DNA of 64,000 bases, from positions 16,953 through 80,952 of the forward strand of contig WRCN01000007.1 in NCBI GenBank assembly GCA_009783885.1, written 5' to 3'. This document shows positions 1 through 64,000 of this stretch, piece by piece. The notes under the pieces are model-generated. The model saw nothing but the letters and a program-made list of their open reading frames with translations. It had not been told where the DNA came from and searched no databases. The DNA comes from Bacteroidales bacterium. GTDB lineage: Bacteria; Bacteroidota; Bacteroidia; Bacteroidales; P3. The position numbers were made by a program, and so were the translations under genes. Every line of letters starts with the position of its first letter. Within the stretch, counting starts at the first letter, position 1.

Positions 1-301
1 TTTTCGCCTCTTTGTCGATTTCTTTCAGCAGTTTCAAACTATCAACACTATGTATCAAATGCACAAACGGCGCGATATATTTGACTTTATTTGTCTGTAA
101 ATGCCCAACGAAATGCCAGCGAATATCATTAGGTAGTTGCGGGTATTTTTCAATCAATTCCTGCACTTTATTTTCGCCAAAATCTCGCTGACCGGCTTCG
201 TAGACTTCTTGCAAATTCGAAACCGGCTTTGTTTTTGAGACCGCGATTAACTTCACGTTTTCGGGAATTTGTTCTAAAATGTATTTGAGGTTTTCGGCAA
301 T
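1..301 (-). CDS. yggS: YggS-family pyridoxal-phosphate homeostasis protein, N-terminal about 100 aa (3' end runs off the window)
   Basis: Own minus-strand translation: IAENLKYILEQIPENVKLIAVSKTKPVSNLQEVYEAGQRDFGENKVQELIEKYPQLPNDIRWHFVGHLQTNKVKYIAPFVHLIHSVDSLKLL. The SKTKP lysine motif and HxxGxLQxNK are typical of YggS. It is absent from the ORF track because the frame has no stop inside the window. There is no canonical in-frame start next to the conserved N-terminus. Confidence 0.75.
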   Translation of the reverse strand, partial: MAENLKYILEQIPENVKLIAVSKTKPVSNLQEVYEAGQRDFGENKVQELIEKYPQLPNDIRWHFVGHLQTNKVKYIAPFVHLIHSVDSLKLLKEIDKEAK

Positions 302-313
302 TACACTTCGTTC

Positions 314-390
314 GTCATGTTGAGCGAAGCGAAGCGAAGTCGAAACATCCCCTTGAAGTAGGGGGATTCCTCGACTTCGCTCGGAATGAC
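314..390. repeat. GAGCG-core hairpin repeat, two units in opposite orientation
   Basis: GTCATGTT-GAGCGAAGC(GAAGC)GAAGTCGA-AACATCCCC, loop TTGAAGTA, then GGGGGATTCC-TCGACTTCGCTC-GGAATGAC. It lies inside an uninterrupted minus-strand reading frame. Confidence 0.85.
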
Positions 391-967
391 GTGTATAATC
401 GTACCCCAACATTTGATTAGCCTTCTCTATCTCCCCTGCTCGTATGAGTTTCCGAATTTCCGACGAACTCACTTTTTCTCCATTTTCAAAATGTTGCTCG
501 GGAAAAATTTCAGCTTCAAAGCCGTGTTTATTCGCCAATTCCTGAAGTTTTTCGAAATTTCCCTTGCGATTATTTCCGAAATTATGATTAAATCCAACTA
601 AAAACAATTTCGGATTAAGATTTTTTACAATAAATTCCTCAACAAAACCAGTATACGACAACGTTGCAAACTCTTTGGTAAACGGCAATACAACCAAATA
701 ATCAATCCCGATGTCTCGAAATAATTCTATTTTTTCGTCTAATGTTGTCAGTAGAAACACGTCTTTTCCGTAGCGTTCAGGCGCAATCACTTCGCAAGGA
801 TGTTTGTCGAATGTAACCACAACCGACTTTGCAGAAAACTCTTTCGCTTTGCTTTTCAACTCATCCAAAATCAAGCGATGGGCGATGTGGACGCCGTCGA
901 AAATGCCAACTGTGACGACAGTTGGCTGTTCTTTTGGAAAATTTTGTATGTTTGTGATTATTTGCAT
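391..967 (-). CDS. ribF: FAD synthetase (FMN adenylyltransferase) domain protein: RibF N-terminal domain only, no riboflavin-kinase domain and no stop codon before the downstream repeat
   Basis: Own translation from ATG at 967: MQIITNIQNFPKEQPTVVTVGIFDGVHIAHRLILDEL...VSSSEIRKLIRAGEIEKANQMLGYDYT. It carries the GxFDGxHxxH and SSxIR motifs of the RibF adenylyltransferase domain. About 186 aa end at the usual domain boundary, then the frame reads straight into the repeat at 314-390. Confidence 0.65.
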
Positions 968-975
968 CTCTCTCC

Positions 976-1039
976 GTCATTCCGAGCGCAGTCGAGGAAT
1001 CCCCCTTGCATGGGATGTCTCGGCTACGCTCGACATGAC
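976..1039. repeat. GAGCG-core hairpin repeat pair
   Basis: GTCATTCC-GAGCGCAGTCGA-GGAATCCCCC, loop TTGCAT, then GGGATGTC-TCGGCTACGCTC-GACATGAC. It sits between the ribF-like start (967) and the stop of the upstream gene (1045). Confidence 0.85.
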
Positions 1040-1044
1040 GCGTT

Positions 1045-2907
1045 TTATAAATTAAACGTTGCTCCCACAATAAAATTCGTCCTAAACGACCTGTAATTAT
1101 ACCAATGATAATACTTTTGGTTCAGTATATTATTCAAATCCAAAAACGCTGACCAACGTCTGTTGAAGCGGTATTCGGCGCCTATGCTCCAATCTACGAT
1201 GGGTTTGAAGGTTTCGAGTTTTGGAGTAATGAGTTCTATTTTAGAAAAATCATGATATTTTGTTCCTGCAAAAACATACAATTGTGTTTTCAAAATAATT
1301 TTGTTCTGCATGTTGTATCGTGCCATTAAATTGGCTTCATACTTAGGTTTGTAAAGAATTTCATCATCATAAAAATTTGCACGGGCCATTGCAGAAATAG
1401 CAATTTTTTCATCCAAATGATAGTTCAAATTGGCTTGCAGTTGGAAACAGTTGATATCTTGGTACGTTGAATTGAAAAATGGTGTTGGTACAGGCGTTGG
1501 AAGACCAATATAAATATTGTCATTAGGTAAGTAGTATGTCCTCCAAGCATCAAAACTCAACAAACGTTTGTATGAAACAAGTTTTCCTTTCATTGAAAAA
1601 TCAATGGCTTTGCTCAATGCTGTATTTAAGCCTAAATAATATTCACGGTGCAGTTGGGTTATATATGGCCCAAAATATAAAAGAAAAACTTCTTTGCCTA
1701 AAAGAGCAAATGGGTTGGCTTCAACAATTTTTTGAGAAGTCAAATATTCTGCATTGCCGTCTAATCCAAATTCTATAGCGAACAAATTATCAATCAAATT
1801 AAATTTGGCATGAAGTGTTGGTACTAATTGGAAGTCCGTTTTTGTCTTTATCTCGTACATATCATTGGCAACTTCATCAAACGTATTAATTCTTAAACCT
1901 AAAGAAAAATCATGTCCTGAAAAACGTAATTTTCCATAAGGGTGAAATTTTAACATTTTGGATCCATTGTCAATTTGATATGTTTTACCATCAAGTGGGT
2001 CATCAGGAAGCACTAAAACCAAGTCTTTACTACTATTTGTTTTGTGCCAACCGAAAGAAACATCAAGACCGATGGTGGTTTGATTAAAGATAGAATGTCT
2101 AAAATCGAATGTTTGATGTGTGTTTCCATCAAATCCTACTGACCATTCTTTTGTGTTGAAATAATCGGGTTGAAAATACCATATTGGATTTCTTATGTCG
2201 AAATTAGGTTGAAACATATTTATTGCTAAATTTCCACTGTAGCCAAAACTGTTTGGCTCTGTGTTATTGTCAGAAAATCCAATATTTCCTCCAACGTTGT
2301 TGTAAATTAGTTTATATTGTTCATCTTTCAAAAAACGTTCATCATTGGTAACGCTGTCATAGTGCAAAAACGGAACATCCGCCCCATACGCCGAATACCG
2401 CTGTCTATCATAATAAAAATCCGTAGAAACAATGGCTTTTTTGCCAAAATAACTACCAAACAATTTAATCAAATTCTCCGAATTATCAAACGGCACTTCG
2501 TGATTTTTAAACGTACCTCTCGACGAATGGTGTTTGAGATGTGTACCATATTGCCATTGTGCTGAACGCTCGCTACCGTAGAATAATTCACCGTAAGCCG
2601 TTGCATAATTACCAAAACCCCCACGCACATGAAGCGGCGAAAGTTTGGTCAACGGTTCGCCTGCAACTCTTGCAGGTCTGATGTGATCCATGCCGAACGA
2701 GGTTACCACCTTACGGCTCAAAATGTCGAAACGCGCTTCGCGAGGTCTCAAAACGCTGTCAATCGTTTGCGGCATAACATTGATTTTATGCGCATCAAGC
2801 ACCGTTGGTTGAAATGGAGCGATAACTGTTACCTGTTCGTTTTGAACTTGGGGAAACAGGGTTCCTGCGAGGAGAAGTAATGTGATTGTGATTTGTATTT
2901 TTTTCAT
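1045..2907 (-). CDS. Outer-membrane beta-barrel protein (putative porin-like), function uncertain
   Basis: 620-aa ORF with signal peptide MKKIQITITLLLLAGTLFPQ. It is rich in aromatic/Gly/Asn residues in an alternating beta-strand pattern through to the C-terminus (FIVGATFNL). It lies directly downstream of the TPR gene on the same strand. Confidence 0.55.
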   Translation of the reverse strand: MKKIQITITLLLLAGTLFPQVQNEQVTVIAPFQPTVLDAHKINVMPQTIDSVLRPREARFDILSRKVVTSFGMDHIRPARVAGEPLTKLSPLHVRGGFGNYATAYGELFYGSERSAQWQYGTHLKHHSSRGTFKNHEVPFDNSENLIKLFGSYFGKKAIVSTDFYYDRQRYSAYGADVPFLHYDSVTNDERFLKDEQYKLIYNNVGGNIGFSDNNTEPNSFGYSGNLAINMFQPNFDIRNPIWYFQPDYFNTKEWSVGFDGNTHQTFDFRHSIFNQTTIGLDVSFGWHKTNSSKDLVLVLPDDPLDGKTYQIDNGSKMLKFHPYGKLRFSGHDFSLGLRINTFDEVANDMYEIKTKTDFQLVPTLHAKFNLIDNLFAIEFGLDGNAEYLTSQKIVEANPFALLGKEVFLLYFGPYITQLHREYYLGLNTALSKAIDFSMKGKLVSYKRLLSFDAWRTYYLPNDNIYIGLPTPVPTPFFNSTYQDINCFQLQANLNYHLDEKIAISAMARANFYDDEILYKPKYEANLMARYNMQNKIILKTQLYVFAGTKYHDFSKIELITPKLETFKPIVDWSIGAEYRFNRRWSAFLDLNNILNQKYYHWYNYRSFRTNFIVGATFNL

Positions 2908-2936
2908 TTTTTCTAGTTTTAAAAGGTTAAAGGTGC

Positions 2937-3001
2937 GTGGTCGTTTCGACTCCGCTCAACGACCACAATAAGGTTGGTGGCTGAGCGGAGCCGAAGCCAC
3001 C
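2937..3001. repeat. GAGCG-core hairpin repeat pair
   Basis: GTGGTCGTT-TCGACTCCGCTC-AACGACCAC, then GGTGGCT-GAGCGGAGCCGA-AGCCACC. It abuts the stop codon of the TPR gene (3003). Confidence 0.85.
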
Positions 3002-3002
3002 T

Positions 3003-6000
3003 CTAAAATTCATCGGGCAACATAATCAAGTCTTCCTCCCCGGCTTCTTCGGCGCGTCTTCTATCTTCTTCAGCGCGGAGTTGAGCTTCTTTGTCCAAAA
3101 TAGTTTGGATTCCGAGTCTAGCGGTTTCTATGATACCATCATTTTCGATATCATAGTTATCAATGATACTTTGAAACGTTTGTTTGGCTTGCAAAAAGTT
3201 ACCGCGTTCCGCATAAATCGCGCCCCAAAGCAAATACGTTTTTGCCAAAAAATAATCGCTCGAAGGGGCTTCGTTGATAAATTCAAAAATTTTCTTTTCT
3301 GCTAATTCGAATTCTTTCTTGGTAAACAACTCTTCGATTTCGAAGTAGCGTGCTTGTGCCACAAACTCGCTGTTTTTTGAATTTCGCAATTTAGCAAAGG
3401 TTTCTCTTGCTAACTCATTTTGTCCCAAACGCTGTGCCGACGTGGCGATGGCGTGATTGGCTTCATCTCGAATATCATCGGTCAATTTACCCAATTTCAA
3501 CACATTTTGAGCGGCTGCCAAAATTCGATCATCGTTACCCAAGCGCATTTCGCAACGCATGATGGCGATGATAGCCATGTTGATATTTGCTGTATTTTCG
3601 GAAAATTCCGACAGTAAGGTGTAAAGTTTCAAAGCCTGTTGAAAATCTTGCAAATCGAACGAAATCTTAGCCGCGCTGATGATTGAGCGTTCTGTAAAAT
3701 TTGATTCCGGGAGAGAAACCACCGTTAGAAAATGTTTTCGTGCTTGCAGCACATTACCGCTTCGCATTTCGCAATCTGCTAAATAATACATGGCTTCAGT
3801 GATAAATATACCATTCGGAAATCGCTGTAAATAACTCTCCAAAGAGGGTTTCGCACCATGACAATCGTTTTCCAAATAGCGGTTTTCGGCTGCAGAGAAA
3901 GCAATCGAATCTTGCGTATTTTCATGGATATTTGCCCCAATTTTTCTTACATAAGCAAAGAAATCATCGGTTCTGTTAATTGCCACATAAATATTTCGTA
4001 AGCTCATCAAAGCCTCTTTGGCCTCTGTGGTTCCTGGATGATCGGCAATCACTTTTTCAAACATCGCAATCGCTTCATTATTTTTTCCGATGTTGTAATA
4101 AATCAAACCTTGTTTGAGTAAAGCCATTTTTCCGAAACTTGATCGCCCGTGCTGAGTTGAGAGTAACCTGTAGTATTCGAGAGCTTTTGCGTTGTTGTCC
4201 AAAATCAGGTATGTACTTGCTAATTCGTTGATGGCTTTGGGTATCAACGGCGAATTTTCATAGTTTTTGAGTATGGAAAGTAAGGTTGTGATTGCGGCAT
4301 CATATCGTCCTAAAATGCGCAAACTGATTGCCTTTTGAAGCATTGCATAATCTCTATCGGCTTGGTTCAATTGTATAGCCGATTCATAATTTTGCAACGC
4401 TTCATTGAGTCTTCTTTGCATAAAAAACGCATCGCCCAAACGCAAGAACGCATCATTCAAAATCGCTTGGTTCAACTGATTTTTGTGCTGAATAACTATT
4501 GTAAAGTATTTGGCTGCTTGCGCATAATTTCTCATTTGGAAATTGGCATATCCTGCCCCATAAGCGGCAAATGGGAATTCCGGAAACGTTTCGAAAAGCG
4601 ATGAAAAAAGAGCTCTTTCATAATTTTCAAGGGCATCCTCAAATCGCCCCATGCGGTAATACGCCTCGCCTTTCCAATAAAATGCCAATAGCGTCAACTT
4701 CTCGTCGTAACTGCTTTGAATCGCTTCATCAAACATTCTTTGCGCTTCAATAAATTTCATTTCATTGAACAATTCAACCCCACGATTAAAAGCAATTCGT
4801 TGCGCGGCTTCGAGCAAACGTGGGTCTTTGCGCTTTACGTTAGCAATGGAAGCATAAGCATCTCTGTAATTTCTCGTAGTAGTGTACATCGCTACCAAAT
4901 AGCCGTAAATTTCGTCCGCATATCTTGAATCGGGATATTTTTCTAAATAGGATTGCATGGCTTTTAGCGCTTCGTTGTATGGACTTGGCGAAAGTTTATA
5001 CGACAGTTTTGCATAATTGTAAAATGCGTCTTCTTGTATACGTTCGTCAATATCGATTTTAGAAGCATCAAAAAACGCAGCTTGCGCAAATTTATATTGG
5101 CCAAGTTTCACATAACAATCGCCCAAATGGTAGAGAGCGCTTTGTTTCATCAAGTCATTTTCTTCAGAAGTATTCACTACTTTTTGGAAATAAATCACAG
5201 CCGTATCACATTTTCCAAGACTGTAATACACAAATCCCATAATGTAATTATCTTCTCTAGAAGGCGTTACCGCAGATTTTTCAAAATACAACTGCAAAAA
5301 TGGCAAAGCTTCAGCATACCTGTTTTCATTGTAAAACGCTTCGCCTATTAATCGTGAAATCTCAACAGCCCTGCGAGGTGTAGCCGTTTCAAGTAAGGCA
5401 GGACCTTGTGCAATAATTAAATCATTTTTGCCTTGTCTGTAAAAAATTTGCATCATGTAGAATGGCACAATTGAACCGAATGTTTCATCATTTTGCAATT
5501 TTTCAAACTCAATCAAAGCCGATTGGAAGTTGCCTTCGGTATAGAGAATATAAGCATAAAAATACGTTGCTAAAGACGTGTAGCGGCTTTCTCTGTTTCT
5601 TATTTCTGCAAAATGAGGTTTCGCCTTTGACATTTGGTTTCTCATAAAATAGGAGTACCCTTTTTTGAAATGATATTCTATTTGCTGTTTTTCAGGCAAA
5701 TCCCTCACATCAATTTGATCGTAAACTTCGATGGCTCTCTCATAGTCTTTTTCCACATAAAACACGTTTGCCAATTCTAACATAACTTCTGGAATTCGCG
5801 TACTTTCCGGATAATCCAAAATAAACTGTTGCAAATTTTTCACCGCATCACGATGTGATAACCTTGCCGACGAAACGGCAGCATAAAATGCGGCATTCAT
5901 CGCCATCATCGGGTCAGTTTTTCTTGTTTCTGCAACTACCGAACGCATCAACTCGTTGGCAGATGCAAATTTTTCGAGATTAAAAAGTTCTACACCCATG

Positions 6001-6107
6001 CGGTATTTTTCGCCCGGGTTTCTTTTCGACATGGTTTGTTGTCCGATTGCAGAAACACTCATTAACACAAACATTCCAAACAACAAACATTTAATTATTT
6101 TTTTCAT
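3003..6107 (-). CDS. Large tetratricopeptide-repeat (TPR) protein, secreted
   Basis: 1034-aa ORF with signal peptide MKKIIKCLLFGMFVLMSVSAIGQQ. It has many 34-aa helical repeats with the A/Y/G spacing of TPRs and an acidic C-terminus. Confidence 0.8.
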   Translation of the reverse strand: MKKIIKCLLFGMFVLMSVSAIGQQTMSKRNPGEKYRMGVELFNLEKFASANELMRSVVAETRKTDPMMAMNAAFYAAVSSARLSHRDAVKNLQQFILDYPESTRIPEVMLELANVFYVEKDYERAIEVYDQIDVRDLPEKQQIEYHFKKGYSYFMRNQMSKAKPHFAEIRNRESRYTSLATYFYAYILYTEGNFQSALIEFEKLQNDETFGSIVPFYMMQIFYRQGKNDLIIAQGPALLETATPRRAVEISRLIGEAFYNENRYAEALPFLQLYFEKSAVTPSREDNYIMGFVYYSLGKCDTAVIYFQKVVNTSEENDLMKQSALYHLGDCYVKLGQYKFAQAAFFDASKIDIDERIQEDAFYNYAKLSYKLSPSPYNEALKAMQSYLEKYPDSRYADEIYGYLVAMYTTTRNYRDAYASIANVKRKDPRLLEAAQRIAFNRGVELFNEMKFIEAQRMFDEAIQSSYDEKLTLLAFYWKGEAYYRMGRFEDALENYERALFSSLFETFPEFPFAAYGAGYANFQMRNYAQAAKYFTIVIQHKNQLNQAILNDAFLRLGDAFFMQRRLNEALQNYESAIQLNQADRDYAMLQKAISLRILGRYDAAITTLLSILKNYENSPLIPKAINELASTYLILDNNAKALEYYRLLSTQHGRSSFGKMALLKQGLIYYNIGKNNEAIAMFEKVIADHPGTTEAKEALMSLRNIYVAINRTDDFFAYVRKIGANIHENTQDSIAFSAAENRYLENDCHGAKPSLESYLQRFPNGIFITEAMYYLADCEMRSGNVLQARKHFLTVVSLPESNFTERSIISAAKISFDLQDFQQALKLYTLLSEFSENTANINMAIIAIMRCEMRLGNDDRILAAAQNVLKLGKLTDDIRDEANHAIATSAQRLGQNELARETFAKLRNSKNSEFVAQARYFEIEELFTKKEFELAEKKIFEFINEAPSSDYFLAKTYLLWGAIYAERGNFLQAKQTFQSIIDNYDIENDGIIETARLGIQTILDKEAQLRAEEDRRRAEEAGEEDLIMLPDEF

Positions 6108-6303
6108 AAAAACAGTTTTTTCAGAATGTAAAATTACAAAAAAATAGCCTTGGATTGAAGACTTTTAGGCTTAACTTATTAACAAGTGAGATTTAATAAG
6201 TCTGAACCTTGATTTCAATAAGATTTTCAAGATTTATAAGATTTTTTTTCTCAATCTTGATAATCTTTTTAATCTTGAAATAATCGTGGTTCAAATTTTT
6301 TTG

Positions 6304-6311
6304 TATCTTTG
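6304..6311 (+). promoter_or_regulatory. Bacteroidota -7 promoter box TATCTTTG (TAnnTTTG)
   Basis: TTGTATCTTTGCAAAAAAA lies 25 nt upstream of the dcp ATG at 6336. Confidence 0.55.
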
Positions 6312-6335
6312 CAAAAAAATAAATCAATAAAAAAT

Positions 6336-8435
6336 ATGAAAACACTTCTAACTTTTTCAATCGCTGCCTTTATAGGCTTACAAGGATTCTCCCAAGACAA
6401 TCCATTCTTCAAAGAGTGGAACACGCCGTTTGGTGTTCCGCCGTTTGACGAAATTAAAGTCGAACATTTTATGCCTGCTTACCAAGCCGGAATCGCCGAA
6501 GAGGCCACTGAAATCTGGGCAATTATTCGAAATCCGGAACCTCCGAATTTCCAAAACACAATTTTAGCGATGGATAGAAGCGGGGCTTTGCTTCGTAAGG
6601 TAACGCCTGTATTTGGTGGGCTTTCAAGCGTAAACAACAATCCTGAATTACGAAGTTTGGCTCGTCAATTTTCGCCGATGATGAGTAAACATCGCGATGA
6701 CATCAACTTGAATCCCCTATTGTTTCAACGGGTTAAAGCCGTTTATACACAAAAAGATCAATTAAATTTGAATCCTGAACAACTAAAATTGTTGGAAAAC
6801 ACGTATCGCCGATTTATTCGAAGTGGTGCGGATTTACCGGCAGACAAACAAGAAAGATTACGTCAACTCAACAGTGAATTATCGGCTTTGCAAGTGCAAT
6901 TTGCTCAAAATGTATTGGCGGAAACGGCTAATTTCACGTTGAAAGTAACGGATAGAAACAGGCTAAAAGGCTTATCCGCAGCACAGTTGGCAGACGCTCA
7001 ATCTCGCGCACAAAAAGCAGGAGAGATGAGCGCATTCTTTTTCGGCTTGGATAACCCGAGTATCATGCCGTTTTTGGAAAGTGCCGATGATCGCGAACTT
7101 CGCACAGAACTGTTGAACGCTTTCCTCAATCGTGGCAACAATAACAACGAGTTTGACAATAAAGAAATTGTCAAAAAAATCGTAACTAATCGCTTGGAAC
7201 GTGCTAAACTTATGGGCTACGAGAATTACGCAGAAATGGCGATTGAAGATCGTATGTCGAAAAACCCAGAAACTGTGATGACTTTTTTGAATAAAATGTG
7301 GACTCCGACCTTGACTGCAGCGAAAAGAGAATTAGTCGATATCGAAAATATGATGAGAAGACAACGCGTTGCACTACCTTCAACAGCAGCCGATTGGCGT
7401 TATTTCTCAAACAAAGCCAAACAGCAAAAGTTTAATTTAAATCCTGAAGAAGTTCGTGAATACTTCCAATTAGAAAAAGTTATGGAAGGCATTTACTACG
7501 TTTGCACTCGCCTTTGGGGTATCACGTTTGAGCCGTTGAAAGATATTCCCCTTCCTCATCCCGAAGCCACGGCTTGGAAATGTTTGGACAAAGATGGCAC
7601 AATTTTGGGTATCTTTTACTGGGATATGCACCCACGTCCGGGCACGAAAAACGGCGGTGCGTGGTGCGGCACCTATCGTGCAACAAATTATGATGAAAAC
7701 GGAAATCGTATCATTCCAATCATAACGCTTGCTTGTAATTTCACACGCCCTTCGGGTGGAAGACCGGCTTTGTTGACGACCGACGAAGTCAAAACTTTTT
7801 TCCACGAATTCGGACATGCCCTCGGTCATTTGCTTAGAGATACCAGATATTTCGGAACAGCACGGCCGGAAAGGGATTTTGGCGAGTTTGACGCACAAAT
7901 TATGGAACATTGGGCATTTCAACCCGAAGTGTTGAGAGTGTATGCCAAACACTTCAAAACAGGACGAGTAATTCCGAATACATTAATTAAAAAAATAGAG
8001 GAAAGCAGGAAATACGGTCAAGGCTTCCGCACGTCCGAATTTTTAGCGTCTGCATTGGTGGATATGGAAGTTCACATGCTTCCGGAAATCCCCAAAGATT
8101 TCGATATCGTAGACTTCGAATACGCCATAAGAGAGAAATACACGATGCTTCCGCAAATTCCGTTACGCCATCGTCCGACTTATTTTACACATACGTTTTC
8201 GGGCGGTTACAATGCCGGATATTACATGTATTTGTGGGCTGCACAATTAGACAGCGATGCATTTGAAGCGTTTGTGGAAACCGGCGATATTTTTAATCAA
8301 GAGTTGGCACGCAAATTGCGTTTCGAAGTTTTTGCTCGCGGCGGTATTGATAATGCTATGACCTTGTATAAAAATTTCCGAGGACGAGAGCCGGATGTGA
8401 ATGCGTTGTTGCGTAGTCGAGGGTTAATTCAATAA
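6336..8435 (+). CDS. dcp: Peptidyl-dipeptidase Dcp, M3 family zinc metallopeptidase
   Basis: The HEFGH zinc motif (FFHEFGHALGH) sits in a roughly 700-aa M3-like protein with signal peptide MKTLLTFSIAAFIGLQGFSQ. The start was moved from the TTG at 6309, which lies inside the promoter box, to the ATG at 6336. Confidence 0.85.
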   Translation: MKTLLTFSIAAFIGLQGFSQDNPFFKEWNTPFGVPPFDEIKVEHFMPAYQAGIAEEATEIWAIIRNPEPPNFQNTILAMDRSGALLRKVTPVFGGLSSVNNNPELRSLARQFSPMMSKHRDDINLNPLLFQRVKAVYTQKDQLNLNPEQLKLLENTYRRFIRSGADLPADKQERLRQLNSELSALQVQFAQNVLAETANFTLKVTDRNRLKGLSAAQLADAQSRAQKAGEMSAFFFGLDNPSIMPFLESADDRELRTELLNAFLNRGNNNNEFDNKEIVKKIVTNRLERAKLMGYENYAEMAIEDRMSKNPETVMTFLNKMWTPTLTAAKRELVDIENMMRRQRVALPSTAADWRYFSNKAKQQKFNLNPEEVREYFQLEKVMEGIYYVCTRLWGITFEPLKDIPLPHPEATAWKCLDKDGTILGIFYWDMHPRPGTKNGGAWCGTYRATNYDENGNRIIPIITLACNFTRPSGGRPALLTTDEVKTFFHEFGHALGHLLRDTRYFGTARPERDFGEFDAQIMEHWAFQPEVLRVYAKHFKTGRVIPNTLIKKIEESRKYGQGFRTSEFLASALVDMEVHMLPEIPKDFDIVDFEYAIREKYTMLPQIPLRHRPTYFTHTFSGGYNAGYYMYLWAAQLDSDAFEAFVETGDIFNQELARKLRFEVFARGGIDNAMTLYKNFRGREPDVNALLRSRGLIQ

Positions 8436-8622
8436 GGTTCAAGATTAGAATAGCTAACAGATGTCTCGCTTCGCTCGACATGACGAGTAACAATTTTAAA
8501 GCATCGGTGGCTACGCCACCGATGCTTTCCTCTTATCCCCACATATGATAAGTTGTCATTCAGAGCGAAGCATACGAAGTATGCGAAGTCGTGGAATCTG
8601 TTAGCTATTCTAATCTTGAACC
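8436..8622. repeat. 187-bp long imperfect palindrome with perfect 27-bp terminal inverted repeats (MITE-like composite)
   Basis: GGTTCAAGATTAGAATAGCTAACAGAT (8436-8462) is the exact reverse complement of 8596-8622. The interior carries two GAGCG-core units (8460-8484, 8555-8598) and a central terminator hairpin. Confidence 0.8.
8501..8525 (+). terminator. Rho-independent terminator-like hairpin after dcp
   Basis: GCATCGGTGGC-TAC-GCCACCGATGC forms an 11-bp stem, flanked by AAA on the 5' side and TTTCC on the 3' side. Confidence 0.65.
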
Positions 8623-8699
8623 AAAAAAAATTACCATGTTTGTCACAAATTCATACCCTTGTTCGTCTTATTACTGAAACATCAAAAAATAATAAACAA

Positions 8700-9197
8700 A
8701 TGAAAACAAAAACAAACTTATTTCTCTTGCTTCTCTTGCTTGCATTGTTTTTTATAACTCCTACGATGCACAGTCAAAACACCAATTCAGGTAGTAGTTC
8801 AAAAAATGTAAACCAACTTTTTAAAGAATTTTCAAAAAAAGAAGGCGTTGAGCGTGTTAATCTTGGTCGTATTTCGATGGGTTTGGTCAGGCTCTTCACC
8901 GGCATGAAAGGAGTAAGTGATATAGAAATGTTGGATTTTTCCGACTGCTGTCCACTTGTGAAAGATCGAATAAATCGTGAATTTATCTCTTTGAGAGATG
9001 CGGATTACCAAACATTGATTTCGGTAAATGATGAAGGAGAACGAGTTAGAATTTTGGTAAAACTAAAAAACGATGCTATCCGAGAATTGATTGTGATGAT
9101 TGCCGGAAACGAGCCTGCGTTAATCCGTATCAAAGGAAAAATCAGACCTTCGGAAATTGAAAATGTAATAAATAAAGGTAACATAAGTAAAAGATGA
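8700..9197 (+). CDS. DUF4252-like secreted protein
   Basis: Signal peptide MKTKTNLFLLLLLLALFFITPTMHSQ. It is a paralogue in layout of the 10203-10676 product (IELLxFxxC..., ...ELIVMI...) and flanks an ECF sigma gene, as is typical in Bacteroidota. The ORF-track start at 8553 lies inside a repeat. Confidence 0.6.
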   Translation: MKTKTNLFLLLLLLALFFITPTMHSQNTNSGSSSKNVNQLFKEFSKKEGVERVNLGRISMGLVRLFTGMKGVSDIEMLDFSDCCPLVKDRINREFISLRDADYQTLISVNDEGERVRILVKLKNDAIRELIVMIAGNEPALIRIKGKIRPSEIENVINKGNISKR

Positions 9198-9691
9198 GTG
9201 CGGAAGAATTCAAACAATTATATTATCCTTTTCATCCAAAACTTTACCGAGTTGCTTTTGCTCTACTAAACAATGCAGATGATGCAAACGACATTCTTCA
9301 AGACACTTATTGCAAACTGTGGAGTAAACGAAAGGAATTAGCCGATATTCTTCAACCGGAAGCATTTTGTGTCAGATTAGTAAAAAATCTTTGCTTGGAT
9401 TTTCTGCGGCTGCCAAGAAATCGGCAGAATAACGAGCCGCCGGAATTAATACAAATAACCGCAGACACAACGCCCGAAAAAGAATTGGAAAGTAAAGAAA
9501 GAATTCAGCAAATAGGAGCGATGATTGGCCGGCTTCCCGAAAAACAGCGCATAGTGATGCAAATGAAAAGTTGTGGCAACTGTTCGCTCAAAGACATAGA
9601 AATCGCAATGGGCGAAAGCGCGGAAAATGTACGAATGTTACTTTCGAGAGGGCGAAAAACGTTGAAAAGTATGCTCTCAAACAGAATTTAA
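9194..9691 (+). CDS. ECF-type RNA polymerase sigma-70 factor
   Basis: 165 aa with region 2 (DDANDILQDTYCKLW) and a region 4 HTH (LPEKQRIVMQMK...SLKDIEIAMGESAENVRMLLSRGRKTL). It has a 4-nt ATGA overlap with the upstream gene. Confidence 0.85.
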   Translation: MSAEEFKQLYYPFHPKLYRVAFALLNNADDANDILQDTYCKLWSKRKELADILQPEAFCVRLVKNLCLDFLRLPRNRQNNEPPELIQITADTTPEKELESKERIQQIGAMIGRLPEKQRIVMQMKSCGNCSLKDIEIAMGESAENVRMLLSRGRKTLKSMLSNRI

Positions 9692-9704
9692 AAAAAATAC
9701 CAAA

Positions 9705-10196
9705 ATGAATATCGAACACTTATTAAATAAATTTTACGAAGGAAATTCTACTTCGGAAGAAGAACGCTTTTTAACAGAATATTTTCTAAACGAAGAAAAT
9801 GTAGAAGAGCGTTGGAAAGAAGACCGGCAGTTGTTTCGTGCTTTGCACGATATGCAGATTGAAGTTCCGGCGAATGTTTCCAACCGGTTGGAAAAAACCA
9901 TAATGCAATTCGATGTTTCGCAGAAAATCCAACCTCGCAAACAAACATTATATTATTGGATAAGCGGTGCGGCAGCCGTTGTGTTGCTGTGCGTCGGACT
10001 GCATTTTTTTACCGCACAGCCATCGCCTCAGTTTATGCTGACAGATACTTTCAGCACACCGGAAGAAGCCACATTGGTGGTAGAACAAACATTAGTCTTT
10101 ATATCCACTAAATTGAATAAAGGGTTGGACATAGCGGCTGATGCCGGACAGGAATTTGAAAAATTAAACCAATTATTAAATAAACATTTTAATTAA
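9705..10196 (+). CDS. Putative anti-sigma factor, single-pass membrane protein
   Basis: It lies immediately downstream of the ECF sigma gene and has one central TM helix (LYYWISGAAAVVLLCVGLHFF). The call rests on position and topology only. Confidence 0.45.
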   Translation: MNIEHLLNKFYEGNSTSEEERFLTEYFLNEENVEERWKEDRQLFRALHDMQIEVPANVSNRLEKTIMQFDVSQKIQPRKQTLYYWISGAAAVVLLCVGLHFFTAQPSPQFMLTDTFSTPEEATLVVEQTLVFISTKLNKGLDIAADAGQEFEKLNQLLNKHFN

Positions 10197-10202
10197 AAAA
10201 GT

Positions 10203-10676
10203 ATGAAAACAAAATGTATTTTTATAAGCCTTTGCTTATTTTTTGCAAGTGCAGGATTTGCACAAAATAAACCGTTTCAAAAGTATGCCGAAATGGACGA
10301 TGTAACTTCGGTTTTTATCTCAAGAGCAATGCTCGGATTGATAGGCAATATGGGCAATGTTAGCGGCATAGACAAAGCCGGAGTAAACATTTCGAAGATG
10401 ATAAACCGCATCGAGTCGTTGCAAATTCTTTCTTCCGACAAGCCAGCAAGAGCAGCGCAAATGAAAAGAGATTTTTCTCATTTTACATCTGCTAATTATC
10501 AAGAATTGATGCGTGTAGCAGATGGAACAAGCCGTGTTAATTTTTATTCCAATATGCAAAACAACCGAATAAAAGAACTGATTATGCTGATAGAGGACGA
10601 AGGCGAATTCACGGTTATTCTGCTTGTTGGCGATTTTTCCTTGCAGGATATTCAACAAATCACAAATCAAAATTAA
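10203..10676 (+). CDS. DUF4252-like secreted protein
   Basis: Signal peptide MKTKCIFISLCLFFASAGFAQ. It has the same architecture as the 8700-9197 product. Confidence 0.6.
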   Translation: MKTKCIFISLCLFFASAGFAQNKPFQKYAEMDDVTSVFISRAMLGLIGNMGNVSGIDKAGVNISKMINRIESLQILSSDKPARAAQMKRDFSHFTSANYQELMRVADGTSRVNFYSNMQNNRIKELIMLIEDEGEFTVILLVGDFSLQDIQQITNQN

Positions 10677-10700
10677 ACGTACACATAGTATGTTTTTTTG

Positions 10701-10708
10701 CAAAGGTA
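10701..10708 (-). promoter_or_regulatory. Orphan promoter-like box (TACCTTTG on minus strand) pointing antisense into the DUF4252 gene
   Basis: The minus strand reads TTGTACCTTTGCAAAAAAAC. No credible minus-strand gene lies downstream. Confidence 0.3.
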
Positions 10709-10760
10709 CAATTTTTTTTGATATTTATAGCAAAAAATTGTCCAAATAAAATAAAATTCG

Positions 10761-10768
10761 TACCTTTG
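10761..10768 (+). promoter_or_regulatory. -7 promoter box TACCTTTG
   Basis: TTCGTACCTTTGCAAAAATG. Only 5 nt separate the box from the U32 ATG at 10774. Confidence 0.55.
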
Positions 10769-10773
10769 CAAAA

Positions 10774-12588
10774 ATGAAACACCTCGAACTTCTTGCTCCT
10801 GCGAAAAACCTGCAACAAGGCAAATCCGCTATAAACTATGGTGCAGACGCTGTTTATGTGGGTGCGCCGATGTTTAGTGCGCGTGCAAGTGTTGGCGTGA
10901 GTGTGGACGATATTGCAGAGTTAGTGCAGTTCGCACATCGTTACAATGCTAAAGTTTTTTCGGCTTTGAACACGATTTTATTCGATGATGAATTGGAAAA
11001 AGCGCAACAAATTATTCATCAACTTTACAATGTTGGTGTTGATGCGCTGATAATTCAAGATATGGGAATTTTGGAAATGGATTTGCCTCCAATTTCTCTA
11101 CATGCCAGCACACAAGCCAATAATAGAGATTTAGCACATATTCAATTTTTAGAAAAAGTTGGTTTCGATCGCGTGATTTTAGCACGAGAATTAGATTTGA
11201 AAACCATTCAAACCATTCATCAAAACACAACCATCGGGCTTGAAGCCTTTGTGCATGGCGCGTTGTGCGTGTGTTACAGTGGACAGTGCTACATGAGTTT
11301 TGAAGCTACCAAACGCAGCGCCAATCGTGGCGAATGTGCGCAATTTTGCAGATTACCTTACACGTTGAAAGATGAAAACGGAAAGCTAATTTTCAGAGAT
11401 AAACATTTACTTTCGCCCAAAGATTTGAATTTGTCAAATCGCTTAAAAGAATTGATTGACGCTGGAATTACGTCTTTCAAAATCGAAGGACGATTGAAAG
11501 ATGAAACGTATATCAAAAACGTGGTTTCGTATTACCGAAACGCATTGGATAAAATTATTTCTCAACGTTCGGATTGCAAAAAATCATCATTCGGTTCAAC
11601 CGAAATTTCCTTCATCCCGAATTTGGAAAAGTCCTTTAATAGAGGCTTTACAGACTATTTTTTGAACGGAAAACCAACTTCGCTTTGCTCTATGGATACA
11701 CCCAAATCCAAAGGTGAATATTTGGGAAAGATATCAAAGATTGAAAAACACTATTTTGAAATTGACAACAAAACAGTTCAATTTCAAAACGGCGACGGTT
11801 TGTGCTTTCTCAACAAAGACAACGTTTTTACAGGATTGAACATTAATAAAATCGAAGACTCAAAAATTTTCCCAAACCAGTTTAACGGTTTAACTATCGG
11901 CACAACGATTTATCGAAATTTCGACACTGCTTTCGAAAAACAAGTTAAAAACGACGCTTCAATTCGACAAATGAAGGTTGAAATTTCCATTCAAGAAACT
12001 GACGAGCATTTAGAATTATCAGGCATGTTAGAAAATGGATTGCAACATTCCAAATCCATTCCGAAAAGCAACGAACGTGCAAATGATTTGCAAAAAAATA
12101 TTGAAACCATTCGCAAACAATTGGAAAAATCAGGTGGAACGATTTTTAATGTATCTTTGAAATTCCCTGAGAAATCAGGAATTTCAGGTTATTATCCTAT
12201 TTCTGTTTTGAATCAATTGCGACGGGAATTTTTGGATGAATTGTTAGAAATAAATGGACGACAACGTAGAGACACACGGCCGTGTGTCTCTACACACCCT
12301 GTTTATCCACAAAAATCATTAACCTACAAACACAATGTCTCAAACCGATTAGCCAAACAATTCTACCAAAAATGCGGTGTTCAAACCATCGAACCTGCGT
12401 TTGAACTCAATCCAAAACCAAATGCAGACTTAATGGTTACAAAATATTGCTTAAATCACGAACTTAGCAGATGCCAAAAAAATGGCACGGATTGCAAATC
12501 CGCGCCAACGACACTAATCACATCCAACAACGAATATACGCTACATTTCGATTGTGAAAATTGCGAAATGATAATTAAACGAGCATAG
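10774..12588 (+). CDS. Peptidase U32 family protein (collagenase-like / YhbU-YegQ type)
   Basis: The N-terminus MKHLELLAPAKNLQQGKSAINYGADAVYVGAPMFSARA and the ExxxHGALCxxYSGxC region are characteristic of U32 proteins. 604 aa. Confidence 0.8.
   Translation: MKHLELLAPAKNLQQGKSAINYGADAVYVGAPMFSARASVGVSVDDIAELVQFAHRYNAKVFSALNTILFDDELEKAQQIIHQLYNVGVDALIIQDMGILEMDLPPISLHASTQANNRDLAHIQFLEKVGFDRVILARELDLKTIQTIHQNTTIGLEAFVHGALCVCYSGQCYMSFEATKRSANRGECAQFCRLPYTLKDENGKLIFRDKHLLSPKDLNLSNRLKELIDAGITSFKIEGRLKDETYIKNVVSYYRNALDKIISQRSDCKKSSFGSTEISFIPNLEKSFNRGFTDYFLNGKPTSLCSMDTPKSKGEYLGKISKIEKHYFEIDNKTVQFQNGDGLCFLNKDNVFTGLNINKIEDSKIFPNQFNGLTIGTTIYRNFDTAFEKQVKNDASIRQMKVEISIQETDEHLELSGMLENGLQHSKSIPKSNERANDLQKNIETIRKQLEKSGGTIFNVSLKFPEKSGISGYYPISVLNQLRREFLDELLEINGRQRRDTRPCVSTHPVYPQKSLTYKHNVSNRLAKQFYQKCGVQTIEPAFELNPKPNADLMVTKYCLNHELSRCQKNGTDCKSAPTTLITSNNEYTLHFDCENCEMIIKRA
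12266..12293. repeat. Perfect 28-bp palindrome, GTAG-headed REP-like, inside the U32 coding frame
   Basis: GTAGAGACACACGG/CCGTGTGTCTCTAC. It is translated as RRDTRPCVSTH without breaking the ORF. Confidence 0.85.
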
Positions 12589-12591
12589 CAA

Positions 12592-12644
12592 GGGGATTCC
12601 TCGACGGAGTTTATCCTGAGCATAGTCGAAGGGCTCGGAATGAC
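12592..12644. repeat. GAGCG-core unit with a second unit nested in its core
   Basis: GGGGATTCC-TCGAC[ggagtttat CCT-GAGCATAGTCGA-AGG g]CTC-GGAATGAC. It begins 4 nt after the U32 stop. Confidence 0.75.
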
Positions 12645-12652
12645 GGGTATAA

Positions 12653-13813
12653 TTACACAAACCGCGCTAACGCTGCCACCCACCGATCGGGTAATTCATT
12701 GCGCATGGCTTGCTCATAATCGGCATAACTGCAAGGCAACATGTAATGCGCTTGAAACTTGGCTTTATCTTCGTGTCCTGGGATTTCCATCCACCAACGG
12801 TCTGTAGTTTTACTTTTGTAGAACACAATTTCTTGATCATGTTCGTCTACCGAAACAATGAATTTTGTTAATTTTTCCTTGTCTTTGTAAGGGTATTCGT
12901 GCTTGCGCTGATAAAATCCTTCAACGAAGCACCAGAGCATAATTCCGATTAATTGCGCTGTTTGCCCGTCAATATCGAAACTCGGATTGTATTCGTAAAA
13001 ACCAATCGCTCGCATTTTTTCGCTCATCCCCGCATAACGCATAATTTGTGAAGCCTCCTCGCCGAAAAGCCCTGTAACAAAAGCGTTTGGATTACCCGGA
13101 GCATCGTTTTTACGAATAGCAGAAATATCCACGCTCATCACATCTGCATTGCGAACAACAGGTTCAATATTGTGAATATCCTGACGGAGAACGCCTAAAC
13201 GATACGCATCAAAATTCAAATTTTTCATCAACTGAATAGCATGTTTGTCTACCAAATAGGTTTGGAAACCCGCGTTGGAGTATGTAAATAAGTAATTCGG
13301 CTGACTCACAATAATTTTGCTGAGATAAGAGCGAGAGGTAATTTCATGTTCGGGATCACCTAAATCAAAACGGTTGTCCAATGCAAAAAGATTGATGATT
13401 TGCTTGCGATGAGCAAAGGCATTATAAGTTGCGATGGTCAAATCCTGACTGCCTCCGAGTATAATCGGCAGAATATTCGCGTCAAGCAAACGCCCAACAA
13501 TATCAGCCAATGCAGCATAGGTATCTTTTGGTGTTTGACCGATTTTTAAGTTTCCAAGGTCGACAATTTTGTGTTTAAATTCGCCTTGATGAAGAGCGTA
13601 AAAATATTCGCGAATGATATCGGGCGCTTGTTCGCACTTAGCGTTATTCCAAGCATTTCGAAATTCGGGCACGCCAATAATGGCCATGTCCACATCGTCC
13701 AACTCCGGAAATTTGTCTGTTTCGGAATATACGCGAACATCCTGTATCATCAACATTTGCGACTGGTCGTCAATTGCAATTAAAGTCGGTTCTAAGTAAG
13801 TTTGTAAATCCAT
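12653..13813 (-). CDS. Arginase/formimidoylglutamase-fold protein with divergent metal-binding motifs
   Basis: 386 aa with ureohydrolase-like blocks: AIIGVPEF, DLGNL, PIILGGSQD (in place of GGDHS), ALDNRFDLG (in place of DAHxD), SVDISAIRKNDAPG (in place of SxDxDxxDP) and EYNPSFD. Confidence 0.7.
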   Translation of the reverse strand: MDLQTYLEPTLIAIDDQSQMLMIQDVRVYSETDKFPELDDVDMAIIGVPEFRNAWNNAKCEQAPDIIREYFYALHQGEFKHKIVDLGNLKIGQTPKDTYAALADIVGRLLDANILPIILGGSQDLTIATYNAFAHRKQIINLFALDNRFDLGDPEHEITSRSYLSKIIVSQPNYLFTYSNAGFQTYLVDKHAIQLMKNLNFDAYRLGVLRQDIHNIEPVVRNADVMSVDISAIRKNDAPGNPNAFVTGLFGEEASQIMRYAGMSEKMRAIGFYEYNPSFDIDGQTAQLIGIMLWCFVEGFYQRKHEYPYKDKEKLTKFIVSVDEHDQEIVFYKSKTTDRWWMEIPGHEDKAKFQAHYMLPCSYADYEQAMRNELPDRWVAALARFV

Positions 13814-13820
13814 AGTGGTG

Positions 13821-13828
13821 CAAAGATA
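13821..13828 (-). promoter_or_regulatory. -7 promoter box (TATCTTTG on minus strand)
   Basis: The minus strand reads TTTTCGTATCTTTGCACCACTATG. 7 nt separate the box from the ATG at 13813. Confidence 0.55.
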
Positions 13829-13835
13829 CGAAAAA

Positions 13836-13860
13836 ATTACGAATTATCAATTACGAATTT
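13836..13860. repeat. 7-nt tandem repeat array (ACGAATT/ATCAATT) between divergent promoters
   Basis: ATTACGAATTATCAATTACGAATTT. Almost the same string recurs at 29815-29842. Confidence 0.75.
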
Positions 13861-13897
13861 ACCCTCATTCTCCATTTTTAATTCTCAATTATTTTCG

Positions 13898-13905
13898 TAT
13901 CTTTG
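13898..13905 (+). promoter_or_regulatory. -7 promoter box TATCTTTG
   Basis: CATTCTC-CATTTTT-AATTCTC-AATTATT-TTCGTATCTTTGCAAAA, upstream of the rhodanese gene. Confidence 0.55.
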
Positions 13906-13946
13906 CAAAAAATACAATAAACAAGTATACCTTACCATCCATTCGT

Positions 13947-14333
13947 ATGAAAAAAATAATTGTTACCTTCGTTTTTATTTTGCTTTGCTTTTGTGCTTTT
14001 GCGCAACTACAAACCATTTCTGTTAACGAATTTGAAAAACAACTTATCAATTCAAAAGGCGAACAATTAATTGATGTTCGAACACCTCAGGAATACGAAA
14101 GATACCGAATTCCTGGCGCAAAAAATATTAATTTTAGAAGTCCTGAATTTCGAAAACAAATAGAACACCTTGACAAAAACAAATCTGTTTTGATTTATTG
14201 TTTAGCAGGTCCTCGTAGCAAATCTGCAATGGAAATTTTTCGACAAGCCGGCTTCAAAACGGTTTATGAACTCAATGGTGGTGTAAATGCCTGGTTAAGA
14301 GCTGGAAAAGACATTGAACAAGACAGCAAATAG
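13947..14333 (+). CDS. Rhodanese-like sulfurtransferase domain protein, secreted
   Basis: Signal peptide MKKIIVTFVFILLCFCAFAQ. It has an active-site loop CLAGPRS and ends with the GGVNAW motif. The ORF-track start at 13815 runs through the promoter and repeats. Confidence 0.8.
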   Translation: MKKIIVTFVFILLCFCAFAQLQTISVNEFEKQLINSKGEQLIDVRTPQEYERYRIPGAKNINFRSPEFRKQIEHLDKNKSVLIYCLAGPRSKSAMEIFRQAGFKTVYELNGGVNAWLRAGKDIEQDSK

Positions 14334-14371
14334 AGATAAATTGATGGAACGCGATTACGCTGATGAAGAAT

Positions 14372-14407
14372 GTAGTCTCATAGGGTCGAGGCATGTCTCG
14401 ACCCTAC
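14372..14407. terminator. GTAG/CTAC-bounded REP-like hairpin between convergent genes (bidirectional terminator candidate)
   Basis: GTAGTCTCA-TAGGGTCGAG-GCATGT-CTCGACCCTA-C with a 10-bp perfect stem. It sits between the stops at 14333 and 14413. Confidence 0.6.
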
Positions 14408-14412
14408 ATGAA

Positions 14413-15297
14413 TTATTTCACACCCACAATTTCAATATCAAAAACCAACGGCGAAAACGCAGGAATTGGCCCATGTGGACGCGATCCGTAAGCCATGTTT
14501 GACGGGATAATCAACGTTGCTTTGGTACCAACTCGCATACCTACAACAGCATTGTCCAAACCGGGAATCATTCGTCCGGCACCAACCAAAAATTCGAGTG
14601 GCTCAAACGAAAAACGTGGAATGTCATTCTCTTTTGCAATGGTTTCAAAACTTGTATCAAACACTGTTCCATCCAACAAACTTCCGGTGTAATTTAGGCT
14701 AATCGTTTTCCCTTGGGCAGCAACAGCACCAGTTCCTCTCGTTTTGATAATCACATACACACCATCAGCATTGGGTTTCACAGTGATCCCTTTTTCAGAA
14801 ATATAAGCCTGTAATCTCGCAGCTTCTTCAAGTTCACCTGCGATTTGATCAGCTTCCATTTTAGCTTGGAACTCTTCTAGAGTGTAAATTCCGTGAACTT
14901 TGATGGTATAGAACACGTGTGTTGCATCTTCTTCAGGCACAGTAGGATCGTATTTTCTCATCTCATTGAGGTTAAACGCAAACGTTACGCTATCACCTGT
15001 TCCAATCATTTGAAGGGCTTCCATCAAATCTCCGGGATGTTGTGGCTCCATGACTTGGAACATCGGTTCGGGAGACCCAGCATTGGTATATTCCAATTCT
15101 TCACCTAAATACATCCAAATTTCTGCAATAATGATGTCGTCGAGTTGTGCTCTCGGGCTATCGGTTTTAATGTGAAATTTATAATTCAATCCGCTTTCAG
15201 TACGTTTGAATCCTTTGAGTTTACCTCCTCTTCCGCAAGAGGTCAAAATGCTTGCTGTCATGAGCAAAGCAGCTGCTACAAATAAAATTTTTCTCAT
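14413..15297 (-). CDS. FKBP-type peptidyl-prolyl cis-trans isomerase, lipoprotein
   Basis: C-terminal FKBP domain (GKTISLNYTGSLLDGTVFDTSF...FLVGAGRMIPGLDNAVVGMRVGTKATLIIPSNMAYG). Lipoprotein signal MRKILFVAAALLMTASILTSC. The start was trimmed to 15297 because the longer ORF overlaps the upstream gene. Confidence 0.8.
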   Translation of the reverse strand: MRKILFVAAALLMTASILTSCGRGGKLKGFKRTESGLNYKFHIKTDSPRAQLDDIIIAEIWMYLGEELEYTNAGSPEPMFQVMEPQHPGDLMEALQMIGTGDSVTFAFNLNEMRKYDPTVPEEDATHVFYTIKVHGIYTLEEFQAKMEADQIAGELEEAARLQAYISEKGITVKPNADGVYVIIKTRGTGAVAAQGKTISLNYTGSLLDGTVFDTSFETIAKENDIPRFSFEPLEFLVGAGRMIPGLDNAVVGMRVGTKATLIIPSNMAYGSRPHGPIPAFSPLVFDIEIVGVK

Positions 15298-15319
15298 TTG
15301 GTTTAATGTTTGATAGTGG

Positions 15320-16339
15320 TTAAAAGTTGTTTTTTTGTTTAAATTCGGATAATAATTTTTCAAATTTTTGTATGGTTTCTTGTATATTTTCAAACGAATT
15401 TCCACCGGAAGCATTGCGATGCCCACCGCCATTGAAGTATGTTTTGGCAAATTCGTTGCAATCAATATCGCCTTGAGAACGGAATGAAATTCGAATGCGA
15501 TTTTCTCGTTCGATAAAAAACGCAGCAAATTTTATGTCCTTTATCGAAAGTGCATAATTTACAACACCTTCCGTATCGCCCGGAACATAGCGAAAATCGC
15601 GCAAATCTTCTTTGGTAAGATACATGTAAGCCGTTGCTAATTCAGGAAAGACGGTCAATCGGTTAGTTAAACAATGTCCCAACAATCTCATTCTATCTTC
15701 CGAAAATGTATTGTAAACTTCCTCATGAATACGGCGTGTATCAATTCCAAAATCAATCAATTTTGCAACGATTTCAAAGGTTCTTTTATGATTGCACGAA
15801 TAGCTGAATGAACCGGTATCTGTCATAATTCCCGCGTAAATTGCTTCCGCAGCAGCAGTATCTACAGGTTTTTCAGGAGTTAGTCGCGTTATCAATTCAA
15901 AGAGCAGTTCGGCTGTTGAGGAACTTTCAGTGTTTGAAAAAATCAAATCAAATTGTTCAACATCCGGCTCAATATGATGATCAACCAAAACTTTTATTGC
16001 TTCCGATTTTCGAACACTATCCTCAAGTTTATCAATTCTCGAAAGCGACTGAAAATCATTACAAATCAACAAATTTGCATGGGTGATAAACGCCTCTGCT
16101 TTTTCCATATTTTGATTGGCAAGCAACGCCGTTTCCGAGCCTTTAATCCACTTGAGATTTTGTGGAAAATCGTTGGGAAGAATAATTTGCGAATCTTTTC
16201 CCAAACTCTGCAAGTAATTGTACCACGCTACACTCGAACCTATCGCATCCCCATCGGGGTTGTAATGTGTCAAAATCACAATACGTTCCGATTGTTCAAT
16301 CAGGCTTTTAAGTTTAGGTATGTGCTGAAAAATATCCAT
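15320..16339 (-). CDS. DHH/DHHA1 family phosphoesterase (NrnA-like oligoribonuclease / pAp phosphatase)
   Basis: Motifs HYNPDGDAIGS, LVDHH and GGGHRNASGG. 339 aa. Confidence 0.8.
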   Translation of the reverse strand: MDIFQHIPKLKSLIEQSERIVILTHYNPDGDAIGSSVAWYNYLQSLGKDSQIILPNDFPQNLKWIKGSETALLANQNMEKAEAFITHANLLICNDFQSLSRIDKLEDSVRKSEAIKVLVDHHIEPDVEQFDLIFSNTESSSTAELLFELITRLTPEKPVDTAAAEAIYAGIMTDTGSFSYSCNHKRTFEIVAKLIDFGIDTRRIHEEVYNTFSEDRMRLLGHCLTNRLTVFPELATAYMYLTKEDLRDFRYVPGDTEGVVNYALSIKDIKFAAFFIERENRIRISFRSQGDIDCNEFAKTYFNGGGHRNASGGNSFENIQETIQKFEKLLSEFKQKNNF

Positions 16340-16355
16340 GCAAAAAAATATTCGA

Positions 16356-16363
16356 CAAAGGTA
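16356..16363 (-). promoter_or_regulatory. -7 promoter box (TACCTTTG on minus strand)
   Basis: The minus strand reads CCGTACCTTTGTCGAATATTTTTTTGCATG, upstream of the DHH gene start at 16339. Confidence 0.5.
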
Positions 16364-16372
16364 CGGAAAAAA

Positions 16373-17248
16373 TCAGATATGAACAAATAATTTTAATAAT
16401 TTATTCAACAAAGCCATCTTTCCTTCATCGCCTTTGCGAATATAGGCTTGATGAATAAACCATAACCATCGGCGTGCAATATCTGTATTGGAACAAGGTG
16501 TGATGTCGGCTACATTCAGTTCCACGCCTGCGTTTGCGAAAAATTCAAGCAGATTGGGCAAAGAAAATTTTGCTGCGTTTTTATCACGCTTATTTGGTAG
16601 AATTTTGTATGGATTTAAGTAGAACAAAACATCATCAATCTCTTTATTTTCCAAAGAGTCCGTATACGCCAATATAAAATTTGAAAGCAATTTCACACCC
16701 CAAAACGAGATTTTTTGAGATTGAGCCAGATATAGATACAACAATCCCAATGTGGTGTCATTTCCTCTTTTACTTTTCAAGAGACTATAAATAAAGTAAT
16801 TTGACAGCGCATAAGGCTCTTTTTCATCTGCCGTAAATTCATGTTTGGTATAAAAAATTCGATCAATGATGTTAATTTGCTCCAAAATAGTTTGATTCTC
16901 ATTCAATTCAAGCCAAATATCCATTTTGATTTGAGCAATGATTTCGATAATGTTTTGTTTAGAAAAATTAAAATCACGAATTTGTTCTACCAAAATCATC
17001 AATTCCAATAAGTCCTGCTCTTTGCTGTGTTTCCAATCTTCAAAATTTTGATACAGATTTTCAATTTGAATTTCGTTCAGAATTTCAGAAATTCGTTCAA
17101 CAGAATCCGCGTTTGGAGCAGTAACCAAAGCACTTTCCAAGTTTGGAATAATCATCGGCCCCATAGATAAAATTTCGTTTCGCACTTGCAAAAAAATTTG
17201 TTCGTCGGGATCTTCGATGAGCTTAATTAATGCGGATATTTTGCTCAT
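16373..17248 (-). CDS. Hypothetical protein (weak resemblance to transglutaminase-like/SirB1-type proteins)
   Basis: 291-aa ORF packed tightly between two genes on the same strand. The only hint is the segment RGNDTTLGLLYLYLAQSQKISFWGVKLLSNFILAY. No firm motif was recognised. Confidence 0.5.
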   Translation of the reverse strand: MSKISALIKLIEDPDEQIFLQVRNEILSMGPMIIPNLESALVTAPNADSVERISEILNEIQIENLYQNFEDWKHSKEQDLLELMILVEQIRDFNFSKQNIIEIIAQIKMDIWLELNENQTILEQINIIDRIFYTKHEFTADEKEPYALSNYFIYSLLKSKRGNDTTLGLLYLYLAQSQKISFWGVKLLSNFILAYTDSLENKEIDDVLFYLNPYKILPNKRDKNAAKFSLPNLLEFFANAGVELNVADITPCSNTDIARRWLWFIHQAYIRKGDEGKMALLNKLLKLFVHI

Positions 17249-17250
17249 TA

Positions 17251-18123
17251 TTATATTTCCAAAATTCGGTCTAATAAATTTTCGATGCTGTCTTCCATCG
17301 TTTGTTTGTAGTTTTCCGAGAATTTTTTGGTTACTCGGTTTGCCACAACCAAGCAGGCTGTAAGCGTTTTATGTCCAAGCGATTGTCCAAGTCCGTAAAG
17401 CGCTGAGGTTTCCATTTCGAGATTAGTAATTTTCAAACCATTGTATTCAAACGATTTCATTACATCGTGCATCTGCGGAAACGCCAACGGCAAACGCAAC
17501 ACACGGCCTTGCGGACCATAAAATCCTTGCGCCGTTGCTGTAATTCCTCGGTACATATCGTCTTTGGCAATACGTTCCATCAACTCGTCCGATGCTTTTA
17601 CAAAATACGGTCTCGGCAGTGTTTCCAACCATTTCGCATGATTTAAAAATGCCGTTTCCATAGCGCGATCGCACACATCGTGTTCGGGTTTGTAGAAATT
17701 CATCAAGCCGTCAATTCCAAATCCATACGCCGAAGCAATGAACTTATTGATGTCTATTTCTTCTTGCAATGATCCGCAAGTACCTATTCTAACAAGGGTT
17801 AGCGACGTTTTATCGGGTTTGATTTCTCGTGTTTTCAAGTCGATATTGACCAAAGCGTCCAACTCATTCACAACGATATCTAAATTGTCTGTACCCATTC
17901 CTGTTGACAAAATGGAACAAGGCTTTCCCTTGTAAATACCAGTATGCGTGCATATTTCGCGATTCATTTGTTTGTGTTCAATACGTTCGAAATGTTTCGA
18001 GAACGTGGCTACACGTCCGGGATCGCCAACCAATACAACGGTTTTTGCAAGTTGTTCGGGCAGTAAATGAAGGTGATATACACTGCCATCGGCGTTTTGT
18101 GGAAATTCTGATGCTTGTATCAT
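17251..18123 (-). CDS. Nucleoside phosphorylase (PNP/UDP family 1)
   Basis: About 290 aa with VLVGDPGR, ILSTGMG, RIGTCGS and ETSALY(G) blocks typical of the family. The start was trimmed to the ATG at 18123 because the ORF-track extension enters a repeat. Confidence 0.75.
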   Translation of the reverse strand: MIQASEFPQNADGSVYHLHLLPEQLAKTVVLVGDPGRVATFSKHFERIEHKQMNREICTHTGIYKGKPCSILSTGMGTDNLDIVVNELDALVNIDLKTREIKPDKTSLTLVRIGTCGSLQEEIDINKFIASAYGFGIDGLMNFYKPEHDVCDRAMETAFLNHAKWLETLPRPYFVKASDELMERIAKDDMYRGITATAQGFYGPQGRVLRLPLAFPQMHDVMKSFEYNGLKITNLEMETSALYGLGQSLGHKTLTACLVVANRVTKKFSENYKQTMEDSIENLLDRILEI

Positions 18124-18141
18124 GATTGTTTTTATTAAGTC

Positions 18142-18238
18142 GTCACTCCGAGCGCAGTCGAGGAACCGAAGCACGAAGTGCGAGTTCGGCGAAGCCGATC
18201 CCTTCGCTATGGGATGTTTCGACTGCGCTTGACATGAC
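18142..18238. repeat. GAGCG-core hairpin composite (two units plus small internal hairpins)
   Basis: GTCACTCC-GAGCGCAGTCGA-GGAAC, spacer, then GGGATGTT-TCGACTGCGCTT-GACATGAC. It forms the last 32 or so codons and the stop of ptrB. Confidence 0.85.
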
Positions 18239-20287
18239 GTGATTATTCAATGTTTTTAATAGAAAAGTGTATTCAAGTGCAGTTTCTTTCAATGCTTCAA
18301 ATCGTCCGGAAGCACCACCATGCCCGAAGTTCATCTCTGTCTTGAATAGTAATAGATTGTTGTCCGTTTTCGTTGCTCGCAGTTTGGCAACCCATTTTGC
18401 AGGCTCCCAATATTGCACTTGCGAATCATGATAACCCGTTGTTATCAACATATTCGGATAGTTTTGCGGTTTTACATTATCGTAAGGCGAATAAGACAAC
18501 ATATAATCGAAAAATTCTTTTTCGTTGGGATTTCCCCATTCTTCATATTCACCTGTTGTTAGCGGAATATCTTCGTCGAGCATCGTTGTAACCACGTCTA
18601 CAAAAGGCACTTGCGCGATGAGTGTGTGAAACAAATCAGGTCGCATGTTTGCTACTACACCAATCAGCAATCCGCCTGCGCTCCCACCCATTGCTGCAAG
18701 TTTTTGAGGTGATGTAAAATTCTCTTGTATCAACATTTCTGCACAAGCGATAAAGTCTAAAAACGTGTTTTTTTTCTTTAAGAGTTTTGCATTTTCATAC
18801 CATTTTCTGCCCATTTCCTCGCCACCTCGAATGTGCGCAATCGCATACACGAAACCTCTATCTAAGAGGCTCAATCGTGCCGAACTGAAATTCGGGTCAA
18901 TTGAAATTCCATACGAACCATAACCATAAAGCAAGGTTGGATTTTGTCCGTTTTTTTCCACACCCTTTCTGTAAACAATCGAAATAGGTACGCGTTCACC
19001 ATCGTGAGAAATTGCCCACAAACGTTTGCTTTCGTAATTTTCAGGTTTGAAATTTTTATCTAAAACCACCTGCTGTTTCAGCATCACGATTTCGCGAGTT
19101 TTCAGATTGTATTCGTACGAAGTGCGTGGCGTTGTCATAGATGTATAACCGTATCTCAACGTCGTGGCATAAAAATCCGGATTGTAGCCAATACCTGTAT
19201 TATAGACTTCTTCGGGAAATTCAAGATAGTAATCCTCGCCGTTTTTCAAACTGATAATTCGAATATGATTGAGCGCATTTTTTCGCTCCTCTAAAACCAA
19301 ATAATCGGAAAAAACTTCAAAATCCTCCAATTTCACATCATCACGATGCGGAATGATGTCTTTCCAATTCTCTTTGTTTGTCAAACGTTCTGGCGTTTTC
19401 ATCAATTTGAAATTGGTGGCTTGCCAATTCGTCATCACAAAAAAATGATCTTCAAAGTGCTCGATAGAATATTCCAAATCTTTTTCTCTGCGATGAAATA
19501 TTTGAAATTCTGCTTCGGGCTGATTAGCAGGAATAATACGATATTCAGACGATGTAGAACTCCCTGAAAACAAAAAAACGTAGCTTTCCGATTTCGTTCG
19601 TCCCACGCCAACATTAAATTTTGCATCTTTCTCAAAAAAGATTTCTTGTTCGTTTTTCGGATTTCCAAGCGTATATCTTATCACTCGGCAATCACGCAAT
19701 TGGCGGTTTTGCTTAACATAAAACAAGGTTTTGTTATCTGCAGTCCAAGTAAAATTTCCTGAAGTTTTTTCAATTTTTTCGTTCAAGATTTCACCGGTTT
19801 CTAAATTTTTAAACCAAATATCATAAATCCGACGACTTACAAAATCCACTGCAAACGCCAACATTTTATTATCGTCGCTAATCGCTAATTCGCTCACAGC
19901 ACAGAACGCGTGACCTTCGGCAAGTTTATTCACATCCAAAATTATTTCCTCTAAATTTTCCAATGTTTGGAATTTTCGGCAATAAATCGGGTATTCTTTG
20001 CCTGTTTCGTAACGTGTGTAATACCAATATGCTTTGCGAAAAAACGGAACGCTTTGGTCGTCCTCTTTGATACGCGATTTGATTTCATCAAACAGTTGTT
20101 TTTGTAAGCCTTCCGTATCTTTCATTATCGCATCGCCATAAGCATTTTCGGCATTCAAATACCCCAAAACATCCGGCGTATCACGCTGATTCAGCCAAAA
20201 ATAATCGTCTTGACGAACAACATCGTGCATAGTCAACACTTTCGGATCTTTCTTTGCAATTGGCGCAGTATTTTGCGAATTTATCAT
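18143..20287 (-). CDS. ptrB: Oligopeptidase B / prolyl oligopeptidase family S9A serine protease with a repeat-encoded C-terminal tail
   Basis: N-terminal beta-propeller region (DDYFWLNQRD) and catalytic Ser motif GGSAGGLL. The C-terminal 32 aa, HVMSSAVETSHSEGIGFAELALRASVPRLRSE, come from the repeat. Confidence 0.8.
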   Translation of the reverse strand: MINSQNTAPIAKKDPKVLTMHDVVRQDDYFWLNQRDTPDVLGYLNAENAYGDAIMKDTEGLQKQLFDEIKSRIKEDDQSVPFFRKAYWYYTRYETGKEYPIYCRKFQTLENLEEIILDVNKLAEGHAFCAVSELAISDDNKMLAFAVDFVSRRIYDIWFKNLETGEILNEKIEKTSGNFTWTADNKTLFYVKQNRQLRDCRVIRYTLGNPKNEQEIFFEKDAKFNVGVGRTKSESYVFLFSGSSTSSEYRIIPANQPEAEFQIFHRREKDLEYSIEHFEDHFFVMTNWQATNFKLMKTPERLTNKENWKDIIPHRDDVKLEDFEVFSDYLVLEERKNALNHIRIISLKNGEDYYLEFPEEVYNTGIGYNPDFYATTLRYGYTSMTTPRTSYEYNLKTREIVMLKQQVVLDKNFKPENYESKRLWAISHDGERVPISIVYRKGVEKNGQNPTLLYGYGSYGISIDPNFSSARLSLLDRGFVYAIAHIRGGEEMGRKWYENAKLLKKKNTFLDFIACAEMLIQENFTSPQKLAAMGGSAGGLLIGVVANMRPDLFHTLIAQVPFVDVVTTMLDEDIPLTTGEYEEWGNPNEKEFFDYMLSYSPYDNVKPQNYPNMLITTGYHDSQVQYWEPAKWVAKLRATKTDNNLLLFKTEMNFGHGGASGRFEALKETALEYTFLLKTLNNHVMSSAVETSHSEGIGFAELALRASVPRLRSE

Positions 20288-20402
20288 ACTGCAAAAGTAG
20301 TCAAAAAAAGTACGTAATTTTGAGTTTTGAAAGAGAAGTTATCAACAGGCAGGTATGAATTAAGCCTACGCCAAAAATTGACGCAGGCTTCAGAGGTTTT
20401 TG

Positions 20403-20475
20403 TCGGGATAACAAGACTCGAACTTGCGACCTCGTCGTCCCGAACGACGCGCGCTACCAACTGCGCCACATCCCG
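20403..20475 (-). tRNA. tRNA-Pro (anticodon CGG)
   Basis: The minus strand reads CGGGATGTGGCGCAGTTGGTAGCGCGCGTCGTTCGGGACGACGAGGTCGCAAGTTCGAGTCTTGTTATCCCGA. It has a 7-bp acceptor stem, anticodon stem CGTCG/CGACG with loop TTCGGGA, and a T-loop GTTCGAGTC. CCA is not encoded. Confidence 0.85.
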
Positions 20476-20519
20476 ATTGTAGACTGCAAAATTACAATTT
20501 TTTTTTGAAATAACAAAAT

Positions 20520-21668
20520 TTACTCCGCATTTTTAGACTTTTTCCGAGACCCTTCATAAAGTTCAAACTTTTGAAATTTACAGAGCAAAGAACCGTTATA
20601 AAGTTCAATTTTTTTCGATGGATGTAAGCCGAAACGTTTCATCGCGTCTACGTCCGAACTGATAAACCATGCTATCCAATCTTGATAATCTTTCTTGAGT
20701 TTATCACCGATATTTTGATACATTTCTATCAAGTCTTCAACTTCCAAACGCACGCCATACGGTGGATTGCTAACGATCATTCCTTTTTCACAAGGCTTAT
20801 CCAATTTCATAAAATCGCCCAAACGCAAGCTAATGTCTTTGTGCAAGCGCGCTTGCTTGATATTTTGCTCTGCGATATACAAACTCTCTTCGGAAATATC
20901 CGACCCGAAGATTTCGCATTCAGGATCACTGATATTCTCTACAGCCATTGTCTGCACTTGTTTCCAGAGCATTGTATCAAAATCGTTCCAATATTGAAAA
21001 GCGAATTTTTTTCGATAAAATTGCGCCGGCATATTACAGGCTTTCATTGCTGCCTCTATCAGCAGCGTACCCGAACCACACATCGGATCGTAAAAATCTG
21101 TTTTCATATCCCACTCGCTCAACACAATCAAACCAGCTGCCAGCACTTCGTTTATCGGCGCTTGATTCGCTTGAATTCGGTAATTGCGGCGATGCAAAGA
21201 ATCTCCCGAACTGTTTAGCGAGATCACACAACGATTTCGATATAAATACACATCAATTTTCACATCCGCATTTTCTAAATCCACATACGGACGCTTGTGA
21301 AACAATCTTCTGAAATGGTCGCAAATAGCGTCTTTCGTGCGTTGCGAAACAAATTTAGTGTGTGTGAAAACGGAATCCATACAAAAGGATTCTACCATCA
21401 TTTTACTATCTACGCAGAATAGTTTTTCCCACGCCATACTCACGACTTTGTCGTACAAATCGTCTTGCGTTTTGATTTGAAAATCCACTAAAGGTTTCAA
21501 AATCGCCAATGCTGTACGACACTCGTAATTAGCTCGATACATCACTTTTTGATCGCCCTCGAACATCACGGCACGGTTTCCTATTTCGATATTGGTAGCA
21601 CCCAAATCAGCTAATTCCTTAGCCAAAATGGGCTCTAGTCCTTTCATTGTTTTTGCGGTTAACTTCAT
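20520..21668 (-). CDS. THUMP-domain class I SAM-dependent RNA methyltransferase (RlmL/COG0116-like)
   Basis: It carries the motifs DPMCGSGTLLIEA (SAM binding) and VSNPPYG (catalytic NPPY). The start was trimmed to MKLTAKTMKGLEP at 21668. Confidence 0.8.
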   Translation of the reverse strand: MKLTAKTMKGLEPILAKELADLGATNIEIGNRAVMFEGDQKVMYRANYECRTALAILKPLVDFQIKTQDDLYDKVVSMAWEKLFCVDSKMMVESFCMDSVFTHTKFVSQRTKDAICDHFRRLFHKRPYVDLENADVKIDVYLYRNRCVISLNSSGDSLHRRNYRIQANQAPINEVLAAGLIVLSEWDMKTDFYDPMCGSGTLLIEAAMKACNMPAQFYRKKFAFQYWNDFDTMLWKQVQTMAVENISDPECEIFGSDISEESLYIAEQNIKQARLHKDISLRLGDFMKLDKPCEKGMIVSNPPYGVRLEVEDLIEMYQNIGDKLKKDYQDWIAWFISSDVDAMKRFGLHPSKKIELYNGSLLCKFQKFELYEGSRKKSKNAE

Positions 21669-21692
21669 TATTTTTCCAGTGGTATTTTTCTG

Positions 21693-21700
21693 CAAAGGTA
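21693..21700 (-). promoter_or_regulatory. -7 promoter box (TACCTTTG on minus strand)
   Basis: The minus strand reads TTTTTGTACCTTTGCAGAAAAATACC, 24 nt upstream of the ATG at 21668. Confidence 0.5.
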
Positions 21701-21707
21701 CAAAAAT

Positions 21708-21780
21708 AAATTGAGAATTGAAAATGGAAAATGGAGAATGAAAAATAATTTTCAATTTTCAATTCTCAATTCTCAATTTT
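21708..21780. repeat. Inverted pair of 7-nt tandem repeat arrays between divergent promoters
   Basis: AAATTGAGAATTGAAAATGGAAAATGGAGAATGAAAA-ATA-ATTTTCAATTTTCAATTCTCAATTCTCAATTTT. The right arm is TTTTCAA x2 plus TTCTCAA x2. Confidence 0.8.
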
Positions 21781-21784
21781 TTCG

Positions 21785-21792
21785 TATCTTTG
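21785..21792 (+). promoter_or_regulatory. -7 promoter box TATCTTTG
   Basis: TTTTTTCGTATCTTTGTAG lies 24 nt upstream of the kdsA ATG. Confidence 0.55.
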
Positions 21793-21815
21793 TAGTCTAA
21801 AAATCGAAAAACAAA

Positions 21816-22619
21816 ATGCTCCCCAAATTATTGCATAACCATTCCGACACAAATTTTTTCCTTCTAGCAGGACCTTGTGTGATTGAAAATGAGACTATGC
21901 CATTCGAAATTGCCGAACGGATCTCAAAAATTTGCAAAAAATTAGAGATTCCGTTTGTTTTCAAAGCCTCGTATCGCAAGGCTAATCGCTCGAAACTGAG
22001 TTCATTTACTGGTATTGGCGATTTGGAAGGTTTGAAAATTTTGCGCGACATTCGTAAACAGTTCGAAATTCCGGTTGTTACCGATATTCATTCTGCCGAG
22101 GAAGCCCAAACTGCTGCTGAATATGTAGATATATTGCAGATTCCGGCGTTTTTGTGTCGTCAAACGGAATTGTTGGTTGCTGCAGCGAAAACCGGACGTT
22201 GTGTGAATGTCAAAAAAGGGCAATTCCTTTCGCCCGATGCGATGAGATTTGCTGTGGAAAAAATCAAACAGGCAGGAAATTATGATGTGATGCTCACCGA
22301 ACGCGGTACAACATTTGGCTATCAAGATTTGGTAGTTGATTTTCGAAGCATTCCGATGATGCAAAAAAACGAGGTTCCCGTAATTGTAGATATTACACAC
22401 TCTCTACAACAACCCAATCAAGTCAGCGGCGTTACCGGCGGGCAGCCCGAAATGATTGAAACCATTGCAAAAGCGGCCGTTGCCGTGGGAGTTGATGGAT
22501 TATTTATCGAAACCCATCCCAACCCCAAACAAGCCCTTTCGGACGGTGCAAATATGCTCGAATTGGATTTGTTGGAAGACCTTTTGGAAAAATTGATTAG
22601 AATACGAAAAAGCCTTTAA
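21816..22619 (+). CDS. kdsA: 3-deoxy-8-phosphooctulonate synthase
   Basis: Blocks LLAGPCVIE, FKASYRKANRS, VTDIH, LQIPAFLCRQTEL and DITHSLQ are all KdsA hallmarks. 267 aa. Confidence 0.9.
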   Translation: MLPKLLHNHSDTNFFLLAGPCVIENETMPFEIAERISKICKKLEIPFVFKASYRKANRSKLSSFTGIGDLEGLKILRDIRKQFEIPVVTDIHSAEEAQTAAEYVDILQIPAFLCRQTELLVAAAKTGRCVNVKKGQFLSPDAMRFAVEKIKQAGNYDVMLTERGTTFGYQDLVVDFRSIPMMQKNEVPVIVDITHSLQQPNQVSGVTGGQPEMIETIAKAAVAVGVDGLFIETHPNPKQALSDGANMLELDLLEDLLEKLIRIRKSL

Positions 22620-22621
22620 TT

Positions 22622-23791
22622 ATGAAACGTTTATCTATTATTGTTATCTTGGTAGGTGTTTTGATTTCATGCAAAACGCCTCAACTTGTAGTAACTCCAT
22701 ACGAAGTGACGCCGATTACGGGAAAATCGGGTACCATCAACTCAACAGGAGTTTTTTACGCCTTACCCCGTCAAAGTGTGGAGGTAGATATTTTGGTTCG
22801 TAAACAAGATTTCATCAAAGGACCATACGCTGAATTTGCAGAGCGACTTTTGGGTATAAAAAATGTTATTAAAGAAAACTACAGTGTTTATAATATTGAA
22901 AATGTATCTGTTTCACAAAGATCGGAGGTTGATCCTAACAACATCTATTTCGTTCAATTTAACGATTCAGAATTGGCTTTGACGTATGACAATAGCCTAA
23001 TTATCAGTAGTGTAAATATCTCAAACCGTGAATCTTCCGAACAAAGCAAGAGGACTCATCCACCACAAGTCGTTCAAACAGCAAGAGCAACAAGTCGCCC
23101 GTTAATTCCAACATTTAATTTAGTTGAACGAACCGATACGGTATTTTTCAATCAAATGGTCGACACGCAACTCGTTCAGCATTACAATATTCGTACAGTA
23201 AAAGCCGAAAAAACACCTCTGCAAAAAGCGGAGGAAATTGTAGAACAAATCGCCAAAATTCGTGAAGACAGAAATAGACTTTTGACAGGTTTTCAAGAAG
23301 TTAACTATGAAGCCGCTGCAATCAAATATATGAATGAAGAGTTTAATCGTATGGAAGACGAATACATTCGGTTGTTTATTGGCACAACGAAAGTATCTTA
23401 TGAAACGGCGCATTTTGATTTTTTGCCGGAAGATAAAGATCGTCTGACTACCGAATTAGCTTGGTTTTCAGTAAGTTTAGGCTTATTAAATTTAGATACG
23501 GAATGGGGATCGGACGGCAAAAAAATTACATTGAACATTATATTGGATGATGATATTTTAGCCTCCATAGAACAGTTTTCCGAAAACATTAAATTACCGA
23601 AAAATGGTTTTTTTTATAGCATTCCAAGTCCGGCTTTAGTAAAAGTAATGCTTGACGACCAGGTAATTTACTCCAATCAAATGCCTTTTAGCCAATTTGG
23701 AATTACACAATCGCTTGCACCGGGTTTGTTGCAGATTGATTTTTCACCGCAAACAGGGGAAATTCGGAGTGTTCGTGCAATTGAAAACTAA
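22622..23791 (+). CDS. Hypothetical lipoprotein
   Basis: Lipoprotein signal MKRLSIIVILVGVLISC. It starts 3 nt after the kdsA stop. No catalytic motif was recognised. Confidence 0.6.
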   Translation: MKRLSIIVILVGVLISCKTPQLVVTPYEVTPITGKSGTINSTGVFYALPRQSVEVDILVRKQDFIKGPYAEFAERLLGIKNVIKENYSVYNIENVSVSQRSEVDPNNIYFVQFNDSELALTYDNSLIISSVNISNRESSEQSKRTHPPQVVQTARATSRPLIPTFNLVERTDTVFFNQMVDTQLVQHYNIRTVKAEKTPLQKAEEIVEQIAKIREDRNRLLTGFQEVNYEAAAIKYMNEEFNRMEDEYIRLFIGTTKVSYETAHFDFLPEDKDRLTTELAWFSVSLGLLNLDTEWGSDGKKITLNIILDDDILASIEQFSENIKLPKNGFFYSIPSPALVKVMLDDQVIYSNQMPFSQFGITQSLAPGLLQIDFSPQTGEIRSVRAIEN

Positions 23792-23912
23792 GTGTGAATA
23801 AATATCTTTGGAATAATTTTGTAGTTTTAGATAGAAAATAAAAAAACAGAAAAAATGAAAAAGACTTTATGGGATTTGAAAAAGGTTATACCGTTGAAAA
23901 TATAAGAACATT

Positions 23913-24695
23913 ATGGTTACAAAATTTATCACACTGACAAAAGAAAATATCGACAGAGAACATGTCTGTTGTGCCATTTCCGACAAGAAATGTGCAGAAA
24001 GTTACGAAGCGAAAAAAACATGGTTAAAGCGGGAATTTGACAACGGATACGTTTTTCGAAGACTTGATGAGCGAGTAAAAGTTTTTATCGAATATGTTCC
24101 CGCTGAAAAAGCGTGGTTACCTGTTGAAGCCCCGAATTATTTAATGATAAACTGTTTTTGGGTTTCGGGGCAGTACAAAGGAAAAGGTTATGCAAAAGCG
24201 TTGCTCCAAACGGCGATTGATGATGCAATATCACAAGGTAAAGACGGGCTTGTAACCGTTGTCGGAACAAGTAAATTTCATTTCATGAGTGACCCTAAAT
24301 GGTTTTTGAAACAAGGTTTTGAAGCAGTTGAAAAGTTGCCCTATGGATTTAGTTTGTTGGTTAGAAAAATAAATCCTAATGCGAAAAAACCGTTATTCGG
24401 CCAATCTGTACAGAGTGGTGAATGTGCAGAAAAGAACGGTTTGGTAGCATATTACACTAACCGTTGTCCGTTTACTGAATACTACGTAAATACGGAATTG
24501 CCAAAAACAGCCCAAAACAGAAAACTTCCGCTGAAATTGATAAAACTTGAAACAATGGAGCAGGCACAATCTGCGCCGACTCCAGCCACAATATTCAGTT
24601 TGTTCTATGACGGAAAATTTGTTACGACAGACATTAGCTCTTGTATGGATAATAGGTTTGATAAAACTGTAAAGATGTTGAAACACAACGTCTAA
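23913..24695 (+). CDS. GNAT N-acetyltransferase with YoaP-like C-terminal domain
   Basis: GNAT core (FWVSGQYKGKGYAKALL). The C-terminal half (VAYYTNRCPFTEYY...IFSLFYDGKFVTTD) looks like the YoaP-like domain. Confidence 0.65.
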   Translation: MVTKFITLTKENIDREHVCCAISDKKCAESYEAKKTWLKREFDNGYVFRRLDERVKVFIEYVPAEKAWLPVEAPNYLMINCFWVSGQYKGKGYAKALLQTAIDDAISQGKDGLVTVVGTSKFHFMSDPKWFLKQGFEAVEKLPYGFSLLVRKINPNAKKPLFGQSVQSGECAEKNGLVAYYTNRCPFTEYYVNTELPKTAQNRKLPLKLIKLETMEQAQSAPTPATIFSLFYDGKFVTTDISSCMDNRFDKTVKMLKHNV

Positions 24696-24771
24696 CGTGC
24701 AGTTTTGCGTTAGTCTAGGTCTAGCAAAGCTGCCGGAACGGCACGTTATATCCGTATATCCGTGATAAAAT

Positions 24772-25296
24772 TTAGGTGTAGCTTTTAAATGTTCCATCCA
24801 TAAAAAACACGATAATTCTTTCGATATCAGAATTTTGATTAGATTCCCGTTTGCTTGCAGGCGGGGCTTTTTCGTGCTGCTCAATTGAAGTAGATGGTGG
24901 CGCGGACTTGTAGTCTGTGCCGTTCCCTTCGACTCCGCTCAGGGATCGGTCGTTGATCGGAGCCGAAACGAGCGTCCGCACCACTGGTAAGTCTGTATCA
25001 ACAGTTTCACTATTCCATTCAAATTCAGGCGTTTTAAAGTCTAATTTAGGCTCTTGTTGTACCGATAGGGTGGGGGCGGATTTTTCAAGGCTAAACATCT
25101 GGTTTTTGCCTGTAAGCAGCCATTCGGCATTGATTTCGGGGAAACGATTGAGGGTTTTCATCACAAAATCCAAACTTGGATTGTTTCGGCGAGCCAATAT
25201 ATGAGACATACTTGAGCGTTGAATTCCGATCGCATCTGCGAACTGGGTTGGGGTTAAATTTTGAGTTTTTAAAATTAACTCGATTCGGTTGATCAT
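24772..25296 (-). CDS. XRE/Cro-type helix-turn-helix transcriptional regulator with a repeat-encoded internal segment
   Basis: N-terminal HTH: MINRIELILKTQNLTPTQFADAIGIQRSSMSHILARRNNPSLDFVMKTLNRFPEINAEWLLTGK. The middle segment ...RTLVSAPINDRSLSGVEGNGTDYKSAP... is encoded by the repeat at 24896-24984. Confidence 0.75.
   Translation of the reverse strand: MINRIELILKTQNLTPTQFADAIGIQRSSMSHILARRNNPSLDFVMKTLNRFPEINAEWLLTGKNQMFSLEKSAPTLSVQQEPKLDFKTPEFEWNSETVDTDLPVVRTLVSAPINDRSLSGVEGNGTDYKSAPPSTSIEQHEKAPPASKRESNQNSDIERIIVFFMDGTFKSYT
24896..24984. repeat. GAGCG-core two-unit element with outer stem, inside the HTH gene
   Basis: Outer arms GGTGGCGCGGAC / GTCCGCACCAC. Inner units are GTTCCC-TTCGACTCCGCTCA-GGGA and TCGTT-GATCGGAGCCGA-AACGA. 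GTAGTCTG at 24910. Confidence 0.8.
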
Positions 25297-25652
25297 TGTT
25301 TACAAAAGTGAATTCGATTTACATTCGACAAAAATCGTCTATTTAATTTTGTAAAATTATATAAAATTACAAATATAAACAAGTCGTTATGTGGAAACTT
25401 ATCAACAATTATTTCAATAAAACGATGTAATTATGTAATTATCAATTGTTTTAATGTTTAATATTTTATTTGTAAAATTTGTTAATTTAAAAGCGTTTAG
25501 TACTGGTGTATTACTTCAAATAATATTTTTTAAACGCTGGTTTTCAAGATAAAAAATTATAAAATTGGATGCATTTATAAATAATTGATTGTTTACAAAT
25601 TTAACATTGTAAATTGATGTTATTTTTACAATTTTACACTAATTTAATCGCG

Positions 25653-25690
25653 TTATTTTTGTAACTTCATTTACGTAGTTACAAAAATAA
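25653..25690. promoter_or_regulatory. Perfect 14-bp inverted repeat (operator candidate) in a 0.5-kb AT-rich spacer
   Basis: TTATTTTTGTAACT-tcatttacgt-AGTTACAAAAATAA. Each arm contains a TATTTTTG box. Confidence 0.35.
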
Positions 25691-25810
25691 TATGAATTTA
25701 CGAAAAATAGAATCAGATAAATTTGAGATTTGACCGGCTTTTCTTTGGAAAAATAACAACGAGTTCAATGGAAAAAAAATCGTTGGTTAGAGGGCTGATT
25801 TTGCGTTTGC

Positions 25811-25870
25811 CATTCCGAACGAAGTGAGGAATCTGTTAGCAAGTAGATTTCTAACTTCGTTCGGAATGAC
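25811..25870. repeat. Diverged hairpin repeat pair (core GAACGAAGTGA)
   Basis: CATTCC-GAACGAAGTGA-GGAATC tgttagcaagta GATTTC-TAACTTCGTTC-GGAATGAC. It shares GGAATCTGTTAGC with the element at 8594. Confidence 0.75.
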
Positions 25871-25884
25871 ACCTTTCATTTTGA

Positions 25885-26655
25885 TTATCTCCTTCTCCCA
25901 AAATGATAAGCAATATAAAAATTGGCAAAAAAGAAATTTTTATTGTTATGTGCCATCATCGGAATAGGAACGGGAAATAGATCAATCATTGCCCCCACTT
26001 CAAGAGCACTCACCCGCTCCTGATAGTTTCCAAAATCGAAGTTAAAGCCGAATCTACCGTAAATTCCAGGGTATGGACGAAGGTTAAACAATCCTTTAAA
26101 CATGGGGCCCATGCCATTAATAAATTGATTGTCGGGATGTTTAATAGGGTCGTATCTTTCCACTCGAACTTCCAAAGGTTGGCCAGAAAACCAGTTATTC
26201 GTATCTATGATACTCAAATACTGTGGAATCGCTAAACCTAAAACGGCACCAACGGAAACAATATAATCCACTTGAATACCACCCCAATAGGGTTTTTCAT
26301 TGAGTGTGCGTTGTGTGCCAAGGCCGTACCGAAAAGCATACAGTTGATTTAGGCCACCATTAATATATCTTCGAGGCGAGCCAACCCAATTTAACCCGGA
26401 ACTCCTTATAGCCTTCGGATGTCTGAGTTGAAGAAATTCAAACTCTTGAAAATTGTACTTGTAAATAGAACGTATTTTTCCGTAGCGATAACCAAAACCG
26501 AAACCATTGCTATGAATTTGTCCGAAAAACGAATGTTGGTTATAGAGTTTTAATTCCGTGTCCGGAGTTAAATCTTCTATTACTTCAACCTGTGAAAATG
26601 CGGATAAAGCAGGAAAAAGCAAAGCTACAAAAACATATCGAAATGGCCTACACAT
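25885..26655 (-). CDS. Hypothetical outer-membrane beta-barrel protein
   Basis: Signal peptide MCRPFRYVFVALLFPALSAFSQ. It is Gly/aromatic-rich with an alternating pattern. No motif was recognised. Confidence 0.5.
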   Translation of the reverse strand: MCRPFRYVFVALLFPALSAFSQVEVIEDLTPDTELKLYNQHSFFGQIHSNGFGFGYRYGKIRSIYKYNFQEFEFLQLRHPKAIRSSGLNWVGSPRRYINGGLNQLYAFRYGLGTQRTLNEKPYWGGIQVDYIVSVGAVLGLAIPQYLSIIDTNNWFSGQPLEVRVERYDPIKHPDNQFINGMGPMFKGLFNLRPYPGIYGRFGFNFDFGNYQERVSALEVGAMIDLFPVPIPMMAHNNKNFFFANFYIAYHFGRRR

Positions 26656-26661
26656 CTCAGG

Positions 26662-26796
26662 TTAATAGGGCAAACGCTCGTATTTGTTGGATTTGTTGCC
26701 GTAAGCGGGACAAGTTGTTCTTTTCTTTGATGCACAAGAAAATACTAATGCGCAGACTATCAGCATCAATACAGCTATTTTAAGTATTTTTTTCAT
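26662..26796 (-). CDS. Small lipoprotein (44 aa), not in the ORF track
   Basis: Own translation: MKKILKIAVLMLIVCALVFSCASKKRTTCPAYGNKSNKYERLPY. It has the lipobox VFSC, a promoter box 22 nt upstream, and a stop 7 nt before the next gene start. Confidence 0.45.
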   Translation of the reverse strand: MKKILKIAVLMLIVCALVFSCASKKRTTCPAYGNKSNKYERLPY

Positions 26797-26817
26797 ATTT
26801 GTTAAAAAATATTTGGA

Positions 26818-26825
26818 CAAAGATA
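26818..26825 (-). promoter_or_regulatory. -7 promoter box (TATCTTTG on minus strand)
   Basis: The minus strand reads TTTTTTGTATCTTTGTCCAAATA, upstream of the 44-aa ORF. Confidence 0.5.
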
Positions 26826-26860
26826 CAAAAAATTTCGTAACTTTACAAAAAATTTTTCTT

Positions 26861-27526
26861 ATGGCTGTTAATATTGAACCTGCTTGGCTCTCCGTTTTGG
26901 CTCCCGAATTTGAGCAAAACTACATGTCTTCGTTGCGAAATTTCTTGCAAACCGAACAACGTCAATTTATTACTTACCCACCAAACAAATTGATTTTTAA
27001 TGCATTTAATCTCACTCCTTTTCACGATGTAAAAGTAGTGATTTTGGGACAAGACCCATACCATGGCGTCGGACAAGCGCACGGATTATGCTTTTCTGTA
27101 CCGGACGGTGTGTTTTTTCCACCGTCATTGCGGAATATTTTTCAAGAAATTTCAAGCGATTTGGGCGTTTCAGTGCCAACTTCAGGAAATCTGGAGCACT
27201 GGGCAAAGCAAGGCGTATTTTTGTTAAATACCACATTGACCGTTCGGGCACATAGTCCCCTATCCCATCAAAATCAAGGATGGGAGCAGTTTACAGACGT
27301 TGTTATTCGAAAACTTTCCGACGAGCGCGAGCATTTGGTGTTCATGCTTTGGGGCAGTCATGCGCAATCGAAAGAACGTTTGATTGATACGTCGAAACAC
27401 TTGATTTTAAAGACGGTCCACCCCTCCCCGCTTTCCGCACATCGCGGATTTTTCGGGAGCAAGCATTTTTCGAAATGTAATATGTATTTACAGGAGAACG
27501 GTGTGACGCCAATCGTTTGGGTATAA
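26861..27526 (+). CDS. ung: Uracil-DNA glycosylase
   Basis: Motifs VVILGQDPYHG and GLCFSV, with HPSPLSA near the C-terminus. The start was trimmed to the ATG at 26861. Confidence 0.9.
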   Translation: MAVNIEPAWLSVLAPEFEQNYMSSLRNFLQTEQRQFITYPPNKLIFNAFNLTPFHDVKVVILGQDPYHGVGQAHGLCFSVPDGVFFPPSLRNIFQEISSDLGVSVPTSGNLEHWAKQGVFLLNTTLTVRAHSPLSHQNQGWEQFTDVVIRKLSDEREHLVFMLWGSHAQSKERLIDTSKHLILKTVHPSPLSAHRGFFGSKHFSKCNMYLQENGVTPIVWV

Positions 27527-27533
27527 TTTATAA

Positions 27534-27558
27534 GGGCGGGTTTGAAACCCGCCCCTAC
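27534..27558. terminator. GTAG-headed REP-like hairpin between convergent ung and lpxA
   Basis: GGGCGGGTTT-G-AAACCCGCCC followed by CCTAC. On the minus strand it reads GTAGGGGCGGGTTTCAAACCCGCCC. Confidence 0.6.
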
Positions 27559-27571
27559 ATTGTAACCTGTT

Positions 27572-28360
27572 TTAATCCTCTTCCCTACCGATCCCCTTCA
27601 TAATACCGGTTTTCGAATTTCTGATAAACGACAGAATTTCGTCGCGTTCGGGAGTTTGCGGAAGTTCTTTTTCGATCAATTCAAGCGCATTACTCACACT
27701 TAAATCTTTCAAATAAATGTAGCGATAAATTTCTTGGATTTTTGAAATTTGTTCGTTTGTAAAACCGCGTCTTTGTAAGCCTACAGAATTTATTCCAACG
27801 TAGGAAATTGGTTCGCGAGCCGCTTTAGTAAATGGCGGAATATCTTTGCGAACGAGTGCTCCACCTGCAATATAAGTGTGCGAACCTATATGCATGAATT
27901 GTTGAACGGCACAAAATCCGCCCAAAATTGCCCAGTCATCAACGATAACATGCCCGGAAAGTCCTGAATAACCGGCAATAACACAATTGTTCCCTATAAC
28001 ACAATCATGTCCGAGATGAACGTAAGACATAATCAAACAATTATTTCCGACACGAGTTTCCCAATTGGCTTGCGTTCCGCGATTGATGGTTACACATTCG
28101 CGAATGATAGTATTGTCGCCGATAACAGTTGTGGTTTCCTCTCCAACAAATTTCAAATCTTGCGGAACGGCTGAAATCACAGCACCCGGAAAGATTTTAC
28201 AATTTTTTCCGATACGAGCGCCTTCCATAATAACAGCATTCGGTCCAATCCATGTGCCTTCGCCGATTTCTACATTTTTTTGAATCGTTGCAAACGGTTC
28301 GATAATCACGCCTTCTGCAATTTTTGCTTCCGGATTTACATTAGTTAATGGGTGGTACAT
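27572..28360 (-). CDS. lpxA: Acyl-ACP--UDP-N-acetylglucosamine O-acyltransferase
   Basis: 262 aa of hexapeptide-repeat left-handed beta-helix followed by the LpxA C-terminal helical domain. It lies adjacent to lpxC-fabZ. Confidence 0.9.
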   Translation of the reverse strand: MYHPLTNVNPEAKIAEGVIIEPFATIQKNVEIGEGTWIGPNAVIMEGARIGKNCKIFPGAVISAVPQDLKFVGEETTTVIGDNTIIRECVTINRGTQANWETRVGNNCLIMSYVHLGHDCVIGNNCVIAGYSGLSGHVIVDDWAILGGFCAVQQFMHIGSHTYIAGGALVRKDIPPFTKAAREPISYVGINSVGLQRRGFTNEQISKIQEIYRYIYLKDLSVSNALELIEKELPQTPERDEILSFIRNSKTGIMKGIGREED

Positions 28361-28372
28361 TACAGTTTGATT

Positions 28373-29782
28373 TTAAGATTTTTTTGCTAATTGGGCTAAC
28401 ATTTCGGCTTCGCAAGTGATGTTGTTTCCTACAAATGCTGTTCCTTTCATATTCACCAATCCTCGACGAATCGGCGAAAGCAGTTCTAATTTGAACACCA
28501 ACGTATCTCCTGGAACAACTTTTTGACGAAATTTTACATTGTCGATTTTCATAAAAAACGTCAAATAATTCTCCGGATCGGGCACACTGCTCAACGCTAA
28601 AATTCCACCGCATTGTGCCATCGCTTCGATTTGTAAAACGCCAGGCATAACAGGCTCTTCAGGAAAATGTCCGCGGAAAAATTCCTCATTCATTGTTACA
28701 TTTTTCACACCGATAACATGGGATTCGCTCATCTCCATAACTTTATCAACCAAAAGGAATGGCGGACGATGTGGGAGTTTTTGTTTGATTTGCTCAATAT
28801 CGAATAATGGTGCTGCATTCAAATCAATTTTCGGTACATTTTTATTGGCAATTTCTTCCAACATTCTTTGACGTATAACTTTCGCAAACTCCACATTGGC
28901 ACGATGCCCGGGACGATGAGCAATCACATGTCCTTTCATTCGTGCACCGACTAAAGTCATGTCGCCAATCAAATCTAACAATTTATGACGAGCGGGTTCG
29001 TTTTTGAAACGCAATTCAACATTATTCAAGATGCCCAAATCCTCAATAACCTTAAGGTTCGGCTTATTGAAAAATTTTGCCAAGCGTTCATTTTCTTCGG
29101 GTGAAATGGTTTTCTCGACAAACACAATCGCGTTGTTCAAGTCTCCACCTTTCACCAAATTATGTTTCACCAACTGTTCTAATTCGTGCAAAAATACAAA
29201 GGTTCTGCATGGTGCCACTTCCGCTTCGAAATTCGCTAAATCGTGCAACGATGCCAATTGCAACGGTAAAACATCCATGTTGTAATCAATCAAAACGGTA
29301 TATTTTGTACCGCTGCTGCTCACGACCATTTCCTCTACTTTTGTCGGTTTATCCACGTACGCCAAATGTTTTGGAACTTCGTAATATACGCGGTCTTCTT
29401 CTTGTTCTACCGTGCCTACTGCAGCAATCGCTTTAACAAATTCCAGAGCGCTTCCATCTGATATCGGCATTTCTATGTTGTCAACCTCAATCAAAGCATT
29501 ATCGATGCCCATTGCAAACAAAGATGCCAAAACGTGTTCAACCGTACAAACGGCGGCTTCACCAACTTGCAACGTTGTTCCTCGTGAAGTATCCGTCACA
29601 TTTTCAGCGACAGCAGCAATGGGTTTGGAGCCTTCCAAATCCACGCGTTTGAATTTATACCAATGGTTGGTGGACGCAGGTAAGATGTTCATCGTTACCT
29701 TTTGTCCCGAATGTAAGCCCACGCCTGTGATGGTTACAGGATTTTTTAATGTACGTTGTTTTTCTTGAATCATGAAGTTCAT
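28373..29782 (-). CDS. lpxC/fabZ: Bifunctional UDP-3-O-acyl-GlcNAc deacetylase / 3-hydroxyacyl-ACP dehydratase
   Basis: The N-terminal LpxC region has TITGVGLHSG and HRPGH. The C-terminal FabZ hot-dog region has LPHRPPFLLVD and FFRGHFP. The fusion is typical of Bacteroidota. Confidence 0.9.
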   Translation of the reverse strand: MNFMIQEKQRTLKNPVTITGVGLHSGQKVTMNILPASTNHWYKFKRVDLEGSKPIAAVAENVTDTSRGTTLQVGEAAVCTVEHVLASLFAMGIDNALIEVDNIEMPISDGSALEFVKAIAAVGTVEQEEDRVYYEVPKHLAYVDKPTKVEEMVVSSSGTKYTVLIDYNMDVLPLQLASLHDLANFEAEVAPCRTFVFLHELEQLVKHNLVKGGDLNNAIVFVEKTISPEENERLAKFFNKPNLKVIEDLGILNNVELRFKNEPARHKLLDLIGDMTLVGARMKGHVIAHRPGHRANVEFAKVIRQRMLEEIANKNVPKIDLNAAPLFDIEQIKQKLPHRPPFLLVDKVMEMSESHVIGVKNVTMNEEFFRGHFPEEPVMPGVLQIEAMAQCGGILALSSVPDPENYLTFFMKIDNVKFRQKVVPGDTLVFKLELLSPIRRGLVNMKGTAFVGNNITCEAEMLAQLAKKS

Positions 29783-29796
29783 TTGCTAATAAGATG

Positions 29797-29804
29797 CAAA
29801 GATA
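29797..29804 (-). promoter_or_regulatory. -7 promoter box (TATCTTTG on minus strand)
   Basis: The minus strand reads CTTTTTCGTATCTTTGCATCTTATTAGCAAATG. Confidence 0.55.
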
Positions 29805-29814
29805 CGAAAAAGTT

Positions 29815-29842
29815 GCGAATTATCAATTACGAATTACGAATT
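29815..29842. repeat. 7-nt tandem repeat array (CGAATTA type)
   Basis: GCGAATTATCAATTACGAATTACGAATT. It sits directly upstream of the lpxC-fabZ promoter box and is near-identical to 13836-13860. Confidence 0.75.
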
Positions 29843-29974
29843 TTTTAGAAGGGATTTATGGGTTATTAACATTTTTCAGAAAATTTTCAACATTTTGGCG
29901 CTTTTTTGCGCTTTTTTAAGAAAAAAATATACGAAAATTGAAATTTGAGCGTTATTATAGATGAAAGGAAAATT

Positions 29975-30000
29975 TAATTCCATCGAATTCGATGGAATTA
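29975..30000. repeat. Perfect 26-bp palindrome
   Basis: TAATTCCATCGAATTCGATGGAATTA. Confidence 0.8.
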
Positions 30001-30024
30001 GAAATTAATTAACCGTAAAAGGAA

Positions 30025-30049
30025 ATGTCTCGACTATGCTCGACATGAC
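30025..30049. repeat. Single GAGCG-core unit (reverse orientation)
   Basis: ATGTC-TCGACTATGCTC-GACATGAC. Confidence 0.8.
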
Positions 30050-30061
30050 GACCTTATTCGC

Positions 30062-30092
30062 AACTCATAACCCATAACTCATAATTCATAAC
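30062..30092. repeat. 7-nt tandem repeat array (CATAACT type)
   Basis: CATAACC-CATAACT-CATAATT-CATAACT runs straight into TTTTCGTATCTTTG. Confidence 0.75.
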
Positions 30093-30099
30093 TTTTTCG

Positions 30100-30107
30100 T
30101 ATCTTTG
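30100..30107 (+). promoter_or_regulatory. -7 promoter box TATCTTTG
   Basis: TTTTTCGTATCTTTGCAAAACCAATG. 8 nt separate the box from the ATG at 30116. Confidence 0.55.
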
Positions 30108-30115
30108 CAAAACCA

Positions 30116-31702
30116 ATGTCCAAACACATTTTATATTCGATTGCGGTGGCGATGTCGATTTCGCTGGTTACGCTTCTGTTTATTCAGGGTGTGTGGATTC
30201 GTAATGCATTTAAATTAAGTGAGGCGAATTTCAAATCGGAGGTTTCGGAAGCAGCAAACGCGTTTATTTTACAACTCGAAAAAAACGAAATTAGCGCTCA
30301 ATTCAAGGCACAAAATCGCCGAACAGCCATTTTGAATATGCTTGATTCGCTCAATCAGTCTATTGATAATCTCAAAATTCAAAATCCGGACGTGCGTTTT
30401 GAAGAAAGTGTGCAAGGCATTTTGTCTGCAATTAACAATGAAACCGGACTGATTATACAACAAGATACCTCGACTTCCGAACATCGCGAAGAGGCTACGG
30501 AGACAAGTATTCCAACATCTAAGACACAAGAGCAATCCGTTCGAAATATTCGCCGAATTTACAGACAATTGAGCACCGAACGCGACAATCTTTTGCATAA
30601 GTCTCGATTGGTGGATGAATTGTTGCAGGAAGTAGTGGGTTATCAAGATACACGACCGTTTGTCAGTCGTGTGAATCCGTACTCGATTGATTCCTTATTA
30701 CAAAAGCAGTTGATTCGACAAAACATCAATACACGCTGCGAATGGGGCGTTTTCAGCGCTTCTCAAAATAGATTGATTGTTCAAAAAACAGGGCGTTATC
30801 GGGAGGAATTATTGAAAAGTAAATTCATTTATAAACTATTTCCTTCGGACAGAGAGCAAAATGCCCACTTTTTGATTTTGTATTTTCCTGATTTCAAACA
30901 AGCCATTTTTTCGAGAGTTTCCGCACTGTTAGTGCTTTCGCTGATTTTGATTGCGAGCATTGTTTCAGTATACGCTTACGCGTTGTATAAGATGTTTCAA
31001 AATCGAAGATTGTCTGAAATTAAGACGGATTTTATCAACAATATCACGCACGAAATCAAAACGCCAATTTCCACAATCGCTTTAGTTTGCGAAGCTTTAG
31101 AAGATTTCGATGTAGAAAAAAACGAAGAAAACTTAAAACATTTTACAAGTTTAATCAAACAAGAAAACGAACGATTAAAGACCTTAAGTAAACATATTAT
31201 CGAAATTTCAAAATTGGAACGCGGACAACTCCTTATGAACAAAGCACCTATGCACATTCATGAAGCGATTGAAACAGCTATTCAAAATATGGATTACCAA
31301 GTGAAACACAACAACGGCAAAATTATAAAATCGTTAAATGCCACAAACGACGTGATTAACGGCGATTTTGTGCATATTGTGAATGTGTTTACCAATTTAA
31401 TCGACAACGCTAACAAATATAGCAACACAATTCCGATTATTGAAATTTCAACTAAAAATACGCCAAAAGGCATTGAAATTCAGTTTAAAGATAACGGTAT
31501 GGGTATTTCGAAAACCCATTTGAAGAAAATTTTCGAAACCTTGTACCGGATTCCAACTGGTAATGTTCACGACGTAAAAGGCTTCGGCTTGGGGTTAAGT
31601 TATGCTAAACAAGTCATAACCATGCATCAAGGGCTAATTCGCGTGGAAAGTCAACCCAAAAAAGGCACTATATTTACCATAAGTTATCAACAAAACGCAT
31701 AA
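30116..31702 (+). CDS. Sensor histidine kinase (HisKA + HATPase_c)
   Basis: H-box NNITHEIKTPIS, N-box LIDNANKY, G1 FKDNGMGI and G2 GFGLGLSY. It has two TM segments. Confidence 0.85.
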   Translation: MSKHILYSIAVAMSISLVTLLFIQGVWIRNAFKLSEANFKSEVSEAANAFILQLEKNEISAQFKAQNRRTAILNMLDSLNQSIDNLKIQNPDVRFEESVQGILSAINNETGLIIQQDTSTSEHREEATETSIPTSKTQEQSVRNIRRIYRQLSTERDNLLHKSRLVDELLQEVVGYQDTRPFVSRVNPYSIDSLLQKQLIRQNINTRCEWGVFSASQNRLIVQKTGRYREELLKSKFIYKLFPSDREQNAHFLILYFPDFKQAIFSRVSALLVLSLILIASIVSVYAYALYKMFQNRRLSEIKTDFINNITHEIKTPISTIALVCEALEDFDVEKNEENLKHFTSLIKQENERLKTLSKHIIEISKLERGQLLMNKAPMHIHEAIETAIQNMDYQVKHNNGKIIKSLNATNDVINGDFVHIVNVFTNLIDNANKYSNTIPIIEISTKNTPKGIEIQFKDNGMGISKTHLKKIFETLYRIPTGNVHDVKGFGLGLSYAKQVITMHQGLIRVESQPKKGTIFTISYQQNA

Positions 31703-31773
31703 TTTATTAACATTTTTATACGAAAATCGAAAGTCGAGCGTTATATAGGGTGTAAATCCTAAATAACACCATT

Positions 31774-32490
31774 ATGAAAACAGCAAAAGACATTAAAATT
31801 TTACTCGCCGAAGACGATCCAAACTTCGGTCCATTCCTCCAAACGTATTTGGTTGCCAAAGGCTATTCGTGCTTTTTAGCCAAAAACGGAAACGAGGCGT
31901 TGGATGCTTTTTTAACGGGGCAATTCAATTTTTGCATTACCGATGTGATGATGCCCGCCAAAGACGGCTTTTCGTTAGTCAAAGAAATTCGCAAACGTAA
32001 CGCAACCGTGCCGATTTTGTTTATTACGGCAAAAAATTTGGAAGAAGACCGTTTGCAAGGCTTTCAGGTTGGTGGTGATGACTACATTACCAAGCCGTTC
32101 AGCATGGACGAACTCACGTTTCGAATTCAAGCCATCATTCGTCGTACCGAAGCCGCGAAACAGCAGGAACGGCCGGTATTTCCAATTGGTCGACTAAAAT
32201 TTGATTATGATCAACAATTAGTCATTACGCCGGTTCAAGAAATCAGACTGACACCGAAAGAGAACGATTTGCTTCGATTGTTGTGCCAATATCAAAACGA
32301 AATTGTGTATCGAAACATTGCATTGACAAAGATTTGGGGTGATGACAACGTTTACACGGCCCGTAGTATGGACGTTTATATGACCAAACTTCGAAAGGTT
32401 TTGCGCGATGATCCCGAAGTTGAACTTCAAAACATTCATGGCGTTGGCTTCAAGTTGACCACGCCTCAAAACAAACGAAAGCGAGGATAA
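31774..32490 (+). CDS. OmpR/PhoB-family response regulator
   Basis: Receiver domain (LLAEDD ... DVMMPAKDG ... ITAK) plus a winged-helix C-terminus (LTPKENDLLRLL ... VHGVGFKL). Confidence 0.9.
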   Translation: MKTAKDIKILLAEDDPNFGPFLQTYLVAKGYSCFLAKNGNEALDAFLTGQFNFCITDVMMPAKDGFSLVKEIRKRNATVPILFITAKNLEEDRLQGFQVGGDDYITKPFSMDELTFRIQAIIRRTEAAKQQERPVFPIGRLKFDYDQQLVITPVQEIRLTPKENDLLRLLCQYQNEIVYRNIALTKIWGDDNVYTARSMDVYMTKLRKVLRDDPEVELQNIHGVGFKLTTPQNKRKRG

Positions 32491-32496
32491 ACGTTA

Positions 32497-34023
32497 CTAA
32501 TCTAACGATACTTTCGACAAATAAAACACCACTCGTCTATTTGCGCCTTTCAGTGTGTTGTTTTGAACGGTTTGATAACCGCAAACCAAAAAATGTGAAT
32601 CGTACCAGTTTAAAATTCGCGAATCGTAGTCTTCCACAATTCTGTCACCTCTGTGAAGCGGCTGAAGTCTTAAGGTATGATGGGAATCTTCGTGAGGTCG
32701 GAGTGATTTGTAAAACACGTTGGTGGCGTTTGCAAACAAAATGACTGTTTCGTTTTTGTTGATGGAAAGCGCCACTTTGTTAAATAATGTTTTGCTGTTG
32801 AGTGTCATTGAAATGTCTGAAACGTAGTTTTGGCGGACTTCTCCATTCGCATCCAAATGCCAAATGAAAGCATCGTTAAACCGATAACCATCGAAAGTAG
32901 TTGTGGTATAAGGTATCACACGACCATAGTAATCATAGTATGTTCGAGTGGTTGTTCTATATTCTCGCGTAACGCTTTCGCCGACCATTAGCAAGTTTTC
33001 GCCAATCGTTTTGAGTTGAAACGGCATCAAAGCTTCCAATGAAAAAGGGTGTTGCCGCCTGTGTCGTTTTTGACGAAGAATTTGAGATTGGTCAGGGCTG
33101 ATACGCACATCAACACTATCAAAATCGGCATAGTTCTGCATGGACAAGAGTCGCATAGATGAACCATCAAAACCCATACTAAAAAAACCTGCGGATGCTG
33201 TGAGGCGATCCATAGTTTCGGTTCTTTGGCGCTCAGACATTAGGTTGTAGGTGCCGTAAATAAAGAGTTTCCCGTTTGTGTCGAGGTGTAATTTGGCATG
33301 AATGGGACGATTTTCATCATTCAGTCGAACTTCTTTTGACAGTAGCAGATTGGCAGATGTATCAAAAACAGTAAGCGTGAAAGAATTATCTCTACGAGAA
33401 TCGTCGCCATAAAGAACGTACAATTTTTGCGAAATCGTGTCTAATGCTGCGTCTATAAGCTCCTGACTTGAAAATTTCGGAAAATCGTATTTAAAAATGA
33501 TGCTATCCCCTATTTTAGCTGTATTTACAGAGCAATCCGAACGGTCGATTTGAACTAACCAAACTCGCGAATTATGTACAAATCCTGCAAATGTGGGAGT
33601 TTTTGCTAACGAAAATAAGGTATCTATCGTAACTTCACCGTCGAGCAAATTCACATTCATCAGGAAGGTAGGCGTATGTGTGTTTCGATAAACTTGATTA
33701 CGTAGAATTATGCGTAATTGCTCACCTTCAAGAGTATGGCCTACCACAGCGTATTCAACAGAAAATCGTGTTTTTATTTGCCATGTTTGCCTAAGAAAAA
33801 CGTCATAGAAAAAAAAATCCTGAATGCTGCTATTTTGCGAACTTCTATTGACATCAGTCGTTGCCGTATGAACCAAAACACCTTTATTTTCGAGATTTAT
33901 CAGTGCAAACGGATAAGAGCCTTGAGGTACGTTGATTTCCGCTCGCAAGGGCTTATCCAATTGCGAATAGGCAACAACAGAGATAGCCAAACATAAAAAC
34001 ATAATCAAAAAGCGTGGTTTCAT
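32497..34023 (-). CDS. Hypothetical secreted protein
   Basis: Signal peptide MKPRFLIMFLCLAISVVAYSQ. No motif was recognised. The start was trimmed to 34023 because the 5 upstream codons are the promoter box. Confidence 0.6.
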   Translation of the reverse strand: MKPRFLIMFLCLAISVVAYSQLDKPLRAEINVPQGSYPFALINLENKGVLVHTATTDVNRSSQNSSIQDFFFYDVFLRQTWQIKTRFSVEYAVVGHTLEGEQLRIILRNQVYRNTHTPTFLMNVNLLDGEVTIDTLFSLAKTPTFAGFVHNSRVWLVQIDRSDCSVNTAKIGDSIIFKYDFPKFSSQELIDAALDTISQKLYVLYGDDSRRDNSFTLTVFDTSANLLLSKEVRLNDENRPIHAKLHLDTNGKLFIYGTYNLMSERQRTETMDRLTASAGFFSMGFDGSSMRLLSMQNYADFDSVDVRISPDQSQILRQKRHRRQHPFSLEALMPFQLKTIGENLLMVGESVTREYRTTTRTYYDYYGRVIPYTTTTFDGYRFNDAFIWHLDANGEVRQNYVSDISMTLNSKTLFNKVALSINKNETVILFANATNVFYKSLRPHEDSHHTLRLQPLHRGDRIVEDYDSRILNWYDSHFLVCGYQTVQNNTLKGANRRVVFYLSKVSLD

Positions 34024-34027
34024 TTTG

Positions 34028-34035
34028 CAAAGATA
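34028..34035 (-). promoter_or_regulatory. -7 promoter box (TATCTTTG on minus strand)
   Basis: The minus strand reads TTTTTTGTATCTTTGCAAAATG. 4 nt separate the box from the ATG. Confidence 0.55.
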
Positions 34036-34230
34036 CAAAAAATTGGCATTAAAACGAAATAAAAAAAAAGTACTTGAATGTTATCCTCACAACATTAGTA
34101 CTAACGTGCCGCCCGCGTTCATCATAACAATTCAACTCATTATTTTCTTATCATAATTATTGTTTCAATATTTGCCGGATTTTTTTTTCTGCACTACGCA
34201 ATTCAACGAAACCATGTCTTTCGTATAAAA

Positions 34231-34395
34231 TTATAACATTTTTCTATTCATTTTCAATTCAATACCAAGTGGATTTGCAATTTCTGTTGCTAATTCTCGT
34301 ACAAATTTACTCTTTTCTTTCAATTCAACATTCGCAACCGTCTTTCGCGATTCATTACGTATTTCCTGCAATTTATCAATCATTTTTGGATTCAT
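34231..34395 (-). CDS. Possible small ORF (54 aa), helical and charged, function unknown
   Basis: Own translation: MNPKMIDKLQEIRNESRKTVANVELKEKSKFVRELATEIANPLGIELKMNRKML. It is below the ORF-track cut-off and lies in a gene-poor AT-rich stretch. Confidence 0.25.
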   Translation of the reverse strand: MNPKMIDKLQEIRNESRKTVANVELKEKSKFVRELATEIANPLGIELKMNRKML

Positions 34396-34809
34396 TTTTC
34401 GGTTTTTCTTTCTCGCTGCGCTGTCACCGCATTGCCTATATCGCTAACCAGCGGCTTGGCGAAGTGGCGAACGCCATTGCGCCAAACCGCAAGTTAAAGG
34501 CAGTTTCGTTTTTATTAATCAGCAAACGCTTGTCCATAGATATTTTTAAATGTATTCGTTGATTTATCATATAACAAACATTCCCAATTATTGTAAACCG
34601 AATTTGTTGCAATACGCAATGAACTCAGAGGATTCTTTTTAGAACGATTTTTTGCAAAACATCCACTATCCAAAACAAAACCTTCATCATTCAAAATATC
34701 AGTTATTCTGCACGGTTCATAATATTTTATAAAAATTTATATACTTCGCACGAAATCAATAACTTAATGACTAGAATCATATTGCAATATTTTTTCATAA
34801 TAACAAAAT

Positions 34810-36021
34810 TTAATTATAAATTTGTCTAATAACATTTCGGTCTGTTACAGAAATAGCTGAGGGGCGCTCCCATGTAGTGCCGTCTTTTCTGGTCAATGTG
34901 GCATTCCCATTTTTAGTAAAAGCCCACGAACTATACATCATAATTGAATTAAAATCAAATGCTGAACCATAATAATTAAAGGACCCTGCTGTCATTTTTG
35001 AAAAATTACTTCCTGCTCCTGACTCGACATTACTAGAATGGTATACTATGTGATCATCCCTATCCCGTCTTTGATGTTCGTGATACAAACCTAACACATG
35101 ACCCAATTCATGCCTATATGTACGTGGATAGCTAGCAGTGCTTGTAAAATCCATAATAGCCCATGGAACTCTGCCAAGCGTGGCGCGCCCAGGAAAGTTA
35201 TTTGAACTTAGCAAACTTATTCGTAAAAAATACTTCCATCCCATAATCCAACAGGTTTTATTCCAACCTACATTTTTAGTTATTTCGGAAAATGAAATTT
35301 TGTTATTTGCCGCAGCTCTCCAATCCGCCATAGCCAAAAGAGTATTTATTCTAACCGTCGAAGAAGAAGTGTTCCACATATATTCAATAGTTTTACCCCA
35401 TTTTAAATGTAACATATATCTTACCCCTTTTGGTGCGGGATTTTCATCAGATCCAATAATTTCAATTGGATAATAACTCCATTCTTCATACCCTGCTAGA
35501 TTATTACGTTTTGAGTAGTGAGCAATAATGTCAATTCCATCTTCGTAGTATTTCAAAATTTGAAATTTTGAAATTGCATCATCGCAATCGGAATAACCTG
35601 TATAAATCATCATATCATTTTCATCATAATTGTCTTTTATAGCGAAACGACTAGCAAATTTTTGAATATAGGGATGCTTATTAATGTCATCCATCAATCC
35701 TCTCTGTAAATTTTCATGAAAATCGGAATCTCCTACTGTTTCTTTTAGTATTCCTTCTCTCATTAGCGAATCAAGATGAAGTATTATTTCTAATTTTTCT
35801 TCAAGCGAAAATTTTTCAGGATAATATTTTTGATCCTGTTTTTTAAACTCGTAAGCAAGTACTAAATCAATATACTTATTTTGCAAATAAGTATAAGGTT
35901 GCCTAATAAACTCATCTGCTAATCCTTTTTGCATAGAGTATTGTTCATCATCCATTTTACTTTTTTTGCAAGCGACTAAAGCAATTGCGGCTACTACCGC
36001 AACAAAAATAATTTTTTTCAT
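34810..36021 (-). CDS. Astacin-family (M12A) zinc metallopeptidase, lipoprotein, with an unknown N-terminal domain of about 250 aa
   Basis: It has the full astacin signature HELGHVLGLYHEHQRRDRDDHI (HExxHxxGxxHExxRxDRD) and a Met-turn SIMMY. Lipoprotein signal MKKIIFVAVVAAIALVAC. Confidence 0.8.
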   Translation of the reverse strand: MKKIIFVAVVAAIALVACKKSKMDDEQYSMQKGLADEFIRQPYTYLQNKYIDLVLAYEFKKQDQKYYPEKFSLEEKLEIILHLDSLMREGILKETVGDSDFHENLQRGLMDDINKHPYIQKFASRFAIKDNYDENDMMIYTGYSDCDDAISKFQILKYYEDGIDIIAHYSKRNNLAGYEEWSYYPIEIIGSDENPAPKGVRYMLHLKWGKTIEYMWNTSSSTVRINTLLAMADWRAAANNKISFSEITKNVGWNKTCWIMGWKYFLRISLLSSNNFPGRATLGRVPWAIMDFTSTASYPRTYRHELGHVLGLYHEHQRRDRDDHIVYHSSNVESGAGSNFSKMTAGSFNYYGSAFDFNSIMMYSSWAFTKNGNATLTRKDGTTWERPSAISVTDRNVIRQIYN

Positions 36022-36077
36022 GTGAATTAATTTTTTAGTTAATATTTTTACTTATTGTTCCAACAAATTTTGAAATT

Positions 36078-36791
36078 CTAAAAACCAAAGGCTGAGCAGA
36101 GGTTTTTGTCGAAAGCTGGGGGAAGAGTAGGCAACTTTAAAGTTTGTACGCGAACATATCCTAATCTAGGCTTCCCAAACCATTTTTTAGTACACAACCA
36201 TCCGCTTAAAAATAAACCAGTAACCTGAACAGAACGAGCTTGGTTATTATAACTACCAAAACTCGGCCAGAATACTGGCCAAAAGCCATAGTAATCCACA
36301 CTGTAATTTTGTGTTTTATACAACCTGCCTAATACATTTCTATTTGCTACAGGAAAAGAAGTTTTAAATAGTTGCTCATAATAATTAAGCATTTCTACAG
36401 GTATCTCATCCATTTCCTTTTCTAGTAAGTCTAGCTCAACAGCTTTTTCATACACTGAATCGAGAAGTTTACTGATGCGATACATTTCAAGTGAGTGTAC
36501 TTCAATACAAAATTCATAAAAGGCAGCATCTACATCAAAAATATGTACAGCATCTATAGTAAGCATTGTTACATCTTCCATATCAACGTTTTTGTGTACA
36601 GGCTTTTGAAAGTCTTCCAGTAGGACATTCATTGCAAGTCCATTATAATAAACAGGGAGTTTGTTCATATCTAGAACTAGTACTTCACTATTGTCCGTTT
36701 TTAAGTTTTTGTCTTTATACTCTTCACAAGATGAGAAGATAAACGTAGCAGCAACTATTACTATTATCATTAATAAAATATATTTTTTCAT
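36078..36791 (-). CDS. Hypothetical lipoprotein; the C-terminal ~90 aa is possibly beta/gamma-crystallin-like
   Basis: Lipoprotein signal MKKYILLMIIVIVAATFIFSSC. The C-terminal region has two Greek-key-like segments ending in NNQARSVQV and FDKNLCSAF. It lies immediately upstream of the astacin gene. Confidence 0.55.
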   Translation of the reverse strand: MKKYILLMIIVIVAATFIFSSCEEYKDKNLKTDNSEVLVLDMNKLPVYYNGLAMNVLLEDFQKPVHKNVDMEDVTMLTIDAVHIFDVDAAFYEFCIEVHSLEMYRISKLLDSVYEKAVELDLLEKEMDEIPVEMLNYYEQLFKTSFPVANRNVLGRLYKTQNYSVDYYGFWPVFWPSFGSYNNQARSVQVTGLFLSGWLCTKKWFGKPRLGYVRVQTLKLPTLPPAFDKNLCSAFGF

Positions 36792-37501
36792 AACATATTG
36801 ATTTAAAGGTTAATTTTATGTCTCTTAACGTAGAGCGTCCACTTAGCATTTTATACAAGTGTACGGTTTGTGATGACATTGAAAAAAAGTTATTTTTGTC
36901 GCCAATTTTGTGCTATCGTTACAAACATACGATATATGCCTAGGTGCAGCAGAGCAGGGTTGGGTAAATACTATGTTTCAAGGCAATAAATACCTTTCCC
37001 GGCAACGCACCTTTATGTTATCGCCCTCTGCCAACAGGCGCACACAATGGCAGAGGCTTACGCCTCAAAGTCATTTTTACCTAAATACCATATATCATTA
37101 TAAATAGGCAAATAGATATCGGTATAAAAGCATGAATGAACAAATAGAAGAAAAGAGAAATTTATGGTTAATGTAGAATATGTATCGTACAAAAAAAACT
37201 TACTTACAAAAATATTACACAAACGTGCAATGGCTTTATTAGATATATCGGCGGCTTTCATATAGTCGGAGATTCTGATAATAAACGTCAATGCAAAAAT
37301 ATTAAAAATATAACCCTCCTCGAAAAAGAAAAAATAGTTTTCTGTTACACTTTCTTCGCCCAAATTCTATCCCAAGTACTCATTTTTTAATCCCTAATAC
37401 GCGCCAGGCGCAACCTTTAAATAAAACTGCAGTTAATGTTCAAAATTTCAGCAATTTATCAACGCACACTGCCCTGCATTCCCTTCAATTTTAACTACAC
37501 G

Positions 37502-37509
37502 CAAAGATA
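37502..37509 (-). promoter_or_regulatory. Orphan -7 promoter box (TATCTTTG on minus strand), about 710 nt upstream of the nearest minus-strand gene
   Basis: The minus strand reads GAAAAAAAGTTGTATCTTTGCGTG. Confidence 0.35.
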
Positions 37510-37602
37510 CAACTTTTTTTCAAACTATGCAATACTTTCTTAAAAAATTTATACACAAACCAAAAAAGATTAAAAGTGTTGCGCAATTTGTATATTTTTT
37601 TG

Positions 37603-37610
37603 TATCTTTG
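37603..37610 (+). promoter_or_regulatory. -7 promoter box TATCTTTG
   Basis: TTTTTTTGTATCTTTGCAAAAAC lies 16 nt upstream of the rmuC ATG at 37627. Confidence 0.55.
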
Positions 37611-37626
37611 CAAAAACATTATCTAT

Positions 37627-38862
37627 ATGCTGACAACAATTCTACTCATATCACTGCTTGTTTTAACCATCCTTAACATTTGGATTTCACTCTCTCAAAA
37701 ACCCAAAGACCACACGGAGGACATCAAAACCACATTCATAAAGTTCGATACCAACCTTTCGCGTATAGACCCGCTCATGCGCGAAGAATTTGATCGAAGC
37801 CGAAAAGAGCTGCAAAACAATCGCGAAGAACTGAATAAATCCTTAAAAGATAATCGCGAAGAGCAAAGCAAATCCATCGAAAAAATTCGCGAAACCATTG
37901 AAATCAAACTGAAATCCATTCAAGAGGACAACAACAAACGGTTGGAGGAAATGCGCAAAACCGTTAATGAAAAACTGCAAGAAACGGTTGAAAAACGCTT
38001 CAACGAATCATTCAAACTCATCAGCGAACGCTTGGAACAAGTACACAAAGGACTCGGTGAAATGCAAACGCTGGCTTCGGGTGTAGGCGATTTGAAAAAA
38101 GTTTTAACCAATGTAAAAACTCGCGGAAATCTTGGAGAAATACAACTTGGCGCAATTCTAGAACAAATTCTTTCGCCCGAACAATACGAACAAAACGCTG
38201 CCGTGAAAAAAGGAAGTTTGGAACGCGTGGAATACGTGGTTAAACTTCCGGATAAAAATACAGAAGATCAATTGGTGCTTTTACCAATCGATTCAAAATT
38301 TCCAACCGAAGACTATCAAAGGCTTTTAGAGGCTTATGAACATTCTAAAGATGTGGATGTTATATCCAAACAATTCGAAAACTCAGTCAAAAAGAATGCC
38401 AAAGATATTCGCGATAAATACATTAATCCGCCAATTACAACGGATTTCGCGATTATGTTTGTGCCTACAGAAGGTTTGTATGCTGAGATTTTACGACGAA
38501 CCGGATTGTTTGAAACACTACAAAGAGACTACAAAATTACGGTTGTTGGGCCAACAAATTTAGTCGCATTTTTGAGCAGTTTGCAAATGGGATTTCGAAC
38601 CTTAGCTATTGAAAAACAAACGAGCAAAGTGTGGGAAACCTTAGGCACTGTAAAAAATGAATTCGGAAAGTTTGGCGATGTATTAGAAAAAACCAAAAAG
38701 AAATTGCAAGAAGCCACAAACGTGATTGATGATGCTTCTGTGCGTTCGCGTGCGATTGAGCGTAGTTTGCGAACTGTGCAGAAACTACCCTCCGAACAAA
38801 CAACGGCATTATTGGACGAGGTAATTGACATTGAAATAGAGGAGGAAGATGGCCAAAGGTAA
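37627..38862 (+). CDS. rmuC: DNA recombination protein RmuC
   Basis: N-terminal TM helix, then a long coiled coil, then a C-terminal RmuC nuclease-like region (VEYVVKLPD ... LPIDSKFP ... FAIMFVPTEGLY). Confidence 0.85.
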   Translation: MLTTILLISLLVLTILNIWISLSQKPKDHTEDIKTTFIKFDTNLSRIDPLMREEFDRSRKELQNNREELNKSLKDNREEQSKSIEKIRETIEIKLKSIQEDNNKRLEEMRKTVNEKLQETVEKRFNESFKLISERLEQVHKGLGEMQTLASGVGDLKKVLTNVKTRGNLGEIQLGAILEQILSPEQYEQNAAVKKGSLERVEYVVKLPDKNTEDQLVLLPIDSKFPTEDYQRLLEAYEHSKDVDVISKQFENSVKKNAKDIRDKYINPPITTDFAIMFVPTEGLYAEILRRTGLFETLQRDYKITVVGPTNLVAFLSSLQMGFRTLAIEKQTSKVWETLGTVKNEFGKFGDVLEKTKKKLQEATNVIDDASVRSRAIERSLRTVQKLPSEQTTALLDEVIDIEIEEEDGQR

Positions 38863-38911
38863 AGGGTGAAAAGACAAAAAACCTTTTACCCTTAACCCTC
38901 GATAGCAAACA

Positions 38912-38936
38912 GATCCCTCACTTCGTTCGGGATGAC
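38912..38936. repeat. Single diverged hairpin unit (core TCACTTCGTTC)
   Basis: GATCCC-TCACTTCGTTC-GGGATGAC. It supplies the spurious upstream ATG of the pepD ORF. Confidence 0.7.
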
Positions 38937-38967
38937 AACAGACAACAATATAAATACTAAACATACT

Positions 38968-40407
38968 ATGGAACCAAAAATTCTTTGGAATTATTTCCTC
39001 GAAATCCTCAAAATCCCGCATGCATCGGGAAAAGAAGAAAAACTACGAAACTATCTAATCGACATCGCCAAACAACACAATTTGGAATATTCGGTTGATA
39101 AAGTCGGAAATTTACTAATTTGCAAACCCGCCACAAAAGGTTATGAAGACCGAAAAACTGTAGTTTTGCAAAGCCATATCGACATGGTTTGTGAAAAAAA
39201 CAATGATGTCGTTTTCGATTTCGACAAAGACCCGATTCAATACGAAATCGTCGACGGTTGGATTAAAGGCAAAGGCACGACATTAGGCGCAGACAACGGA
39301 ATTGGCGTTGCCGCACAGCTTGCAGTTTTAACTTCGAATGATATCGAACACGGCAACATCGAATGTTTGTTCACAGTAGAGGAAGAAACCGGTTTGACAG
39401 GTGCTGCCGGATTAGAACAAAATTGGATGAAAGCCGAAATCTTACTCAATTTGGATTCGGAGGACGACGGACAGTTTTTCATGGGTTGCGCCGGTGGAAT
39501 TGATACTGCAATTACTCTCCCCTATTCTCTCGAAGAACTTCCGAATACCTACAAATGCTATGAAATCGTCGTAAAAGGTTTAGCAGGCGGACATTCGGGC
39601 GACGACATCAACAAAGGTCGTGAAAATGCGCTCAAACTCTGTAATCGCGTTCTACTCACCGGAATTAGAAGTTATGATTTGAAATTAAATCAATTCGTTG
39701 GTGGAAATTTACGCAATGCTATTCCACGCGAAGCCTCTGCAAAAATCGCTGTACCGTCTGAAAAATCACAGAATTTCGAAAAATTTGTTAACGAATTTTA
39801 TGGATTGGTGAAAAAAGAATTGCCAGTGACCGAACCTAATGTTGTGGTACAATTACAACCGATCGAACCCTTCGCGGAAGCGCTCCCAAACGCGGAAACC
39901 GAAAAATTGGTAAAAGCCCTCGCAGCTGCGCCGCACGGCGTTATCCGCATGGCATCTGACATTCCAAATTTTGTGGAAACATCTACGAATTTAGCTGCCA
40001 TCAAAATGCAAAATGGTGAAATTTTAATCACCACTTCGCAACGCAGTTCAATCGAATCGCGCAAGTATGAAGTGGCAGACCAAGTGGCTTCAACATTCCA
40101 GTTGATTGGCGCTAAAACTAAGCATGGCGACGGTTACCCGGGATGGGCACCCAACATCAATTCGCCAATTTTGAAAGTGGCTTTGGATGCTTTCAAACGT
40201 TTGTATAACGAGGAAGGACAAGCCTTAGCCATCCATGCAGGCTTGGAATGCGGCTTGATTAGCGAAAAATATCCGAACATGGATATGGTTTCTTACGGCC
40301 CTACTATGCGTGGCGTGCATTCGCCGGACGAACGCATGAACATTGCCACTGTCGAGCGTTTTTGGGATTTGACACTGGAAATTTTGAAGAATATTCCGAA
40401 ACGGTAA
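38968..40407 (+). CDS. pepD: Aminoacyl-histidine dipeptidase (Xaa-His dipeptidase, M20C)
   Basis: The N-terminus MEPKILWNYFLEILKIPHASGKEEKL, HIDMV, TTLGADNGIG and EEETGLTGA are PepD hallmarks. Confidence 0.85.
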   Translation: MEPKILWNYFLEILKIPHASGKEEKLRNYLIDIAKQHNLEYSVDKVGNLLICKPATKGYEDRKTVVLQSHIDMVCEKNNDVVFDFDKDPIQYEIVDGWIKGKGTTLGADNGIGVAAQLAVLTSNDIEHGNIECLFTVEEETGLTGAAGLEQNWMKAEILLNLDSEDDGQFFMGCAGGIDTAITLPYSLEELPNTYKCYEIVVKGLAGGHSGDDINKGRENALKLCNRVLLTGIRSYDLKLNQFVGGNLRNAIPREASAKIAVPSEKSQNFEKFVNEFYGLVKKELPVTEPNVVVQLQPIEPFAEALPNAETEKLVKALAAAPHGVIRMASDIPNFVETSTNLAAIKMQNGEILITTSQRSSIESRKYEVADQVASTFQLIGAKTKHGDGYPGWAPNINSPILKVALDAFKRLYNEEGQALAIHAGLECGLISEKYPNMDMVSYGPTMRGVHSPDERMNIATVERFWDLTLEILKNIPKR

Positions 40408-40442
40408 ACAATAAAAAATTTGCATATATCAAAAAAAAATCG

Positions 40443-40450
40443 TATCTTTG
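40443..40450 (+). promoter_or_regulatory. -7 promoter box TATCTTTG
   Basis: AAATCGTATCTTTGCAAGATG. Only 4 nt separate the box from the bamD ATG. Confidence 0.55.
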
Positions 40451-40454
40451 CAAG

Positions 40455-41264
40455 ATGATTTTTCGTAGACTGACATATTACGCCGTATTCGCAACGGTGA
40501 TTTTGCTTTCGGCTTGTAATAAGGAATACAGACAGATTCAGAGATCAAACGACTCGGAAGCCAAGTTTGCTTTTGCCATGAAAATGTACGAAGCGGGCAA
40601 TTATTCTCGTGCATTGTCGATTTTTGAAGATATACAGCCTTTTATGCGAGGACGGGAAAATTTTGAAATCATGACCTACACCATGGCTCATGCGTATTTC
40701 AAAAGTCGCGACTTTTTCATGGCAGCTCACGCATTTCAAGGTTATACGCGCCTTTTTCCAAACAGCGAAAGAACCGAAGAAGCGTTCTTCATGGGAGCCT
40801 ATTGCATGATGTTGGATGTGCCGTATTACAAGTTAGACCAAACAAATGCACACACTGCAATCAGGCAATTCCAACTGTTTATCAACTCTTATCCGAGAAG
40901 TCCGAGAGTGAAAGAAGCCAACGAATTTATTGATGCTTTGCGCTTGCAATTAGCGCAAAAGGCTTTCGCTTTGGCAAACAACTATTATCGTCGTTCGCTG
41001 TTTCTCTCGGCATCCGTGTCTTTTAAAAATGTAATCAGAGATTTTCCTGAAACGAGATTTCGCGAAGAAGCAATGTACATGAATGTAAAAAGTCTTTACT
41101 TTTACGCCCATCACAGTATTCGTGAAAGGCAAGTTGAGCGCTACCTAAATACCGTTGATGCTTTCGAACAATTTGAACGGGCTTATCCAGAATCCTCATA
41201 TTTAGGCAGGCTTAGGAATTTTATGATTATAACAAACAATTTTTTAGATAAACACAAAAGTTAA
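40455..41264 (+). CDS. bamD: Outer membrane protein assembly factor BamD (TPR lipoprotein)
   Basis: Lipoprotein signal MIFRRLTYYAVFATVILLSAC. About 270 aa of TPR-like helices. It follows the order bamD, small rpoZ-like gene, coaBC. Confidence 0.7.
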   Translation: MIFRRLTYYAVFATVILLSACNKEYRQIQRSNDSEAKFAFAMKMYEAGNYSRALSIFEDIQPFMRGRENFEIMTYTMAHAYFKSRDFFMAAHAFQGYTRLFPNSERTEEAFFMGAYCMMLDVPYYKLDQTNAHTAIRQFQLFINSYPRSPRVKEANEFIDALRLQLAQKAFALANNYYRRSLFLSASVSFKNVIRDFPETRFREEAMYMNVKSLYFYAHHSIRERQVERYLNTVDAFEQFERAYPESSYLGRLRNFMIITNNFLDKHKS

Positions 41265-41275
41265 AAATACAAAAA

Positions 41276-41608
41276 ATGGATTACAAAAAAACAGGTGCCG
41301 CGCAAGATTGTATAACTCGCAACATTCAAAATTTCGACAAAACCACCGGTAACATCTATGAAACCGTTGTTATTTTGGGCAAACGTGCAAATCAAATTTC
41401 GACAGACTTGAAAGACGAACTTCAAAACAAAATTTCGGAATATTCGCACGGAGCTCGTTCGGATAATATGGACGATATTTTTGAAAACCGTGAACAAATT
41501 GAAATCGCCAAATTCTACGAAACCATTCCAAAATCTACACTTTTAGCGACACAAGAACTGTTAGCCGACAAAATCTTCTTCCGCGATCCATCTAAAGAAT
41601 TAGAATAG
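41276..41608 (+). CDS. rpoZ: Probable RNA polymerase omega subunit (Bacteroidota long form)
   Basis: 110 aa. The segment NIYETVVILGKRANQIS resembles the omega core. Its position between bamD and coaBC matches my recollection of conserved synteny. Confidence 0.5.
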   Translation: MDYKKTGAAQDCITRNIQNFDKTTGNIYETVVILGKRANQISTDLKDELQNKISEYSHGARSDNMDDIFENREQIEIAKFYETIPKSTLLATQELLADKIFFRDPSKELE

Positions 41609-41617
41609 TATAAATAG

Positions 41618-42931
41618 ATGTCTCTCGCAGGCAAAAATATCATTGTAGGAATTAGCGGAGGGATTGCAGCTTACAAAACTCTTTCGCTTATTCGGCTTTT
41701 CGTGAAAAACGGGGCTAATGTAAAAGTTGTTGTAACACCGAATGCCCTGAATTTTGTAACAAAATTATCATTGCAAACGCTGTCGAAAAATAAAATTTAC
41801 GACAGCGTTTTTTCTGAAATCAACGACTATTCGACCGAACATATTGCTTTGACTGATTGGGCTGATATGATGGTTGTTGCACCTGCCACAGCAAATATCA
41901 TCGGGAAATTCGCCACCGGTATTGCAGATGATGCCCTATCAACAACATTTTTAGCATTCGACAAACCTGTTTTTATTGCACCTGCAATGAACAACAAAAT
42001 GTACGAAAATCCGGCTGTTCAACGCAATTTACAAACGTTAATTGAGTGTGGCATTCATACGATTGAATCCCCAATCGGCGAATTGGCATGTGGTTGCGAA
42101 GGCAAAGGCAGAATGGAAGAACCTGAGGTGATTTTTGAGCGTATCACCGGTTTTTTTTTGACCTTAGAACATGCTGACCATGCTCCTACAAAACCGTTTT
42201 GTGGCAAAAAGGTTTTGGTAACGGCAGGTCCGACTTACGAAGTCATAGACCCCGTTCGATTTATTGGTAATCATTCATCAGGATTGATGGGGATTTGCAT
42301 TGCCGATGAGCTTGCTGATCGCGGTGCAGAAGTGATTTTAGTTTGTGGACCAAGTGTGATCAAATCGAAAAATTCTTCGGTTAAACGTATGGATGTTGTT
42401 TCTGCAAAAGACATGTTTGACGTTTGTAAACAACATTTCGAAACTGCTGATATTACCGTGTGTTCAGCAGCTGTTGCGGATTATACCCCAAAACAAATTG
42501 CATCACAAAAAATCAAGAAAAAAGACAATGATTTAGTCCTGAAACTCACCAAAACTCCTGATATTTTAGGTTATTTAGGTGAACATAAAACTTCTGAACA
42601 ATTTTTAGTTGGTTTCGCATTAGAAACGGAAAACGAATTTCAAAACGCCGAAACCAAGCTAAAATCAAAGCATTTGGATATGCTCGTTTTAAATTCTTTG
42701 AATGATGAAGGCGCAGGTTTTGGGCATATCACAAACAAAATTTCTATGCTTTTTAAACAAGGCACGGGTTGCGCTTCGACTCCGCTCAGCGCACGGACAT
42801 TGAGCGGAGCCGAAATGTCCGCGCCCACGATTAAACATTTTGAACTAAAAAATAAGATGGATGTGGCGAAGGATATTGTTGATGAAATTTTCAAAGCCGT
42901 CATGTCGAGCGCAGTCGAGACATCCCCTTAA
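41618..42931 (+). CDS. coaBC: Bifunctional phosphopantothenoylcysteine decarboxylase / phosphopantothenate-cysteine ligase, with repeat-encoded insert and tail
   Basis: CoaC motifs GISGGIAAYK and PAMNxxM. CoaB motifs VTAGPTxExIDPVRFIxNxSSG and AAVADY. The insert TGCASTPLSARTLSGAEMSAP and the tail VMSSAVETSP are encoded by repeats. Confidence 0.9.
   Translation: MSLAGKNIIVGISGGIAAYKTLSLIRLFVKNGANVKVVVTPNALNFVTKLSLQTLSKNKIYDSVFSEINDYSTEHIALTDWADMMVVAPATANIIGKFATGIADDALSTTFLAFDKPVFIAPAMNNKMYENPAVQRNLQTLIECGIHTIESPIGELACGCEGKGRMEEPEVIFERITGFFLTLEHADHAPTKPFCGKKVLVTAGPTYEVIDPVRFIGNHSSGLMGICIADELADRGAEVILVCGPSVIKSKNSSVKRMDVVSAKDMFDVCKQHFETADITVCSAAVADYTPKQIASQKIKKKDNDLVLKLTKTPDILGYLGEHKTSEQFLVGFALETENEFQNAETKLKSKHLDMLVLNSLNDEGAGFGHITNKISMLFKQGTGCASTPLSARTLSGAEMSAPTIKHFELKNKMDVAKDIVDEIFKAVMSSAVETSP
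42761..42826. repeat. GAGCG-core two-unit element inserted in frame in coaBC
   Basis: TGCGC-TTCGACTCCGCTCA-GCGCA, then GGACAT-TGAGCGGAGCCGAA-ATGTCC. Confidence 0.85.
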
Positions 42932-42964
42932 GCAGGGGGATTCCTCGACTACGCTCCGAATGAC
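42899..42964. repeat. GAGCG-core hairpin pair spanning the coaBC stop codon
   Basis: GTCATGTC-GAGCGCAGTCGA-GACATCCCC, loop TTAAGCA (the TAA stop lies in the loop), then GGGGGATTCC-TCGACTACGCTC-CGAATGAC. Confidence 0.85.
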
Positions 42965-43011
42965 GGACAAACAACTAAACAATTAAGCGACTAAACAACT
43001 AAACAAAACAT

Positions 43012-43917
43012 ATGAAAGGAAAAAGTTTAATCTCCATCAACGATTACAGCAAAGACGAAATGTTACGCATTTTAGACATTGCTGAAGATTTTGAAAAACA
43101 ACCTCATCAACCGATTTTGAGCGACAAGGTCGTATCAACACTGTTTTTTGAGCCATCCACACGCACGCGATTGAGTTTTGAGTCGGCCGCCAATCAATTA
43201 GGCGCACGCGTGATTGGTTTTTCAGACGCCAATTCGAGCAGCACGAAAAAAGGCGAATCCCTAAAAGACACCATTCTTACGGTAGCCTGTTATTCCGATC
43301 TCATCGTGATGCGTCATCCTCTTGCCGGAAGCGCAAGATGGGCAAGCGAAGTATCGCCTGTACCCATTATCAATGCAGGCGATGGTGCAAATCAACATCC
43401 GACACAATGTTTGCTGGATTTGTATTCCATTCGTAAAACGCAAGGCAAGTTGGATAAACTGAACATCGCATTTGTTGGCGATTTGAAATACGGACGGACC
43501 GTGCATTCGCTAACGATCGCAATGTGTAACTTTGATACAACATTTCATCTCATTTCGCCCGACGAGTTGAAATTACCGAGTTACGTGAAGCAACACATCA
43601 AAAACAAAAAATTAGAATACCACCAATACCGCACGATTGAGGAGGCTATCGGCAAAGCCGACATCCTCTACATGACCCGCGTGCAACGCGAACGCTTTGC
43701 CGATCCAATCGAATACGAGAACGTGAAAAATTCATACATCCTCACTAAAAATCAACTCAAAGGTTGCAAAGAAAATCTAAAAGTATTACATCCCCTACCC
43801 CGTGTAAACGAAATCTCTGAAAACGTTGACAACACACCGCAAGCGTATTATTTTCAACAGGCACAGAATGGCGTTTACGTCCGCCAGGCGTTGTTGGCAA
43901 CAATATTAGGGGCATAA
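43012..43917 (+). CDS. pyrB: Aspartate carbamoyltransferase catalytic subunit
   Basis: Motifs STRTR, HPxQ and HPLPR. 301 aa. Confidence 0.9.
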   Translation: MKGKSLISINDYSKDEMLRILDIAEDFEKQPHQPILSDKVVSTLFFEPSTRTRLSFESAANQLGARVIGFSDANSSSTKKGESLKDTILTVACYSDLIVMRHPLAGSARWASEVSPVPIINAGDGANQHPTQCLLDLYSIRKTQGKLDKLNIAFVGDLKYGRTVHSLTIAMCNFDTTFHLISPDELKLPSYVKQHIKNKKLEYHQYRTIEEAIGKADILYMTRVQRERFADPIEYENVKNSYILTKNQLKGCKENLKVLHPLPRVNEISENVDNTPQAYYFQQAQNGVYVRQALLATILGA

Positions 43918-43918
43918 T

Positions 43919-43999
43919 GTAGGGGCGACCCCTTGTGGTCGCCCTCGTTGATATTTAACACAATTGCAAGTAAGGGCGACCACAAGGAGTCGCCCCTAC
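43919..43999. repeat. Inverted doublet of GTAG-headed REP-like hairpins (REPIN/BIME-like)
   Basis: 43919-43946 reads GTAGGGGCGAC-CCCTTGTG-GTCGCCC. The minus strand of 43974-43999 reads GTAGGGGCGAC-TCCTTGTG-GTCGCCC. The two copies differ by 1 nt and have a 27-nt spacer. Confidence 0.8.
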
Positions 44000-44037
44000 A
44001 CAATAAAAAATAAATTTTCAATCCAAATTCAAACCCC

Positions 44038-44493
44038 ATGTCAAAAAAAGAACTAAACGTCTCCGCCCTCCAAAACGGCACCGTAATCGACCACATCGCT
44101 CAAGGTCAAGTCGAACGCGTGTTGTATATTTTGAATCTGCCTAACTATGACGATCAAATTTATTTGGGAGCAAACTTAGACAGTAAAAAATACGGCAAAA
44201 AAGGCATTATTAAAGTATCCAATAAATTTTTCGAACCTGAAGAAGTCAATAAAATTGCCCTAGTTTCGCCAACAGCATCCATTATCGAAATTCGAGATTA
44301 CGACGTCATCAAAAAAGGAAACGTTCAAATCTCCGATGAAATCAAGGGGTTCGTGAAATGTGTAAATCCGAATTGCATCACTAATCACGAAAATGTTCCT
44401 ACGTGGTTTGATGTTACAGACAAAAAAGAAATCGTTCTGAAATGTCGTTATTGCGAGAAAAATACGGCAAAGGCGAATATTGAATTTATTTAA
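44038..44493 (+). CDS. pyrI: Aspartate carbamoyltransferase regulatory subunit
   Basis: N-terminal allosteric domain (GTVIDHI) and a C-terminal zinc domain with CxNxNCIT ... CxYC. Confidence 0.9.
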   Translation: MSKKELNVSALQNGTVIDHIAQGQVERVLYILNLPNYDDQIYLGANLDSKKYGKKGIIKVSNKFFEPEEVNKIALVSPTASIIEIRDYDVIKKGNVQISDEIKGFVKCVNPNCITNHENVPTWFDVTDKKEIVLKCRYCEKNTAKANIEFI

Positions 44494-44498
44494 TTGTT

Positions 44499-44521
44499 GT
44501 AGGGGCGTATTGCATACACCC
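44499..44521. repeat. GTAG-headed REP-like hairpin (imperfect) between convergent genes
   Basis: GTAG-GGGCGTAT-TGC-ATACACCC. Confidence 0.6.
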
Positions 44522-44531
44522 ATAGATATTA

Positions 44532-45671
44532 TTACCTGATCAATCGCGCATTATCAACTAATGCAGAACGAATTTGTTCGCCCAAACCCCTCGAAGCCTC
44601 AATAAGCAGCATATCATCACTGGGCACTATAACAGGCGCCATAATTCGATTTCGGGTTCGATCTGATAATGCACGCAAATCTCCACTGGTGCTAAATCTT
44701 GAGAATTGAGCAACGGCGGTATGATTCAAAAAAACGGTTCGTATCACACGCTGATTTTCTACATCAAAATAGGTCAAAGTACCGTCTAATCGGGCTCTTC
44801 TTGTTGTGGTCGTTTCTGTTACCACACATCTTATCGTTACAGTTCTCGGCACTTCTACAATGTTTCCACTGGTATCTCTGCGACGTTCGGTACCATCAGT
44901 AATGGTTCGGGTTTCGGTAAATCGTCTCGTATTTGAAGTGGGGGGTTGCCAAAACCTTCGGTCAAGTGTAAACACAACTTCGAATTGATAATGCGCTCGA
45001 CGGGGTTCAACATCGTAGATCACCCATCGCCTATTCATGGATTGCGGACGAACGTTGGTCAAATTCCAAACCGCTTCATGAGGCAAAAAAGTCCCGCTAC
45101 GATTGATGAATTGAAACAATACAAACGTTGTTCCCAATTCCTCAGCATGGGCTTTGAGATTTTCTACATCTCTGAAATGAAGTCCTGAATACTGAACCAC
45201 TCTTTCAAAGTGAGCAAAAGCCTGTCGCGCCTCCCTTTTTGTTCCGGTGTTCAAAAGTTGAATACCGGCCGCATAGTGAAATTCGGTAGCTCTTAACTTT
45301 GCCACAGCCAATTCCTCGCTGTGAGATTCGTATACAAAACCAATTTCATTTTTCACCGAAGATGAGAGAGCGTCTATTTTATTGTTGCGCGTAATCATGC
45401 GTTCGTAAATCGTAACAATGCGTCCCCAAATATCCGGTGCTCCGGTTTGTCTTAAAGCCAATATCTGTTCCTTGTCGTTTGCGTTCGCTATACGATAAGC
45501 ATCTCTTAGAATGTCGAGATGTTTTTCATTAGACGGAGTTCTGTTAAGAACACTGATACTTCTGCTGATAGCCTCATCGTACCGTCCATTCCTGAAGGAC
45601 CTCGAAGCGCTGGCACAACCCATCAAAAAAATCGACAGCAGTAAAAGAGTAGTAAAATTTCGCAATTTCAT
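44532..45671 (-). CDS. Hypothetical lipoprotein
   Basis: Lipoprotein signal MKLRNFTTLLLLSIFLMGC. 379 aa with an Arg/Thr-rich C-terminal half. No motif was recognised. Confidence 0.6.
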   Translation of the reverse strand: MKLRNFTTLLLLSIFLMGCASASRSFRNGRYDEAISRSISVLNRTPSNEKHLDILRDAYRIANANDKEQILALRQTGAPDIWGRIVTIYERMITRNNKIDALSSSVKNEIGFVYESHSEELAVAKLRATEFHYAAGIQLLNTGTKREARQAFAHFERVVQYSGLHFRDVENLKAHAEELGTTFVLFQFINRSGTFLPHEAVWNLTNVRPQSMNRRWVIYDVEPRRAHYQFEVVFTLDRRFWQPPTSNTRRFTETRTITDGTERRRDTSGNIVEVPRTVTIRCVVTETTTTRRARLDGTLTYFDVENQRVIRTVFLNHTAVAQFSRFSTSGDLRALSDRTRNRIMAPVIVPSDDMLLIEASRGLGEQIRSALVDNARLIR

Positions 45672-45759
45672 AATTTTTATTTTTCTTATTTTGACAAAAT
45701 TACAAAAAAAAAACGAAAAAAAAAAACTCGAACGATTATGTTATGATGTTTTTTTTTCG

Positions 45760-45767
45760 TATCTTTG
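45760..45767 (+). promoter_or_regulatory. -7 promoter box TATCTTTG
   Basis: TTTTTTTCGTATCTTTGTAAATT lies 26 nt upstream of the ATG at 45794. Confidence 0.55.
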
Positions 45768-45793
45768 TAAATTTATATAACTTGATTTTGAAA

Positions 45794-48175
45794 ATGTGGA
45801 GTAAAATTGTTCGATATATTCTTCGTAATCGTTTGGGGAACCTTGTTGTAATCGGAATTTTGGCGATTTTTATGGCCGTCATGGCAACACGCGTGCAGAT
45901 GAGTTTTACGTTTCCGCAAATGTTGCCCGACAGCAATCAAACTATGAAGGATTATCGTACATTCCTATCGCAGTATGGTGCCGATGGAAATGTTATGTTT
46001 GCAGGAGTTTGCGATGATAGATTGTATGAAATTGACAATTTTAAGGCTTGGGATGTGCTTTCGTATCGCGTTCAGGAAGTGGATGGCGTAACCATGATTT
46101 TGTCGTTTAGCAACGCATTCCAACTTCTTAAAGAAAACGGTCAAAACAAATTTGTTTTGAAGGATATTTTTACACGAAAACCTATCGATCAAACGGAGTT
46201 GGACAGTTTGATGACGATCTTGAACAATCTTCCGTTTTACGATGGTTTTTTATACAATTCCGAAACCGGTGCCACGCTGATGATGATATTTTTCGATAAG
46301 GAAAAAATCAATACCGACGCACGAGATAAAATCGCTAAAAATTTAGAACATATATTTGCCGAATTTTCTCGACAAACCCATATCGAAACTTACATCTCGG
46401 GGTTGCCCTACATTCGTACGGTAACTTCGATGAAATTGAAACGAGAACTTATTTTGTTTTCGTTTTTGGCCTTGGCGGTTGCAGCGACGATTTTGATGAC
46501 ATTCTTCCGTTCGTTTAAAGCCATGATCGGACCCATTGTTATTGTTGGTATCACGGTGATTTGGGCGTTAGGACTCATGGCCATACTGGGTTATGAAATA
46601 ACAGTTTTGTCGAGTATGCTTCCGCCGTTGTTAATTATTATTGGAGTCGAAAATAGTATTTTTCTAACCAATAAATATCACTACGAATGTCATAAGCACG
46701 GCAATAAGACCTTAGCTCTATCCCGTGCCATTAGTCGCATTGGACGTGCTAATTTCATCGTCAATTTGACTACGGCAATCGGTTTTTCAACATTTGTGAT
46801 AACACAAAATCAAATGCTCATTCAGTTCGGTATAACAGCTGCTCTGACCATCATGCTATCCTACATTTTAGTATTGATACTTTTGCCGATATTTTTTAGT
46901 TACACGGCAATTCCAAACACGCGTCAAACCTTGCATTTAAACGATAAATGGATGGTTAATCTATTAGCGAAAATCGAATGGTTGATTATGAAAAGACGCA
47001 AATGGATTTTTGCAGTCTCGATAGCACTTTTTGTTGTAAGTGTGATGGGAATAAGCCAACTTAAAACTTCCGGGCGCCTTGTTGATGATATTCCCAAACG
47101 CGATAAATTGTGTAAGGATTTGTTGTTTTTTGAAGAGCAATTTAAGGGAATTATTCCGCTTGAAATCACCATTGATACCAGACGTCCGAGAGGTGTTCTG
47201 CAAATGTCGTTTTTGTCTATACTAAACAATTTTAAAGATGAACTTACGGAATTTCCCGAATTTGCAAAACCGCTCTCTATTATTGAAGTTTTGAAATATG
47301 GCAAACAAGCGTATTACAATGGAAATCCGGCTTTCTATTCGATGCCGAACAGTAGCGAAATGACCTTTATTATGAGCTATTTGCCTGAAATAGGAAAGGA
47401 TAACGAAAATCCGATGGTGAACCAAATCATGAAAATTTTTGTCGACAGCACGCTCCAAAAAACACGAATTAGCGTGCAAATGCAGAATATGACCACGCCG
47501 GAAATCGAAGAGCTGAAAGACCATTTGCAAGAAATTGTTGACGATATGTTTGATCCCGAAAGATATATCGTCAACATTACCGGTTCAAGCATCGTATTTA
47601 CGGAAGGAACCACATTTCTAATTCGTAATTTGCTGCAAAGTTTAGGCTTAGCTCTGCTCCTGATTATGGCCATTATGGCTTTGCTGTTTTCTTCTGTGCG
47701 AATGATTCTTTTAGCGATTATTCCGAATTTATTACCGCTGATTATGACTGCCGCAGTCATGGGATTTTTCGGAATTCCGTTGAAAGTATCAACCATTTTA
47801 GTGTTTAGTATAGCGCTTGGTATTTCGATAGATAACACGATTCACTTTTTGTCGCGTTATCGTTTGGAGCTTCGTATCAATAAAGGTCAAGTTGAGCCCT
47901 CTGTAATCTACGCCTTGGGCGAAGCAGGGTTCAGTATGGTGTATTCGTCAACGATTTTATTTTTTGGATTTTCTATTTTTGCTTTTTCGAGTTTTGGAGG
48001 AACGCAGATGGTTGGTATTTTAGTTTCTCTGACACTTTTAGTGGTTTTATTAGCAAATTTATTGCTATTGCCTTCATTACTTTTGTTTTTTGGAAAATCG
48101 TCGGAAAGGCCTCTGAAAATAAGTCGATATGAGCATTTTGTAAGATGGTTTAAACGATTACGAAGACATGGCTAA
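45794..48175 (+). CDS. RND-superfamily / MMPL-type membrane transporter
   Basis: It has twofold topology: a TM helix, a loop of about 170 aa and a 5-TM bundle, with this unit repeated once. The GxxxD/E-containing TM bundles are typical of RND/SSD proteins. The start was trimmed to MWSKIVRYIL. Confidence 0.7.
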   Translation: MWSKIVRYILRNRLGNLVVIGILAIFMAVMATRVQMSFTFPQMLPDSNQTMKDYRTFLSQYGADGNVMFAGVCDDRLYEIDNFKAWDVLSYRVQEVDGVTMILSFSNAFQLLKENGQNKFVLKDIFTRKPIDQTELDSLMTILNNLPFYDGFLYNSETGATLMMIFFDKEKINTDARDKIAKNLEHIFAEFSRQTHIETYISGLPYIRTVTSMKLKRELILFSFLALAVAATILMTFFRSFKAMIGPIVIVGITVIWALGLMAILGYEITVLSSMLPPLLIIIGVENSIFLTNKYHYECHKHGNKTLALSRAISRIGRANFIVNLTTAIGFSTFVITQNQMLIQFGITAALTIMLSYILVLILLPIFFSYTAIPNTRQTLHLNDKWMVNLLAKIEWLIMKRRKWIFAVSIALFVVSVMGISQLKTSGRLVDDIPKRDKLCKDLLFFEEQFKGIIPLEITIDTRRPRGVLQMSFLSILNNFKDELTEFPEFAKPLSIIEVLKYGKQAYYNGNPAFYSMPNSSEMTFIMSYLPEIGKDNENPMVNQIMKIFVDSTLQKTRISVQMQNMTTPEIEELKDHLQEIVDDMFDPERYIVNITGSSIVFTEGTTFLIRNLLQSLGLALLLIMAIMALLFSSVRMILLAIIPNLLPLIMTAAVMGFFGIPLKVSTILVFSIALGISIDNTIHFLSRYRLELRINKGQVEPSVIYALGEAGFSMVYSSTILFFGFSIFAFSSFGGTQMVGILVSLTLLVVLLANLLLLPSLLLFFGKSSERPLKISRYEHFVRWFKRLRRHG

Positions 48176-49664
48176 GCGAATTTTCATAGGATGTTTATTG
48201 GGGTTACTGTGTTTTACAACGCTTTCGGCAAATGATATTAGTCTGAGAGCTGAGGGAATTTGTGACAGTGTGGTGGGAAATTGTGACAATGGGCCTCCAG
48301 AACCGGTGGATATCAATGCGGTTAGTGTAGATCCTCAAACCAATCAAACACAAATTTTTTGGACACTCAGCCCGTCGTATTTTACCTACGGATATATTAT
48401 TTATAAAGGTGCTTTGGCAACTCCTTTTGATATAGTTGGAGCAGAAATTAGTAGTTACACTGTGCAAGGACAGGCAGATACAAGCCTGCAACTCTATATC
48501 GCCGCCGTAGATTCGTGTTGCAATACCCAAAGGAGAAGTTTCGCAAGACAAGTGTTTGCTTGCAAAATAGAAGAGCGTGCATGCGAAAGAAAAATAGATA
48601 TTTCATGGAATAATGCACAAAGAAGTGTGTCGAATATTATTCGTTATGATATTATGGTTTCGAAAAATGACAGCGCTTATACGCTTGCGGCTACAGTTGA
48701 TTCGTCGCAACGTTCAGCTGCTATTGATGTTTCCGGACATTTGCAAAAATACAAAATCTATGTTCGCGCAGTGAGTTCGGATACACCAATTTATGCCAAT
48801 TCGATTAGCGATTCGGTGATGGTAATTGCTGCACCGGAACCTGAATTTGCCTATATAGAAACGCTTAATGTAATCAATGATGAAACTGTTGAAATGCGTT
48901 GTCATGCAGATGTTTCGATCGCTTGGAAAGAACTCCTTGCCTATGTTGATGGTTTGCTCGAAAAAACCATAACTTACGATGATTTTCTAAAAAATAATCA
49001 TCTTTTATTACCTAGAAAAAACGCATTTTACCATTTCGAAATAAACGATACGTGTGGCCAAATCATTGGACATTCGAATAATGCCAAACCTATTCTTTTG
49101 AAAGCAGAACTTCATGGGAACATTGTGGAAATGGAGATTTCAGCATATCAAGGTTGGGTAGGCACAAATATTCGCTACGATGTTTTTGAAATTAAAGATA
49201 ATGACGACAATTTGGTATCATCACTTTGGCCAAATTCCACTACTGTTTTTACGCATCACGTACCAATTCCGAATTCTGAACAAATTTCGAGATTAAGTTA
49301 CTATGTTGTGGCCCATGAAGGAGAGGGAAATCCTCACGGAATTGAGGGTATTACAGCAAAATCAAATGTGGTAACCGTGATTTCTAAAAGAGAAGTTACC
49401 GTACATTTTCCAACAGGTTTTGTTCCCGGTGGAGTCACTCCTATTTATCGTCCAATCTATATTCCGTTACCGGGCGATGTCATGAAATTTCAAATTCATA
49501 ACAAATTCGGACAAATTGTTTTTTCAACCGATAATCCCGACGAAGGCTGGGACGGAACATTCCGAGGACAAGTACAATCGGGCGGCGTTTACATGTATCA
49601 ATTTGTTGTAACTCGAAATGGCCAGTCTACACAGAAAAAGGGATCGTTTGTGATTGTACGATAA
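48168..49664 (+). CDS. Secreted Ig-like repeat protein with type B T9SS C-terminal sorting domain (gliding-motility-associated CTD)
   Basis: Signal peptide MAKRIFIGCLLGLLCFTTLSAND. The C-terminus FPTGFVPGG...FQIHNKFGQIVFSTDNPDEGWDGTFRGQVQSGGVYMYQFVV...KGSFVIVR matches the type B CTD pattern. It overlaps the transporter gene by 8 nt. Confidence 0.7.
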   Translation: MAKRIFIGCLLGLLCFTTLSANDISLRAEGICDSVVGNCDNGPPEPVDINAVSVDPQTNQTQIFWTLSPSYFTYGYIIYKGALATPFDIVGAEISSYTVQGQADTSLQLYIAAVDSCCNTQRRSFARQVFACKIEERACERKIDISWNNAQRSVSNIIRYDIMVSKNDSAYTLAATVDSSQRSAAIDVSGHLQKYKIYVRAVSSDTPIYANSISDSVMVIAAPEPEFAYIETLNVINDETVEMRCHADVSIAWKELLAYVDGLLEKTITYDDFLKNNHLLLPRKNAFYHFEINDTCGQIIGHSNNAKPILLKAELHGNIVEMEISAYQGWVGTNIRYDVFEIKDNDDNLVSSLWPNSTTVFTHHVPIPNSEQISRLSYYVVAHEGEGNPHGIEGITAKSNVVTVISKREVTVHFPTGFVPGGVTPIYRPIYIPLPGDVMKFQIHNKFGQIVFSTDNPDEGWDGTFRGQVQSGGVYMYQFVVTRNGQSTQKKGSFVIVR

Positions 49665-49689
49665 TAATGTAATCGACGGCAATTTGTTG

Positions 49690-49717
49690 GCAGGGCGTAT
49701 ATGTAATACGCCCCTGC
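49690..49717. terminator. REP-like hairpin (GCAG-headed variant on minus strand) between convergent genes
   Basis: GCAGGGCGTAT-ATGTA-ATACGCCCCTGC. Confidence 0.55.
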
Positions 49718-49722
49718 ACTAT

Positions 49723-50145
49723 TTATTCATCGTGCATTTCCCCATCATCAATAATAGGACTAATCCCTAACAAATCCCTAACATTCAAAACATCACGAAC
49801 CACAAAGGCTTGCGGATAGCTCGCTTTCAAATTTTCTAAAGCCGCAGAGGCTTCAAGACGCGTGCGAAAATTTCCGACATTAACTCTAAAATACGGTTCC
49901 TCAAAACTTACATAACTTTGTATATTCGGAAAGCGCTCTGAAAAAGCGGTTTGAACAGCCATTGCTCCGCTTCGCGAATGATTCCCCGATTGGGAAAAAA
50001 TGTTGATCCGAAACCCGTTAACCGGAGTAATTTTATTGTATTCGATATGTTTATCAACCAACGTATTTACACGAAAATCATTCACAAAAGTTACAGGTTC
50101 TTCAACCAAACCAAGCATTGACAAAAAGCAAATAAACGTTATCAT
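49723..50145 (-). CDS. SPOR (peptidoglycan-binding) domain protein
   Basis: C-terminal region of about 75 aa: GFRINIFSQSG...AMAVQTAFSERFP...FRVNVGNFRTRLEASAALENLKASYPQAFVV. It has a 4-nt overlap with the usp gene. Confidence 0.7.
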   Translation of the reverse strand: MITFICFLSMLGLVEEPVTFVNDFRVNTLVDKHIEYNKITPVNGFRINIFSQSGNHSRSGAMAVQTAFSERFPNIQSYVSFEEPYFRVNVGNFRTRLEASAALENLKASYPQAFVVRDVLNVRDLLGISPIIDDGEMHDE

Positions 50146-50996
50146 GAGAAAGAAGTTGTTGCTAACACTTTCGGAGTGATAGATAAAACAGGAATTTCAG
50201 ACGAGCCAATCATTTGTTCGGCATACGTTCCCAAAAGAAAACTCCAAGCCGAACTTTCTTGTTCGGTTGTGATCGAAATCAAATCGGCATCCACTGATTC
50301 AGCATAGGCAATAGCGGTTTTCGTGATATTTTCGGCTTCTCTAAAAACAGTGGTAAACTCAACTTTTTCTTCGGAAATAAATTTCTCGACTTGCGCCACA
50401 TAATTGTCTACTTTGCGCTTAATCGAAGATAATTTCGAAGAATACACGCCCAAAATATGAATCTCGGCTTTTGCCATTCTCGCTAATTTACAAGTGAACG
50501 GCACTTTTTGACGAGTGTCCGTAGAACTGTCAATCGGCAATACAAAAATGTGGCTCGACGAACGAAAACGATAATTCGGACGAACAGTGATCACGGGAGA
50601 TTTGGAATACATCACAATACGATAGGCATTACTGCCAATATAGTGCTCTTCGAAACCTGAAGCGCCGTGTGTACCACAAACAATCAAGTCCACATCGTCA
50701 TACTTGGCTTGGTTAACAACCTCATTATGAACCTTTCCTTCACGAATGCGGTAACTCATTTTACTACCATCCTTCAGTTTCGGAAAATAGTCTGCAATAA
50801 TTTGCTCCAATCTAGAAACGGCTGCCTTTTCAAGAGAAGTTTCCTCGGTTTCCATAACTAAAATATCCTTGCCACGAATGCTGTTCACCCATATCAAGAC
50901 CACTTCAACAGCAACGTCTTTTACGTTCGCAACCACATAATCCAACGCTTTTAAAGAATTGTGGGAAAAATCCGTAGGGATCAATATTTTTCTCAT
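50142..50996 (-). CDS. Universal stress protein, tandem UspA domains
   Basis: Two Usp-like halves: MRKILIPTDFS ... DLIVCGTHGASG, and ... ILGV ... DLISITT. Confidence 0.8.
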   Translation of the reverse strand: MRKILIPTDFSHNSLKALDYVVANVKDVAVEVVLIWVNSIRGKDILVMETEETSLEKAAVSRLEQIIADYFPKLKDGSKMSYRIREGKVHNEVVNQAKYDDVDLIVCGTHGASGFEEHYIGSNAYRIVMYSKSPVITVRPNYRFRSSSHIFVLPIDSSTDTRQKVPFTCKLARMAKAEIHILGVYSSKLSSIKRKVDNYVAQVEKFISEEKVEFTTVFREAENITKTAIAYAESVDADLISITTEQESSAWSFLLGTYAEQMIGSSEIPVLSITPKVLATTSFS

Positions 50997-51020
50997 GATG
51001 TTAGAACTTAGAATTTTTCA

Positions 51021-51028
51021 CAAAGGTA
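51021..51028 (-). promoter_or_regulatory. -7 promoter box (TACCTTTG on minus strand)
   Basis: The minus strand reads AAAAAAAGTTTGTACCTTTGTGAAAAATTC, upstream of usp. Confidence 0.5.
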
Positions 51029-51061
51029 CAAACTTTTTTTGGAATTATCAACATTTTTTTG

Positions 51062-51069
51062 TATTTTTG
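51062..51069 (+). promoter_or_regulatory. -7 promoter box TATTTTTG
   Basis: TTTTTTTGTATTTTTGTGAAAC lies 14 nt upstream of the ruvB ATG. Confidence 0.5.
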
Positions 51070-51083
51070 TGAAACTTTTTTAA

Positions 51084-52109
51084 ATGAACGAAAATTTAGA
51101 CCCTACAAACATCCGTTTTTCCAATGTGGAAAAAGAGGTGGAACGCGCTTTGCGACCGCTTAGCTTCTCTGATTTTAGAGGTCAAGCACAGGTTTTGGAC
51201 AATCTGCAAGTGTTCGTTTTGGCAGCCAAACAGCGGGGTGAAGCTTTAGATCACGTTTTACTTCACGGTCCACCCGGGTTGGGAAAAACAACCCTGTCGT
51301 ATATCATTTCCAACGAACTCGAAGTGGGAATTAAAACCACATCCGGTCCGGTTTTGGATAAACCCGGAGAATTGGCGGGTTTGCTCACCAGTTTGGAACC
51401 GAATGATGTGCTGTTTATTGATGAAATTCACCGTTTAAGTCCTGTTGTGGAAGAGTATCTGTATTCGGCGATGGAAGATTATAAAATTGACATCCTGATT
51501 GAATCCGGACCGAATGCACGAAGTGTGCAAATTTCGCTCAATCCATTTACATTGATTGGCGCCACCACACGATCCGGATTGCTCACGGCACCGCTACGTT
51601 CACGCTTCGGCATCAATTCCAGATTGGAATATTACGACGCACAAACGTTGATGCAAATCATCAAACGCTCGGCAAAATTGTTGAATGTGACGATTGACGA
51701 TTTTGCAGCACACGAAATTGCTCGCCGCAGTCGTGGAACCCCGCGAATTGCGAACTTGCTGTTGCGACGTGTGCGCGATTTTGCACAAATTCGAGGCAAC
51801 GGAAAGGTAGACGTGGACATTTCGCAAATCGCCCTAACCGCATTGAATGTAGATAAAAACGGTTTGGATGAAATGGATAATCGCATTTTGACCACGATTA
51901 TCGACAAATTTAAGGGTGGCCCTGTTGGATTAACTACCATTGCCACAGCAGTTAGTGAAGAAGCCGGAACAATTGAAGAAGTATACGAGCCGTTTCTAAT
52001 CAAAGAGGGTTATTTGATGCGGACGCCACGCGGGCGCGAAGTAACCCTGAAAGCCTATCAGCACTTGGGAAAAATCAAACAAGTTACCAAACAAGATTCG
52101 TTGTTTTAG
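51084..52109 (+). CDS. ruvB: Holliday junction branch migration DNA helicase RuvB
   Basis: Walker [10 protein letters not shown], Walker B LFIDEIH, and the sensor and winged-helix regions are all present. 341 aa. Confidence 0.95.
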
Positions 52110-52112
52110 GAT

Positions 52113-52164
52113 GTAGGGACGAGGTATGCTTCGACTATGCTCAGCAACCGTGCCTCACCTCTAC
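52113..52164. repeat. Chimeric element: GTAG/CTAC REP-like arms with a GAGCG-type core in the loop
   Basis: GTAGGGACGAGGTATGC-TTCGACTATGCTCA-GCAACCGTGCCTCACCTCTAC. Confidence 0.7.
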
Positions 52165-52180
52165 GTTTAATCGTATTATT

Positions 52181-52996
52181 ATGTATTTTGAACAAACGTC
52201 AAACATAAAAAAACACGCTTTGAATCTTGGTTTTTTTGCGTGTGGAGTAGCTAAATCGGAAGTTTTGAGCGATGACAAAATTCACTACGAAAACTATCTT
52301 CAACGTGGTGATCACGGTGAAATGAATTACCTGACCAATTATTTTGACAAACGTTTCAATCCTGCGTTAGTGTTGGAAAACACGAAATCGGTGATTGTAG
52401 TTTTGTGGGATTATTCAATGTATGACCCCAAAAAAACTCCTGAAGGAAAACTTGCGAAATACGCCTGTGGAGAGGATTACCACATTGTTATCAAATCTAA
52501 ACTTTTACAGTTAGAAAATGAAATTCACAAACTTTTTCCACAAGCCAACATGCGCTCATTTGTCGACGCATCGCCGGTTTTGGAAAAAACATGGGCTATC
52601 AAAGCAGGGGTGGGATTTCGAGGGAGAAATACATTATTGATCAATCCTACCATTGGCTCCTATTGCAATATTGGTGTAATTTTAACCGACCAAGAATTGG
52701 CTTACGATACACCGCTCGAAATCACGTGTGGCACGTGTTCTCGATGTTTGGAAAGTTGCCCGACAGGCGCATTGGCTCTCCCCTATCAACTGAATGCACG
52801 AAACTGTATTTCGTATTACAATGCCGAAAAAAAACGCGCTGCAACATTTGATTTGCATGGTTGGGCACAGGGGTGCGATGAATGTCAGATGTGTTGTCCA
52901 TGGAATATGGGTACGAGGTATGAGGTGGCGGGGTACGAGGTTTCCTCGAAGCACACCCCGCACCTCGAACCCCGTAACCCCGCACCAAATAACTAA
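52181..52996 (+). CDS. queG: tRNA epoxyqueuosine(34) reductase QueG, apparently short, with repeat-encoded C-terminus
   Basis: Two 4Fe-4S motifs, CGTCSRCLESCP and CDECQMCCPWN. The ORF ends about 30 codons after CPWN inside a GC-rich heptad palindrome (GTRYEVAGYEVSSKHTPHLEPRNPAPNN). Confidence 0.75.
   Translation: MYFEQTSNIKKHALNLGFFACGVAKSEVLSDDKIHYENYLQRGDHGEMNYLTNYFDKRFNPALVLENTKSVIVVLWDYSMYDPKKTPEGKLAKYACGEDYHIVIKSKLLQLENEIHKLFPQANMRSFVDASPVLEKTWAIKAGVGFRGRNTLLINPTIGSYCNIGVILTDQELAYDTPLEITCGTCSRCLESCPTGALALPYQLNARNCISYYNAEKKRAATFDLHGWAQGCDECQMCCPWNMGTRYEVAGYEVSSKHTPHLEPRNPAPNN
52908..52986. repeat. GC-rich 7-nt repeat palindrome
   Basis: GGGTACGA-GGTATGA-GGTGGCG-GGGTACGAGG TTT CCTCGAAGCACACCCCGCACCTCGAACCCCGTAACCCCGCACC. 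Confidence 0.7.
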
Positions 52997-53009
52997 ATTA
53001 GAATTCCAA

Positions 53010-53588
53010 ATGAAAATTATTATTATTGAAAAGAATAATCAGTTTCGCCTAATCCCCGATTCCGCGCTATTGCTGAAAAATAGACCATTGTTTTGCCCTG
53101 ATTATGTGCAGACATTACACGCAAAAATCGCATTGGTTGTAAAAATTAACCGCTTGGGCAAATATATTCAAGAAAAATTTGCACCAACATATTACGATGA
53201 AGTCGGTTTTGCTATTAATTTTTACGACAAAACTTGTTTAGATTCTCTTATTCAACAGGGTTTACCATGGGAACGTGCCACGTGTTTTGATGGCAGTTTT
53301 GCGCTGTCGGAATTTGTGGCTTCGACTTCGCTCAGTCACCGTGTGCAGGTGCGGACGTTGAGCGCAGTCGAAACGCCCGCGCCGATAGAAAAGAAACAAA
53401 CATTTGAAATCGTACAAACCATTCAAAAAATCCCTTCTATAATTTCAAAATTATCCACCTACATGACCTTGAAAATTGGGGATTATATTGCATTTGAAAT
53501 TAGTGAATTTCCCGAATCGATTGCGATTAATGATGTTTTGCGATTGTCGGTTGATGGTAAACAAATGGTAAATGTTGTTGTAAAGTAA
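53010..53588 (+). CDS. Fumarylacetoacetate-hydrolase (FAH) fold-like protein with divergent catalytic motifs and a repeat-encoded insert
   Basis: MKIIIIEKNN..., LLLKNRPLF and GLPWERATCFDGSFALSEF parallel the MKIICIGRNY, lFlKp and G.PWe.aK.FD blocks of small FAH proteins. The insert ASTSLSHRVQVRTLSAVETPAP comes from a repeat. Confidence 0.55.
   Translation: MKIIIIEKNNQFRLIPDSALLLKNRPLFCPDYVQTLHAKIALVVKINRLGKYIQEKFAPTYYDEVGFAINFYDKTCLDSLIQQGLPWERATCFDGSFALSEFVASTSLSHRVQVRTLSAVETPAPIEKKQTFEIVQTIQKIPSIISKLSTYMTLKIGDYIAFEISEFPESIAINDVLRLSVDGKQMVNVVVK
53316..53382. repeat. GAGCG-core two-unit element inserted in frame in the FAH-like gene
   Basis: GTGGC-TTCGACTTCGCTCA-GTCAC (one G-T pair in the stem), then GCGGACGTT-GAGCGCAGTCGA-AACGCCCGC. 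Confidence 0.85.
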
Positions 53589-53589
53589 A

Positions 53590-53651
53590 GTTCCCTTCGA
53601 CTCCGCTCAGGGAACAAGTAAATTTGGTCGTTGAGCGAAGTCGAAACGACC
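53590..53651. repeat. GAGCG-core hairpin pair between convergent genes (terminator candidate)
   Basis: GTTCCC-TTCGACTCCGCTCA-GGGAAC, then GGTCGTT-GAGCGAAGTCGA-AACGACC. Confidence 0.85.
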
Positions 53652-53661
53652 GGCAACAAAA

Positions 53662-54636
53662 TCAAAATTCCATCACCCGCGTATACAATTCTCGAATCGT
53701 CCATCCCATGGCTCGCGCCTGTTGTGGGACAATGCTGTTTTCCGATTGTCCGGGAACGGTGTTTACTTCAAGAAAATACAGGGCATTCGTGTTGTCTTCT
53801 AAAATGAAATCGAAACGCACAATACCGGCGCAGTTCAGTTCGTCGTAAAGTTTGGAAGCCGTATCTTGCATGAGTTTGCTGTATGTTTCGTCTACCTGTG
53901 CGGGTGTCACTTCATCCGTTAATCCTGTGGTGTATTTAGCTTCGTAATCGAAAAATTCTTTTTTACTGATGATTTCCGTTATCGGGAATATAATTTTTTT
54001 GCCTTTTGAGCGAAACAGACCACATGAAAATTCGCGTCCTTTCACGAATTTTTCGATGAGCACTTGCGAGTCCTCTTCAAAAGCACGGTCAATAGCCGGT
54101 TTCAGTTCGTTAAACGTTTTCACTTTTGACATCCCGATACTCGAACCTCCGCAATTCGGTTTCACAAAGCATGGAAAGCCTAATTTTTCAGATATTTCGG
54201 AAACATGGTAAGGTTTGTCTTTAAAAATATGCACCGAATCAGAAACGTTTACCACATTTAGATTTTTTACGACTTTGTTGCAAAATCCTTTGTTGAATGT
54301 AAGTGCGGACGTAATGGCATCGCACGTGTTGTATGGGATTTTGAGCATGTCGAGATAACCTTGCAATTTTCCGTCTTCGCCCGGAGTGCCATGCACAATG
54401 ATGAATGCCGCATCAAATGTGATGTGTTTGCCGTCGATGGTTAAACTAAAATCGTTTTTATCAACGGAAATTTGCTTACCGTCGCCCGTGGTATGTATCC
54501 AGCTTTCGGGTGTAATGATAATCTTGTAAACGTTGAATAATGCGGGGTCTAAGTGTTGTTCAACCACCGTTGCACTGCGAATCGAAACCACGTTTTCTCC
54601 GGAATATCCGCCTGCAAGTAATGCGATGTTTTTCAT
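53662..54636 (-). CDS. ddl: D-alanine--D-alanine ligase
   Basis: The N-terminus MKNIALLAGGYSGE and the ATP-grasp blocks (FVKPNCGGSSIGMSKV, EVNTVPG) are present. The start was trimmed to 54636. Confidence 0.9.
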   Translation of the reverse strand: MKNIALLAGGYSGENVVSIRSATVVEQHLDPALFNVYKIIITPESWIHTTGDGKQISVDKNDFSLTIDGKHITFDAAFIIVHGTPGEDGKLQGYLDMLKIPYNTCDAITSALTFNKGFCNKVVKNLNVVNVSDSVHIFKDKPYHVSEISEKLGFPCFVKPNCGGSSIGMSKVKTFNELKPAIDRAFEEDSQVLIEKFVKGREFSCGLFRSKGKKIIFPITEIISKKEFFDYEAKYTTGLTDEVTPAQVDETYSKLMQDTASKLYDELNCAGIVRFDFILEDNTNALYFLEVNTVPGQSENSIVPQQARAMGWTIRELYTRVMEF

Positions 54637-54641
54637 AACCG

Positions 54642-54649
54642 CAAAGATA
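54642..54649 (-). promoter_or_regulatory. -7 promoter box (TATCTTTG on minus strand)
   Basis: The minus strand reads TTTTTTTTTGTATCTTTGCGGTTATG. 5 nt separate the box from the ATG. Confidence 0.55.
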
Positions 54650-54715
54650 CAAAAAAAAATGCAATTAACAAAAAAACGCCCCAAATTGGGGCGTTTTCAA
54701 TTTGCAAAGTGCCGC

Positions 54716-57700
54716 TTATTTTTTAACGAATCTCTGCGTTGTAACACCTTGATCGGTTGTAATTTTAATCAGATATGTACCCGATTTCAAATCGCCAACT
54801 TGGATTTCTTGTGTGCTGTTTATAACAACTTTCACAAGTTTTCCTTGTAGATTGTAGATTTCTACGCGTTTTACCGATTCGGTTGAGCTGATAAACAATC
54901 TGTCTTCTACAGGGTTCGGATAGATGGTTATTCTGCTCAAATCAATAGGTTTAACACTAACTTCCGTTACTTCAAAGGCAATAGGTACAATGGCCGAAAG
55001 GCTACCGCCGTCACCAACAGCTTGTACGCCGGCAACATAGCTACCCGGTGCAAGATCATTAAACACATATTGCATAGTGGTAGCACTAACTGCATCAAAA
55101 AGATTACCATCCAAGAAAATATTAAAGCCTGCAAGCTCTTCTTCAGAAGCTTTGCCTTGACTTTCAATTGAAATATCATCAATGGTGATATACAATCCTT
55201 CTTCTTGCGGTGTCATATCGTGGAAACCAAGGAAGTATTCGCCTGATGTAGTTGGAGTGAAATTAAACGTAACCTGCGTCCACTCTGTAACTCTTTGGTT
55301 AGTGTTACTAAACACCGTTGTTGCGCCAGTCATTGTTGCAGAAGCACCACTTCCTGTTCGGTCTGTAGTAGTTCCGATTTGTACTTTGAACATATCAAAT
55401 TCATTAAACTGAGGATAGCCTGGAGCTCTATACCAGAAACTAATGGTATAGGTTGTTCCTCCAGTAAGGTTGATACCGTTGCTAAATGTCCAAGTAAAGC
55501 CACCGGTGTTAGCCCAGCTTCTGTTTAATTGACGTGTTCCTGTTCTTGGTACAATGGTAGCAGGAGTTGATCCTCCTGATGTTACACCAAATACAGTATT
55601 GCCTGTAGTTCCCCAAGCAACCTCGCTTGTGCGTGTCCAACCTTCAGGCATAGTACTTGCCGGCTGAGTATCGCCATCGCCAAAACCACCGCCTGTTGTG
55701 CCCTCAAAGCCTTCAAAGTAAGGCGTATCATCACCACCTGCTCCTCCTCCATGGCTCCATGTCAATGTAGCTGTAGATCCGTTAACGTTAACTGCTAACG
55801 TGTGAGGATTAGGAAAATCTCCTTCATCGAGAACTGTTGTAAACGTCCAACTGATTGGATCAGCATAATCTACAATAGCGCCTGCAGGAATATTAACCGT
55901 ATAAATGGTTCCTTGTTCGAAGTTATCATGAGCAATGATTAAATCCGTGCCAACAACACTTGCAGAAATTCCTGTGACTGTCGGTGAGAACGTAATTCCG
56001 CTCAATGTGCCTGCTGTTACATTTTGGTTGAAGGTTGCTTTTACAACTGCATCAACGGCTACGTCTGTAGCGTTGTTAGCAGGAGTTGTTGAAGTGAGTT
56101 CTACAGGAATCTCTCCAGGGGTTCCAACAACCAAACGAATAGCACAAGTAAATGCATTCGCATTATTCAGTGTTGTAGTACCGTTATGGAGGTAAACCAC
56201 ACCTCCGGCTACATAAGCTACGGAAACGTTAGTAGCGGTAAGTTGTCTTACAGCTATCAGGTAACGACCCGGAGCCAATGCTTGTGGTGTAGTAAGCGTA
56301 ACCGTATTCCAACCTACTGCTGTTCGTTGTGTGGTTTGGGTGTACATCGGCGTTTCCGCAACAGCCAAACCGGAACTTCCTGTCATAGCATAGATTGCAA
56401 CCTCATAGTTTAGAGGAGTTGCAGTTGCATGTCCAACTACGATTTGGAGTGCTGAAGTTGCGTTGGCAATTTCAAAGATATTACCAAACGTAAGTGCACC
56501 ATCGTTAGAACCGATACCTAATGCAAAAGTAGTTTCGTTATCTACAGCAAACGTACCTTCTGTACCCATGATGTTAAGCGTAGCTGTAATCGAACCGGCA
56601 GGGGTTTCCGTTGAACTTGCTGTGTAAACAAACGTGTTGTTTCCAAGTGGAACAGTAGTCATACCTGTTGCTACAGTCATTGCAGCAGAAGTTGCGCCCG
56701 GAGCCAAAGTATCTACAGGAGTAGACGGCGTACCAACTGCAGTTCCGTTCATTGCAACAGAGAATTTCACGTTAGTTTGTGCTGCTGAACCGATGTTTTT
56801 AACAGTTGCTGTTAGGTTTGCAGGGAAAACATTTTGAGAAGTTGGGATTTGGGTGTAAGGTAATGCAGCTGCAATAACTTCCAAATCATTTGCTGCAGGT
56901 ATTGTGATCGAAATGTCGTCAATAGAGATAACAAAACCTCTACCGCTTGGCGTTTGATCGTGGAATCCGAGGTAATGAAGTCCGGTTGTTGTCGGCGTGT
57001 ATTGGAAAGTTGCTTGAGTCCAAACTGAAACAGATGTTGCGGTTTGAGTAAATATGGTTGTACCACCGGTCATCGTAGCGTTAGCATTTGTGCCAGTTCT
57101 CGCTGTTGATGGTCCAATTTGTACTTTAAACAAATCTCTTTCTGCTGTCTGTCCTTGATAACCCGGAGCTTGATACCAGAAACTTACGGTGTAAGTGGTT
57201 CCTGCTGTAAGTGCAATAGGCTCGCTAAATGCCCATGAAAAACTACCGCTTCTCGACCAGCTTTTTGTCAAGAAACGAGTTCCTGTGCGTGCATTTGGAG
57301 TTCCGCCCTCTATACCTTCCGCTTGTTGACCGCTTGTTAGAGTTTTCCAAGCAATAGTAGCAGTTGAATGTGTCCATCCGGCAGGAAGAACAGTGTCAAC
57401 AGTAGCTTCAAAACCTTCGAAATAAGGAATAGGAGCACCTGTAACGATGGTATTGGTTATCGTACGTGTAGTATCAGCTCTATTGGTAGCTGTTGGAGTA
57501 TTGCCTGGGAAGGCGATAACCACTCTAACTTGATGTGGTCCGGCTGCCGCAAGGTTGGCTTTCGCGTTGAATGTATAAGTTGTGCGAGAGGTAGCAGCAG
57601 TGGCTCCTCTTGCAACCCTATCAATATTTTCGGTAGCGATAAGTACTCCGCCAACCCACAATTCCACAGGTATATTTCTAACGCTGAATGTTCCACCGTT

Positions 57701-60700
57701 TTCAACAGTAATAGTTACTGTTTCGGCATTGCTTGCATTTGTTAATTGAGCAGCTGGAACAGTCCAAGCTTGAACACCTAACACAACGTTATTCGTAACG
57801 TTGCGTACAGCAGTATCATTTACTGCACTTGTGTCGTTTGGAACAGCATTAACGTATGCTCTAATAGCGTTAGCACCGGCTACAAGAGCAACCGGCAAAA
57901 TAACGGTTTCAGAAGCGCCAACGGCAAGGCTTGGAATAGTCGTTGTAACTGGTGTTCCATAGTTAACAGAAGCATTAACAACAAGACTTGTTAATGGCAT
58001 GTTACCATTGTTGCGAACAACGATTGTTGCAGGAATACTGTCCATATTGGTAGCAGTGGCTGTAGGGGTCATAACACTAACAACTTGCGCATCAACGATG
58101 AATGTATTCGTTACAGCCAAACGTGCAGTATCGTTGCTTGCATCTTCATCACCTGTAAGACCAGCAATTGCCATAAGGTTAGTTGTGCTGGTTACCATTG
58201 AATTGGTAAAGTCAACTTGTTGTGAGAACGTATGGAAATAAACGTCTCCACTGGCCATACTGTCTACACCAGCTGCAAAGCTAGTAACGGTATCAGTAAC
58301 AAGCAATGTGCCATTAACATACAATGAAACAGGAAGTGAGTTGAATGAAGTTGTTCCTGCATTCATAACTTCAACGGTTACATTTTGTGGTGTTGTTTGT
58401 GCTGTTAAATTTGCATTTGGAGCAGTAAATTGTACAATCATTGCATCGGTTATACCAGCGTCAGAAGCACTAATGATACCATGCTCGTAAACATTGTTGG
58501 TGAGATTTCCGTCATTGTAAAGATCGGCCGTAACAATGAGGTCGTAAGCACCAAACGCTGAAAAATCAACCGTTGTTTGGAAAACCACATTATAGGTTGC
58601 TCCTGCAGCAATGCTGAGACCTGTAAGCGTAGTATCCAAAGTTGCTGTAAAACCGATTGCAGCCTGTGTTTTTCCTTCAATTTCCACATTAAGAGCAAAA
58701 TCTGTAATGGTAACAGAACCCATGTTGGTTACTTGAACCGTAAGAACTTCTGCATTGGTCGCATTTATAATCGGAGTAACAGGAGTAACAACACCTGTAA
58801 CAGCAATGTCAATCGTATTATTGGTTCCGCTTATAGTTGCTGTATCGTCAGCAGCTATCATGTCTCTTGTGTCGGTGATAACAGCTTGAACTGTGAAAGC
58901 TCCGGCAGCTGTAAGATCAACTTGAAGAGTAGACGTATAGTTTTGTGTAGCACCCGGGGCAATGTTGGTTGTTGAGGTTGTATCCATACCGATAGACGTT
59001 CCGTTAACGAAAATTTCAAACGCAATTTGGCTGTAGCCTAAACCTGTGTTTGATAAGTTTTGGATTTGTACAGTAGGATAGTAAGTCGTAAGGTTTGTGT
59101 CTTGTCCTGAAGGAATTCCTGTCATAGCAACCATTGCAAAGTTAACTGTATCAGGATCTGTTGTGAAAGTTCCGGTTGCAGAAGTCATCATCTGAGCACA
59201 AACACCGGTTACGTTCCAAGTATAAGTTGTGTTGCCTAACAAACCGGGAACCATGATTTCTGTAGCTGATGTAGTTGTTGTGTAAACAACAGCAGTAGTT
59301 GCATCATAAACATTCACTTGGTAAACAGGTGCCGTACCGCTCCACTCCAATTTCGCTTGCGGACGAGAACCCACAGCAGCCATGTTATCCGGAGCAGTAC
59401 AAGGATCTGCCATAATCATACGAACGCAAGGCATACCTACAGCAGCTGAAGTATTAACAATAAGGTTTCCTGTAGTTCTGGTGTAGAATGTTCTGCCGGC
59501 AACACTGTCGTGACGAAGAGCAACAGTTGCTGTGGTGCTTTGACGGATGCCTAAGAAATAGGAGCCAGGTTCTAATACAACCGGTGTAGCAAGCGTGTGC
59601 ACATTCCAACCTACTGTTGGCGTACCGAAAGCCACATTATTGATCAATACATCCCCTGTTAGCGTAGTTCCTGTAACGGCTTGCAAGAATATTTGAGGAA
59701 CACCTGTAGTTGCGTTGAAGTTTGCTTTCACACCTGAAAGTACAGTTGTGTCGGTAATGGTGAAAACGTGTCCTCTTGCGGTTCCGTTCGTACCGTTCAC
59801 GTTACCCCATGTAGTACGAGTCGGATCATCCAAAGAGTATTCGTTTGCCGTTCCTTCGAAGGTTTGTGTAGCTGTTAAAACTGTTCCACCTGTGTAGAAA
59901 TCAGAAGAAACCGTATAATTCAACGTGTTGGTTCCTGGAGCAATAACAGCTGTAGGAGCAGCAGTCGGAGTAGCAGTTAAAGTTTGAGACGTACCGAAAA
60001 CCATAGAAGCAACAGGCGTAGATGTTGCAATTGAAGTGGCTCCTAATGCAACACCAAGCGTTACGTTGGTTTGTGGATTAAGCCCTGCGTTTTTAACAGT
60101 TGCCGACATCGGTGCAACGATTGATTGCGTAGTCGGAATTTGTGTAAATGGGAATGGAGCTACCGCAGTTACTACCATTTCATTTGCAGGAACAAGAGCA
60201 ACCGACATATCATCGATCTCCCAAGAAGTAGTCCAACCTGATGCGGTAGCTTCAACAATAAATGCGAGGTAAATGGTTTGCCCTGCATATGCGTCAAGCA
60301 AAATAGCATTTTCTTGCCATGGGGTTCGTGTCGCACCTGTACCTCTTATCGCAACAGGAGAAAGTAAGGTAAATGATGCCGGATCATTGTTTGTGTTTGA
60401 AACCCAAACGCCAAATGTACCGCCATCTTCTCCATATTGAAAACGATCCCAGAAATTAAGGGCGTAAACCCCTATAGCAGGTATGGCTAAGGCTTCAGTA
60501 ATTAAGTAACTGAATTGCCCGGCGGCATTGTTTGTATTAGGATATCTTGCTTGAGCCGTACTGCCCGGTCTTAGTGGAGCGTCTGTGCCTCTTACCCATC
60601 TTGATGCAGTAGCGTTACTGGATAGATTTGCCCAGCATGCACTAGGCGGGAATGTTGTTGCGTCAAAACCTTGAGTATACGGGAATGTGCTAACAGCAAC

Positions 60701-62521
60701 ACAAGCCATTGGGGTGAATGGAGTTCCCGGAGTTACCGAAGTATTCGTAGCATCACACAACGCTTCAACAGCCCATGTGTATGTGCCGGGTTGCAGGTTG
60801 TTAATGGTCAACGTTTTGTTCCATGTTGTAAAAACTTGATCGGCAGTTCCATTATTGATAACCACTTTGTATTGTGGCGCAGTTCCTTCCCAAGTTAACG
60901 TTATCGTATTAAAATCCGGAGAAACAGCAGCCAAAGCACTTGGAGCAGTGCAAGTCGCATCTACGAAAATAAGTTGAAGTGCACCGGCACCAAAAGAATT
61001 TTGGCGGAACAAGTTAGAATTTGCACGACCGGTGTACATACTTCTAGTTGTATTACCATCGTGTCCAAATCCGATATTGGCTGAACCTGTCTGAACAAGA
61101 CAAACATAATAGCGACCCGGAGTCAATGCCAATGGAGTTGGAAGATTAACAGTGGTATAACCACCTGTATTTCTGGCTATGTCTGGGATTGCAACCAATG
61201 GCGTAGCCGCAGTTGTCAATCCGTTTACGGCATATACTTCCAAGTCATAATTTGCAGCAGTAGTACTCGTGCTGAAACCCACTACAATTTGAGAAAGAGT
61301 AGTTGCTGTAGTGATGTCATAAACATTTCCCATAGTGATTGGACTTGTGTTTCCAATTCCACCGGTGATAGGACCATTAACAACCATGAAGTTGGTTGTT
61401 CCTGTGAAGTTAGGAAGGGTTACTGTATTATCATTTAGATCATCATCGGTCTGAGTTTGACTCACGGTATAAACTAATGTATTTGTTCCAAGAACTCCAT
61501 TAAAAGCCGGAACGCTGAGATTTACATTTGCACCTGGTGCCAAGGAAGCGTGCGGAGCAGATGTTCCGGCAGGATTACCGTTAAGAGTAGCCGAAAGCGT
61601 GATATTGGTTTGTGCTAATGCTCCAATATTACTAACCGCTCCTGTCAAAGGCATTACAAAATTTGCCGGAATTTGTAAAGGCCATTGTGGCGAAACTGCC
61701 ACAGTTAGAGCCAAATCGTTGTCATTAACAGCTCCAACGAAAATATCATCAAGCAATACGGCATAACCGGAATACGGCGATGCCGCCGGTGTACGATCGT
61801 TAAAACCTAAAAAGTAATTGCCGGTTGTCGTAGCTGTATAAAATATAGTAACGTTAGTCCAACCATCAATATTCGTGTTAGTGGTAAAAAGCGTTTCTGT
61901 CATGCTGGCTTCCGCCGCTGCAGATCCTATTTTTACATCAAATTGATTAGGGGGAAGCGGAGTACCACCGGCATTAACTTCAGGTATTTGATACCAAAAA
62001 CTTACCATATAGGTTTGTCCTGATGTCATAGCAATTGCGGGCGTAAACAACCATGCATTCACAGCAGTTGTACCAACTGCCGAAGTAAACGCCAATCGAG
62101 TCCCTGTACGGGGAGCCCATGTTAAGCCACTGTGGCTGGTGGTACTGGTACCAGTAGTCCAGGCTCCAAAAACAGGCGTGCTGCTTCCCGTTACGTTCGC
62201 ACCGGTTCTTGTCCAACCTGCCGGTAATTGACTGGCTGCCGTGTTAGAAGTGCCGTTGAAATTGCCATTTGCAAGCAAGTTAGCTCCCGGCGCTCTGTTT
62301 GGTCCTGATGGAGCAGTTTCAATTGCTTCTGCAATTTTCTGTTGGAGTTCCATCTCCATTGTTCTTTCGCTACTCTCACAAACTTGTAGAGGAGCGTTTG
62401 TGGCTTTAAAAGGCTGAACCCCAGCTCTTGTCGGCTTCGACGAGCTAAAGTCAGCCATTTGTTGTCCATACATGCTTACTATAGCAAACATCAGGACGAG
62501 AAAAGTAAATAGTCTTTTCAT
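54716..62521 (-). CDS. Giant (2601 aa) modular cell-surface protein with type A T9SS C-terminal sorting domain
   Basis: Signal peptide MKRLFTFLVLMFAIVSMYGQQ. There are four modules with the signature PxGW...SFWY...LGFxD...IDDI (about nt 61735-62230, 60198-60685, 56904-57433 and 55165-55729). There are at least 8 CARDB-like Ig units (VKNAG/VKNIG...TNV), FN3-like units (TLTWEGTAPQYKV, KLEWSGTAPVYQV) and one SbsA-type Ig unit (TPANNATDVAVDAVVKATFNQNV). The last 70 or so aa, ITIYPNPVEDRLFI...GTYLIKITTDQGVTTQRFVKK, form the Por secretion tail. Confidence 0.85.
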   Translation of the reverse strand: MKRLFTFLVLMFAIVSMYGQQMADFSSSKPTRAGVQPFKATNAPLQVCESSERTMEMELQQKIAEAIETAPSGPNRAPGANLLANGNFNGTSNTAASQLPAGWTRTGANVTGSSTPVFGAWTTGTSTTSHSGLTWAPRTGTRLAFTSAVGTTAVNAWLFTPAIAMTSGQTYMVSFWYQIPEVNAGGTPLPPNQFDVKIGSAAAEASMTETLFTTNTNIDGWTNVTIFYTATTTGNYFLGFNDRTPAASPYSGYAVLLDDIFVGAVNDNDLALTVAVSPQWPLQIPANFVMPLTGAVSNIGALAQTNITLSATLNGNPAGTSAPHASLAPGANVNLSVPAFNGVLGTNTLVYTVSQTQTDDDLNDNTVTLPNFTGTTNFMVVNGPITGGIGNTSPITMGNVYDITTATTLSQIVVGFSTSTTAANYDLEVYAVNGLTTAATPLVAIPDIARNTGGYTTVNLPTPLALTPGRYYVCLVQTGSANIGFGHDGNTTRSMYTGRANSNLFRQNSFGAGALQLIFVDATCTAPSALAAVSPDFNTITLTWEGTAPQYKVVINNGTADQVFTTWNKTLTINNLQPGTYTWAVEALCDATNTSVTPGTPFTPMACVAVSTFPYTQGFDATTFPPSACWANLSSNATASRWVRGTDAPLRPGSTAQARYPNTNNAAGQFSYLITEALAIPAIGVYALNFWDRFQYGEDGGTFGVWVSNTNNDPASFTLLSPVAIRGTGATRTPWQENAILLDAYAGQTIYLAFIVEATASGWTTSWEIDDMSVALVPANEMVVTAVAPFPFTQIPTTQSIVAPMSATVKNAGLNPQTNVTLGVALGATSIATSTPVASMVFGTSQTLTATPTAAPTAVIAPGTNTLNYTVSSDFYTGGTVLTATQTFEGTANEYSLDDPTRTTWGNVNGTNGTARGHVFTITDTTVLSGVKANFNATTGVPQIFLQAVTGTTLTGDVLINNVAFGTPTVGWNVHTLATPVVLEPGSYFLGIRQSTTATVALRHDSVAGRTFYTRTTGNLIVNTSAAVGMPCVRMIMADPCTAPDNMAAVGSRPQAKLEWSGTAPVYQVNVYDATTAVVYTTTTSATEIMVPGLLGNTTYTWNVTGVCAQMMTSATGTFTTDPDTVNFAMVAMTGIPSGQDTNLTTYYPTVQIQNLSNTGLGYSQIAFEIFVNGTSIGMDTTSTTNIAPGATQNYTSTLQVDLTAAGAFTVQAVITDTRDMIAADDTATISGTNNTIDIAVTGVVTPVTPIINATNAEVLTVQVTNMGSVTITDFALNVEIEGKTQAAIGFTATLDTTLTGLSIAAGATYNVVFQTTVDFSAFGAYDLIVTADLYNDGNLTNNVYEHGIISASDAGITDAMIVQFTAPNANLTAQTTPQNVTVEVMNAGTTSFNSLPVSLYVNGTLLVTDTVTSFAAGVDSMASGDVYFHTFSQQVDFTNSMVTSTTNLMAIAGLTGDEDASNDTARLAVTNTFIVDAQVVSVMTPTATATNMDSIPATIVVRNNGNMPLTSLVVNASVNYGTPVTTTIPSLAVGASETVILPVALVAGANAIRAYVNAVPNDTSAVNDTAVRNVTNNVVLGVQAWTVPAAQLTNASNAETVTITVENGGTFSVRNIPVELWVGGVLIATENIDRVARGATAATSRTTYTFNAKANLAAAGPHQVRVVIAFPGNTPTATNRADTTRTITNTIVTGAPIPYFEGFEATVDTVLPAGWTHSTATIAWKTLTSGQQAEGIEGGTPNARTGTRFLTKSWSRSGSFSWAFSEPIALTAGTTYTVSFWYQAPGYQGQTAERDLFKVQIGPSTARTGTNANATMTGGTTIFTQTATSVSVWTQATFQYTPTTTGLHYLGFHDQTPSGRGFVISIDDISITIPAANDLEVIAAALPYTQIPTSQNVFPANLTATVKNIGSAAQTNVKFSVAMNGTAVGTPSTPVDTLAPGATSAAMTVATGMTTVPLGNNTFVYTASSTETPAGSITATLNIMGTEGTFAVDNETTFALGIGSNDGALTFGNIFEIANATSALQIVVGHATATPLNYEVAIYAMTGSSGLAVAETPMYTQTTQRTAVGWNTVTLTTPQALAPGRYLIAVRQLTATNVSVAYVAGGVVYLHNGTTTLNNANAFTCAIRLVVGTPGEIPVELTSTTPANNATDVAVDAVVKATFNQNVTAGTLSGITFSPTVTGISASVVGTDLIIAHDNFEQGTIYTVNIPAGAIVDYADPISWTFTTVLDEGDFPNPHTLAVNVNGSTATLTWSHGGGAGGDDTPYFEGFEGTTGGGFGDGDTQPASTMPEGWTRTSEVAWGTTGNTVFGVTSGGSTPATIVPRTGTRQLNRSWANTGGFTWTFSNGINLTGGTTYTISFWYRAPGYPQFNEFDMFKVQIGTTTDRTGSGASATMTGATTVFSNTNQRVTEWTQVTFNFTPTTSGEYFLGFHDMTPQEEGLYITIDDISIESQGKASEEELAGFNIFLDGNLFDAVSATTMQYVFNDLAPGSYVAGVQAVGDGGSLSAIVPIAFEVTEVSVKPIDLSRITIYPNPVEDRLFISSTESVKRVEIYNLQGKLVKVVINSTQEIQVGDLKSGTYLIKITTDQGVTTQRFVKK

Positions 62522-62646
62522 GTTTTTCGGTTTTGGTTAATAATTTGGTTTTGGTTTATGTTGTTTCCATTTTTTCAGAAAGCGAAGTTACGAATAATTT
62601 TTGAATTGACAAAATTTTGTTAAAAAAAAAATTTAGAGTTTTTGGG

Positions 62647-64000
62647 TTAATTTTCTCTTCGCCGTGAAAACAACGGTCGAAACGAATCAAATTCACGTTT
62701 GTAAGCAATGCCAATCCCTTGCAGGTAACCCGTTTGTGGAGAACGCCCCAAATCTCGTTCGGACGGACGAGTGAACGCCCTAAAACTGAAGCGATTAGTG
62801 ATTTTCCATTCAGCATTAACTTCACCTGCCCAAGATTGCTGTTCGACATCAGACAAATTTGTTGATAAGCCACCGTAACCAAAGTGCCCATCAATAAGCA
62901 ACCGATTGTCAAAAAACTGCGTGCTTAAAAAAAGTTGTGTTTGTTGAGTGTTGTAAGGATCTCCAGGTCTATGATTGAATCCCACATTAAAATTACTGCT
63001 AAAGTTCTGTAAAATGTTGCTGACCTGATTGGATAACATATCCCAAGCCATTGCTTCGGCATTTACATCCGCTGCCGGTCCCAAAATTGCATTGTTTCCG
63101 GGTGCCGTAAACCCACCAAAAAGCAAAAGGTAAAACGTTTGTTTAGTCATTTCGTTTTCATCGTTATTCACTATATTGAAAAATTGTGTGCGAATATTGT
63201 CGTCCGTATTTGGTAATCTGAAATCAAACCGAACGTTGGGTTGCGACATTCGCCCGTCTAAGCTGATTACACTCTGAACATTTGCTTTTCGTCTAAGTTC
63301 AGCATAATTATGATCCAATGCGACAAAACTGGTGGAAAGAACAGGAAACAAACTCGCTCTTGTCGAATAAATTGCCGAAATATTCAAAATCATATTCCCC
63401 GGATCTCCCGTCCACTGAATAGTTCCACCTCGCTCAATCTGAAATCGCCGTGTGATCAATCGTCCAAAGGCTCTATCTTCAAAGGAAAAATCATAAAAAC
63501 CGTCTTGCAAAACATAATCACCAAACATGGTAAACAAACGGCTTCTCGATTCAAAATTCAATCGCAAGTTGCCACTTCCCGAAACATGGATCAAACCGGC
63601 GGTTGGCGGAATATCCATGTCGAAAAGGAAGGTTGCATCAGGTGTTACTTCAATGTTCAACCTAACGATGATATTGGCCGGATTTGCTTCAATAGTGGGC
63701 GTTTGAACAATTATCGTGTCGATGTTTATCGTTGGTGTAACAAAATGAATAAACTGGTTTGTTTCGGAAATATTGACATTCGAACTGTGATTGACTTGAA
63801 TTTCTGTACCCCGCTCGGTACGTGCCTGAACGTCAATCAGAATATCTTGGGCCTTCCCGGTAAGATTCGTACGCCCTGTAACAAAAGCCTTTCCAAAGAA
63901 AACTTCGTTGTGCAATTGAGACGTATTCAAGGCAAGAAAGTTAGTCATATCAAGCCCAAGATCAAGTCGAAAATCCTTAAATCTGTTGTGATATAATCCG
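62647..64000 (-). CDS. tamB: Translocation and assembly module protein TamB, C-terminal part (5' end runs off the window)
   Basis: It is a beta-rich repetitive sequence with a C-terminal DUF490-like end (...GEVNAEWKITNRFSFRAFTRPSERDLG...GIGIAYKREF). The frame stays open upstream of the listed ATG (63948) to the window edge by my own translation. Confidence 0.7.
   Translation of the reverse strand, partial: GLYHNRFKDFRLDLGLDMTNFLALNTSQLHNEVFFGKAFVTGRTNLTGKAQDILIDVQARTERGTEIQVNHSSNVNISETNQFIHFVTPTINIDTIIVQTPTIEANPANIIVRLNIEVTPDATFLFDMDIPPTAGLIHVSGSGNLRLNFESRSRLFTMFGDYVLQDGFYDFSFEDRAFGRLITRRFQIERGGTIQWTGDPGNMILNISAIYSTRASLFPVLSTSFVALDHNYAELRRKANVQSVISLDGRMSQPNVRFDFRLPNTDDNIRTQFFNIVNNDENEMTKQTFYLLLFGGFTAPGNNAILGPAADVNAEAMAWDMLSNQVSNILQNFSSNFNVGFNHRPGDPYNTQQTQLFLSTQFFDNRLLIDGHFGYGGLSTNLSDVEQQSWAGEVNAEWKITNRFSFRAFTRPSERDLGRSPQTGYLQGIGIAYKREFDSFRPLFSRRREN

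What the first reader, a model, noticed from the sequence alone, without database searches (positions are those of the whole stretch)
53316..53382. Second in-frame repeat insertion, in the FAH-like gene
The ORF 53010-53588 reads ...CFDGSFALSEFV[ASTSLSHRVQVRTLSAVETPAP]IEKKQTFEIV.... The bracketed segment is a two-unit element (GTGGC/TTCGACTTCGCTCA/GTCAC plus GCGGACGTT/GAGCGCAGTCGA/AACGCCCGC). The encoded peptide resembles the coaBC insert (S-T-[PS]-L-S ... T-L-S-[GA]-[AV]-E), so the same element is read in the same frame and orientation. One stem pair is G-T on the coding strand, which would be a tolerated G-U pair in the mRNA.
Basis: seen in the sequence. Interest (0 to 1): 0.6.

Follow-up and report, generated by a model that had tools for sequence, protein, structure and literature searches.

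The report
Hairpin repeat replacing a protein strand
A 66-base selfish hairpin DNA repeat has overwritten 18 codons in a conserved enzyme-like gene of an uncultured termite-gut bacterium and is translated as protein, at a spot where most related bacteria carry some other hairpin repeat.

Summary
Window 53316-53382 holds two hairpins with near-identical 14-nt cores (TTCGACTTCGCTCA and its near-complement). It is read in frame inside an intact 192-aa FAH-fold gene, and contigs from four termite-gut runs of three studies match it exactly. "Insertion" is only partly right. Against the nearest repeat-free orthologue, 22 repeat codons replace about 18 native codons, the first strand of a beta-hairpin. 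The net gain is 6 residues.

The gene is still under purifying selection (dN/dS 0.13). It belongs to a clade that has lost the FAH metal ligands.

The site is a hotspot. About 29 of 37 orthologues carry a hairpin repeat of some family in the same ~30 codons, and there are almost no indels elsewhere in the gene. Strains 93-96% identical in the flanks carry quite different cassettes.

The element is a REPIN-like doublet with a conserved core (GAGCGNAGYCGA) and co-varying stems. The same core occurs across many bacterial phyla. I found no description of this core family.

The closest known cases are Rickettsia palindromic elements and intragenic REP dimers. I class it as a new variant of a known kind.

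The parts
53010..53588 (+). Host gene: a 192-aa FAH-fold (FAHD1/YcgM-like) protein of a clade that has lost the metal ligands and the TGTPxGVG motif
   Evidence: Pfam PF01557 scores 31 bits against a cut-off of 23.9. AF2 pLDDT 88.8. Foldseek TM 0.81 to FAHD1 1saw/6sbj. ExE reads KIA and D reads N in all 37 close orthologues. dN/dS 0.13 against L202.
53319..53384 (+). Repeat-derived DNA: 66 nt, 22 codons, A104-P125 (ASTSLSHRVQVRTLSAVETPAP). It stands where 18 native codons lie in the nearest orthologue.
   Evidence: DNA alignment with L202; codon view.
53316..53339 (.). Hairpin unit 1: stem GTGGC/GTCAC with one G-T wobble, and core L TTCGACTTCGCTCA (53321-53334)
   Evidence: There is a compensatory T-A to A-T change relative to the L205 copy (GAGGC/GTCTC).
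53340..53350 (.). Spacer CGTGTGCAGGT between the two units
53351..53380 (.). Hairpin unit 2: stem GCGGACGT/ACGCCCGC with one A.C mismatch, and core L' TGAGCGCAGTCGAA (53359-53372)
   Evidence: The L205 copy has the same A.C mismatch.
53385..53414 (+). Retained native codons IEKKQTFEIV, the second strand of the beta-hairpin
   Evidence: Aligns with E.QTFEI of repeat-free orthologues. AF2 models a strand at 126-133.
53589..53655 (.). Sister doublet in the FAH-ddl spacer (stems GTTCCC/GGGAAC and GGTCGT/ACGACC). It is absent from L202.
42761..42826 (+). Sister doublet read in frame in coaBC, in the same phases
24896..24984 (-). Sister doublet with an extra outer stem, read in frame in an XRE-type gene on the minus strand, in the same phases
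2936..3001 (.). Sister doublet filling an intergenic spacer

Best explanation
The segment is a non-autonomous, REPIN-like inverted doublet of a small hairpin module.

The module: it has a nearly fixed 12-14-nt core, (T)GAGCGNAGYCGA(A), closed by a short GC-rich stem that differs from copy to copy but stays complementary. The family is abundant in this termite-gut Bacteroidales lineage. Its core is found in many bacterial phyla.

This copy: it landed in the region of a degenerate FAH-fold gene that encodes a beta-hairpin. Either in the same event or by later trimming, about 18 native codons were lost. The 22 repeat codons now stand in their place and are translated in one of the element's stop-free frames. 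The protein fold and purifying selection on the rest of the gene are retained.

The site: these ~30 codons are the only region of the gene that varies widely in length and sequence. With the high repeat load of these genomes it has become a turnover hotspot. Different repeat families occupy it in different orthologues, and whole cassettes differ between closely related strains, most simply by homologous recombination.

Shown: repeat identity, replacement, intact selected gene, hotspot, cassette differences between close strains, stem covariation, cross-phylum core.

Inferred: movement through single-stranded hairpin DNA by a trans-acting enzyme (a RAYT-like tyrosine transposase or an Ssn-like GIY-YIG nuclease); tolerance of the peptide as a substitute strand.
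For: - Repeat identity: 9 core matches against 0.01 expected, making 5 doublets in 64 kb.
- Covariation: 85.7% of stem cells pair against 66% in shuffles (0/500) and 38-50% when the partners are slid; 26 cells carry double changes against 8.9 expected.
- Replacement: alignment with the syntenic L202, whose flanks are closely similar, shows 66 nt in place of 54.
- Function: dN/dS 0.13 over 160 codons. The exact locus appears in 4 runs of 3 studies.
- Fold: kept, with the repeat peptide RVQVRTLS modelled as the first hairpin strand at pLDDT about 72. The native hairpin scores 86-90.
- Hotspot: in 37 orthologues only the region after SFALSEF[MV] varies in length, apart from two N-terminal extensions and a one-residue C-terminal indel. 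About 29 carry signature peptides of hairpin repeats. Of 13 loci read as DNA, 10 have strong, GC-rich inverted repeats there, one (L006) carries core-type sequence without a strong fold, and the two native ones are AT-rich and unstructured.
- Scatter on the tree: insert type needs 14 changes, which is not better than shuffled labels.
- Cassette swaps: L203 and L004 are about 96% identical in the flanks, L204 and L011 about 93%, and their cassettes are unrelated.
- Cross-phylum core: 308 units in 118 loci; stems of at least 4 bp in 84% against 11% in the control.
Against: - A motif regex found no small GIY-YIG ORF in the window or the fetched loci.
- No target-site duplication is visible.
- Replacement rather than insertion is not what simple transposition predicts.
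- The cassette-swap evidence rests on short metagenome contigs of 1.3-1.8 kb, so strain-chimeric assembly is not fully excluded.
- The AF2 placement of the repeat peptide as a strand may be driven by the alignment.
- No RNA or protein data exist.
Confidence: 0.8

Rival explanations
1. The repeat-encoded peptide has been taken over by the host. It now serves as the first strand of the beta-hairpin, so selection keeps it at the protein level and it is more than a tolerated passenger.
For: AF2 models RVQVRTLS (111-118) as a strand paired with IEKKQTFE, in the position of the native EILCSK strand. Segment length is roughly conserved, at +6 residues. The same element, with the same A.C defect, persists in the diverged orthologue L205.
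Against: pLDDT drops to about 72 there. The alignment may impose the topology. Orthologues fill the site with unrelated peptides such as VETGRAPSLQ, GAYCIRP and VVERSRND, so no particular sequence is required.
Confidence: 0.25
2. The hairpins are kept for a nucleic-acid function. They might be an mRNA stability or processing element. They might be single-stranded-DNA sites for an Ssn-like nuclease that promote recombination or transformation at this locus.
For: The stems stay paired inside coding sequence. Between the window (GTGGC/GTCAC) and L205 (GAGGC/GTCTC) a compensatory change costs two amino-acid replacements. The core is conserved across phyla. Cassettes differ between close strains at exactly this site. 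NTS/SRM hairpins cut by Ssn modulate transformation in Neisseria (PMC11893778).
Against: Unrelated repeat families occupy the site. Eight orthologues have none. Identical doublets sit in ordinary spacers. The published SRM search motif gives 0 hits in the window. No Ssn gene was found, though it could hardly be looked for. Gene conversion from other copies would also keep the stems paired.
Confidence: 0.15
3. The segment is a native, lineage-specific variable loop, and its likeness to the repeats is chance.
For: The region is hypervariable in all orthologues.
Against: Both cores match the dispersed 14-mer with 0-1 mismatch, against 0.01 expected by chance. Local GC is 0.51 against 0.32-0.37 in native versions. 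The peptide matches the coaBC insert.
Confidence: 0.02
4. The gene is a pseudogene, or the insert is an assembly artefact.
For: Single-MAG source; the gene has lost its catalytic residues.
Against: The ORF is intact. dN/dS is 0.13. All 37 orthologues share the same residue losses, so the losses are old and stable. The sequence is identical in contigs from four runs of three studies.
Confidence: 0.02

Closest known systems
Rickettsia palindromic elements (RPEs; Ogata et al. 2000, as summarised in PMC10969869 and PMC3733652)
   Same: Palindromic selfish repeats found both between genes and in frame inside functional protein genes, read as extra peptide compatible with the fold.
   Different: RPEs are about 100-150 bp and belong to Rickettsia-specific families with a conserved peptide. 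This element is 66 nt, has no detected sequence relation to them, sits in Bacteroidales, replaces native codons instead of only adding, and shares its site with many other repeat families.
Intragenic REP dimers of the GTAG/CGTC super-families (Di Nocera et al. 2013, PMC3733652)
   Same: Dimers of 20-40-bp hairpins that encode 20-30 amino acids inside ORFs. There is a precedent for different REPs at about the same site in the recB genes of two Xanthomonas species. The GTAG-type REPs at this very site in orthologues (L004, L009, L011) are of this kind.
   Different: REP families are defined by a conserved stem plus a GTAG or CGTC tag and mostly have 2-5-nt loops. Here the 12-14-nt 'loop' is the conserved part, the stems vary, and this copy has no tag. 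The strings GAGCG and CGCTC do not occur in that paper's text.
REPINs mobilised by RAYT tyrosine transposases (Bertels and Rainey 2011, PMC3116915)
   Same: An inverted doublet of two hairpin units that can fold into one long hairpin, multi-copy and non-coding by itself.
   Different: The two units of a doublet have different stems, and there is no GTAG. The presence of a RAYT gene could not be tested.
NTS/SRM hairpin repeats and Ssn GIY-YIG single-strand nucleases (Chenal et al. 2025, PMC11893778)
   Same: High-copy hairpins found across phyla. Sister units in this window carry the same CGTCATTC...GAATCC frame as NTS. Both have apices of the GCG-N(N)A-GC mini-hairpin type.
   Different: The published SRM search motif finds 0 matches in the window. 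The loop is much longer. No Ssn gene was seen. Ssn has not been shown to move repeats.
Mini-hairpin DNA d(GCGNAGC) (Hirao review, PMC13037366)
   Same: The L' core contains GCGNAGY. Three window copies read GCGGAGC exactly. N is the free apex base of the GNA triloop, with Tm 70-76 C for any N.
   Different: That is a physical motif and not a genetic element. In the FAH copy the closing pair is G-T (GCGCAGT). Folding of the whole core is my inference.

Membership tests
REP/REPIN (RAYT-associated) | Short (20-40 bp) imperfect palindromes in many dispersed copies, mostly next to the 3' ends of genes | tested here: met
   Five doublets and more single units in 64 kb; two of them abut stop codons.
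REP/REPIN (RAYT-associated) | Inverted doublet able to form one long hairpin | tested here: met
   The lowest-energy RNA fold pairs L with L' at -37 kcal/mol, with 0 of 200 shuffles as good. As DNA the z-score is only -1.7.
REP/REPIN (RAYT-associated) | Conserved GTAG (or CGTC) tag at the foot of the stem, and a conserved stem | tested here: not met
   This copy has no tag. Stems differ between copies and between the two units.
REP/REPIN (RAYT-associated) | Cognate RAYT (Y1 transposase) gene in the genome | not testable with these tools
Rickettsia palindromic elements | In-frame presence inside functional protein-coding genes | tested here: met
Rickettsia palindromic elements | Size of about 100-150 bp and sequence membership in the RPE families | tested here: not met
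   The element is 66 nt. No comparison with RPE sequences was run. The size and the different host phylum argue against membership.
SRM/NTS repeats of Ssn nucleases | Match to the degenerate SRM search sequence HGTCWYN(0-2)YYVSBRHN(0-5)WNVSBRGN(0-2)RNCYNB | tested here: not met
   0 matches on both strands of the window.
SRM/NTS repeats of Ssn nucleases | An Ssn (cd10448 GIY-YIG, about 90 aa) gene in the genome, often flanked by the repeats | tested here: inconclusive
   A motif regex found none in the window or in 200 fetched loci. The genome itself could not be searched.
MITE | Terminal inverted repeats plus a target-site duplication | tested here: not met
   L and L' can be read as 14-bp imperfect inverted repeats, but they lie inside the flanking stems. 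No duplication is seen against the empty or native site in L202.
FAH superfamily (host gene) | FAA_hydrolase domain and fold | tested here: met
   PF01557 at 31 bits, above 23.9. TM 0.81 to FAHD1.
FAH superfamily (host gene) | Metal-binding Glu-x-Glu and Asp, and the TGTPxGVG motif | tested here: not met
   These read KIA, N and AFEISEFPES in all 37 close orthologues, while 35-41%-identical relatives keep them.

The most novel reading that the evidence does not exclude
The GAGCGNAGYCGA hairpin may be a module found across bacteria and not yet described. A conserved single-strand-DNA enzyme would recognise it. The module would spread by break-and-patch repair that overwrites target DNA, not by simple insertion. 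In repeat-rich lineages this would turn tolerant protein loops into cassette sites that are refilled by different repeat families and exchanged between strains. That would be a repeat-driven route to hypervariable protein segments.
Probability: 0.15. Interest if true: 0.8.

Novelty: new variant of a known kind. Interest (0 to 1): 0.55.

Why it matters
Translated selfish palindromes are textbook only for Rickettsia. This case shows the phenomenon in free-living gut Bacteroidales. It also goes further in three ways:
- the repeat stands in for a structural strand and not merely a loop;
- one 30-codon site has been filled again and again by unrelated repeat families across a whole clade;
- the cassettes differ between near-identical strains.

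That gives a natural experiment on how proteins absorb random peptide segments. It also offers a handle on how these repeats move, because replacement without a target duplication is a clue to the mechanism. The cross-phylum core with co-varying stems points to a widespread hairpin-recognising activity that has not been identified for this family.

For annotation, such segments inflate apparent protein diversity and can mislead orthology and domain calls in metagenomes.

Tried and rejected
- **Stems made from target DNA** (a hairpin-capped break or P-nucleotide-like model). Rejected: the stems are GC-rich, unlike the local sequence, and the same stems (GGTCGT, TTCCC, GGTGGC, GCGGAC) recur in other copies.
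- **Hammerhead-like or tRNA T-arm-like core.** By eye the core does not fit either consensus. Rfam gives no hit at gathering level for the whole window, and only chance-level hits (E 0.87 or higher) at 53200-53720.
- **Membership in published SRM repeats.** The regex gives 0 hits. The paper's supplements are not held.
- **Literature search for the exact core strings.** No relevant paper. Searches for termite or Bacteroidales in-frame palindromes and for cyanobacterial small dispersed repeats gave nothing specific.
- **Small GIY-YIG ORFs near the units.** Two regexes found none. This is a weak test.
- **RNA evidence.** No RNA run holds the gene.
- **A special bias towards the stop-free frame.** Not needed: 3-4 of 6 frames are open in every doublet.
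- **Microhomology between the native TTCGGA and the core TTCGAC/TTCGGC as the cause of the shared left junction.** Considered, but it does not reproduce the observed junctions.

Full report
**Source and setting**

The window is part of an ~89-kb contig of an uncultured Bacteroidales from termite gut. GC content is 39.6%. The gene at 53010-53588 lies between queG and a convergent ddl. The nearest relative has the same order (L202).

The ORF reads ...SFALSEFV-ASTSLSHRVQVRTLSAVETPAP-IEKKQTFEIV.... The DNA under it is as follows:
- Unit 1: GTGGC, then TTCGACTTCGCTCA, then GTCAC.
- An 11-nt spacer.
- Unit 2: GCGGACGT, then TGAGCGCAGTCGAA, then ACGCCCGC.

The two 14-mers are near reverse complements. 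With at most 1 mismatch this 14-mer occurs 9 times in the window against 0.01 expected. That gives five two-unit copies:
- two in spacers (2936-3001 and 53589-53655);
- three inside genes (coaBC, this gene, and an XRE-type gene on the other strand).

All three intragenic copies are read with L in phase 2 (S-T-P/S-L-S) and L' in phase 1 (L-S-G/A-V/A-E). Contigs from four runs of three studies match the laid stretch, including the element, without a single difference.

**Which fold is real**

As a free strand the lowest-energy fold pairs L with L' into one long hairpin (RNA -37 kcal/mol, z -2.8; DNA z -1.7). L and L' are never exactly complementary in any copy.

The small stems beside each core are complementary although their sequence changes. 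On 19 units from the window and orthologues:
- 85.7% of stem cells pair, against 66% in shuffles (0 of 500 reach it) and 38-50% when the partners are slid.
- 26 cells carry changes on both sides, against 8.9 expected.

**Insertion or replacement**

The closest orthologue with DNA is L202/P0002, which is 74% identical as protein and has closely similar flanking DNA. It has no repeat here. Between the shared GAATTTGTG and CAAACCAT it has 78 nt, where the window has 96 nt.
- The 54 nt for KLSEVSSRSEILCSKNNN are gone from the window.
- 66 nt of repeat (A104-P125) stand in their place.
- The following IEKKQTFEIV is native, as the E.QTFEI consensus of other orthologues shows.

In the same comparison the repeat at the queG 3' end (52906-52996) is a plain addition. 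The FAH-ddl spacer is 11 nt in L202 and 74 nt here, with no visible homology between the two.

**The gene is alive**

Outside the variable segment, dN/dS against L202 is 0.13 (dS 0.66, 160 codons). The protein is an FAH fold: Pfam scores 31 bits and the TM-score to FAHD1 is 0.81. The whole clade of 37 orthologues has lost the Glu-x-Glu and Asp metal ligands and the TGTPxGVG motif. The 35-41%-identical relatives of 203-204 aa keep them. It is therefore probably a non-catalytic or re-purposed FAH-fold protein.

**Structure**

In the native P0002 model the segment is a beta-hairpin, with strands at 113-118 and 122-127 and pLDDT 86-90. In the query model the repeat-encoded RVQVRTLS (111-118) takes the first strand and the native IEKKQTFE the second, at pLDDT about 72. 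This suggests that the repeat peptide substitutes for the lost strand. The alignment may be driving that result, so I treat it as an inference.

**A hotspot**

In the alignment of 37 orthologues (57-74% identical to the query), the region after SFALSEF[MV] is the only one that varies widely in length. The only other indels are two N-terminal extensions, probably start-codon calls, and a one-residue indel near the C-terminus.
- Eight sequences have a native-looking K[IL]SEI....E[LI].FSKNN.E.Q.F.
- About 29 carry peptides that are signature translations of hairpin repeats. Examples are VETGRAPSLQ and its relatives (GTAG-type REPs), GAYCIRP...GVCNTP, VHVGANNYLPLQ, AGADVHVRA, and core-type LSGVEG, VVERSRND and LRFAQDD.
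- Of the 13 loci whose DNA I read, 10 hold strong, GC-rich inverted repeats there (GC 0.39-0.52, -0.21 to -0.41 kcal/mol per nt, perfect repeats up to 23 bp).
- One more, L006, carries core-type sequence but is AT-rich and weakly folded (GC 0.36, -0.13 per nt).
- The two native loci are AT-rich and unstructured (GC 0.32-0.37, -0.12 to -0.16 per nt).

The elements sit at four or more sub-positions: right after EFM, after KISE, after KISEI...., and after FSKNN. This argues for a tolerant region filtered by selection more than for one sequence-specific target.

**Turnover and exchange**

On a tree built without the variable columns, insert types are scattered. They need 14 changes, no better than shuffled labels.
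- P0033 has the core-type cassette of P0026. It is nested with 100/100 support among three sequences that carry KISEIQN plus a GTAG REP.
- P0036 (ASTSLSH...VIERSRND) is sister to P0017 (native NISEISEYC plus a GTAG REP) at 99/94.
- At the DNA level L203 and L004 come from one metagenome and are about 96% identical on both sides. They differ by a 60-nt cassette against an 87-nt cassette that starts at exactly the same base as in the window. A more divergent patch lies 60-170 nt upstream, as an imported recombination tract would leave.
- L204 and L011 repeat the pattern, with flanks about 93% identical.
- The window's element and that of L205 share stems, a compensatory T-A to A-T change in unit 1 and the same A.C defect in unit 2. 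They therefore descend from one copy, although the window's sister P0002 is native.

The simplest reading is a long-lived cassette polymorphism moved by homologous recombination between co-resident strains. The caveat is that these are short metagenome contigs.

**What the element is**

The hits came from:
- Cyanobacteria (Pseudanabaena, Leptolyngbya, Nodosilinea);
- Bacteroidota (Flavobacterium, Tenacibaculum, Chryseobacterium, Bacteroidales);
- Leucothrix, Moraxellaceae, Scalindua, Spirochaetes and Geobacter;
- candidate phyla radiation (CPR) bacteria and others.

In those loci 308 units carry the core. Of these, 84% have a perfect flanking stem of at least 4 bp, against 11% when the arms are dealt to other units, and 47 different stem 4-mers occur. 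So the conserved part is the "loop" and the variable part is the stem, which is the reverse of classical REPs.

The L' strand contains GCGNAGY. GCGNAGC is the extraordinarily stable DNA mini-hairpin, with Tm 70-76 C for any N (PMC13037366). From the sequence, the flanking GA...GA and T...A could continue the stack. This is not tested.

**Comparison with what is known**

- In-frame palindromic repeats are known from Rickettsia (RPEs).
- They are also known as intragenic GTAG/CGTC REP dimers encoding 20-30 residues, including one case of different REPs at the same recB site in two Xanthomonas species (PMC3733652).
- Sister units in this window have the CGTCATTC...GAATCC frame of the Neisseria NTS. 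Ssn GIY-YIG nucleases cut the NTS as single-stranded DNA (PMC11893778). However, the published SRM motif finds nothing here.
- Rfam has no matching family, and no paper in the library contains the core strings.

I therefore class the finding as a new variant of a known kind.

**Limits**

There is no genome-wide census of copies and frames and no search for RAYT or Ssn genes.
- No RNA run holds the gene.
- The mobilising mechanism is inferred by analogy.

Noticed in passing
window 52906-52996 vs L202 5980-6004: The GC-rich heptad palindrome at the end of queG is a ~91-nt addition that the nearest relative lacks. There queG is 245 aa and its TGA overlaps the FAH start (ATGA). In the window the repeat supplies 26 extra C-terminal residues and a new stop.
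   Followed up: partly
L011 824-970 vs L009 2243-2404: Orthologous GTAG REPs at the same site in close relatives differ by several paired changes in the stem (GTAGAGACGCACGGCCGTGCGTCTCTAC against GTAGAGACAAGGCATGCCTTGTCTCTAC). Given the short protein branch lengths in this clade, this looks like replacement or gene conversion from other genomic copies and not point mutation.
   Followed up: no
L084-L201 (loci): The exact two-unit pattern occurs in many phyla. In Pseudanabaena it is a very uniform 47-nt element (ggc-L-gcc...ggc-L'-gcc). In Leucothrix mucor a 41-nt form recurs identically on several contigs. Many units elsewhere are followed by GAC/GTCA, as in the CGTC-tagged repeats.
   Followed up: partly
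window 53010-53588 and alignment A2: The whole termite-gut clade of this FAH-fold protein has lost the metal ligands and the N-terminal GRNY..H..E segment. Even so it is strongly conserved (40 invariant columns) and keeps its place between queG and ddl. This looks like a pseudoenzyme of unknown role.
   Followed up: partly
window 983-996, 18149-18162, 42906-42919, 42944-42957: A second sub-family, CGTCAT(T/G)(C/T)-CGAGCGNAGTCGAG-(G/A)(A/C)ATCCCC, has the same frame as the Neisseria NTS/dRS3 (CGTCATTCC...GGAATCC) but a 14-nt core. One copy supplies the end of coaBC.
   Followed up: no
native orthologue DNA, e.g. L004 903-935, L006 933-965: The native codons KISEI are encoded by tandem perfect palindromes, GAAATTTC-(G/T)-GAAATTTC. 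This might make the site fragile and contribute to the hotspot.
   Followed up: no
window 53276-53379 (records 6/14/23): A more abundant relative in the same gut samples (word depth 8-76, higher than the window's organism in two of the three runs) carries a similar element at the same site with 9 substitutions and 6 gapped positions. The element-bearing allele is therefore shared by at least two co-resident populations.
   Followed up: no
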